A stretch of 35,047 bases of DNA from Pedosphaera sp. (GTDB lineage Bacteria > Verrucomicrobiota > Verrucomicrobiia > Limisphaerales > SXTU01). The stretch is from NCBI GenBank assembly GCA_043731805.1, contig JAYTIO010000685.1, forward strand, positions 1 through 35,047, given 5' to 3'. Below, piece after piece: positions 1-35,047 of this stretch. The notes under the pieces were generated by a model. That model saw only the letters and a program-made list of their open reading frames with translations, searched no databases and was not told where the DNA came from. A program made the translations under genes and the position numbers. Positions within the stretch are counted from its first letter, which is position 1. The number at the start of each line of letters is the position of its first letter.

Positions 1-229
1 CGGCTTGCACGGCGAGGGTGGAGAATTCCTTGAGCACCTCGTTTTGCAGTGCCTCCGTAAGGAACGGCAGTTTGCTCATCTCGAGCGTGACGGACTCAAG
101 CTCGGCTGGTTCGAGATGCTTGAGCAACTCGCCCGCCGTCTCGGCGCCGAGCACGATGAGGAACGTGGCGAAGCGCTGGGGCTTGGTCATCTGCGCGTAG
201 TCCAGCGAGGAGATGGCGGAGTCGGGCAT
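1..229 (-). CDS. fliG: Flagellar motor switch protein FliG, N-terminal part (gene continues beyond window start)
   Basis: Absent from the ORF track because there is no stop in the window. The reverse strand from ATG 229-227 reads MPDSAISSLDYAQMTKPQRFATFLIVLGAETAGELLKHLEPAELESVTLEMSKLPFLTEALQNEVLKEF, the usual FliG N-domain pattern. It begins 13 nt after the fliF stop. Confidence 0.8.
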   Translation of the reverse strand, partial: MPDSAISSLDYAQMTKPQRFATFLIVLGAETAGELLKHLEPAELESVTLEMSKLPFLTEALQNEVLKEFSTLAVQA

Positions 230-242
230 GGTGGCGGCTAGG

Positions 243-1853
243 TTAGTTGTTGCTGGGGTTAGGCCGGCCGGCCATCCACGAGCGGACGGCTTGCGTCATA
301 TTTTCGGGATGCTGGCGGACCATCTGGTTCAAGGCCTCGACGGTGAGGGTATCCTGGCTGGGGTGCCGTTCGCCGGAAGTCGCGGCGCGGTCCGTAGCGC
401 CGGCCATCTGACCGACGGGCACGCCGAGCGGGATGGTCTCGCCGGGCGCGCTCTTGAGGCCGCGCCAGAAGAGGAACAGGGCGGCGAGCGCGAGGGCGCC
501 GTAGCCGCCTTGGCGGGCGGCCTCGAGCCAGAAATCTCGCTGCTGCTGGACCTCGAGCTTGCTGACCAGCTCGGTGCCGAGGTCGTCGTTGAAGGCCATT
601 TCCTCCAGCGTGATTTCGTCGCGGCGGGTGGCGTCGTTCTCCACGAGGCCGAGCGCGGTGCGGACGATGGTGCGGAGCTTCTTCAACTCCTCTTCCGAGC
701 GCGGCACGGCTTTGCGGTCCTTGCCGGCGCCTTGCATTTTCGCGGCGACGAAGACGGCGGCGGAGACCCGTTTCAGCCCGCCGGCGGCCAGCACGGTGTT
801 GCTGGTGATTTTGTTAATCTCGTATTGGGTGTTGCCAACTTTCTTCTTCACCTTCGAGGTCGTCTGCGGGCCGCTGGCCACTCCGTTCGTGTCGGTGTTC
901 GCGTTGGCGACGACGCCGGGCGCGCCGCCGGTGCCGCCGGTGCTGGTGGCGCTGTCGGTGTTCTCGTCGGTCACGGTCGAGGACCGGATGACCTGACCTT
1001 CGGGATCAAACTTTTCTTCCGTGCGGGTGAGGGAGTCGAAGTTGATTTCCGTGGCGACGCGGACGACGGCTTGGCCGGGGCCGAGGACGCGTTCGAGCAT
1101 CCCCTCGGCTTTCTTGGCGAGGTAGTTCTCGAAGTTCTTCCGCGCGTTGAGCTGGGTGCTCGAGAGCCCGCCGATGACGTCGTTCTCGTTGTTCTCGGAG
1201 AGGACGTTGCCGTGGTTGTCCACGACGCTGACGAAGTTGGCTTGGAGGCCCTCGACGGCGTTGGCGACGAGGAAGCGGATGGAGTTGACGGCGCTGGTGG
1301 GGAGCTGGGCGTGGGCGTGGAGTTTGACAAAGACGGAGGCGGTGGCGCGGCGGGTGTTGTCGGTGAGGAGGCGGTTCTCGGGCATGACAATCATCACGCG
1401 GGCGGCCTCGACCTCGTCGAGCTGGCTGATGGTGCGGGCGAGTTCGCCCTGGACGGCGCGGGAGTAATTGGCGCGCTGGACGAAGTCGGAGATGCCGAAG
1501 TTGGGCTTGTCGAAGATCTCGAAGCCGACGCCGTCGCCGCGTGGGATGCCCTTCGACGCGAGTTGCATGCGCAAGGCGTGGACCTTGTCAGCGGGGACGA
1601 GGAGGGCGCCGTTGGGGCCGGTGCGGTAAGGGGTTTTGGATTCGTTCAGGACGGCGACGACCTTGGCGGCTTCGGCGTCGTCGAGCTTGCCGTAGAGGAG
1701 GCCATAGCTGACGCGGGTGGAGAGGAGGGCCATGGCCGCGAGTCCGCCGAGGACGGCGAGCGTGGCGAGGACGAGGGTGACGCGTTGGTTGATGCCGAGC
1801 TGCTTCCAGATGCCGGCAAGTTGCTCGCTCAGTTGGGAGAAGGGGCTGTTCAT
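243..1853 (-). CDS. fliF: Flagellar M/S-ring protein FliF
   Basis: 536-aa ORF with an N-terminal TM segment (VTLVLATLAVLGGLAAMALL). Conserved blocks are FVQRANYSRAVQGELARTI and ARVMIVMPE, and there is a C-terminal hydrophobic segment. Located between fliE and fliG. Confidence 0.95.
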   Translation of the reverse strand: MNSPFSQLSEQLAGIWKQLGINQRVTLVLATLAVLGGLAAMALLSTRVSYGLLYGKLDDAEAAKVVAVLNESKTPYRTGPNGALLVPADKVHALRMQLASKGIPRGDGVGFEIFDKPNFGISDFVQRANYSRAVQGELARTISQLDEVEAARVMIVMPENRLLTDNTRRATASVFVKLHAHAQLPTSAVNSIRFLVANAVEGLQANFVSVVDNHGNVLSENNENDVIGGLSSTQLNARKNFENYLAKKAEGMLERVLGPGQAVVRVATEINFDSLTRTEEKFDPEGQVIRSSTVTDENTDSATSTGGTGGAPGVVANANTDTNGVASGPQTTSKVKKKVGNTQYEINKITSNTVLAAGGLKRVSAAVFVAAKMQGAGKDRKAVPRSEEELKKLRTIVRTALGLVENDATRRDEITLEEMAFNDDLGTELVSKLEVQQQRDFWLEAARQGGYGALALAALFLFWRGLKSAPGETIPLGVPVGQMAGATDRAATSGERHPSQDTLTVEALNQMVRQHPENMTQAVRSWMAGRPNPSNN

Positions 1854-1872
1854 GGCGGGGGGAACGTGCCGA

Positions 1873-1907
1873 GGTCCAGGGTCCAGGGTCCAAGGTTGAT
1901 GGTCCAG
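1873..1907. repeat. Tandem heptanucleotide array: GGTCCAG x3 perfect plus 2 degenerate units (ggtccaa, ggttgat)
   Basis: Read directly as ggtccag ggtccag ggtccaa ggttgat ggtccag. It lies in the 174-bp fliE-fliF spacer, 20 nt upstream of the fliF ATG. Confidence 0.9.
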
Positions 1908-2027
1908 AGGCGACGCTTTAACTCAGATGGGGGCGAGGGCGGCTCGACCGTTCTGCGCGCCAGTTTGGCGCGGGGCGCGGGGCGCTGCTTTGGCGCTGGG
2001 GAGGGGGGGCCGGGGAGTTTCATGGCG

Positions 2028-2411
2028 TCACACCTGCATCCGCATGAGTTCCTGATAGGATTCGAGGAGTTTGTTCCGGACCTCGACCATCAGCTGGAAG
2101 GACACGCTGGCTTCTTCCATCGCAATCATCGCCTGGTGCAGCGGGACGTTCTGGCCGGCGAGGAGGGCGTTGACGGTGTCCTTGGAGGCGGCCTGCTTGG
2201 CGTTCACGCCTTGCACGAGGTCGCCGAGCAACTCGCCGAAGACGTCGCGGCCGCTGCCCAGGGGCGCGAGCGGCTGGGGCTGGATGCGTTTGAGTTGCTC
2301 CAGGTCCGCCGGGGAGATGTTCGCCTGCTTGATGGCGTCCTCGGCGGCTTTGGGGAGGGGCATGCCTTGGAGGCCGGGGACGAGCGTGCGGATGGAGGCG
2401 AGGGGGTCCAT
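2028..2411 (-). CDS. fliE: Flagellar hook-basal body complex protein FliE
   Basis: 127-aa ORF. The C-terminus ...LHQAMIAMEEASVSFQLMVEVRNKLLESYQELMRMQV is the FliE signature. Position is flgBC-fliE-fliF. Confidence 0.9.
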   Translation of the reverse strand: MDPLASIRTLVPGLQGMPLPKAAEDAIKQANISPADLEQLKRIQPQPLAPLGSGRDVFGELLGDLVQGVNAKQAASKDTVNALLAGQNVPLHQAMIAMEEASVSFQLMVEVRNKLLESYQELMRMQV

Positions 2412-2457
2412 CTAGCGGGAACAGGGAATGAGGAATAGGGAATGGGGAAGCATGGCT

Positions 2458-2889
2458 TTAAGCGCGTTTGCCGAGGTTGAGGGTTTGCAGCGCCATGCTA
2501 CGGGCGGTCTTTACCACGGCGAGGTTCGCCTCGAACGAGCGCGACGCGGCGATCATGTCCACCATCTCTTCGTGGACGTTGATGTTGGGCATCGCGACCA
2601 AGCCCTGCGGGTTGGCATCGGGATGGCCGGGGTTGTAAACGAGCCGGGGCGGGCTGGTGTCCTTCGTGATGCGGGCGACGTTCAGGCTCTTGGTGCCTGC
2701 GTCCGTCGCCCCGGCCAACTGGCGGTTCAGCACGGCCTCGAAGACGACCTCCTGCCGCTGGTAAGGCTTGCCATCGGGGCCGCGCGTGGTGTTTGCGTTG
2801 GCGATGTTCTGGGAAATGACCTCCATGCGGATGCGCTCGGCCTCGAGCGCGGTCGAGGTGCTTTGAACACCGGTGAGCAAGGGGAGCAT
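2458..2889 (-). CDS. flgC: Flagellar basal-body rod protein FlgC
   Basis: 143-aa ORF. N-terminal rod motif SALEAERIRMEVISQNIANANTT. C-terminal VAMPNINVHEEMVDMIAASRSFEANLAVVKTA. Confidence 0.95.
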   Translation of the reverse strand: MLPLLTGVQSTSTALEAERIRMEVISQNIANANTTRGPDGKPYQRQEVVFEAVLNRQLAGATDAGTKSLNVARITKDTSPPRLVYNPGHPDANPQGLVAMPNINVHEEMVDMIAASRSFEANLAVVKTARSMALQTLNLGKRA

Positions 2890-2897
2890 GGCGTGAA

Positions 2898-3281
2898 TCA
2901 GGCGGCGCGGCCGGTGATGGCGTGGCGCAGTTTGAGGAGCGCGGATGTGATGAGCTGGGTCTCGAGCGTGTGTTCGAGGGTGTTCTGGTTGAGTTTCATC
3001 AACTCGGTTTCGAGCTGCACGGTGTTGCCGTCGCGGCCGCTGGACTTGGCGTTGAAGTCCACTTCGAGGCGGGGGTGGAGGGCGGCAAGTTGCGCCGGGT
3101 CTTGACCGGACACAGCCTGGCGCAGCTCGGCCTCGAAGGCAGGCGCGACATCGAGCCGTTTGTAGTTGGGCGTCTCGAGGTTGGCCAGGTTGCTGGCGAG
3201 CGCCTCGTGGCGGAGCACCGACACGTCCAGGAGCTTTTTGGTCGCCTGGTAGTTCGGCTGGTTGAACAGGGCTTCGATCAT
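2898..3281 (-). CDS. flgB: Flagellar basal-body rod protein FlgB
   Basis: Motifs are LRHEALASNLANLETPNYKRLDV and GNTVQLETELMKLNQNTLEHT. The ORF track starts at a TTG (3296). The sigma-54 promoter geometry puts the transcription start near 3295, so the ATG at 3281 (MIEALFNQ...) is the more likely start. Confidence 0.9.
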   Translation of the reverse strand: MIEALFNQPNYQATKKLLDVSVLRHEALASNLANLETPNYKRLDVAPAFEAELRQAVSGQDPAQLAALHPRLEVDFNAKSSGRDGNTVQLETELMKLNQNTLEHTLETQLITSALLKLRHAITGRAA

Positions 3282-3306
3282 GTCTCTGTAATCCAAGCGC
3301 TGTTCA

Positions 3307-3321
3307 GCAAGGCCGGTGCCA
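3307..3321 (-). promoter_or_regulatory. Sigma-54 (RpoN) -24/-12 promoter for flgB-flgC-fliE-fliF-fliG
   Basis: The plus strand reads GCAA-ggccg-GTGCCA, which on the minus strand is TGGCAC-cggcc-TTGCT. This is a perfect match to TGGCAC-N5-TTGCW. It lies about 26 nt upstream of the flgB ATG at 3281. Confidence 0.75.
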
Positions 3322-3520
3322 CGGGGAGAAAGCGCCGGAATGCAGGGGAATCAGGGACGGGGACGGGGGCGGCGGCAAAGTTTGCCGGAGCGGGACGGGA
3401 AGGAAGTTTCGAGGTGCTGGCGGAGTGGAGCGAGGACGCCTGCGTCCGCAGCAGGATAAGCGTCAGAAAAATTCGGGCAGGAAGATGACGGGAAAGGAAG
3501 CAGAGAGAGGGTTTCCCTGC

Positions 3521-3548
3521 TGACTGCTGACTGCTGACTGCTGGCTGC
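3521..3548. repeat. Tandem heptanucleotide array: TGACTGC x3 perfect plus TGGCTGC
   Basis: Read directly as tgactgc tgactgc tgactgc tggctgc. It lies 30 nt downstream of the response-regulator stop and about 200-240 nt upstream of the sigma-54 promoter. Confidence 0.9.
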
Positions 3549-3577
3549 GGACGTGGGCGTCCGCGCTCCAAGGGCGG

Positions 3578-5014
3578 TCAGTCTCCGTCGGCTTCGGCGT
3601 CGCCGCCGGTCTTGCCGGCATACTCGTTCAGCTTGTTGCGGAGGGTGCGGATGCTGATGTCCAGGAGCTTGGCGGCGTGGGTGCGGTTGTTGTTGCACCG
3701 CGCGAGGGCCGCGAAGATGTGGCGCTTCTCTAACTCGCCGAGAGTGGGAAAGGTGCCGTCCGCATCCGCGCCGGGCGGAGCCCCGGCGGCGGGCGTGCTC
3801 GAAGCGTCTGGCGAAGATGCAGCAGCGGGGACCGGGGCTGCGTTGATGCCGCTGAGGCCGAGGTGGTCGGGGCCGAGGGGTTCGCCGTCGGCGCACAGGA
3901 TGACGGCGCGCTCGATGACGTTTTGCAGCTCGCGGACGTTACCGGGCCAGTCGTGGGCGGTGAGGGCGGTGAGGCACTCCTTCGAGAAGCCTTGCACGCG
4001 GACGCCGTGTTTGCGGGCCATGCGCTGCATGAACTGTTCGGCCAGGAAGGTGATGTCCGGGCGGCGGTCGCGCAGCGCGGGGACGGCGACGGGGACGACG
4101 TTGAGGCGGAAGAAGAGATCCTGGCGGAACTCCTTGCGCGCAACGCTCTGATCGAGGTCGCGGTTCGTGGTGGCGAGGACGCGCACGTCCACCTTGATGG
4201 TGCGGTTGCCGCCGACGCGCTCCAGCTCGCGCTCTTGCAGGACGCGCAGGAGCTTGGCTTGCACTTGGGGGGAAATCTCGCTGACCTCGTCAAGCAGGAT
4301 GGTGCCGCCGTGGGCCAGTTCGAAGCGACCTTCGCGCTTGTTCAGCGCACCGGTGAACGCGCCTTTCTCGTGGCCGAAGAATTCGCTCTCAATGAGGTTC
4401 TCGGGGATGGCGGCGCAATTGACCTTGATGAAGGCAGCGGCGGCGCGGGGGCTTTGCTTGTGCAGGGCGCGGGCGACGAGTTCCTTACCGGTGCCGCTCT
4501 CGCCTTGAATCAACACGGTGGCCTGGGTGCGCGCGACCTTGCGCAGGAGCGCGCGGAGCTGCTCCATCGCGGGGCTGTGGCCGAGGAGTTCGTAACCGGT
4601 TTCGGCGTCTTCCTCCTGGTTGAGGTAGGCGTTGACCTTGATGAGGCGGGTGAAGTCCTCGGCCTTCTGGATGCAGATTTCCAGCTGCTCGTTGGAGAAG
4701 GGCTTGATGAGGTAGTCGAACGCGCCGCTCCTCATGCACTCGACCGCCGATTCCACCGAGCCGTAGCCGGACATCATGATGACGAGCGGACGGGTGGGGC
4801 GGGTCTGCAACTCGCGCAGGAGCGTGGTGGCCTCGCCATCGGGCAGGCGCACGTCGGCGATGACGAGGTCCCAAGTGTCCTTGGCCAGATATTCGTGCGC
4901 GGCAGCGAGCGTGGGCGCGGCGGCCACGTCGTAGCGGCGGGCGCGCAACTGCTGCTCCAAGTTCTTGCGGATGATGAGGTCGTCTTCGAGAACGAGAATT
5001 TTCTCAATCGGCAT
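3578..5014 (-). CDS. Sigma-54-dependent response regulator (NtrC family; FleR/FlrC/FlbD-like flagellar activator by context)
   Basis: 478 aa. REC domain (ILVLEDD..., DLVIADVRLPDG). AAA+ sigma-54 interaction domain (GESGTGKE Walker A, GAFTGA loop, RVLATTNRDL). Low-complexity Ala/Pro linker. C-terminal Fis-type HTH (NRTHAAKLLDISIRTLRNKL). Confidence 0.93.
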   Translation of the reverse strand: MPIEKILVLEDDLIIRKNLEQQLRARRYDVAAAPTLAAAHEYLAKDTWDLVIADVRLPDGEATTLLRELQTRPTRPLVIMMSGYGSVESAVECMRSGAFDYLIKPFSNEQLEICIQKAEDFTRLIKVNAYLNQEEDAETGYELLGHSPAMEQLRALLRKVARTQATVLIQGESGTGKELVARALHKQSPRAAAAFIKVNCAAIPENLIESEFFGHEKGAFTGALNKREGRFELAHGGTILLDEVSEISPQVQAKLLRVLQERELERVGGNRTIKVDVRVLATTNRDLDQSVARKEFRQDLFFRLNVVPVAVPALRDRRPDITFLAEQFMQRMARKHGVRVQGFSKECLTALTAHDWPGNVRELQNVIERAVILCADGEPLGPDHLGLSGINAAPVPAAASSPDASSTPAAGAPPGADADGTFPTLGELEKRHIFAALARCNNNRTHAAKLLDISIRTLRNKLNEYAGKTGGDAEADGD

Positions 5015-5049
5015 GGGCGCGGAGACTAGCGAGGGACGGGGGGAAAGTA

Positions 5050-5125
5050 ATTAGTAATTGGTGACGCGTCACGGAGACGGGCGGGGTGCGCAGGCACAAG
5101 GGCTCAACAATCTTCAATTACTAAT
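5050..5125. promoter_or_regulatory. AT-rich inverted repeat enclosing a perfect palindrome (candidate operator or attenuator)
   Basis: ATTAGTAATTG (5050-5060) and CAATTACTAAT (5115-5125) are perfect reverse complements. GTGACGCGTCAC (5061-5072) is a 12-bp perfect palindrome. The element sits between the FlgN-like stop (5132) and the regulator start (5014). Confidence 0.4.
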
Positions 5126-5131
5126 CTCGCT

Positions 5132-5545
5132 TCACCGTCCGCCCTGCCGCCGATAGAGGTCCGCGACGAAGTGCGGGCGCTGGCGTTCCGGGGCCGGCAG
5201 GTGCTTCGGGGGGACGAGGCCGCGCCGGAGGAGTTGCTGCTCGTTCTCCCGGTCCAGGACGAGGATGCGCATGATGAGGTCTTGGTTCTGGCGGAGCAGG
5301 CCGGCGATTTGGGGCTGCCGGGCACGCTCGGCGGTGGGGAGCCGTTGCCAATCGAGGCGTTGTTGCTTGATGCGGCCGAGGGATTCGTCGAGGCGCGGGA
5401 GCAACGCCTTGCGGGCTTGGCAGAACTCGAAGCGCTTGGCCTCGTCGCCACTGCGCAAGGCGAGGCTCTCCTGCTCGACGAGCGTGAGCACTTCCTGGCA
5501 CAGGGCGAGGTGATCGGTGAGATCGCGGGTGATGGTGGCACTCAT
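5132..5545 (-). CDS. Small helical protein, FlgN-like (putative flagellar export chaperone)
   Basis: 137 aa. ATGA start/stop overlap with the upstream TPR gene. Helical heptad-like pattern (LALCQEVLTLVEQESLALRSGD...ARKALLPRLDESL...ENEQQLL) resembles FlgN. The assignment is by pattern only. Confidence 0.45.
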   Translation of the reverse strand: MSATITRDLTDHLALCQEVLTLVEQESLALRSGDEAKRFEFCQARKALLPRLDESLGRIKQQRLDWQRLPTAERARQPQIAGLLRQNQDLIMRILVLDRENEQQLLRRGLVPPKHLPAPERQRPHFVADLYRRQGGR

Positions 5546-6966
5546 TTCTTCGTGGGCAAGGCGGCGTTCTTAACGGCTTTCGGCGGCGCGTTGGTGGCGC
5601 GCGGAAGGGGCGGGGGCGGCACGGCGGCTTCGGCGGTGGCCTGCCAGCCGAGGTAGTCCTTCCGCCACCGGGCCATCTCGATGACGGTCTTCAGGGCGGG
5701 CGTGGCCGGGGCGAGTTCCTTCTCGCGGTCGAGGATTTTCGCGAAGCTCTCGACGGCTTTCGCGGGCTGCTTCAGGCGCTCGAAGATGAGGCCGATTTGA
5801 TACCACGCCGGCAGTTGCCACTGCGGCGAGCGGTCCAGTTGGGCGAGGCCTTGATAGACCTCGAGGGCCCCGAGGAGGTCGCCTTCCTGATAGAGCTGGT
5901 TGCCGATGTCGTTGCCGGCGCGCTGCTGCCAGTAGGCGAGCTGGGGGGCGTTGGTCTGGCTGACCCCGGTGAGCTGGCTCTGCATCAGCAGGAGGACTTC
6001 GCGCAGGGACTCGCGGGTGCGGCCTAGGGATTGGTAGGAGCGGGCGAGCAGGAAGCGCAGCTCGGGCACATCAGGCGAGTCGGCGTTGTGCTTCAGGAAA
6101 TCATTGCCCTGGCCGATGGTCTCGTCGTGCTTGCCTTGCGCATGCAGGGCGCGGACGAGCTTGAATTGGACCCTCGGCTTATCGAGTTCTGCCGTCTCCA
6201 AGCGGAGCAGGCGCGCGAGATATTCGGCGGCCTCGCCATGCTTGCCCTGGAGATAATAGGTGTCGGCAATCTCAATCTGCGCTTGGAGGACGAGGCGTTG
6301 GTAGTAAGGAAAGCGGTCGAGCTTGAGCGTCAGCGAACTGGAGAGCACGGCGTAGAACTTCGCCAGCGCGAGCGTGTGCGCGCCCAGTTCGCGATGGAGC
6401 AAACCCTGCCGCAGCAGCACCTCGGGCACTTGCGGCGCGGCTGGAAAGCGCGCGACGAAGTGGGCGAGCACCTGCTGGGCGCGGAGGAATTGGTTCGCCT
6501 GCTGGGCGGCCAGACCCAATTCGAGCAAGGCCGGACCCTTGATGTCGTCCGAGGCGTTGGATTCGAGGAGCGAGATGAGGGCGATGACGGCGTGGGAGAA
6601 TTCCTGCTTCTGCCGGAGCTGGCGGGCGGCTTCGAGCTGCTGCTCGTAGTCGCGTTGAATCCAGCTTGTCGCGTCGGTCTTGGGCGGAGCGGGCGGACGC
6701 AGGGCGGCGTTGCCCAAGCCTTCGGGGGCGGCGGGGGGCGCGTTCGTTTCGGAGGCGGACGCGGTGGGTTTGACCGGGGCGCGGGAGGGGTTGTCGGCGA
6801 GAAATTTGGCGATGGCGGAGTCCACCTTGGGCGCGGAGTTCGGGTCGGCTTCGGGGGCGTGAACGGCTTCGGCCTTAGCCGCGGGCTTGGCCGGCGCGCG
6901 GTCATCCGCCCCGGCCAGCGTGGCGGCAGCGAGCCAGAGCAGGATGACGAACGGGGCGCGGGCCAT
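5542..6966 (-). CDS. Secreted tetratricopeptide (TPR) repeat protein
   Basis: 474 aa. Signal peptide MARAPFVILLWLAAATLAGA, followed by an Ala/Pro-rich linker. Several TPR-like units are present (e.g. AEYLARLLRLE, LGALEVYQGLAQLD, AWYQIGLIFERLKQPAKAVESF). Confidence 0.8.
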   Translation of the reverse strand: MARAPFVILLWLAAATLAGADDRAPAKPAAKAEAVHAPEADPNSAPKVDSAIAKFLADNPSRAPVKPTASASETNAPPAAPEGLGNAALRPPAPPKTDATSWIQRDYEQQLEAARQLRQKQEFSHAVIALISLLESNASDDIKGPALLELGLAAQQANQFLRAQQVLAHFVARFPAAPQVPEVLLRQGLLHRELGAHTLALAKFYAVLSSSLTLKLDRFPYYQRLVLQAQIEIADTYYLQGKHGEAAEYLARLLRLETAELDKPRVQFKLVRALHAQGKHDETIGQGNDFLKHNADSPDVPELRFLLARSYQSLGRTRESLREVLLLMQSQLTGVSQTNAPQLAYWQQRAGNDIGNQLYQEGDLLGALEVYQGLAQLDRSPQWQLPAWYQIGLIFERLKQPAKAVESFAKILDREKELAPATPALKTVIEMARWRKDYLGWQATAEAAVPPPPLPRATNAPPKAVKNAALPTKK

Positions 6967-6969
6967 GGC

Positions 6970-7512
6970 TCAAGGCGTGGTGTAGCGCACCGTGCTCGAC
7001 GGCGGCACTGCGGGGCGCGGGGGGCTGAAGAACGGGGCGAGGACGCTCACCCCGGGCGCGTTGGTGCCCTGCGGACGGAAGTATTGGATGAGCATTTGCG
7101 GGGTCAGCAGGCTGTTCGGGTCGTTGGGATCAAGGAGCGGGCCCAGCAGCAACCCGGTGGGCGGCGGCGGCAAGAAGGGCGGGAAGACGACCGGCGGGTT
7201 GGTGGCGACGGGCGCGGGCGGCGCCGGGGGAAAGGTAACGACCGGTGGGGTCGCCGGCGGGGTGACGACAGTGGCAACGCCGACGGGCGGCGGGTTCGTC
7301 GCGGTGACGACCGCGACAGTGTTCGTCAGCAGGACCGGGGGCAACGGGTCTTCCAGTTCCAACTTCGGCAGCCGTGCCAGCGCCTGCGGCACGGAGCGCG
7401 CGCGCCCCGCAAAGCGCAGCGGGGCCGGGCCGATGAGCGCGAGGTAGCCCGCACTGGCGCTCGCCGACAGGGCGGCGGAACAGATGAGCGCGAGGCAGAG
7501 CGGACGGTTCAT
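6970..7512 (-). CDS. Secreted proline-rich hypothetical protein
   Basis: 180 aa. Signal peptide MNRPLCLALICSAALSASASA. Central PPV/PPA-rich tract. 3-nt gap to the TPR gene start. A sigma-28-type promoter lies upstream. Confidence 0.65.
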   Translation of the reverse strand: MNRPLCLALICSAALSASASAGYLALIGPAPLRFAGRARSVPQALARLPKLELEDPLPPVLLTNTVAVVTATNPPPVGVATVVTPPATPPVVTFPPAPPAPVATNPPVVFPPFLPPPPTGLLLGPLLDPNDPNSLLTPQMLIQYFRPQGTNAPGVSVLAPFFSPPRPAVPPSSTVRYTTP

Positions 7513-7543
7513 GTGACGCGGGGCGGCGGGGCACCCCGTTCAG

Positions 7544-7570
7544 TCATCGGCAGACGGCCTGGGGACTTGA
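7544..7570 (-). promoter_or_regulatory. Sigma-28 (FliA)-type promoter for the Pro-rich/TPR/FlgN-like operon
   Basis: The minus strand reads TCAAGTCC-ccaggccgtct-GCCGATGA, compared with the consensus TAAAGTTT-N11-GCCGATAA. The -10 element ends 31 nt upstream of the ATG at 7512. Confidence 0.55.
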
Positions 7571-7603
7571 GGAACTCTTCCGGTCTTACGTGCAAGTTCC
7601 CGC

Positions 7604-7630
7604 TTCAGTTGGGCCCGCGCCAGCCGATAC
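7604..7630 (+). promoter_or_regulatory. Sigma-28 (FliA)-type promoter for the HDOD gene
   Basis: The plus strand reads TTCAGTTG-ggcccgcgcca-GCCGATAC, with the same 8-N11-8 spacing. The -10 element ends 20 nt upstream of the ATG at 7651. Confidence 0.5.
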
Positions 7631-7650
7631 CCACCTGTCCGCGACTGACT

Positions 7651-8562
7651 ATGGAAGCCCCGCTTGCACCCCGCCCAGTGATGCGCCTTGACGAGGCGCA
7701 AATCGAGGCCCGCTTGAAGGGCTGCGCCCGGCTGCCCTCCCTGGGCAGCATCAACAGCGCGCTGCGCGAACTGCTCTCGGCGGACTCCAGCTACATCGCG
7801 CAAATCTCCGAGGTCATCCGCCGCGACCCCAGCCTCACGGCGCGCCTACTGCGCCTGGTGAACTCGGTCTATTTTGGCCTGTCCGCCCCAGTCCACAGCG
7901 TCGAGGAGGCGATCTTCTATCTCGGCGTGCGGCAAATCCGGCAGCTCGCGATGCTGACGCCGGTCATCGAGGATTTTCAAAAATTGGCGGGCAACACGTC
8001 GTTCCCGTGGCGCGAGTTTTGGCGGCACTGCATCGGCGTGGCCATGATGACGCGCGAGGTCATCAGCATCGTGCGCACGCCCACGGACGAGGCGGATTAT
8101 GTCGCCGGCCTGGTGCATGACGTGGGCAAAATCGCGATGGCGGCGGCGTTCAACGAGCACTTCACGGAAGTGCATCGGCGGCTGGCCGAACAGCCCGCGT
8201 CCCTGACAGAAATCGAGCTGGACGTGCTCGGGATGGACCACGCTGAACTAGGCGCGCGCTACTTGCAGCATCACAATCTGCCGGAGGCGATGATCGAAAC
8301 CGCGCGGTATCACCACCAGCCGCAGCGCGCCAGCCACCATGTGTCAATCGTCGCCGCCGTGAGCGTGGCGGACCTGCTGGTGCGGCACGCGAAGCTGGGC
8401 GTGAGCGGCAACGTGCTGGAGGTGGCGGCGGACAGTTGGCGGCAGTCGCCCGCCTGGGCGCTGTTGTTTCCGAACTTGAACGAACAGGAGCACTCGCTGG
8501 CGCAAGCCTCGCTGCAACGGAGCCTGGGCCGGTTGCCCGTGGTGTTGGAGGGGTTGATTTGA
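7651..8562 (+). CDS. HDOD domain signalling protein
   Basis: Only the last 303 aa of the 843-aa track ORF look real. That part reads MEAPLAPRPVMRLDEAQIEARLKGCARLPSLGSINSALRELL...SLTARLLRLVNSVYFGL...VEEAIFYLGVRQIRQLA...GLVHDVGKIAMA...MDHAELGARYL, the HDOD pattern. The upstream part is antisense to real genes. Confidence 0.9.
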   Translation: MEAPLAPRPVMRLDEAQIEARLKGCARLPSLGSINSALRELLSADSSYIAQISEVIRRDPSLTARLLRLVNSVYFGLSAPVHSVEEAIFYLGVRQIRQLAMLTPVIEDFQKLAGNTSFPWREFWRHCIGVAMMTREVISIVRTPTDEADYVAGLVHDVGKIAMAAAFNEHFTEVHRRLAEQPASLTEIELDVLGMDHAELGARYLQHHNLPEAMIETARYHHQPQRASHHVSIVAAVSVADLLVRHAKLGVSGNVLEVAADSWRQSPAWALLFPNLNEQEHSLAQASLQRSLGRLPVVLEGLI

Positions 8563-8602
8563 CGGCTCCGAAACGGGCGACGTCGCGGCTGCGCGCGCCC
8601 CG

Positions 8603-11600
8603 TCACGCATTCCCGCCGGGTTCGCCCGCCCGCAGCGCGTGGTTCACGGCTTCCGCCAGCGCTTGGACGCTGAAGGGCTTGGGCACCACCTGGACCACGC
8701 CCGCCGCCCGCAACTGCTCGTCGGCCACGTCGAGCAAATAGCCGGACATGATGATTACCGGCAGCTCGGGACGGATGGCCCGCAGCTTGCGCGCGAGGTC
8801 GAGGCCGCCGAGCTGCGGCATGGTCAGATCGGTCAGCACCGCATCGAACTCCTGCGGGGCTTGGACAAACGCCTCCAGCGCCTCGGTGGAGCGCAGGAAG
8901 CCGGTGGCATTGTAGTTGAGCCGGGCCAGATAATTCCGGGCGACCCACATCACCGCCTCCTCGTCGTCCACCACCATGATGCGCTGGCCGTTGCCCACCG
9001 GCAGGCGCGGCTTGTCCGAGACCGCGCCGGGCCGGGCGGTCTCCAGCGCGCGGAAGTAGAAGGTGAAGCTGGCCCCCGCGCCCGGCTCGCTGGTGACGGT
9101 GACTGCGCCCTGATGCATCTGCACGATGCCATGCACCATCGCCAGCCCCAGGCCGGTGCCCTGGCCGATCGGCTTGGTGGTGAAGAAGGGGTCGAAGACG
9201 CGGGACTGCACCTCGCTGGGGATGCCGCAGCCGTTGTCCGCAATCGTGAGCTCCAAATGCCGGCCCGGCAGCAGCGGCGGGTGCCCATCGGTGAACGACT
9301 CGGCTAGGTCCACCACCGCCACCGTGACGCTCAAGCGCCCGGCGCGCTGGCCAATCGCGTGCGCGGCGTTCAGCCCTGTGTTCATGATGATCTGGTGGAG
9401 CTGGCCCGCATCGGCCTGGATCAAGGGTTCCTCGGCCGGCCAGGCGGTGGCGAATTCGACGCTGCTGGGCAGGGAGGCGCGCAAGAGGTGCAATGCTTCC
9501 TTCACCGAGGCGCTGAGGCGGGTCGGCTCGCGGTGGGTCTCCTTGCCCCGGCTGAAGGTGAGGAGCTGGCGCACCAGGTCGCGGGCGCGGATCGCCCCGC
9601 GCAGGATTTGCTGGGCGGGGATCTCCAACGGGCTGGCGGGCGGCAGGTCCATCCGCAGGAGTTCCACGTGGCCGAGGATGCCGGCGAGGATGTTGTTGAA
9701 ATCGTGCGCGATGCCGCCCGCCAGCGTGCCGACGGCTTCCAGTTTCTGGGACTGGCGAAGCTGGGTTTCCAACTTGGTCTGGGCCGTCTCCGTAGCGTGC
9801 CGCTCGGTCACGTCGCGCGCAAAGATGACCGCGCGGACTTCCCGGCCCGCAGCGGTGAAGCGCCGGCCCCAGGCATCAAACCACAACCACTCCGCCGCGC
9901 CGCGCCGGAACCGGAAGGTGGCCGCGCCGTGCGGCTGGCGCAGGGCGCGGGCGACCAGCACGCGGTCATCGGGATGGATGCGGTCCACGAGCTGGGCGGC
10001 ACCCAGGTCCTTTTCGGCGAGGCCCAGGTGGCTGGCGAGGTTCGCGCTGGCGTAGTGGATTTCGCCCGTCAAGGAGAGTTCCACGACGATGTCATGCGAG
10101 TTGTCCACCAGCAGGCGGAAGCGCTGCTCGCTGGCGTGGAGGGCAGCCTGCGCGCGGTCCCGCTCGATGACGGTGCCGGCGAGGGAGACGCCCAACGCCA
10201 CCAACCGCTGCTCGTCGGGCGTCGGGGTGTGCAGCGTGCGGTGATAGCAGGCGAAAGTGCCCAGCACCTCGCCCCGGGCGGAAAAAATCGGCGTGGACCA
10301 GCACGCGCGCAGCCCGTGGGCCTGGGCCAGCGGGCGGTAGTTCGCCCACAACGGGTCGGTCAGGATGTCCACCACAACCACCGGTTCGCGGCGGACAATC
10401 GCGGTCCCGCACGCGCCCACGCCTTCGCCCGCGCGAATGCCATCAATGGCGCGGGTATAGGTGAGCGGCAGGCTGGGCGCAGCCCCGTGCCGCAACGTCA
10501 CGCCATCCGCCTCCAGCAGCAGGATGGAGCCGAGCAGGCGGGGGGCGTTGACCTCGATGAACCGCACGATCTGCTCCAGCACCGTCGTGCTCGGCGTCCC
10601 CTTCGCGATGAGTTCCAGGAGGCTGTGCTGGCCGACCACGAGCCGGTCCGCCTGGCGGCGCGCGCTGATGTCCACGTCCATGCACGCGAAGCGCGGCTGC
10701 CCACCCTCGGCCGGAATGGGGAAGAGGGTGGAGAGGCAGACGCCGGGGCTGCCGTTCTTGCGGTGGAACTCATACTCGCCCGGCCCGTGCGGGGTGCCGC
10801 TGGCCTGCACTTCCTGAAGCAGCGCGCGGAAGGCGCGGGTTTCTTCCGGCGTGTGGATCAACTGGTCCAAGGTTTTCCCCAACGCCTCGGCGGCGGACCA
10901 GCCGAAGATCTGTTCGGAAGCCGGATTCCAGAACGTCACCCGGCCTTGCTCGTCGAACCACTGCACCGCCACGTAAGGGGTGTTCTCAATGCACGCGCGC
11001 AGGCGCTGCTCACTGTCGGCCAGGGCGGACTCGGCCTGCTTCCGGTCCGTGATGTCAATCAACGTGCCGGCGTAGCCCGTCAACGCCCCGTCCGCCAAGG
11101 CCACGCGCCCCGCCCGCATGGAAACCCAGATCACCTGGCCCTCGGGCCGCACCATGCGCAGATCGGCGTGCAACGGTTTGCCCGCGCGCGCGGCGGCTTC
11201 CCAGGCGGCGGTGGTCGGGGCCGCGTCCTCGGGGTGGATCAGGCGCAGCCAGCCCTGCCCCTTGGCCTCGGCGAAGGGCAGGCCGGTCAGCTCCTCCCAG
11301 CGGCGGTTGACATAGAGGCAGTTGCCCGCCGCATCTTGCAGGTAAACGCCGGCCGGCGAGAAGTCCGCCACCGCACGCAGCTCGATCTCGGCCTGCCGAT
11401 AGAGGGCCAGCGCCTCGAAGGCGACGACCAGCAGCCGAGGTTCATCCTTGCCCGTCGCCGGCACCGGATAAATCCCGCAGGACACCCAGCGCTGCGTGCC
11501 GTCGGGCCGCGTGAACCCAAGGACGTGGCTCTGCCGGGGCGCGCCCTCCCGGAAGGCGACGCGAAAGGGACTCTCCTCGGGACGATAGGGCGTGCCGTCC

Positions 11601-11821
11601 GCCCGCGTGACCGGCCAACGCTCGAAGAAGCCAGCGCACGGCACCTCGGCGGGCCCCAGCCCCAGCAGTTGGGTGGCCGCCGCGTTGGCCGAGACGAGCC
11701 GCCCGTCCTCCCGCACCACAATCACGCCCTCCGCCATGGCCTCCAGCACCGAGTGACACAACGCCAGCGCAGGATGGGCGGCGGGACTGGCGGGTGAGTT
11801 CATGGGCGGGGCCTCAGCCAT
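8603..11821 (-). CDS. Hybrid sensor histidine kinase (multiple PAS, GAF, HisKA, HATPase_c, C-terminal REC)
   Basis: 1072 aa. Several PAS-like modules. GAF-like block (...GVGACGTAIVRREPVVVVDILTDPLWANY...). H-box GGIAHDFNNILAGILGHVELL. N/G boxes (DNGCGIP, GTGLGLAMV). REC (RIMVVDDEE...DAVLTDLTMPQLGG...IIMSGY). Confidence 0.93.
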   Translation of the reverse strand: MAEAPPMNSPASPAAHPALALCHSVLEAMAEGVIVVREDGRLVSANAAATQLLGLGPAEVPCAGFFERWPVTRADGTPYRPEESPFRVAFREGAPRQSHVLGFTRPDGTQRWVSCGIYPVPATGKDEPRLLVVAFEALALYRQAEIELRAVADFSPAGVYLQDAAGNCLYVNRRWEELTGLPFAEAKGQGWLRLIHPEDAAPTTAAWEAAARAGKPLHADLRMVRPEGQVIWVSMRAGRVALADGALTGYAGTLIDITDRKQAESALADSEQRLRACIENTPYVAVQWFDEQGRVTFWNPASEQIFGWSAAEALGKTLDQLIHTPEETRAFRALLQEVQASGTPHGPGEYEFHRKNGSPGVCLSTLFPIPAEGGQPRFACMDVDISARRQADRLVVGQHSLLELIAKGTPSTTVLEQIVRFIEVNAPRLLGSILLLEADGVTLRHGAAPSLPLTYTRAIDGIRAGEGVGACGTAIVRREPVVVVDILTDPLWANYRPLAQAHGLRACWSTPIFSARGEVLGTFACYHRTLHTPTPDEQRLVALGVSLAGTVIERDRAQAALHASEQRFRLLVDNSHDIVVELSLTGEIHYASANLASHLGLAEKDLGAAQLVDRIHPDDRVLVARALRQPHGAATFRFRRGAAEWLWFDAWGRRFTAAGREVRAVIFARDVTERHATETAQTKLETQLRQSQKLEAVGTLAGGIAHDFNNILAGILGHVELLRMDLPPASPLEIPAQQILRGAIRARDLVRQLLTFSRGKETHREPTRLSASVKEALHLLRASLPSSVEFATAWPAEEPLIQADAGQLHQIIMNTGLNAAHAIGQRAGRLSVTVAVVDLAESFTDGHPPLLPGRHLELTIADNGCGIPSEVQSRVFDPFFTTKPIGQGTGLGLAMVHGIVQMHQGAVTVTSEPGAGASFTFYFRALETARPGAVSDKPRLPVGNGQRIMVVDDEEAVMWVARNYLARLNYNATGFLRSTEALEAFVQAPQEFDAVLTDLTMPQLGGLDLARKLRAIRPELPVIIMSGYLLDVADEQLRAAGVVQVVPKPFSVQALAEAVNHALRAGEPGGNA

Positions 11822-13079
11822 ACACGAGCAGGGATTGGGTGATGGGCGCGGTGTGGTGGTGGGTGCGCAGCTTGTCGATGGTCGGCTCGTTCAACGGCTG
11901 GCCCTCGGGCACCAACAGCAATCCATGGGCGGTGTAAATCGCACTGGCCACCACCATGCCGGGCTGCAATTCCGCCAGCAACACCGCGCGCTCGCGGGGC
12001 GTGCCCGGGGTGGCCGGCAAGACCCGGAGCAACGCGCGCACGGCCTCGGGGTCGAACTGCGTGCCGCTGGCGAATTTGATCTGCTCCACCGCCGCCCCGT
12101 CGCTCGCCTCCGCATCCGCATACGCGGCCACCACCGCCAGCAAGCGCGCCAGCCACGGGATTTGCTCACCGGCCAGACTGTCCGGGTAGCCCGTGCCATC
12201 GTAGCGCTCGTGGTGCCCACGCACGGCCAGCGCGGCGGCGGCCAACTCCGGCGCACCCGCGATCAACTCCTGGCCGGTGAGGGGATGCGGGCGCAGGCGC
12301 GCGCGTTCCTCGTCGATCAACGTCTCCGGTTGTTCCAGCCAGCGGCGGACCAACTCGTGGGACACGGCGAGCAAGCCGACGTCGTGCAAGCTCGCGGCCA
12401 GTTCCAAACTCGCCGCCTCCGCCTCGGTCAAGGTGAGCGTGGCGATCAAGGCCCGCGCCACGTCCCGCGCCCGGCGCGCCCGGCGGCCCAGCAAGGGGTG
12501 GCTGGCGGACAGCGTCCGCAGCGTGAGTTCGGCGTGCTGGCGCACCTGCTCGGTCAGCGCGAGGCGCTGGTCCTCGGCGAGCTTCACCTGGGCGGCGAGC
12601 GATTGGTTGGCGGCGGTGAGTTCGAGGTTGCAGGCGGAGGTGGCCGTCTGGAGTTCGCGGTTGCGCCGCAGGAGTTCGTGGCGCTGCACGGCGTTGCGCA
12701 CGGTCGCGAGCAGCTCCTCGCGCAGCCAGGGCTTCACGATGAAGCGGTAGATTTCCCCGGTGTTGATGGCTTCGATGACGGTGCCCAGCGTCAGCACGGC
12801 GGTGATGAGGATGCGGCTGGCGTCGGGTTGCAGCACCTTGGCCTGGGCGAGGAAATCCAGCCCGGTCATGCGCGGCATCTGGTAGTCGCTGATGATGGCG
12901 GCAAAGGGCATGGTCGGCAGAAACTCCAGCCCCCGGAGCGCATCCGGCACGGCGATCACCTCGTAGCCGGCGCGGTGCAAGGTCTCGCGCAGGGCGGCCA
13001 GCACGATCTCCTCGTCGTCCACGACGAGGACGCGGGGCTTGGCGGGGAGCAGGGCGGGCGGGGCGGCGGGCGGGCTCAT
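11814..13079 (-). CDS. Response regulator with HD-GYP domain (RpfG-type c-di-GMP phosphodiesterase)
   Basis: 421 aa. REC (RVLVVDDEE...AAIISDYQMPRMTG...). HD-GYP motifs (SLHDVGLLAV, GHHERYDGTGYPDSL). ATGA overlap with the upstream kinase and an 8-nt overlap with the downstream hybrid kinase. Confidence 0.92.
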   Translation of the reverse strand: MSPPAAPPALLPAKPRVLVVDDEEIVLAALRETLHRAGYEVIAVPDALRGLEFLPTMPFAAIISDYQMPRMTGLDFLAQAKVLQPDASRILITAVLTLGTVIEAINTGEIYRFIVKPWLREELLATVRNAVQRHELLRRNRELQTATSACNLELTAANQSLAAQVKLAEDQRLALTEQVRQHAELTLRTLSASHPLLGRRARRARDVARALIATLTLTEAEAASLELAASLHDVGLLAVSHELVRRWLEQPETLIDEERARLRPHPLTGQELIAGAPELAAAALAVRGHHERYDGTGYPDSLAGEQIPWLARLLAVVAAYADAEASDGAAVEQIKFASGTQFDPEAVRALLRVLPATPGTPRERAVLLAELQPGMVVASAIYTAHGLLLVPEGQPLNEPTIDKLRTHHHTAPITQSLLVYG

Positions 13080-15094
13080 GCGAAGAGGCTGCGGAGGTGG
13101 CGCAGGATGGTGTCCGAGGACATGTCGGCGGTGATGATGAGGTCGGCGCGGACGAGCAGGGCGGTGGCGAGCTGGTCCTGATTGCAGCCGGCGATTTGCA
13201 GGATCACGCGGCTGGCCGGGGCTTCGCGCTGCAAGTCATCCAGCAACGCGTGCAACGCCGGGTCGTGGTGCTCCACCAGCGCGAGGAGGCCGTCGGGCCG
13301 CTGCACGGCGGAGGCAAGCCGGAGCCGCGCCTCGTCGCCGTTCAACGCGGTGCTCACCGAGAAGCCCCACAGCCGGAGCACCTCGGCGGTGCTCTCGACC
13401 AGCTTGGCGCTGCTGCCGAGCAAGAGCAGCGAGCGGCGCGGCGCGGCCGCGGCGGCCGGCGCGGGGTCCGCCTCCGTGAAATCCGAGAGTGGCAGCCACA
13501 GCCGGAACGTCGCGCCCGCGCCGGGCGCGCTCGCCAGGGTGATGGTGCCGCCGTGTTTGTCCACGAACAACTTGGCGTTGTAGAGGCCCAGGCCGCAGCC
13601 TTTGTTCATCGCCTTCGTCGTGAAGAACGGATCGAAGATGGCCGGCGAGTCGCGCGGGTCAATGCCCTGGCCGGTGTCCGCCACGCGGAAGCAAACGCAC
13701 GGCCCGCGCGCCCCGCGCAGCGAGGGCAGGGGCGGCAGTTCACTTTCCAAGCTGGAGCCAAAGACGAGCTGGCCGCCGCGCGGCATGGCCTCGGCCGCGT
13801 TGAGCGCGAGGTTGATGGCGACCTGCCGGAACTCGACCGGGTCCACGTAGAGCGGCAGCTGGCCGGGGGCCAGTTCCACGCTCACCTCGACGGTGCGGGG
13901 GATGACCTTACGCACCAACTCGAAGACCTCGGTGATGAGCGCGTTCAAGTCCTGGTAGCTGCGCTCGCCGGTCTTGCCGTGGTGCAGGTGGATCATGCGG
14001 TGGACGAGCTGGCTGGCCTGCTGGGCGTTGCGCTGGATGAGACCCATCCCCTCGTGGAACGGATGGGCGGGTTCAAGTTGGGAACAGAAGTGCTCGCTCA
14101 ACGAGTGGATGCCCGCCAGGACGTTGCTGAAGTCGTGCGCCATGCCCATCGTGAGCGTGCTCAAGGTCTCCTTCCACGCCGCGCTGGAGAGGCGTTTCTC
14201 CGCCAGCGTCTGCCGCGTCACGTCCAGCCACACGCCCTCGTAGCCCAACAACAGCCCGCTGTCCGTCGCCACCGCCTGGCGATGTTCGAGGATGTAATAG
14301 ATCTGTCGCGTGGCCAGGTTGCGGACGCGGTAGGTGCTGGCGGCACTGCGCAGGGTCCGCGCCGACTGCCGGGCGTTCAGGCGCAACTCCTCGGCATCGC
14401 CCTCATGCACCACGTCCCAAAACCGCGACGGCGCGTGCTGCCACTCCGCCACCGAGACCCCGGTCAGCTCCTGGATTTTCGGGCTGACAAACGAGAAGCT
14501 GAAATCGGCGCGCTGGCTGAAGATCACGCCCGGCCAGTGGCCGACAAGGTTGTGCAGCCGCGCCTCGGCCCGCAGCATCCGCACGAAGACCTCGCGCCGG
14601 GCGCCCTCGGAGGCGAGGTGTTCGTCCCACGGACTTTCCGCCAGCTCCGTCACCGGCGGCAAGGTGGACCCGAGCCGCACCAGCACGGCGTCGGGCGTGC
14701 GGGAGATTTCGCAAGTGAACCACTCGCGCTGCCCGGCGGGCCCGGCGGCCAACAGCAGTTGGTCAAACGGCTCGGCGGAAAACTCCAGCCCGCGCAGCGG
14801 CTCCACCCACTCGGGATAACACTCCGCCAAGACCGTGCGCAGCGGGTGGCCAACGAGTTCGGCGCGATTGCGCGCGAGCCAGGTGGCCAGCGGCGTGTTC
14901 AGGGTCCGGATGCAGCCCGCGAGATCGAGCACCGCGCGACCAGAGTCCAGCCACCCGCGCTCCGGGGCGCGCTGGGTGCCGGGAGGCACGGCGGCGGCGA
15001 TGCCGGTGGCCCTCATTTTGTCGTCAACTGACGGGATCTTCATTGCGCGCGTGTGATGCGCTGACCCTAGCCGTGGTCGAGGGGGGAAGGACAT
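13076..15094 (-). CDS. Sensor histidine kinase (PAS, HisKA, HATPase_c) with degenerate C-terminal receiver-like domain
   Basis: 672 aa. H-box MGMAHDFSNVLAGIHSLSEH. N/G boxes (DTGQGI, GCGLGLYNA). The last ~120 aa have REC-like topology but lack the acidic pocket. The start could alternatively be MKIPS... or MRATG... a few codons in. Confidence 0.9.
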   Translation of the reverse strand: MSFPPRPRLGSAHHTRAMKIPSVDDKMRATGIAAAVPPGTQRAPERGWLDSGRAVLDLAGCIRTLNTPLATWLARNRAELVGHPLRTVLAECYPEWVEPLRGLEFSAEPFDQLLLAAGPAGQREWFTCEISRTPDAVLVRLGSTLPPVTELAESPWDEHLASEGARREVFVRMLRAEARLHNLVGHWPGVIFSQRADFSFSFVSPKIQELTGVSVAEWQHAPSRFWDVVHEGDAEELRLNARQSARTLRSAASTYRVRNLATRQIYYILEHRQAVATDSGLLLGYEGVWLDVTRQTLAEKRLSSAAWKETLSTLTMGMAHDFSNVLAGIHSLSEHFCSQLEPAHPFHEGMGLIQRNAQQASQLVHRMIHLHHGKTGERSYQDLNALITEVFELVRKVIPRTVEVSVELAPGQLPLYVDPVEFRQVAINLALNAAEAMPRGGQLVFGSSLESELPPLPSLRGARGPCVCFRVADTGQGIDPRDSPAIFDPFFTTKAMNKGCGLGLYNAKLFVDKHGGTITLASAPGAGATFRLWLPLSDFTEADPAPAAAAAPRRSLLLLGSSAKLVESTAEVLRLWGFSVSTALNGDEARLRLASAVQRPDGLLALVEHHDPALHALLDDLQREAPASRVILQIAGCNQDQLATALLVRADLIITADMSSDTILRHLRSLFA

Positions 15095-15247
15095 TACTTT
15101 CTGCCCCCGGCCCGCACGGTGAACCGCAGGTCGGGAGGAGCGCAGGATTAAGATCAGGACCCAGCGGCAGCCCCGCCCACCTGCCCACCTGCCCCACCCT
15201 CCTCCTCGAAATCCTAATCCCGCACCGCCCCCGGCCCGCGCCCCCGC

Positions 15248-15640
15248 TCAGGAGTAATTCTGCCAGCCCGTCTGCCGGGGCTGTCCGTAAGCGCGGCTGA
15301 CTTGACGGAGATTCTGCCCCGCCTGGTCCGCGCCCGCCTGCTCGTGCTCCACGCGGGCGCGCTGCTGCGCTAGGCTTTTGGCGTTCTGCCCCTCCAGTTC
15401 CATCAGCCGCGAGACCACCGTGCGGATGGCGGACTCGGCTTCGCGCGCACCAGTATGCAGGACGGACTGCTCCTGCTTGAGCGCATCCGTCGCGGCGACG
15501 ATGCGCTCCTGCAACGCGTGCTTGGCATTCTGACAGCGCGTCACCTCCGCCCAGTCCGCGTGCTGGATGCCCTCGTTCTCCGCGAGGCTCAACCGTCGCC
15601 ACTGCTCATAGAGGCCAAGAAGATGGTCGCGGGCGCTCAT
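15248..15640 (-). CDS. FliT-like protein (putative flagellar chaperone/regulator)
   Basis: 130 aa, 3 nt after the fliS stop. LLGLYEQWRRLSLAENEGIQHADWAEV... and the C-terminal ...QNLRQVSRAYGQ resemble the FliT layout (W..L...S..., ...WDEL..., ...AYG). The assignment is by pattern only. Confidence 0.5.
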   Translation of the reverse strand: MSARDHLLGLYEQWRRLSLAENEGIQHADWAEVTRCQNAKHALQERIVAATDALKQEQSVLHTGAREAESAIRTVVSRLMELEGQNAKSLAQQRARVEHEQAGADQAGQNLRQVSRAYGQPRQTGWQNYS

Positions 15641-15643
15641 GGT

Positions 15644-16081
15644 TCAGGCGTGGCTGGCGAAGGCCGGTTCAACCTGGGCCGGGTCCGGCTGCTCCCCGCG
15701 CCGCCGCAGCATCTCGGCCCACGCCTCGCGCAGGATGCCCAACCGCCGCAACACATCCTGGATGCCGTCCTCGGACTTGCGAAAATTACTCTCCTGCAAC
15801 CGGTCGTCCATGTAGTCGTAGAGCCGGCGGAAGTTCGCCGCGATCTCGCCGCCCGCCGCCACGTTCAGCGAAGCGTTCAGCTCGTGGATGATGGCCTGGG
15901 CGCGCTGGATGTTGTTGTTGACCGTCTGGTTAAACTCCAGCGGGTCCGTCTCCGCAAAGCCCAGCCGGGCGCGTTCGAGGAACCGGATGGCCCCGTCGAA
16001 GAGCATCAGCACCAACTGCCCGGGGGTGGCCGTCTGGGTGGCGACTTGGCGGTAAGCGGACCAGGGATTGGGCAGGCTCAT
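15644..16081 (-). CDS. fliS: Flagellin-specific chaperone FliS
   Basis: 145 aa. YRQVATQTATPGQLVLMLFDGAIRFLERA and AQAIIHELNASLNV..GGEIAANFRRLYDYM are the FliS family pattern. A GAGG SD lies 7 nt upstream of the ATG. Confidence 0.93.
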   Translation of the reverse strand: MSLPNPWSAYRQVATQTATPGQLVLMLFDGAIRFLERARLGFAETDPLEFNQTVNNNIQRAQAIIHELNASLNVAAGGEIAANFRRLYDYMDDRLQESNFRKSEDGIQDVLRRLGILREAWAEMLRRRGEQPDPAQVEPAFASHA

Positions 16082-16090
16082 GGGTAAACC

Positions 16091-16366
16091 TCAGTGGTCC
16101 GTCGGCTCGTCCGCGAAGTGGCGGGCCAGCAGGCTGGCGATGCTCTTCAAGGTCGTCGCCGCCGGATAGTTTGCGTCGCGAATCAACGCGCGCGCGCGCT
16201 CCACCTCGCCCGCGCGCACGTCCGGGGTGTCCGCCAGCGCGGCATTCAACGCGGCGGTGCCGGCAAACTTCGCGGTGTCCGACCCCGGCCCGGCGGGCTT
16301 CGCCGGTGCGGCCTTCCCGTAGGCCCGGTTCACCGGGCCGCTGTTGCTGTTGGGACTGACGTTCAT
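16091..16366 (-). CDS. flgM: Anti-sigma-28 factor FlgM
   Basis: About 91 aa, disordered and Ala/Pro-rich at the N-terminus. The C-terminal DVRAGEVERARALIRDANYPAATTLKSIASLL matches the FlgM sigma-28-binding region. The track start (16372) is a TTG that overlaps the lipoprotein stop; the ATG at 16366 is more likely. Confidence 0.7.
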   Translation of the reverse strand: MNVSPNSNSGPVNRAYGKAAPAKPAGPGSDTAKFAGTAALNAALADTPDVRAGEVERARALIRDANYPAATTLKSIASLLARHFADEPTDH

Positions 16367-16368
16367 AC

Positions 16369-17151
16369 TCAATCGCTTCCTCCCGCGCCGGGCGCGGGTG
16401 TTGTCGGTTTCGTTTCAACCGGGACATCGGCAGGCGGCGGCGGAACTTGAGCAGTAATTTCCCGGGGCGGCAGCGTCAACGCCAGCGCGTGCAAAGTGTA
16501 TTGTGCGAAGCGCCGGGGCGTGTGCAGCACGGCCTGCGAATCCGCCAACGGGCCGGCCATCTTCAACTCACTCAAGTAGTAGCGCCGCGCCGAGTTCACC
16601 ACCGCCGGGTTGCCCGCGTCGAACACCGCCTCCGCCGCCCACAAGATGCGTGGCGCCGCGCCGGGCTTGGCCGGGCACTCGACCAGTTTGAAACTCCAGC
16701 CCACCGCCAGCGGCGGATAAGCTCGATACTCCGTGAGCCGGCTGAAGAGCACCGCGTCGCAGCCGAGCCGCCCCCGCAACCGCTGGAGCAACGCCGGCGG
16801 CAGCTGCTCCTCCGCCGTCCACTGCGCGCGGCCCGTGGCGTGCGTGAGCTCGTCCGCACTCACCACCACGATTTCAAAGTTGCCCGCGCGCACCAACTCC
16901 GCGACCAGCACGGCCTGCATCGTCTCCGTCCCCGCCTCCGCCTGCGCGCCGCGCGCCGCGGCCACCAACGGCAACACGGCCACGCGCCGGATTTTCTCCG
17001 GCAGCCCGGTGGGCAACTGATGGAAGTTCGCCGGCTGGTAGTCCGGCCCCTTGATGTGTTCGCCGCGGACCAGCGCCACCGATTCGCAACCGGCGAGCAA
17101 ACCGACCGCGGCGAATCCCCCGACCACGCGCAAGAATTTAAGGCTGTTCAT
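16369..17151 (-). CDS. Lipoprotein of unknown function (DUF799/LpoB-like pattern)
   Basis: 260 aa. Lipobox GLLAGC. The pattern RRVAVLPLVAA...VLVAELVRAGNFEIVVV...GCDAVLFSRLTEYRAY resembles small periplasmic lipoproteins of the DUF799/LpoB type. Pro-rich tail. Confidence 0.7.
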   Translation of the reverse strand: MNSLKFLRVVGGFAAVGLLAGCESVALVRGEHIKGPDYQPANFHQLPTGLPEKIRRVAVLPLVAAARGAQAEAGTETMQAVLVAELVRAGNFEIVVVSADELTHATGRAQWTAEEQLPPALLQRLRGRLGCDAVLFSRLTEYRAYPPLAVGWSFKLVECPAKPGAAPRILWAAEAVFDAGNPAVVNSARRYYLSELKMAGPLADSQAVLHTPRRFAQYTLHALALTLPPREITAQVPPPPADVPVETKPTTPAPGAGGSD

Positions 17152-17791
17152 GTAATTGAGTCAGAAAATCCTCCAGCCGGCGCAGCCACGGGGCAAGGCT
17201 GCGCTCGAAGAGGTCCGAGAGCAGCATCGCGGCCGGCTGGGCTTCCGCCTCCGGCTGAAGGAGAATCAATTCCACATGGCCGGTGATGCGGCCCAGCTCC
17301 TCCAAGTGCGCCTCCAGCGTGTGACCGCCGATGGCCAACTCCGCCAGCCGCGCGCCCCAGAGGTCGCGCAGCATCCCGATCCGTGCGAGCGGCTCACGGA
17401 TGGCGGACCGCCACTGGAGCCAGACCCGCCGGTTTTGCAGCGGCTCGTTGATCAGCACGGTGAGCACGGCGCGCTCGACGGCCCAGCGCAATTCGCGCAC
17501 CTGCGCGCGTGTTTCCTCGGCGAGCCGGCGGCTCAGTTCCGTGAGGGAAATGGACTCGGCCTCCACGCGCTGAAACGGGTTGCCGCCCTTCAGCCCGAGG
17601 ACGAATTCCGCCGGCGTGCCATCCACCCAGACGCCGGATAACACGCGCTGGCGGCTGGCCGCGAGCGTTTCCAGCTCGGTGAAAATGGCGGGCAACGTGC
17701 CGTCCGTCCGCGCCGGCAACGCCACCGGCTGGCCATCCAGCCAGACCGAAGGCAGGGACACATGAGCAGGTTTCCAGACGTTGACCGACAT
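17138..17791 (-). CDS. Hypothetical protein, 217 aa, no recognisable motif
   Basis: Starts with an ATG. 14-nt overlap with the lipoprotein gene. Codon usage resembles its neighbours. It is the first gene behind a sigma-28-type promoter. Confidence 0.65.
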   Translation of the reverse strand: MSVNVWKPAHVSLPSVWLDGQPVALPARTDGTLPAIFTELETLAASRQRVLSGVWVDGTPAEFVLGLKGGNPFQRVEAESISLTELSRRLAEETRAQVRELRWAVERAVLTVLINEPLQNRRVWLQWRSAIREPLARIGMLRDLWGARLAELAIGGHTLEAHLEELGRITGHVELILLQPEAEAQPAAMLLSDLFERSLAPWLRRLEDFLTQLHEQP

Positions 17792-17798
17792 AGGTTAG

Positions 17799-17825
17799 CT
17801 ATCGGCAGGAGTGAGCAAAGATTGA
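17799..17825 (-). promoter_or_regulatory. Sigma-28 (FliA)-type promoter for unknown-lipoprotein-flgM-fliS-fliT-like operon
   Basis: The minus strand reads TCAATCTT-tgctcactcct-GCCGATAG. The -10 element ends only 7 nt before the ATG at 17791. Confidence 0.5.
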
Positions 17826-17928
17826 GCCGGAAGCCGAGGGAGAGGGATGAGAAGCACTGGCCGGCGGGGTGAAACCACCGTCCGCCGCCAGGCTGCGGCG
17901 CACCAACTTCGAGCCTTTCCCCTTCGCC

Positions 17929-19626
17929 TCACCCGAGCTTCTGGAGAAACTGCATCTGCTGAGTGTTCTTCGCCTGTGCCTTCTCCATCGCCAGGAAGCT
18001 GGTGATGAGCGCCGCGCGGTTCGACTGCACCAACCGCTCTAGGTCGGCCACCTGCGTGTCCATGTCCGTGGCTTGCTTGGTGAGCGTGTTCTGCCGCTTC
18101 AGGAGCGAGCCTTCGTCCCCCACGGTGCCGGTGAGATAGGTGCCGAACTGCCCCGCCAGACCGGCTGCCGCGTTCGTGAACAACTCCTTCACGGCCGGCA
18201 GTTTGTCCGCCAGCGCGGTGTCCAGCGTGGTGCTGTCCGCGAGCGTGATCTGGTTGTTGTCTGCCGTGGTGGTGATGCCCAGGTCGGCCAGCTTCGTGAG
18301 CGTCGTGGTCAGGCCCGTGACCGGCGTCGTGGCCAGCCGCCGCAGCCGGTTGGAAAGTTCATTGGCAGCCGGCTGCCCCGCCAGCACGCCGGCCGTCACC
18401 TTGCCCTTCGAATCCGTCGTGCTGGCGGTGGTGGTGTCGAGGAACGACTGCACCTGGTTGTAAGCGGCGATGAAGCCGGTCACGGCGCTTTTGATGCTCG
18501 CCGTGTCGCTCTTCACCGCCACGTCCACGCTGCCGACCGCCAACGCCGCGACCGTCAAGCCCGTGAGCCCGGAGCTGGCGCTGCTGATCGTGTTCGAGCT
18601 GCTCACCAACGTGCCGCCGCCGTTGATGGTGTATTCGAGGTTGCCGCCGCGCGCCAGCGTGCCGGTCGTCAGCTTGCTGGCGGCGAGGAAATTGCCGGTC
18701 ACGTCCTCCAGCGCCACGCCGAGATCGCCCGTCGTCCGGTTCGTGAGCAGGAACCGGTCGTTGACACTATCGTAAGTGGCGGTCACGCCCGCCGCCGAGT
18801 TGTTGATGCGCGCGAGCACGTTGCCCACCGTGTCGGTCGCGGCGTTGAAGGCGATGGTGACGCCGTTGACCTTGAACTCCCCCGTGCCGCTTCCTCCGTC
18901 GGTGACGGCGGTGCCAAAGTTGGCGGCGGCGAGGGTGGTGGATTGCTTGACGGTGCCCAGCGCGTGACTACTGGCGACGGTGCCGGTGCCGTTGTTATGC
19001 AACTTGAAGGCGGTGAGGAAATTACTCGTGTCCACCGCGCTGCCCAGCGTGATGGCGCTGCCACTGGTGAGGGATAGCTGGTCGGTGCCCGGATCATAAG
19101 TGCCCGTCACGGCCCCGCTGGTCGCGGTGCTGATGGCCTCGAGGACCGTCTGCAAACTGTCGCTGGTGACCACGGTGACTTGCTTGCCGTTCACCGTGAA
19201 CGTGCCGGCGGTGACGGGGGTGGCGAGCGCCGCGCTGCTCAGGGTCAGGCCGGATACATTGCTGGTGCCGTTCAAGGCGGCCCCAGCATCGGCCGCGCCC
19301 TGCTGCGCGCTGGTTGTGGCGAGCTGGCTGATCGCCACGGTGTATTTCGCCAGCGCGGTGCCGGCCTCTGCGGTGGCGGTGGCCACGGTGGCGTCGCTGG
19401 AGCTGGCCGCGCGCTGGTCAAAGAGCGCCGTCGCATGGATCGCGTCCGCCTTGGTCTGGAGCGCGGTGAGGTAGTTTTTGGCCGTCCCAAACGCGGCGTT
19501 GACGGTGTTGAGCTTGGTCTGCTGCTGGTGCAACAACGTCTGCGGCGCGCGCTCGACGTCGGAGAGCTTGTCCACCAACGAGCGCCAGTCGAAGCCCGAA
19601 GCGAGGCCGGAAATTCCAAGGTCCAT
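17929..19626 (-). CDS. fliD: Flagellar filament cap protein FliD
   Basis: 565 aa. N-terminal ISGLASGFDWRSLVDKL..ERAPQTLLHQQQTKL. C-terminal ...LTKQATDMDTQVADLERLVQSNRAALITSFLAMEKA. Confidence 0.93.
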   Translation of the reverse strand: MDLGISGLASGFDWRSLVDKLSDVERAPQTLLHQQQTKLNTVNAAFGTAKNYLTALQTKADAIHATALFDQRAASSSDATVATATAEAGTALAKYTVAISQLATTSAQQGAADAGAALNGTSNVSGLTLSSAALATPVTAGTFTVNGKQVTVVTSDSLQTVLEAISTATSGAVTGTYDPGTDQLSLTSGSAITLGSAVDTSNFLTAFKLHNNGTGTVASSHALGTVKQSTTLAAANFGTAVTDGGSGTGEFKVNGVTIAFNAATDTVGNVLARINNSAAGVTATYDSVNDRFLLTNRTTGDLGVALEDVTGNFLAASKLTTGTLARGGNLEYTINGGGTLVSSSNTISSASSGLTGLTVAALAVGSVDVAVKSDTASIKSAVTGFIAAYNQVQSFLDTTTASTTDSKGKVTAGVLAGQPAANELSNRLRRLATTPVTGLTTTLTKLADLGITTTADNNQITLADSTTLDTALADKLPAVKELFTNAAAGLAGQFGTYLTGTVGDEGSLLKRQNTLTKQATDMDTQVADLERLVQSNRAALITSFLAMEKAQAKNTQQMQFLQKLG

Positions 19627-19688
19627 GAGATGATCGGGGTTGGGTTAGGTGCCGCGCGGACCCGCGCTAGGTGCAGAACGCGCGAACG

Positions 19689-19716
19689 CCCGCCCGGCGC
19701 TTGCACGCCGGACGGG
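19689..19716 (-). terminator. Hairpin downstream of fliC (weak terminator candidate)
   Basis: cccgcccggcg / cttgca / cgccggacggg forms an 11-bp stem with one mismatch, 32 nt after the fliC stop. No U-tract follows, so read-through into fliD is plausible. Confidence 0.3.
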
Positions 19717-19747
19717 GTTCGATTCGCGGACTCCGGCCCGGGGGGCC

Positions 19748-20548
19748 TTACTGGAGGAGTCGCAGGGCTGACTGCGGGTGGGCATTGGCTTGCGAGAGCA
19801 TCGAGGTGCCGGCCTGGACCAAGATGTTGTAGCGGGCGAACGCGGTGCTTTCCTCGGCCACGTCCACATCCTTGAGCCGGCTGTTCGAGGCGGTCAGGTT
19901 GTCGCGCAGCACTGCGAGCTGGTCGCTGGTGTAACCGAGGCGCGCATTGGCCGCTCCCGCCGTGGCGCGGTCGGTGGCCAGTTGCGTGATGGCAGCCTTG
20001 ACCGAGGTCAGGGCCGAAGCTGCGGAGGTCGCCGTGGCGACGCTCGCGCCGGTGGCCCCCGTGTAGGCCGCTCCGCTGAGGTTGAGCCCCGTGAGCGAGA
20101 ACGTCGCCGTGTCATCAATCGTGACCGAGAGCGCCGAGCTGGTGAACAGGCTGACCCCGTTGAAGTCCTTTGTCGCCGTGGCGGTGATGAAGGAGCCGAG
20201 CGTGCTGAACTCGCTGTTATACAGCGTGCGGTCCGAGTCGGTCTTCGTCACGTCCTGGGCGAGGATGGACAGTTCGCTCATCCGGTCCAGCGCGGTCTGC
20301 ACTTTCTGCATGAACCCGTCGCGCGTCTGGTTGAACGAGATGGCGTTACCCACGTTCGACTTCGTGGCGTTGGTCCGGTTGATCTGCGCGTCGAAGCGCA
20401 TCGACACCGCCAATCCAGCGGCGTCGTCCTCAGGGTTGATGATCTTGGAGCCTGAGGACAGGCGGGCCAAGGACTTCTCCAGCATGCTGGAGGACTGTGA
20501 GAGCAAGCGCGCGCTGCTCAGGGCCGATACATTAGTGTTGATGACCAT
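19748..20548 (-). CDS. fliC: Flagellin (short, about 266 aa)
   Basis: MVINTNVSALSSARLLSQSS..LEKSLARLSSGSKIINPEDDAAGLAVSMRF... at the N-terminus and ...YNILVQAGTSMLSQANAHPQSALRLLQ at the C-terminus. The track ORF is extended 18 codons upstream. The ATG at 20548 is preceded by GGAAGGAG. Confidence 0.95.
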   Translation of the reverse strand: MVINTNVSALSSARLLSQSSSMLEKSLARLSSGSKIINPEDDAAGLAVSMRFDAQINRTNATKSNVGNAISFNQTRDGFMQKVQTALDRMSELSILAQDVTKTDSDRTLYNSEFSTLGSFITATATKDFNGVSLFTSSALSVTIDDTATFSLTGLNLSGAAYTGATGASVATATSAASALTSVKAAITQLATDRATAGAANARLGYTSDQLAVLRDNLTASNSRLKDVDVAEESTAFARYNILVQAGTSMLSQANAHPQSALRLLQ

Positions 20549-20689
20549 AACTAGACTCCTTCCATGAGTCACCCCTTGCGGGGTTCTTTTGTTCTGCGGC
20601 ATCCGTGCCGCTGATGACTATTTTAGGGCGTCACCGTTTTCCCGTCGGCTCTTTGCGGCTGCCGACCGCCGTGTCTTGCGACACCCAAG

Positions 20690-20716
20690 GTATCGGCGGG
20701 AATCCGTGGGACTTTA
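20690..20716 (-). promoter_or_regulatory. Sigma-28 (FliA) promoter for fliC
   Basis: The minus strand reads TAAAGTCC-cacggattccc-GCCGATAC, i.e. TAAA-N15-GCCGATA. It lies about 140 nt upstream of the fliC ATG. Confidence 0.7.
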
Positions 20717-21009
20717 GCGCCCTTTACACGAGGCCGACCGGCCAGGCGCCCTTCGCAGGTTGTAAGCGGCGGTCGAAAACTGAGCCCCCTTCCGGCGTGG
20801 AGGGAACGGTTTTGGGTGGGTGTCACGGGAGAGATTGAGGTTTTTTTTGGCAAAAAAGTAGTAACCGCTCGGGATTTGTTTATCGGGGTGCGAGCACAAC
20901 CGGACAGTGCTGTGCGAGCAAAAGCGGACTTATCCACACCTCGTCGTCTGGGGGGTGCCCTTCAGCTCGCAGCGCTCATTTTTGACGCTGCAGAGGTGGG
21001 CAGAGGAGG

Positions 21010-21085
21010 TGGGGTGGCCGACGGGATTCGAACCCGCAACAACAGGCTCCACAAGCCTGGACTCTACCATTGAGCTACGACCACC
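21010..21085 (-). tRNA. tRNA-His (anticodon GTG) with encoded G-1 and CCA
   Basis: The minus strand reads G-GTGGTCG-TA-GCTC-AATGGTA-GAGT-C-CAGGC-TTGTGGA-GCCTG-TTGTT-GCGGG-TTCGAAT-CCCGT-CGGCCAC-C-CCA. The cloverleaf folds by hand. The extra 5' G pairs with C73, which is the tRNA-His hallmark. Confidence 0.93.
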
Positions 21086-21233
21086 AGTCGCGCGTGCGGG
21101 AAGCTAGGGATTCACCTCGGGCGGGTCAAGTGCCTGCTCTGGGCGAGCCAGCCGGGCTTCAACGGCGACCGGCGGGTAGCAGGACAACTTCCGCGTTGAG
21201 CGGCCCCGCGCGCTGCGTCAGGCTGCCACCACC

Positions 21234-22337
21234 ATGCGCACTGCCAAAGCCGCCGTCCTCGAAGCCTTCAACGCGCCGCTCCGGCTGCACACCTACGAGG
21301 TGCCCGCGCAGGTCGAGCCGGGCGCGGTGCTGGTGCGCACGGAGATGGCCGGCATCTGCGGCACGGACGTGCATCTGTGGCAGGGCCAGTTGCCCATCAA
21401 GCTGCCCGTCATTCTCGGCCACGAGACGGTCGGTCACATTGCGGAGTTGGGCGAAGGCGTGGCGAAAGATTGGTCCGGCCAGCCGTTGGCCGTCGGCGAC
21501 CGCGTGACGTGGAACTCCGCCGTGTCCTGCGGCCAGTGTTACTACTGCGCGGTGAAGAAACAGCCGACGCGGTGCGCGCAACGGCGGGCTTACGGCATCG
21601 GCTACCCGTGCGATTGCGCGCCGCACTTCCTCGGCGGCTACGCGGAGTTCCACTACCTGCGCCCGCGCACGACGATTTTCAAATTGCCTGACGACCTGCC
21701 CACCGAGTCGGTCGTCGGCGCGGGCTGCGCGCTCATCACGGCAATTCACGGCGTCGAGCGCACCGGCATCGCGTGGCAGGACAACGTAGTGGTGCAGGGT
21801 GCGGGGCCGGTGGGCATCGCGGCGCTGGCCGTGGCGAAGAGCGCGGGCGCGGGCCAGGTCATCGTCATCGGCGCGCCGAAACACCGGCTGGACATGGCGC
21901 TGCGCTTCGGGGCCGACGCGGTGATTGACCTCGACGCATTTCCCGAGCCAGCGGGCCGCCTCGCTAGGGTGCGCGAGCTGACCGGTGGCTACGGCGCGGA
22001 CGTGGTGCTGGAATGCGTGGGCCACCCGAGCGCGGTGGTCGAGGGCCTGGAGCTATGCCGCGACGGCGGGAAGTATCTCGTCCTCGGCCATTACTGCGAC
22101 GCGGGCACGGTGGCCTTCAACCCGCACGTCATCACACGCAAGCAGCTTTCGGTATTCGGCTCGTGGTCCAGCGAGCCACGGCACTTGCAGGCGGCGATTG
22201 AGTTTCTCCGGCGGCATCAACGGGAGTTTCCCTTCCACGCGATGGTCACGCACCGCTTCAGCATTGAGCAGGCGGACGAGGCGTTGCGCACCACGGCGCA
22301 GTGGCAGTCGGCCAAGAGCGTCATCGTGCCAGGCTGA
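21234..22337 (+). CDS. Zinc-dependent medium-chain alcohol/polyol dehydrogenase family protein
   Basis: 367 aa. GICGTDVHLWQG and GHETVGHI zinc-ligand motifs, structural-zinc Cys cluster (CGQCYYC..C), and Rossmann GAGPVG. Confidence 0.9.
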   Translation: MRTAKAAVLEAFNAPLRLHTYEVPAQVEPGAVLVRTEMAGICGTDVHLWQGQLPIKLPVILGHETVGHIAELGEGVAKDWSGQPLAVGDRVTWNSAVSCGQCYYCAVKKQPTRCAQRRAYGIGYPCDCAPHFLGGYAEFHYLRPRTTIFKLPDDLPTESVVGAGCALITAIHGVERTGIAWQDNVVVQGAGPVGIAALAVAKSAGAGQVIVIGAPKHRLDMALRFGADAVIDLDAFPEPAGRLARVRELTGGYGADVVLECVGHPSAVVEGLELCRDGGKYLVLGHYCDAGTVAFNPHVITRKQLSVFGSWSSEPRHLQAAIEFLRRHQREFPFHAMVTHRFSIEQADEALRTTAQWQSAKSVIVPG

Positions 22338-22574
22338 CGGAGCGCGCCGGCTGCCCTGGCGCGCGGCCGGTCCCCGTCCGCAGCAGCCACGCCGGGAGTG
22401 AATGGTTTGGGATTTCCCATATCTCCATGCAAGCGCAGCCGCGCTCCAGCGTCCGAGCGGGGTTACGCGCGCTGTCCCAAGCCTGGAATTTTCCCTCGCT
22501 TTGGCAAAAAGCCCGCTGCTATTTTTGTGCATCCGCGTCCGGTCAGTTCCGTGCGCCAACGACAACACAACGCA

Positions 22575-23276
22575 ATGAAAGCCCTCACCACCGCCGCCCT
22601 CGCGCTCGGCCTTCTGGCCACCACCGCGACCGCTGCCGACACCAAAATGACCCTGAAAGACGACAAGGACAAAGTCAGCTACAGCATCGGCCTCAACATC
22701 GGCCGCAGCATGAAAACCGAAGGGCTGCCTATCAACCCCGACGCTCTCGCCGCCGCGATGAAGGACGTGTTCGCCGGCGCGAAACCGCAGCTCACGGATG
22801 AGGAAGTCCAGACCGTCATGCAGAACTTCCAGAAGGAAATGCAGGCCAAGCAAACCGCCGCCCGCGAAGAAGGCCTCGGCAAGAACAAGGCCGAAGGCGA
22901 GAAGTTTCTGGCCGACAACAAGAAGAAGGAAGGCGTCAAAACCACGGCCAGCGGCCTGCAATACAAGGTCATCAAGGACGGCACCGGCAAGACCCCGAAG
23001 GCCACCGACACCGTGAAGACTCACTACCGCGGCACGCTCCTCAGCGGCACGGAGTTCGACAGCTCCTACAAGCGCAACGAGCCGGCGGAGTTCCCCGTCA
23101 ACGGCGTCATCAAGGGCTGGACCGAGGCGCTCCTGCTCATGAAGGAAGGCGCGAAGTGGCAACTCTTCATCCCCTCTGAGCTGGCCTACGGCGAGCGCGG
23201 CGCGGGCAAGGACATCGGCCCGAACTCGACGCTCATCTTCGACATCGAGCTGCTCTCGGTGAAAGCCGGGCAGTAA
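22575..23276 (+). CDS. FKBP-type peptidyl-prolyl cis-trans isomerase (Mip/FkpA-like, secreted)
   Basis: Signal peptide MKALTTAALALGLLATTATA. N-terminal dimerisation helix region. C-terminal FKBP domain (YRGTLLSGTEFDSSY...VNGVIKGWTEAL..MKEGAKWQLFIPSELAYGERG...LIFDIELL). The track ORF is extended 59 codons upstream. Confidence 0.93.
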   Translation: MKALTTAALALGLLATTATAADTKMTLKDDKDKVSYSIGLNIGRSMKTEGLPINPDALAAAMKDVFAGAKPQLTDEEVQTVMQNFQKEMQAKQTAAREEGLGKNKAEGEKFLADNKKKEGVKTTASGLQYKVIKDGTGKTPKATDTVKTHYRGTLLSGTEFDSSYKRNEPAEFPVNGVIKGWTEALLLMKEGAKWQLFIPSELAYGERGAGKDIGPNSTLIFDIELLSVKAGQ

Positions 23277-23297
23277 GCCGTAACCGAACTTTTGCGA

Positions 23298-23330
23298 AAG
23301 CCGCGTCCGGCAACGGACGCGGCTTTTCTT
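23298..23330 (+). terminator. Rho-independent terminator after the FKBP gene
   Basis: aagccgcgtccg-gcaa-cggacgcggctt forms a 12-bp perfect stem with a GCAA loop. It is followed by ttctt. Confidence 0.8.
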
Positions 23331-23501
23331 GCCGCGAAAGGGCACAAAGAGCGCAGAAAAACTGCGTTGGTTGTCCGTTTCTCCTGCTGACTATCGCCAC
23401 TCTGGCGGTGAAACTGACACTTGGCGGCTTGCCACTCGCAGTGTCTGTCTTTGTGCTCTCTGCGCCCTTTCGCGGCTAAACCAACTGCGGGTTCCCAGTT
23501 G
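23331..23501. repeat. Palindromic intergenic repeat element, family 1, copy A
   Basis: Left arm GCCGCGAAAGGGCACAAAGAGCGCA (23331-23355). Right arm CTTTGTGCTCTCTGCGCCCTTTCGCGGC (23449-23476) is its imperfect reverse complement. A hairpin caactg...cagttg follows (23482-23501). The left arm is identical over 25 nt to copy B at 28275. Confidence 0.85.
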
Positions 23502-23529
23502 AATCACCTTCGCGTCTGGCCAGTCCGGT

Positions 23530-25863
23530 ATGGCGATGAAAACCCTATTGCTGTTGGTCGCGCTGGCGTGGTCGGCATCCTCGTTCAGCGCCCAAGCGGA
23601 GCCCGTCACCTTCGATGCTCGCTCGGCGAAGAGCGGCGCGTGGTCCGCCGCCGCGACTTGGGCAAACGGCCGCTCGCCCAAGGCCGGCGACCGCGTGCAG
23701 GTCCGCGCTGGGCACACCGTGGTCTATGACGCGGTGAGCACGGAGGCCATCCGCATGATCCACGTCGCGGGCACGCTGGCATTCAGCCGCGAGAAGTCCA
23801 CGCGGCTGGAGGTCGGCCTCATCAAAATTGAGCCGGGCGAGACGACCACGGAGGACGGCTTCGATTGCCACGCGGACGCGCCGACTGCCGCGCAAGTCGG
23901 CTCCCTGCCGGTGCTCGAGATTGGTTCGGCGGAGAAGCCCATTCCCGCTGGCGTCACGGCGCTGATTCGCCTCGTCCACTTCGAGGGCATGAACAAGGAA
24001 ACGTTGCCCGCCATCCTCAACTGCGGCGGGCGCTGGGAGACTCACGGAGCGCCGCTGAACCGCACGTGGCTCAAGCTCGGCGCGTCGGTGAAGGCCGGTG
24101 ACTCCGCCGTGAAACTCTCCGAGCCGGTCACGGGCTGGCGCGTGGGCGACCTGGTCATCGTCACGGTCTCGAAGGAGAGCTACGGCAGCGGCAACACCTT
24201 CCGCCAGTCCGCCAAAAGCGCGCGCAAGGTGCAGACCGAGGAGCGCCGCATCACCGCGTTGGCCGGCGCCCTGGTCACGCTCGACCGCGCGTTGGACTAC
24301 GCGCACTTGGGCGAGGGCGATTACCGCAGCGAGGTCGCGAACTTGTCGCGCAACGTCACCATCGAGTCCGCCAAGCCTGACGGCGTGCGCGGGCACACGA
24401 TGTTCCATCGCGACAGCACGGGCGGCATCAGCTACGCGGAGTTTCGACACCTCGGCAAAGAGAACGTGCTGGGCAAATACGCCATCCACTTCCATCTCGT
24501 GCGCGACTCCATGCGCGGCAGCGGCGTGCTGGGCGCGAGCATCTGGGATTCGCACAACCGCTGGCTCACCATCCACGGCACGGACTTCCTCGTGGTGCGG
24601 GATTGCGTGGGCTACCAGTCCGTCGGCCACGGCTTCTTCCTCGAAGACGCGACGGAGCAATACAACTTGCTCGACCGCAATCTCGCGGTGCAGGCGTATC
24701 ACGGGAAGCGGTTGCCGAAACAGGTGTTGCCCTTCGATGGCAACGACGGCGCGGGCTTCTGGTGGGCGAACGGGCGGAACTCCTTCACCCGAAACGTCGC
24801 GTGCGAAAACGACCAATACGGCTACCACTACGAAATCGCCAAACGCAGCAACTTCAACCCGGAGCTGAACACGCTTCAGCCCAGCGGCGAACGCACGCGT
24901 GTAGACGTGCGGCGCATTCCCTTCCTCCGCTTCGAGGACAACGAGTCGCACAGCGAGGGGCTTTACAGCTTCAACTTCGGCGACGACGTGAACGGCTCGG
25001 TAGGCGGCGACCGCGAGCATCCCTTCATCGCGCGGAACCTGCGCGCGTGGGAGACGCACTACGTGATGCGTCCGAACCTGTCCCACTTCCTCCTCGACGG
25101 CCTCACGGTGAGCAACGGCGTCTATGGGGTGTATCACCCGGACTACGACGCGCACGTCTATCGCAACATCAGCTTCACGCAGGTCGGCTCGGAGCCGATC
25201 AACCGCGGCCACGACGACGACAGCATCCAATACGGCGACTTCACCTTCGACAACGTGCAGCTCATCAACTGCCGCTCTGGGCGCGACCCGCTCATCCAGC
25301 TCGCCTGCACGTCGCCCAAGGCCGGGACCGCCGGCCATTTCCGCAACGTGAGCTGGCCCGGCAGCGAGGCGCGCCAGGGTAAGGTCGTGGACCTCGGTGG
25401 CGGCCCGCGCAACGACAAGCTGGAGAACGCGGTGACTTACTTCTTCCACGGCTACCCGGCTGCGGGGGACGTGACGAAGGTGATGAGCACGAAGTTCCCG
25501 GCAGCGGCGAGCGCGGAGTTTGCGAGCGTGGAGAAGTTCACCGGCAAGGACGTGCGCGCGGCGAAGGCGACGCGGGTCGAGTTCCCGCAACTGCTCGCGC
25601 CCGTGGACGACCTGCCGCCCGCGACGGTCATCATCTCCGCCCGCAAGCAGCCCGACGGCAAGCTCCTCGTGCGCGGCGTGACGCACGACAATGGCGAGGT
25701 CGCCGACGTGACGGTGAACGGCCAGCGCGCGAAAATCCTGACGCAGCACGCCGGCGTTGCGGACTGGGAAATCTCTTTGCCCGCCGCGAAGGAGCTCACC
25801 GCCACCGCCCGCGACCGCGCCGGGAATGCGGAGCGCAACGGGCACAAGCTCACGGTGCCTTGA
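23530..25863 (+). CDS. Secreted G8-domain / right-handed beta-helix protein
   Basis: 777 aa. Signal peptide. N-terminal SGAWSAAATWANGRSPKAGDRVQVRAGHTVVYD...IHVAGTLAFS matches the G8 domain pattern. The central region has beta-helix-like repeats (NRWLTIHGTDFLVVRDCVGYQSVGHGFFLED...). Confidence 0.8.
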   Translation: MAMKTLLLLVALAWSASSFSAQAEPVTFDARSAKSGAWSAAATWANGRSPKAGDRVQVRAGHTVVYDAVSTEAIRMIHVAGTLAFSREKSTRLEVGLIKIEPGETTTEDGFDCHADAPTAAQVGSLPVLEIGSAEKPIPAGVTALIRLVHFEGMNKETLPAILNCGGRWETHGAPLNRTWLKLGASVKAGDSAVKLSEPVTGWRVGDLVIVTVSKESYGSGNTFRQSAKSARKVQTEERRITALAGALVTLDRALDYAHLGEGDYRSEVANLSRNVTIESAKPDGVRGHTMFHRDSTGGISYAEFRHLGKENVLGKYAIHFHLVRDSMRGSGVLGASIWDSHNRWLTIHGTDFLVVRDCVGYQSVGHGFFLEDATEQYNLLDRNLAVQAYHGKRLPKQVLPFDGNDGAGFWWANGRNSFTRNVACENDQYGYHYEIAKRSNFNPELNTLQPSGERTRVDVRRIPFLRFEDNESHSEGLYSFNFGDDVNGSVGGDREHPFIARNLRAWETHYVMRPNLSHFLLDGLTVSNGVYGVYHPDYDAHVYRNISFTQVGSEPINRGHDDDSIQYGDFTFDNVQLINCRSGRDPLIQLACTSPKAGTAGHFRNVSWPGSEARQGKVVDLGGGPRNDKLENAVTYFFHGYPAAGDVTKVMSTKFPAAASAEFASVEKFTGKDVRAAKATRVEFPQLLAPVDDLPPATVIISARKQPDGKLLVRGVTHDNGEVADVTVNGQRAKILTQHAGVADWEISLPAAKELTATARDRAGNAERNGHKLTVP

Positions 25864-25867
25864 GCAC

Positions 25868-25996
25868 GGCACGCCTTTTCGTGCCGGCGACTTGCAGTCG
25901 CCGTCGGTGGCTTCTGAACGGTTCGGACGACGGCTGCAAGCCGCCGGCACGGGCCGAAAGCGGCGTCGCCGTTGCGCTCTGCCGCCGCACTCCGTA
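25868..25996. repeat. Palindromic intergenic repeat element, family 2, long copy
   Basis: Hairpins are ggcacg-cctttt-cgtgcc (25868-25885) and cggcgact-tgc-agtcgccg (25885-25903). A second cggctgcaagccg unit follows, then CCGCCGCACTCC (25982-25993). It is related in inverted orientation to 26914-26956. Confidence 0.75.
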
Positions 25997-26001
25997 ACGC
26001 T

Positions 26002-26901
26002 ATGAATCGCCGCACGTTTCTCTCCACCGCCGCCTCCACCGCTGCCGCGCTCACGTCGCTCGCCGCCGTGCCCCGCCCGCCGGTCGTGGACACGCACACG
26101 CACTGCTTCGCCGGCAAGGCGGACGCGCGTTTCCCCTATCATCCGCGCGGCACATACCAGCCGGAAAATCCCACCTCACCGGAGTTCCTCCTGAAACTCA
26201 TGGACGGCGCGGGCGTGGACTTCGCCATCGTGGTCCATCCCGAGCCGTATCAGGACGACCACCGCTATCTCGAACACTGCCTCGCCGTGGGCAAGGGTCG
26301 GCTCAAGGGCACGCTGCTGGTCTTCTGCGACCGCCCCGGCTCGATGGAGAAACTCCCCGACCTCGCCAAGCGCCTACCCGTCGTGACTGCGCGCATCCAC
26401 GCCTTCCAAGCCGACCGCCTGCCGCCCTTCGGCAAGCCCGCGCTGCGGCAGCTTTGGCAGCTCGCCAGCGACCACGGGCTGGCGGTGCAACTCCACTTCG
26501 AGCCGAGCCATGCGGCGGGCTTCGAGCCGCTCATCCGCGAGTTCAAGCAGACGCGCGTCATCGTGGATCACCTGGGCCGGCCGTTTCAGGGCACGGCGGA
26601 GGACAACGACCGCGTGGTGCGCTGGGCGGACTTTCCGAACGTGGTGATGAAGCTCTCTTCCTTCCCGACGCGAGAGGCGAAGGAAGCAGCGGAACTGCCC
26701 GCCGTCCTCCGCAAGCTGGCCGCTGCCTACGGGGCGGACCGGCTCATCTACGGCGGCGGCTTCGAGGAAAAGGCCACGCCCGAAAGCTACCGCGCCGAAC
26801 GTGAGCGCACCGCCGCGCTGCTGGACTTCCTCCCGCCCGCCGCCCGCGCGCAGGTGCTAGGCGGGAACGCGGCGAAGTGGTTTGGGTTCAAGGCCGCTTG
26901 A
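26002..26901 (+). CDS. Amidohydrolase-2 family metal-dependent hydrolase with Tat-type signal
   Basis: MNRRTFLSTAASTAAALTSLAA is a twin-arginine signal. VVDTHTHCF is the HxH metal motif, and VDHLG lies near the C-terminal part. The ATG at 26002 lies inside a slightly longer track ORF. Confidence 0.8.
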   Translation: MNRRTFLSTAASTAAALTSLAAVPRPPVVDTHTHCFAGKADARFPYHPRGTYQPENPTSPEFLLKLMDGAGVDFAIVVHPEPYQDDHRYLEHCLAVGKGRLKGTLLVFCDRPGSMEKLPDLAKRLPVVTARIHAFQADRLPPFGKPALRQLWQLASDHGLAVQLHFEPSHAAGFEPLIREFKQTRVIVDHLGRPFQGTAEDNDRVVRWADFPNVVMKLSSFPTREAKEAAELPAVLRKLAAAYGADRLIYGGGFEEKATPESYRAERERTAALLDFLPPAARAQVLGGNAAKWFGFKAA

Positions 26902-26904
26902 AGC

Positions 26905-26958
26905 GCCGTCCGTGGAGTGCGGCGGGACAAGACGGCGATTGCAAATCGCCGGCACGAG
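26905..26958. repeat. Palindromic intergenic repeat element, family 2, short inverted copy (also a bidirectional terminator candidate)
   Basis: GGAGTGCGGCGG (26914-26925) followed by gacggcgatt-gcaa-atcgccggcacg (26931-26956). Its reverse complement matches 25880-25905 at 24/26. It fills the 60-bp gap between convergent genes. Confidence 0.75.
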
Positions 26959-26961
26959 GCA

Positions 26962-28209
26962 CTACTTCCCCGCGATGCAGAAGAGGTGTTTCTCCCCGCG
27001 CAGCAGGAGGCGGTTGGCCACCGGCACGGGGGAGGCGATGACGCGTTCGCCCAGGTTGTTTTCAGCGAGCAACTCGAATTTCCCCTCCGCACTGCAAACG
27101 AAGACAACCCCGTCTTCGCGCGCGGCATACAGCTTCCCGTCGGCAAAGCTGGGCGAAGAATAAAAATTCGCCCCGCTCTTGGGCAGCGCGCCGGACCAAA
27201 GCGTCTTGCCCGTGGCCGGCTCGACGCACTCGACTTCGCCACGGTCACGGACCAGATAGACCTTGCCCGCGTGCTCCGCCGGCGAGGGCACGAACGTCCC
27301 GGTGTCCTTCCGCGTCCACACGCGGTGCGACGCCGTCACGTCCCCGCTGCCGCCGAGCCGGATGCCGTGCAGCCGCGAGCCGCGTCCGTAGGGCACGATG
27401 GCCAGGTCGCCCGCGAGGACGAAGGAGGACACGGCCACCCAGTTGCGCGAGCCCTCGGGATTGAAGTCGCCGCAGGACCAGAGAAGTTTCCCATCCGCTG
27501 CGGCGTGGGCGGTGAGATGCTCCGCGCCCCAGACCAGCAGCGCCTCGCGGCCCGCATGGCGCGTGACGATGGGGGTGGCGTAACTGTGGTCGCCCTCGGT
27601 CGGCGTCACGTAGTTGCGGGAGATTTTCCAGTGTTGCGCGCCGGTGGCCTTGTCGAAGGCCGCCATCCACGACTCGCCGTTGTGCATGAGCGTCACGACC
27701 ACATCGCGCTCGGTGAGCACGGGCGAAGTGCCGTAGTCCCAGTAGAGCGTGTCCTTGCCGAAGCGCTCGGTGAGGTTCGCCTGCCAACGGACCTTCCCCG
27801 CAAAGTCCACCGCCGCGAGCTGGCCGCTCTTGAAGTAGGTGAACACCGACTGGCCGTCCGTGACGGGCGAGGAGTTGCAGCCGGAGCCGTTGCGGTGCTT
27901 GCCGGGCTTCTCCGCGCCGAGGGTGGTCTGCCAGAGCGGCTTGCCGTTCCAATCGAAGGCCAGCAGCGCGTCCTTCCCCTCGACGGGCGCGGTGAGATAG
28001 ATCCGCTGGTTCCAGACGATGGGCGTGGAGCAGCCCTTGCCGGGGAGCGGAATCTTCCAGAGCCAGCCGGAGTCGGCATCGAACTTCACCGGGTAGGAGC
28101 CGGTGCCGGTGCTGCCGTTGTCCTGCGGGCCGCGCCAGCGGGGCCAGTCCGAGTCGGCGGCAAAGGTGACGGTGGCGGTGAACGCGAGAGCGGCGGCAAG
28201 GAGGCGCAT
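26962..28209 (-). CDS. Secreted PQQ-like (BamB-type) beta-propeller repeat protein
   Basis: 415 aa from the ATG at 28209 (MRLLAAALAFTATVTFA signal). DWPRWRGP start and repeated ...G.(V/I)Y....DG.L.A.D..TG..LW blades. The track ORF is extended 51 codons upstream. Confidence 0.85.
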   Translation of the reverse strand: MRLLAAALAFTATVTFAADSDWPRWRGPQDNGSTGTGSYPVKFDADSGWLWKIPLPGKGCSTPIVWNQRIYLTAPVEGKDALLAFDWNGKPLWQTTLGAEKPGKHRNGSGCNSSPVTDGQSVFTYFKSGQLAAVDFAGKVRWQANLTERFGKDTLYWDYGTSPVLTERDVVVTLMHNGESWMAAFDKATGAQHWKISRNYVTPTEGDHSYATPIVTRHAGREALLVWGAEHLTAHAAADGKLLWSCGDFNPEGSRNWVAVSSFVLAGDLAIVPYGRGSRLHGIRLGGSGDVTASHRVWTRKDTGTFVPSPAEHAGKVYLVRDRGEVECVEPATGKTLWSGALPKSGANFYSSPSFADGKLYAAREDGVVFVCSAEGKFELLAENNLGERVIASPVPVANRLLLRGEKHLFCIAGK

Positions 28210-28274
28210 GGCGGGTATGGACGGCGCTACGGCACGGAACATTCTCAATTGAGACCGAACTCCGAAATGGAATG

Positions 28275-28421
28275 GCCGCGAAAGGGCACAAAGAGCGCAA
28301 AGCCAAGCCGCTCGCAGGCGGACGGGCTGGGTCGCCATAGTCCCGGTCCCAGTCAGCTCCACCTCGACCGCTTTGTGCTCTTTGCGCCCTTTCGTGGCTC
28401 AACTCCGGAGTTCGGGTTGAG
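28275..28421. repeat. Palindromic intergenic repeat element, family 1, copy B
   Basis: Left arm GCCGCGAAAGGGCACAAAGAGCGCAAAG (28275-28302). Right arm CTTTGTGCTCTTTGCGCCCTTTCGTGGC (28371-28398). A hairpin ctcaac-tccggagttcgg-gttgag follows, containing the palindrome ACTCCGGAGT. Confidence 0.85.
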
Positions 28422-28463
28422 CGGCTGGAAAATAGGCACGCGAGAACCAAACCGGCGTCCGTT

Positions 28464-28673
28464 CAGCAGTCTTGAAGCTTCGAGAGAGGTGAAACCCCAG
28501 CCGTTTGACTGCCTTGAAGCTTCGAGACGAGCGAAAGGTCAAGGAATCAGCAGTCTTGAGGCTTCGAGAGAGGTGAACTGGCACGGTTTCTGTAGTCTCG
28601 AAGCCTCAAGACAGGTGAAAACGCGTCGTTTTGGCTGTCTCGAAGGGTGCGCGACGCTGAAACAACGTGCTTT
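28464..28673. repeat. Five direct repeats with exact 42-bp period
   Basis: The core cttga(a/g)gcttcgaga starts at 28471, 28513 and 28555. Its reverse-complement form ctcgaagcctcaaga starts at 28597, and a degenerate copy at 28639. Units 1 and 3 are identical over 30 nt apart from one transition. Confidence 0.9.
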
Positions 28674-28725
28674 TGACCCTACATAACGTAGCTAAACACC
28701 TTTCCTTAAAATTGTTACACCGGAT

Positions 28726-31700
28726 TCAACCAGTCGCCAGCTCACCCCACGGGGCCGGGTCGTGTTTCACCACCTCGTAATTGGCATCGAGTTCCGGTTG
28801 GAGCAGGAGGAGGGCGGCGATGCGGCGGGCCATGTGGGTGACTTCGCGGGCCTCGTCCGGCGTGAGCGCGCGGCCCAGCAGGGCGTGCTCGCGGTAACTG
28901 AGCCACTTCTTCATCACCTGATAGCCGCCGAGGGTGAAGTCCCAGACCCGCTCCGGCACGTTGCGCCAGCAGGCGGTGGCGTTGAGGAAGATGTCGTGGG
29001 TGGCGGGACCGAGCAGGTAGGGCGCGGTGTCCTCACCGCGCCGGCGAGGTTCCGGGGCGTCCGGGTGGTCGGCGGCGGGCTGAGGACAGCCCGCCCTACC
29101 CAGCGCCTCCGCCTCCTCCGCCGTGTAGCCGCGCGTCTCGAGTTTGCCTCTGCCGGGCATGGTCACGCCGCCCTGCCCCGCGTGGCCCCAGCCGACGGTG
29201 AGGGAAAGGTTCAAGCTCTCGTTCGTCAGGCGCGAGGGAACCGCAATCTTCACCAACTCGGGGCGGACCTTCCCAGCGGTCACACCGATGACGGGCGTTT
29301 CCGTGTCGAGCAAGGCGGCGACTTGGCGGCCCAACTCGGCGGAGGCCAGCAACGCCTCGCGCGACTTGGGCAACGGCACACGCGGCCAGTCTTGCCGCAA
29401 GGCCCCGGAGTTCTCGGCGCGGTAAGCCGGCGCGTGGAGCACTGCGAGCGTGTGGTAGAACAACGCCTCCGGCTGGTTGCCCAGACGGAGTGAGGCCAGA
29501 TACTCCCCAGCCGCGTCGCTCAAATTGGCTTTCGGCTGGTCGCTGTCGTGCCGCTCGAAGAGCGAGGACGGGTCGGGGTTGGGCTTCAGCAGCAGCGGGA
29601 AGAAACTTGAACGTCCATTGCCGAAACTATCTGCCAACAAGGCCGTGCAATAGCCTCTACTCCAGTCGTGCAGAACTTGGCGCTGCCGTGCCTCAATCCA
29701 TACGTTCCCTTTGAAAACTTGGAGGCGATAATCGGTGCGCTTTTCGTCCAGCAGTTTCGTTTCTGGTTCCCAATACAACCAGCGGACATCCATCGGGCGA
29801 TAACAGAAGCGGATGACGTTGTCCGGGAGGTAACCACGGCTACAAAGGTAATCACGAACCGCCTTTGCATTGAATCGTCCGGTGTTTTCCGCCAGCCCAG
29901 GCGCGACCCGGCGTATCTCCTCAAGACTTACTGCGGGGTTGAAATACACACGGAGCCGCTTCTCAAGCGACGACCTATCAAAATCAACCAGCTCTGCATC
30001 TCTGCCGCTCGTCACGCCGGGGAAGGAGACGGGGAACAGCTCCGGCAGCAGCGGCCACGTGAAAAAGGCGGCGGTGGTTTTCGTGGGCAGGAAGGGCAGG
30101 CCCACGGCCACCGGCGGCTTCAACGTCTCGTAGAGTTTGGGCTGGCCCAGCGTCGCCAACAGCTCCGCGCGCTTGGCCTTGCCCCACAGGTGGCGGAAGT
30201 GGATGACGTTCGTCATGGAGGACAAGCCGCCGGTGGGTGGTGGCACGTTTTCTCCCTCACCCCGGCCCTCTCCCGCTGGGAGAGGGAGAATGGCAGTCCG
30301 CGCCGGGTTTGGGGCGACGCTCTCCTTGGCAGAAGCAACGGCGTCCGGTGCTGGGTTGGAGCCGACGCGCTGGGTTTTACGGCGCGCGCCCGTGGCGGTC
30401 CCCTCTCCCAGCGGGAGAGGGCTAGGGTGAGGGAGAACGGCTCCCTTGCTCGATGACTGTCCAGATTTACCCGCCCCCCGCTTCACCAGCGTCGCTATCG
30501 CCGTGCCCACTTGGATGCCCTCGCGGTTGTGCTCGGTGGAGAAGACGCTGGGGTCGGGTGCGCCCTCGGGCGTGAGCTTGCCGGTCTTGTATTTGTCGCC
30601 GTTGAGGCAATCCACCGTGATGCCGTCGAACACCTCCAGATACCGCTCGCGCATTCCGGTGAAGGAGAGTCCGTCCAGCCACGAGTAGTTCGAGATGAAG
30701 CAGACGACACCCTCGCCGGACTTCTCCACGATGCGCCGCTCCGCCATGCGGAAGAAGCGGACGTAAAGGTCGTTCAAGCCCTGGCCCTGCGGCGCGGGGG
30801 CATGCTTCGTCGTGCGATAGGCGGTGCTCAGGTCGCGCTCCTCCTCCACGGCCAGGCCCGCGTAGCCGTTGTAGGGCGGGTTGCCGAGGATGACGATGAT
30901 GCGCTTCTGCTGCTTGATTTCGTCGGCCGCCTCCTTCTCCTGCCGGAACTCAGGAATGGTGAAGGTGAGCTGCCGCTTGGCTTCCTCGGTGGGCGGTTCC
31001 CAGCCGGTGAGCGCGTTGGTGAGGTAGATGGCGGCGCGTTCGTTCTTCGCGTCGTCCAGCGGCTGCCCGAGGTTTTGCAGGACGAGGCCGAGTTGCAGAT
31101 GCGCGACGACGAAGGGCGCGGGCAGGAGTTCAAAGCCGAAGATGCGCTCTTGCGCGGCCTTCTTCACGTCGGCAGCGGCGAGCACGCCTTCGCCACGCTC
31201 GGTCAGGGTTTCGTGAATCTTCCGCAGCACCTCCACGACATACGCGCCGGTGCCGCAGCAGGGGTCGAGAACGAAGACGCGCGGGTCGGCCAAGCCGTCG
31301 GGGATGTCCAGCTCCTCGCGCAGCACGGTGTCCACGCGGGCGACCATGTATTCGACAATCTCCGGCGGGGTATACCAGACGCCCAGCTCCTTGCGCAGCG
31401 CGGGGTCGAAGGCTTCGAGGAACGGCTCGTAGAAATACTGGACGGCGTGGGTCTCGACGAACTGCTCGAAGAAGGCGGGGCGGTCCACGCGGTTGAGCGC
31501 GGCGGCGGTCCAGTCGAGCGATTCGACCAAACCAAGCGGCCTGAGCTTGTTCGGGTCGGCAACTTGATGGAACAGCGCCTTGATCATCGGCACATGAAGC
31601 GTCCACCCGGCGGCCTTCCAATCGAAGGCGTCCTTGCGCGCCGGGTTTTCCTTGTGCCACAGCACCCAGGCGGAGAAGACGCCGTAGAAGAGGGTCTGCA

Positions 31701-32418
31701 CCAGCGTGGAGCGGAAGAAGTGCTCGCCCTTGTCCGCCTCGAACTTCATGCCCAGCGCCTCCTCCAGCGCGGTGCGGACGGCGGTGAGCGCGGGGAGGTC
31801 GCCCGCCGCCTCCACGCGGGCGCGGGCATCGCGCGCGTAGCTGGCGAGGAAGAAGGCGACGTCCTTGGGGTTGTTCAGCGGCGCGGCGTGGAGCAGCACG
31901 CGCTTGAGGTATTCGGAGCAGCGTTCGCCGAGCGCGTCCGCCGTCTTGCGCGGGTGCGCGGCGGCGGTCCAGAAGGCGGTTTCGCTGTCGGCGAGGCGGA
32001 AGGATTCCAAACGGAGCGTCGCGCCGCCGGGGCCGCGCTTGAGCAGCCGGAAATCGCGGTAGTTGGTGACGAGCACCTGGCCGTAGTGGGCGAGGTAGTC
32101 TTTGACTTGTGGCGACTCGATGAACGCGTCGAGTTCCTCGCCTGCGCCCTTCACTTCGATGACGCCACGCGCGGGGTTCGGCACGCCCAGCAACGGCTTC
32201 TCCTCATCCGAGTGCTTGAGCTGGTCGGGTGTGAAGAGGCCGCCATCGGGGATGCCCGCGCCGCTGTTCCGGGGATGAATGATGCAGCGGACCTTGGGCT
32301 TGAGCGTCTGGCCAATGGTCGTGAGGAGCGTGGCCAGCGCGGGATAACCGGACGTTTCCCTGGTCGCCCCGCGCAAGGTGGCGAGTTCTGACAGGTAGCT
32401 TTCCAGCGGTGGGGTCAT
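28726..32418 (-). CDS. Fused type IIG/IIL-like restriction-modification protein: N-terminal PD-(D/E)xK-like region, gamma-class N6-adenine DNA methyltransferase, C-terminal specificity region
   Basis: 1230 aa. AdoMet motif I VFVLDPCCGTGAYVVEV. Catalytic motif IV ILGNPPYNGYAG. The block YFYEPFLEAFDPALRKELGVWYTPPEIV is typical of Eco57I/YeeA/type ISP-like methylases. N-terminal IPD-(29 aa)-EVK. C-terminal FCYRPMDVRWLYWEP block as in MmeI/type ISP specificity domains. Confidence 0.85.
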   Translation of the reverse strand: MTPPLESYLSELATLRGATRETSGYPALATLLTTIGQTLKPKVRCIIHPRNSGAGIPDGGLFTPDQLKHSDEEKPLLGVPNPARGVIEVKGAGEELDAFIESPQVKDYLAHYGQVLVTNYRDFRLLKRGPGGATLRLESFRLADSETAFWTAAAHPRKTADALGERCSEYLKRVLLHAAPLNNPKDVAFFLASYARDARARVEAAGDLPALTAVRTALEEALGMKFEADKGEHFFRSTLVQTLFYGVFSAWVLWHKENPARKDAFDWKAAGWTLHVPMIKALFHQVADPNKLRPLGLVESLDWTAAALNRVDRPAFFEQFVETHAVQYFYEPFLEAFDPALRKELGVWYTPPEIVEYMVARVDTVLREELDIPDGLADPRVFVLDPCCGTGAYVVEVLRKIHETLTERGEGVLAAADVKKAAQERIFGFELLPAPFVVAHLQLGLVLQNLGQPLDDAKNERAAIYLTNALTGWEPPTEEAKRQLTFTIPEFRQEKEAADEIKQQKRIIVILGNPPYNGYAGLAVEEERDLSTAYRTTKHAPAPQGQGLNDLYVRFFRMAERRIVEKSGEGVVCFISNYSWLDGLSFTGMRERYLEVFDGITVDCLNGDKYKTGKLTPEGAPDPSVFSTEHNREGIQVGTAIATLVKRGAGKSGQSSSKGAVLPHPSPLPLGEGTATGARRKTQRVGSNPAPDAVASAKESVAPNPARTAILPLPAGEGRGEGENVPPPTGGLSSMTNVIHFRHLWGKAKRAELLATLGQPKLYETLKPPVAVGLPFLPTKTTAAFFTWPLLPELFPVSFPGVTSGRDAELVDFDRSSLEKRLRVYFNPAVSLEEIRRVAPGLAENTGRFNAKAVRDYLCSRGYLPDNVIRFCYRPMDVRWLYWEPETKLLDEKRTDYRLQVFKGNVWIEARQRQVLHDWSRGYCTALLADSFGNGRSSFFPLLLKPNPDPSSLFERHDSDQPKANLSDAAGEYLASLRLGNQPEALFYHTLAVLHAPAYRAENSGALRQDWPRVPLPKSREALLASAELGRQVAALLDTETPVIGVTAGKVRPELVKIAVPSRLTNESLNLSLTVGWGHAGQGGVTMPGRGKLETRGYTAEEAEALGRAGCPQPAADHPDAPEPRRRGEDTAPYLLGPATHDIFLNATACWRNVPERVWDFTLGGYQVMKKWLSYREHALLGRALTPDEAREVTHMARRIAALLLLQPELDANYEVVKHDPAPWGELATG
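29016..29100. repeat. REP-pair-like palindromic element lying in frame inside the RM ORF
   Basis: GGTAGGGCGCGGTGTCCTCA (29016-29035) matches the reverse complement of 29081-29100 (GGTAGGGCGGGCTGTCCTCA) at 18/20. Each arm is part of its own 9-bp-stem hairpin (29021-29042 and 29074-29095). Confidence 0.7.
30250..30437. mobile_element. MITE-like element (37-bp terminal inverted repeats, 110-bp core) lying in frame inside the RM ORF
   Basis: Left arm TTCTCCCTCACCCCGGCCCTCTCCCGCTGGGAGAGGG (30250-30286). The reverse complement of 30401-30437 is TTCTCCCTCACCCTAGCCCTCTCCCGCTGGGAGAGGG, matching at 35/37. Each arm contains the hairpin CCCTCTCCC-GCT-GGGAGAGGG. Confidence 0.65.
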
Positions 32419-32598
32419 GGGCGTGGCGCGCGGCGCATATTTTGAACGGTCTTCGGGATGGCTTGGACGGTTTTGAGGTTGTTGGTTTTCCCGATTCGCG
32501 TCGAGCGGTTTTGTGGAGATGGGGCTTGCAGGCTAATTGCGAGGTTCTAACCTGCCGCCGTTCACTGAAGCGAAAACCCAACCAGAGAAAAAACCATC

Positions 32599-33534
32599 AT
32601 GCCCAACGAAGCCTCCCTGGCCGAAATCGAGACCGCCGAACTCATCCTGGCCGTGGACGACGGTCGCGCGCCCACGGAGACGTTCAAGCTGCCGGCCTAC
32701 TTGCGCGCGTTGGTCGTCGCCCGGCTGGCGGACCTCCGCACCAAGGACGCTGCCACGCTCATCACGGAGGGCGGTCGCGCCGGAGCGCAAATCAACGTCC
32801 GCACCGCGTTGGACACGCTCAACACGCTGTTGCACGACGGCTACAACTTCATCAAGGGACTGCCCAGCTACACCATCACGGCAGCGGATCGCATCACGGT
32901 CTTCACTTCTTATGGCTGGGTGAGTGGCGAGCTGGGTGAGTTCTCGGACACGCGGGTCGAGTCGCTGGCGCGGCAGGCGGCGGATGCCACGCCGGGCATC
33001 GCCAACGCGGCGCACCGTTATCCCTCCGCGCTGCTGGACCTCATCGCGGCGCAGCTCGTCATCGTGAACCTGCACCAGACGGCGGCCACGGGCGGCACGG
33101 CGCAGTCGGCGACGGGCGCACGGGACCTCGCGAAGGATCTGCTGCAAACGGTCAATGACCGCGTGCGGTTCCACTATTGCGCGTCCTCGGACGAAGAGGA
33201 CCAGACGCCGGAACTGGCGAAAATCGGCAAGCAGGCGCGTCGCGACCGGGGCCAGGCGTCCGGGCCAGTGCCGGGCGCACCGGGCGCAGCGACGTTCGAC
33301 GCGACCACGAAAACACTGTCGGTGCCAGCGATGCCGGCGGGGGCGACGACCTTGCGCGCGTATCGGAAGGCGGCAGGTGCGGTGGCGGAGCTGGCGGGCA
33401 CGTCCACGGGCACGACGGTTTCGGTGGTCGGCTCAGGGCCGTTGACGGTGGGTGTGACTTACGAGCTATGGGTGGCGGGGCACAACTCCGATGGCGACGG
33501 GCCGGAGAGCAATCATGTGAGCCACACGGCGTAG
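32599..33534 (+). CDS. Hypothetical protein with C-terminal fibronectin type III-like domain, no signal peptide
   Basis: 311 aa. ATG at 32599 after an A-rich leader. N-terminal ~210 aa are helical with no motif I recognise. The C-terminal ~90 aa (...ATFDATTKTLSVPAMPAGATTLRAYRK......TYELWVAGHNSDGDGPES) have an Fn3-like pattern. Confidence 0.7.
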   Translation: MPNEASLAEIETAELILAVDDGRAPTETFKLPAYLRALVVARLADLRTKDAATLITEGGRAGAQINVRTALDTLNTLLHDGYNFIKGLPSYTITAADRITVFTSYGWVSGELGEFSDTRVESLARQAADATPGIANAAHRYPSALLDLIAAQLVIVNLHQTAATGGTAQSATGARDLAKDLLQTVNDRVRFHYCASSDEEDQTPELAKIGKQARRDRGQASGPVPGAPGAATFDATTKTLSVPAMPAGATTLRAYRKAAGAVAELAGTSTGTTVSVVGSGPLTVGVTYELWVAGHNSDGDGPESNHVSHTA

Positions 33535-33827
33535 GGAAGCTGAGGGTTGAGAGTTGAGAGAACGGCGGCGCGGGCGGGCGGCTTGGCTGCCTGACAATCA
33601 AACACCGTCGCGCTTAACGGTAACTGAAGTCCGGGGATTGGTGGTGGGCGCGCTATCCTGTTCCGTCCCGTTCGGCAGCCGGTGGGGTTGGTGGTGTTTG
33701 CTACGTTGAGCGGGCCTCCCTTGGGTTTGGGGCTGGGGGCTTCGCACTTCGCCCATTTCATCGAAAGCAAAGGAGAATTATTTTTCCGTGCCGCCCAGTG
33801 GCCTTTCGTGGCTAGACTCCTCGGAGT

Positions 33828-35047
33828 ATGGCGTTCGTTTATCCCAAGCAATACGATGTGATCGTGGTCGGGGCCGGGCACGCGGGCGTGGAGGCCGCGC
33901 TGGCGGCGGCGCGCATGGGCGCGCAGACACTGTTGCTCACGATCAACCTAGACACTATTGGGCAGATGTCCTGCAACCCGGCCATCGGCGGCCTGGCGAA
34001 GGGACACCTTGCCCGGGAGATTGACGCCCTTGGTGGCGAGATGGGGCGCACGACGGACATGACCGGCCTCCAGTTCCGAATGCTCAATGCATCGAAAGGA
34101 GCGAGCGTCCGAGCACCCCGAGCGCAGTGCGACAAGAAGGCTTACCAGTTCAGGCTCAAGTGGTTATGTGAACGGCAAGCGAATCTGGATTGTAAACAAG
34201 GCCAGACCACTAAGTTGCTCCATCGCGACGGTGATGTGACCGGCGTGGAGACGACGCTTGAGGTGCAATATGTTGGTCGGACGGTAGTTATAACGACTGG
34301 GACATTTCTGCGGGGTCTGATGCATGTCGGCGCGAACCAGCAGTCCGGAGGGCGAGCGGGAGAGGCAGCGGCGATGGGACTTTCTGCTTCGTTGAAGGAG
34401 ATGGGGATTGAGCTGGGAAGGTTGAAAACAGGGACGCCGCCGCGATTAGTCAGGAGTTCTATTGATTTCACGAAGACGGAGATTCAACCCGGTGACGAGC
34501 CCGTGCCGTGGTTTTCGTTTTGGAAGGATGACCTCTGGAGCGACCCTTTGTTCCACATGGAACAGGATAAGGGTCGAAGTATGCAGAATTCCGTGTTCCG
34601 TGTTCAGTCTGGCGACCCACTGAACACTAGCACCTACCCGCCCGGCTCGATTTTGTCACAGGCTGGTGGGCAACTGCCCTGCCATATCACTTGGACGACA
34701 CCGCGCACTGCCGAGATTATCCGGGCCAATATCCACAAGTCACCCATGTATTCCGGGGTCATTGAGGGGGTTGGACCAAGGTATTGCCCGAGCATCGAGG
34801 ACAAGATCGTGAAATTCCCGGAGAAGGAGCGGCAACAGATATTCCTCGAACCGGAGGGCATCGCGACAGATGAGATTTACGTGAACGGCTTCTCCACCTG
34901 CCTCCCCTTCGAGGTGCAATACGAACTGGTTCGCAGTATTATCGGCTGCGAGCACGCGGAAATCATGCGGCCTGCCTATGCCGTGGAGTATGATTTTGCG
35001 TTTCCCACGCAGTTGCACCCCAACTTGGAGACGAAGGTGTGCCGAAA
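33828..35047 (+). CDS. mnmG: tRNA uridine 5-carboxymethylaminomethyl modification enzyme MnmG (GidA), N-terminal ~406 aa (continues beyond window end)
   Basis: Absent from the ORF track because there is no stop in the window. From the ATG at 33828 it reads MAFVYPKQYDVIVVGAGHAGVEAALAAARMGAQTLLLT...IGQMSCNPAIGG.AKGHL.REIDALGG...GRLKTGTPPR...SPMYSGVIEGVGPRYCPSIEDKIVKF...IFLEPEG. A GGAG SD lies 2 nt upstream. Confidence 0.95.
   Translation, partial: MAFVYPKQYDVIVVGAGHAGVEAALAAARMGAQTLLLTINLDTIGQMSCNPAIGGLAKGHLAREIDALGGEMGRTTDMTGLQFRMLNASKGASVRAPRAQCDKKAYQFRLKWLCERQANLDCKQGQTTKLLHRDGDVTGVETTLEVQYVGRTVVITTGTFLRGLMHVGANQQSGGRAGEAAAMGLSASLKEMGIELGRLKTGTPPRLVRSSIDFTKTEIQPGDEPVPWFSFWKDDLWSDPLFHMEQDKGRSMQNSVFRVQSGDPLNTSTYPPGSILSQAGGQLPCHITWTTPRTAEIIRANIHKSPMYSGVIEGVGPRYCPSIEDKIVKFPEKERQQIFLEPEGIATDEIYVNGFSTCLPFEVQYELVRSIIGCEHAEIMRPAYAVEYDFAFPTQLHPNLETKVCR

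What the first reader, a model, noticed from the sequence alone, without database searches (positions are those of the whole stretch)
30250..30437. MITE-like element with 37-bp terminal inverted repeats sits inside the RM ORF without breaking the frame
The ends match at 35/37 when one is reverse-complemented (TTCTCCCTCACCC(CG/TA)GCCCTCTCCCGCTGGGAGAGGG). Each end contains a perfect 9-bp-stem hairpin, CCCTCTCCC-GCT-GGGAGAGGG, and they flank a 110-bp core. The total is about 188 bp, or about 63 codons. In the protein it reads ...AVLPHPSPLPLGEGTATGARRKTQRVGSNPAPDAVASAKESVAPNPARTAILPLPAGEGRGEGENVPPP.... This low-complexity linker falls between the methyltransferase domain and the C-terminal region, exactly where a tolerated insertion would be expected. 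Together with the element at 29016-29100, one defence gene carries two independent palindromic insertions that preserve the ORF. Possible interpretations are exaptation as an inter-domain linker, recent invasion not yet purged, or a switchable hairpin or recombination site within a defence gene.
Basis: partly seen in the sequence, partly recalled or inferred. Interest (0 to 1): 0.7.

Follow-up and report, generated by a model that had tools for sequence, protein, structure and literature searches.

The report
BoxC-type repeat pair inside restriction gene
The "MITE-like" insert is real: it is an inverted pair of BoxC/TMECO triplex-hairpin repeats, a known bacterial repeat family, read through in frame as a disordered loop of a restriction-modification enzyme, and the same repeat pairs bracket a small nuclease gene (DUF559) that may be what spreads them.

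Summary
Arms 30250-30286 and 30401-30437 are complementary at 35 of 37 positions, and each folds into its own 9-bp hairpin. They lie in frame (aa 661-723) in a 1230-aa DrdV/MmeI-like restriction-methylase ORF.

Each arm fits the published BoxC/PIT/TMECO pattern CCCTCNCCC-N3-6-GGGNGAGGG-N3-GGGNGAGGG. One arm is type B and the other is type-A-like, as in E. coli pairs. So this is a member of a known interspersed repeat family, here found in Verrucomicrobiota and inside a gene. In E. coli the family was reported as strictly intergenic.

The pair has sharp ends and no target-site duplication. A related copy (core 69-72% identical) sits at an unrelated locus.

The insertion site is a loop that is 11 aa long in basal orthologues. 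It is a hotspot that holds other palindromic repeats in most relatives. Four other orthologue lineages carry the same pair at the same site, so the insertion is old and spread by recombination, not recent. AlphaFold predicts residues 655-734 as disordered.

Best reading: a tolerated selfish passenger.

Unplanned lead: DUF559 nuclease genes are bracketed by these same repeat pairs. One arm matches the window 42/42. This resembles the REP/RAYT relationship.

The parts
28726..32418 (-). Host gene: 1230-aa single-chain Type IIL/IIG restriction-methylase. It has an N-terminal PD..EVK nuclease motif, an N6-adenine methylase domain with NPPY, and a Type_ISP_C C-terminal region.
   Evidence: ORF and translation. 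Pfam N6_Mtase, Eco57I, MmeI_Mtase, Type_ISP_C. PADLOC REase_MTase_IIG, 3e-88. Best PDB match is 7LO5/7LVV over residues 326-656. D58, E88, K90 and NPPY are invariant among 37 homologues.
30250..30286 (-). Left arm: one BoxC/TMECO unit on the minus strand (CCCTCTCCC-AGC-GGGAGAGGG-CCG-GGGTGAGGG-AGAA). Loop 2 is CCG, which makes it type B. It is translated as ILPLPAGEGRGEGE.
   Evidence: Pattern and types come from Holder 2015. 30250-30291 is 42/42 identical to the arm that flanks a DUF559 gene in a Verrucomicrobia MAG, L211.
30287..30400 (-). Core between the arms, 114 nt. It is homologous to the 64-66-nt core of the canonical doublet, plus a 48-nt internal duplication (30302-30349; repeat units 30289-30320 and 30337-30368, 22/32 identical).
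   Evidence: DNA alignments with orthologue copies and the unrelated copy L150. Coordinates.
30401..30437 (+). Right arm: one BoxC/TMECO unit on the plus strand (CCCTCTCCC-AGC-GGGAGAGGG-CTA-GGGTGAGGG-AGAA). Loop 2 is CTA, which is type-A-like. Read on the minus strand it is translated as VLPHPSPLPLGEG.
30206..30249 (-). Secondary 39-nt insertion next to the doublet, bounded by ACGTT direct repeats (30206-30210 and 30245-30249). It encodes PPPTGGLSSMTNV. It contains a 13-nt perfect inverted copy (30224-30236) of conserved coding sequence at 30108-30120.
   Evidence: Absent from the other doublet-bearing orthologues, which run ..GEGRGEGN-V/M-IHFRH. Repeats. A template-switch origin is inferred.
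30187..30455 (-). Whole expanded loop (aa 655-744; the disordered part is 655-734), lying between beta-strands 640-646 and 739-743.
   Evidence: AlphaFold2 on residues 330-830 with a 42-sequence alignment. Residues 655-734 have pLDDT below 50 and no secondary structure. The loop is 11 aa in basal orthologues and 94 aa here.
29016..29100 (-). Second, unrelated palindromic doublet in the same ORF (aa 1107-1135, GRAGCPQPAADHPDAPEPRRRGEDTAPYL). It lies in a second hypervariable loop.
   Evidence: 32-nt arms, 84% complementary, each with a 9-bp hairpin. This loop is hypervariable among orthologues, and P0079 carries the identical insert. No exact arm copy was found in viral contigs.

Best explanation
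The element is an inverted doublet of BoxC/PIT/TMECO repeats, arranged as one type-A-like unit, a core, and one type-B unit. This is a REPIN-like, non-coding, non-autonomous interspersed repeat. Each unit can form a hairpin. On the G-rich strand it can also form an intrastrand triplex or a G-quadruplex. The doublet lies in a surface loop between two beta-strands at the end of the methylase domain of a DrdV/MmeI-like Type IIL restriction-modification enzyme.

In the frame used, both arms are free of stop codons (LPHPSPLPLGEG and LPLPAGEGRGEGE). The insertion is therefore read through as a Pro/Gly-rich disordered loop, and the enzyme's catalytic motifs stay intact.

The insertion is old. It entered a loop that already held another palindromic repeat. 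It was inherited and passed between alleles of this mosaic gene family by recombination. It has since collected local, structure-driven rearrangements: a 48-nt core duplication and a 39-nt templated insertion.

It most likely does nothing for the enzyme and is a tolerated selfish passenger.

Shown here: the element's identity, its in-frame position, the predicted disorder, the hotspot, the sharing among orthologues, and the lack of a target-site duplication. Inferred: neutrality, and how it got there. The best lead on origin is that identical doublets bracket DUF559 (Vsr-like PD-(D/E)xK) nuclease genes in the same phylum. That nuclease, encoded elsewhere in the genome, may create or move the repeats.
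For: Both arms fit the published TMECO pattern and the A+B pairing rule. Doublets from unrelated loci (L150, L151, L153) align with the window copy from (T)TCTCCCTCACCC to GGGTGAGGGAGA. L150 also shares the core, at 69-72% identity.

Basal orthologues have an 11-aa loop, and most relatives have a 27-aa loop derived from a 72-nt perfect palindrome whose arm is itself a dispersed repeat. P0005-7/9, P0013, P0008 and P0038 carry the same doublet at the same right-hand junction. These doublet-bearing proteins are polyphyletic on the N-terminal tree, and the family is mosaic. Core identity among the gene copies is 78-82%, against 81-84% for upstream flanking DNA.

Residues 655-734 are predicted disordered. 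The nuclease and NPPY motifs are invariant. Other in-frame TM insertions exist in real genes: L063, a YgiQ-like radical SAM protein, and L131, an FtsX permease. Published work links TMECO sites to local instability.

For the DUF559 link.
Against: No experiment shows that the enzyme is active with the insert. Neutrality is inferred only from tolerance and predicted disorder. Retention in frame across about 18% nucleotide divergence could also reflect selection for the loop. A single origin followed by recombination is favoured but not proven; repeated insertion at a hotspot would give a similar pattern. The window and its 44-kb contig hold no DUF559 gene, so action in trans is an assumption. 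In E. coli this repeat family was reported as never lying within ORFs, so the coding location is atypical for the family.
Confidence: 0.8

Rival explanations
1. Exapted linker. The translated repeat has been recruited as a flexible Pro/Gly-rich tether that tunes how the methylase and the C-terminal recognition region move relative to each other, and it is kept by selection.
For: The insert is kept in frame in at least five diverged orthologue lineages. Its position is just after the methylase core. Length variation at this loop is widespread in the family.
Against: Basal and many other family members manage with an 11-aa loop. The loop content is interchangeable among unrelated repeat families and is predicted fully disordered. 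Arm conservation is explained by DNA-level repeat identity, because non-coding copies carry the same arms.
Confidence: 0.1
2. Independent recent invasions. The same doublet family inserted separately and recently into this loop in each lineage because the older palindrome there is a preferred target.
For: Doublet-bearing orthologues are polyphyletic. Left junctions differ: 13 nt, 29 nt or none of the older palindrome is retained. Nested insertion into palindromes is a known habit of REP-targeting elements (general knowledge).
Against: The right junction is identical (GEGRGEGN-V/M-IHF). The gene copies share a core subtype and are closer to each other (78-82%) than to the off-gene copy L150 (69-72%). 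Their divergence is about the same as that of the flanking gene DNA. The family is demonstrably mosaic, which explains the polyphyly.
Confidence: 0.12
3. Programmed recombination or phase-variation site. The hairpin, triplex or G4 structure promotes breakage and recombination so that C-terminal recognition modules are shuffled, or the gene is switched on and off.
For: The family is mosaic with a hypervariable region around aa 780-960. Published work associates TMECO sites with rearrangement. The window copy has local duplications and insertions next to the doublet.
Against: The clearest mosaic breakpoints (P0079, around aa 420-480 and 1020-1080) do not coincide with the doublet. There is no second inverted gene copy or recombinase nearby in the window. 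Published in vivo tests found no promoter, terminator or stable triplex activity.
Confidence: 0.05
4. Chance palindrome or assembly artefact.
For: The contig is a short-read metagenome assembly.
Against: Shuffles predict 0.01 matches. The arms (37 nt) are shorter than the assembler's final k-mer, which is inferred from the k141 contig name. The ORF stays in frame with orthologues on both sides. The same structure appears in independent NCBI, ENA and JGI assemblies.
Confidence: 0.01

Closest known systems
BoxC / PIT / TMECO intrastrand-triplex repeats of E. coli and other Proteobacteria (Holder et al. 2015, PMC4666352). The same motif was described as a G-quadruplex-hairpin-duplex switch, HPG1/HPG2 (Kaplan et al. 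2016, PMC5100583).
   Same: The three-block pattern is the same, and the unit length is similar (37-nt arms here, 34-37 nt in E. coli). The minus-strand reading of the window's left arm differs from E. coli TMECO no. 1 only in loop 1 and the last base (my reading). Units occur singly and as inverted pairs that combine a type A with a type B unit. The family is dispersed and linked to local sequence instability.
   Different: In E. coli it was reported as always intergenic, and the systematic count covered 262 proteobacterial genomes. Here the host is Verrucomicrobiota, the element lies inside an ORF and is translated, and the doublet has a recognisable core of about 64 nt. My scan also finds the arm in many other phyla.
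REP / REPIN elements and their RAYT transposases
   Same: Both are short palindromic units found as singletons and as inverted doublets that fold into a long hairpin. Neither makes a target-site duplication. In both, a small nuclease gene is bracketed by the cognate repeats while most repeat copies lie elsewhere.
   Different: The bracketed gene here is DUF559, a Vsr-like PD-(D/E)xK fold, not a Y1 HUH transposase. The arms lack the GTAG/CGTC tag. No transposition chemistry is known for DUF559.
Rickettsia palindromic elements (Ogata et al. 2000; reviewed in PMC10969869)
   Same: Both are palindromic repeats of roughly 100-190 bp inserted in frame into unrelated functional genes at positions the protein fold tolerates.
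   Different: The sequence family, host and base composition are unrelated. RPEs were proposed to encode a conserved peptide. Here the peptide is simply the reading of GC-rich hairpin blocks and is predicted disordered.
Classical bacterial MITEs (for example Correia, ERIC, Nezha)
   Same: Small size, terminal inverted repeats, many copies, and occasional in-frame fusions with host ORFs.
   Different: No target-site duplication, and no matching IS transposase.

Membership tests
BoxC/PIT/TMECO repeat | Sequence pattern CCCTCNCCC-N3-6-GGGNGAGGG-N3-GGGNGAGGG | tested here: met
   Both arms match exactly: the right arm on the plus strand and the left arm on the minus strand.
BoxC/PIT/TMECO repeat | Many dispersed copies within and across genomes | tested here: met
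Copy number in the source genome itself could not be measured.
BoxC/PIT/TMECO repeat | Inverted pairs that combine a type A (loop TTA) unit with a type B (loop CCG) unit | tested here: met
   The window has CCG plus CTA. Orthologue and DUF559-flanking doublets have CCG plus TTA, TAA or TCA.
BoxC/PIT/TMECO repeat | Intergenic location (as reported for E. coli) | tested here: not met
   This copy is inside a 1230-aa ORF. 73% of 194 units elsewhere look intergenic. I treat this as a reported habit of the family, not a structural definition.
BoxC/PIT/TMECO repeat | Forms an intrastrand triplex or G4 in vitro | not testable with these tools
   Only hairpin folding could be predicted. Four G3 runs with 3-nt loops are visible in the sequence.
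MITE | Terminal inverted repeats, small size, no coding capacity of its own | tested here: met
   37-nt inverted repeats matching 35/37, total length 188 nt.
MITE | Target-site duplication flanking the element | tested here: not met
   No direct repeat at the ends in the window, L150, L151 or L153.
MITE | Parent autonomous element with the same ends that encodes a transposase | tested here: inconclusive
   DUF559 genes are bracketed by the same doublets, but DUF559 is not a known transposase.
REP/REPIN-RAYT | Palindromic units of 20-40 nt occurring singly and as inverted doublets that form a hairpin | tested here: met
REP/REPIN-RAYT | GTAG or CGTC tetranucleotide tag at one end of the unit | tested here: not met
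   The arms begin TTCTCCC and end GGGAGAA. The tag criterion is taken from the title and abstract of PMC3733652.
REP/REPIN-RAYT | Cognate Y1 (RAYT) transposase gene flanked by the repeats | tested here: inconclusive
   In every flanked-gene case seen, the gene is DUF559. No genome-wide RAYT search was possible.
Rickettsia-type in-frame palindromic elements | Palindromic repeat inserted in frame at a position the fold tolerates | tested here: met
   In frame, in a disordered loop between two strands.
Rickettsia-type in-frame palindromic elements | Sequence homology to RPE families | not tested
   The host and base composition differ. This is an analogy, not a membership claim.
Type IIL/IIG RM enzyme (host gene) | Single chain with a nuclease motif, a gamma-class N6-adenine methylase with NPPY, a C-terminal recognition region, and no helicase domain | tested here: met
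   Pfam and PADLOC hits. Conserved motifs. PDB 7LO5 match. That 7LO5 is DrdV is from memory.

The most novel reading that the evidence does not exclude
BoxC/PIT/TMECO repeats have had no known origin or spreading mechanism since the 1990s. They may be the non-autonomous partners of DUF559 (YcjD-like, Vsr-fold PD-(D/E)xK) nucleases. That would make a second REP/RAYT-like repeat-plus-nuclease system, built on a different nuclease fold and present across many phyla. The doublet in this RM gene would be one of its stray copies.

Evidence so far:
- 23 of 42 DUF559 genes in viral contigs have inverted repeats on both flanks at E < 1e-5, against 1 of 200 random controls. The repeats fall into about a dozen different hairpin-rich sequence families.
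- Every verrucomicrobial DUF559 locus fetched lies between two complete doublets, and one arm is 42/42 identical to the window's.
- The same holds for Acinetobacter (L029).
- E. coli ycjD ends in a degenerate unit and is followed by TMECO no. 9.
- ycjD sits where the eefRABCD operon lies in other E. coli phylogroups.

No paper in the searchable library makes this link.
Probability: 0.5. Interest if true: 0.8.

Novelty: new variant of a known kind. Interest (0 to 1): 0.55.

Why it matters
First, it explains a common annotation oddity. Low-complexity "PHPxPLPxGEG...LPLPxGEGxGEG" stretches in proteins from Verrucomicrobiota and other phyla are translated BoxC-type repeats, not protein motifs.

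Second, it shows that a repeat family thought to be strictly intergenic, and surveyed mainly in Proteobacteria, is spread over many phyla. It can live for a long time inside working genes by sitting in a permissive loop.

Third, one loop of a defence enzyme has been colonised by several unrelated palindromic repeat families in turn. That makes it a natural record of how such repeats choose targets and decay.

Fourth, the DUF559 association turns the old question "what makes and moves BoxC/PIT/TMECO repeats" into a directly testable one. E. coli ycjD is a ready experimental handle.

Tried and rejected
- Rfam scan of 29900-30800 gave only a sub-threshold MIR918 hit on both strands (32.8 bits against a gathering score of 268). 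This is a generic long-hairpin match and was rejected.
- A metagenome scan with a degenerate core pattern found only two contigs, both the orthologous methylase gene. The exact core subtype is therefore rare outside this gene in that collection.
- BLAST of the 114-nt core against 143 fetched loci gave nothing significant apart from the window's own contig.
- A protein search with the translated insert gave 15 hits, all small ORFs of 71-115 aa. These are other doublets, one of them (P0121) with a homologous core.
- A look for a target-site duplication found none.
- Monophyly of the doublet-bearing orthologues was rejected.
- An exact arm scan for the second element (29016-29100) in viral contigs found nothing.
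- The E. coli fabI-ycjD-sapF comparison did not give a clean empty site. In other phylogroups that location holds the eef operon.
- RAYT genes were not searched for.
- The host enzyme's activity, and any read-level excision variants, could not be tested.
Full report
OBSERVATION. The arms are 30250-30286 and 30401-30437, 37 nt each, complementary at 35 of 37 positions, with 114 nt between them. Each arm holds a perfect 9-bp hairpin, CCCTCTCCC-GCT-GGGAGAGGG. That 21-nt pattern occurs nowhere else in the window, and shuffles predict 0.01 matches. Folded as one strand, the 208-nt stretch pairs arm with arm: RNA -125.7 kcal/mol, z = -7.7; DNA -74.1 kcal/mol, z = -8.5. The element lies in the minus-strand ORF 28726-32418 (1230 aa) and is translated as aa 661-723, VLPHPSPLPLGEGTATG...ILPLPAGEGRGEGE. 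The second palindromic element at 29016-29100 is also real. One correction: 188 nt is not a multiple of three, so the frame is kept by the whole expanded loop and not by the element alone.

HOST GENE. Pfam finds N6_Mtase, Eco57I, MmeI_Mtase and Type_ISP_C, and no helicase domain. PADLOC calls it a Type IIG restriction-methylase. The best solved relative is 7LO5/7LVV, aligned over residues 326-656, followed by LlaGI and LlaBIII. From memory, 7LO5 is the Type IIL enzyme DrdV. The nuclease residues D58, E88 and K90 and the NPPY motif are invariant among 37 homologues, so the gene looks functional. Its closest relatives are from Verrucomicrobiota metagenome-assembled genomes. The gene stands alone among housekeeping genes, and the neighbourhood differs from genome to genome.

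WHAT THE ARMS ARE. A literature search with the two G-blocks led to Holder et al. 2015 and Kaplan et al. 2016. The arms fit the published pattern CCCTCNCCC-N3-6-GGGNGAGGG-N3-GGGNGAGGG. This motif was first called BoxC, then PIT, then TMECO. It was shown in vitro to form an intrastrand triplex, and it was separately described as a G-quadruplex-hairpin-duplex switch. The window's left arm, read on the minus strand, has loop 2 CCG (type B). The right arm has CTA, close to the type A loop TTA. In E. coli K-12 all five inverted pairs combine a type A unit with a type B unit, and the same rule holds here. Both papers state that in E. coli the motif is never inside an ORF. Holder et al. counted it in 262 proteobacterial genomes. 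They also report that they never found remnants of transposases or integrases near TMECO sites.

DISTRIBUTION. An exact scan with the arm pattern found 22 viral contigs. The titles of those loci span Pseudomonadota, Planctomycetota, Verrucomicrobiota, Chloroflexota, Acidobacteriota, Myxococcota, Cyanobacteria, Omnitrophota and others. Units occur singly and in pairs. Of 194 units in these loci, 73% have fewer than 50 open codons on one side, which means they look intergenic. A few are truly inside genes. One is a single unit in a Polaromonas YgiQ-like radical SAM protein, where the Pfam domain spans it. Another is a doublet in a verrucomicrobial FtsX-type permease.

IS THE WHOLE 188 nt A UNIT? 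Yes, as a doublet. A protein search with the translated insert returned 15 small ORFs, most built as LPHPxPLPLGEG, then about 20-25 variable residues, then ILPLPAGEGRGEGE. One of them, P0121 on L150, lies between unrelated genes and has a core clearly homologous to the window's. DNA alignment of doublets from unrelated loci shows that homology starts at (T)TCTCCCTCACCC and ends at GGGTGAGGGAGA, with no target-site duplication. The canonical core is about 64-66 nt. The window has a 48-nt internal duplication (30302-30349). The exact core subtype is rare. A degenerate core scan of the metagenome collection found only the orthologous gene.

THE INSERTION SITE IS A HOTSPOT. I examined this loop in 120 homologues.
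- Basal members have an 11-aa loop, for example RKEKHEAPEGV.
- A large clade has 27 aa, SRRKEAQTSKKKSKSLLTSAATGEI. At the DNA level this is a perfect 25-bp-stem palindrome, and its arm is itself a dispersed repeat with sharp ends.
- Other members carry different long inserts.
- Four other lineages carry the same TM doublet: P0005-7/9, P0013, P0008 and P0038.

All of these doublet-bearing orthologues share the right junction GEGRGEGN-V/M-IHFRH. Their left junctions keep 29 nt, 13 nt or none of the older palindrome.

AlphaFold2 on residues 330-830 places the loop between strands 640-646 and 739-743. Residues 655-734 have pLDDT below 50 and no secondary structure.

AGE AND ROUTE. Core identity among the gene copies is 78-82%. 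That is similar to the upstream flanking gene DNA (81-84%) and higher than identity to the off-gene copy L150 (69-72%). On an N-terminal tree the doublet-bearing proteins are scattered, but the family is plainly mosaic. P0079 is 88-100% identical to the window protein over residues 1-240 and 86-97% over 1081-1230, including the identical second insert, yet only 33-50% identical over residues 481-600 and 721-960. The simplest reading is one old insertion that recombination has passed between alleles, not a recent invasion.

The window copy has two further changes. One is the core duplication. The other is a 39-nt insertion bounded by ACGTT repeats, which holds a 13-nt inverted copy of sequence about 100 nt away. 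Both fit the structure-provoked slippage and template switching that Holder et al. propose for these sites.

MECHANISM. Shown: a known type of repeat doublet is read through in frame as a disordered loop of an apparently intact enzyme. Inferred: it is a tolerated selfish passenger. Exaptation as a tether, or a role as a recombination site, cannot be excluded but has little support. Unrelated repeats occupy the same loop in relatives. The clearest mosaic breakpoints lie elsewhere. Published tests found no promoter or terminator activity and no stable triplex in vivo.

AN UNPLANNED LEAD: DUF559. One doublet hit (L151/L152) lay next to a DUF559 gene flanked by TM units. Further cases followed.
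- Acinetobacter portensis (L029) and an uncultured MAG (L106) each have a DUF559 gene directly next to TM units: in L029 units lie on both sides, in L106 one unit overlaps the gene's 3' end. They were the only two of the 120 TM-selected genome loci to contain such a gene.
- In E. coli K-12 the only DUF559 gene I examined, ycjD, has its stop codon inside a degenerate unit and is followed 165 nt later by TMECO no. 9. Kaplan's table lists that site without comment.

As a test, I fetched 49 DUF559 loci from viral contigs. Of the 42 with enough flanking sequence, 23 have an inverted repeat spanning the gene at E < 1e-5, against 1 of 200 random pseudo-genes. The arms fall into about a dozen sequence families. 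Most are GC-rich hairpins followed by further G-rich blocks, and three families are true TMs.

The closest homologues of the L151 protein are named as verrucomicrobial proteins, and most sit on very short contigs, as repeats do. Every verrucomicrobial locus I could fetch has a complete doublet on each side of the gene: L211, L212/L213 and L214-L221. In the last group an identical protein appears in at least three different neighbourhoods. The L211 arm is 42/42 identical to window 30250-30291.

A 2026 paper shows that ycjD occupies the place where other E. coli phylogroups have the eefRABCD operon. The DUF559 profile matches PDB 3HRL at E = 6e-34. Steczkiewicz et al. 2012 group DUF559 with Vsr and with a group I intron homing endonuclease.

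I found no paper linking DUF559 to these repeats. The pattern resembles RAYT genes bracketed by REPs. Whether DUF559 makes, moves or merely travels with the repeats is not shown. The window's own contig has no DUF559 gene.

COMPARISON AND VERDICT. The arms are members of the BoxC/PIT/TMECO family, with the pattern, dispersal and A+B pairing all met. This copy departs from the reported intergenic habit and from the taxa surveyed. It behaves like a REPIN doublet, but it lacks the GTAG/CGTC tag and any RAYT. It behaves like a Rickettsia palindromic element in its in-frame, fold-tolerated position. It is not a classical MITE because there is no target-site duplication. I rate it a new variant of a known kind. 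On its own it is of moderate interest, raised by the testable DUF559 lead.

Noticed in passing
L211:1321-2722; L212:1322-2091; L214-L221; L151:857-1526; L029:820-1468; L154:2206-2761 (E. coli K-12 ycjD): DUF559 (Vsr-like) nuclease genes are bracketed by BoxC/TM units or complete doublets in Verrucomicrobia and Acinetobacter, and E. coli ycjD has a degenerate unit at its stop codon plus TMECO no. 9 downstream. In viral contigs 23 of 42 DUF559 genes have inverted flank repeats, against 1 of 200 controls. One arm is 42/42 identical to the window's. No paper was found that makes this link.
   Followed up: yes
window 30206-30249 and 30108-30120: A 39-nt extra insertion next to the doublet, bounded by ACGTT direct repeats. 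It contains a 13-nt perfect inverted copy of conserved coding sequence about 100 nt away. This looks like a template-switch product.
   Followed up: partly
window 30289-30368: A 48-nt internal duplication in the core (units 30289-30320 and 30337-30368, 22/32 identical). It is absent from orthologue copies and from the off-gene copy.
   Followed up: partly
window 29016-29100: A second, unrelated palindromic doublet (32-nt arms, each with a 9-bp hairpin) in a second hypervariable loop of the same ORF. P0079 carries the identical insert. No exact arm copy was found in viral contigs.
   Followed up: partly
L147:6004-6132 (P0002 loop) and L204-L209: The 27-aa loop of most orthologues (SRRKEAQTSKKKSKSLLTSAATGEI) is a perfect 25-bp-stem palindrome at the DNA level. 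Its arm, (C)GTAGCAGCCGACGTGAGGAGGCTC, is a dispersed repeat with sharp ends. In P0008 and P0038 the TM doublet replaced its right half.
   Followed up: partly
window 28726-32418 compared with P0079, P0105 and others: The restriction-methylase family is mosaic. P0079 is 88-100% identical over aa 1-240 and 86-97% over aa 1081-1230, but only 33-50% over aa 481-600 and 721-960. This is consistent with swapping of the recognition region.
   Followed up: partly
L063:1161-1193; L131:4966-5087: Other in-frame TM insertions in real genes. One is a single unit inside the Radical_SAM_N domain of a Polaromonas YgiQ-like protein. The other is a doublet in a verrucomicrobial FtsX/MacB-type permease.
   Followed up: partly
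L151:732-1700: The block [TM doublet + DUF559 gene + half doublet] sits next to a duplicated copy of the first ~35 codons of an NTP_transferase gene. The complete gene follows the block.
   Followed up: no
L211:1938-2722: Downstream of the DUF559 gene, 3.5 doublets form a tandem array with a period of 248-252 nt. The first three inter-doublet spacers are near-identical, but the cores differ.
   Followed up: no
L210 (E. coli O157:H7) compared with L154 (K-12): Homology between strains breaks 43 nt before TMECO no. 9. Strains without ycjD have the eefRABCD efflux operon at that location (PMC12817139). 3346 of 5426 complete E. coli genomes keep the K-12 arrangement.
   Followed up: partly
window 30240-30262 (coding strand): The G-rich end of the doublet reads GAGGGAGAAAACGTG on the coding strand. 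That is a Shine-Dalgarno-like block followed by an in-frame GTG (V725), which could in principle start a separate C-terminal product.
   Followed up: no
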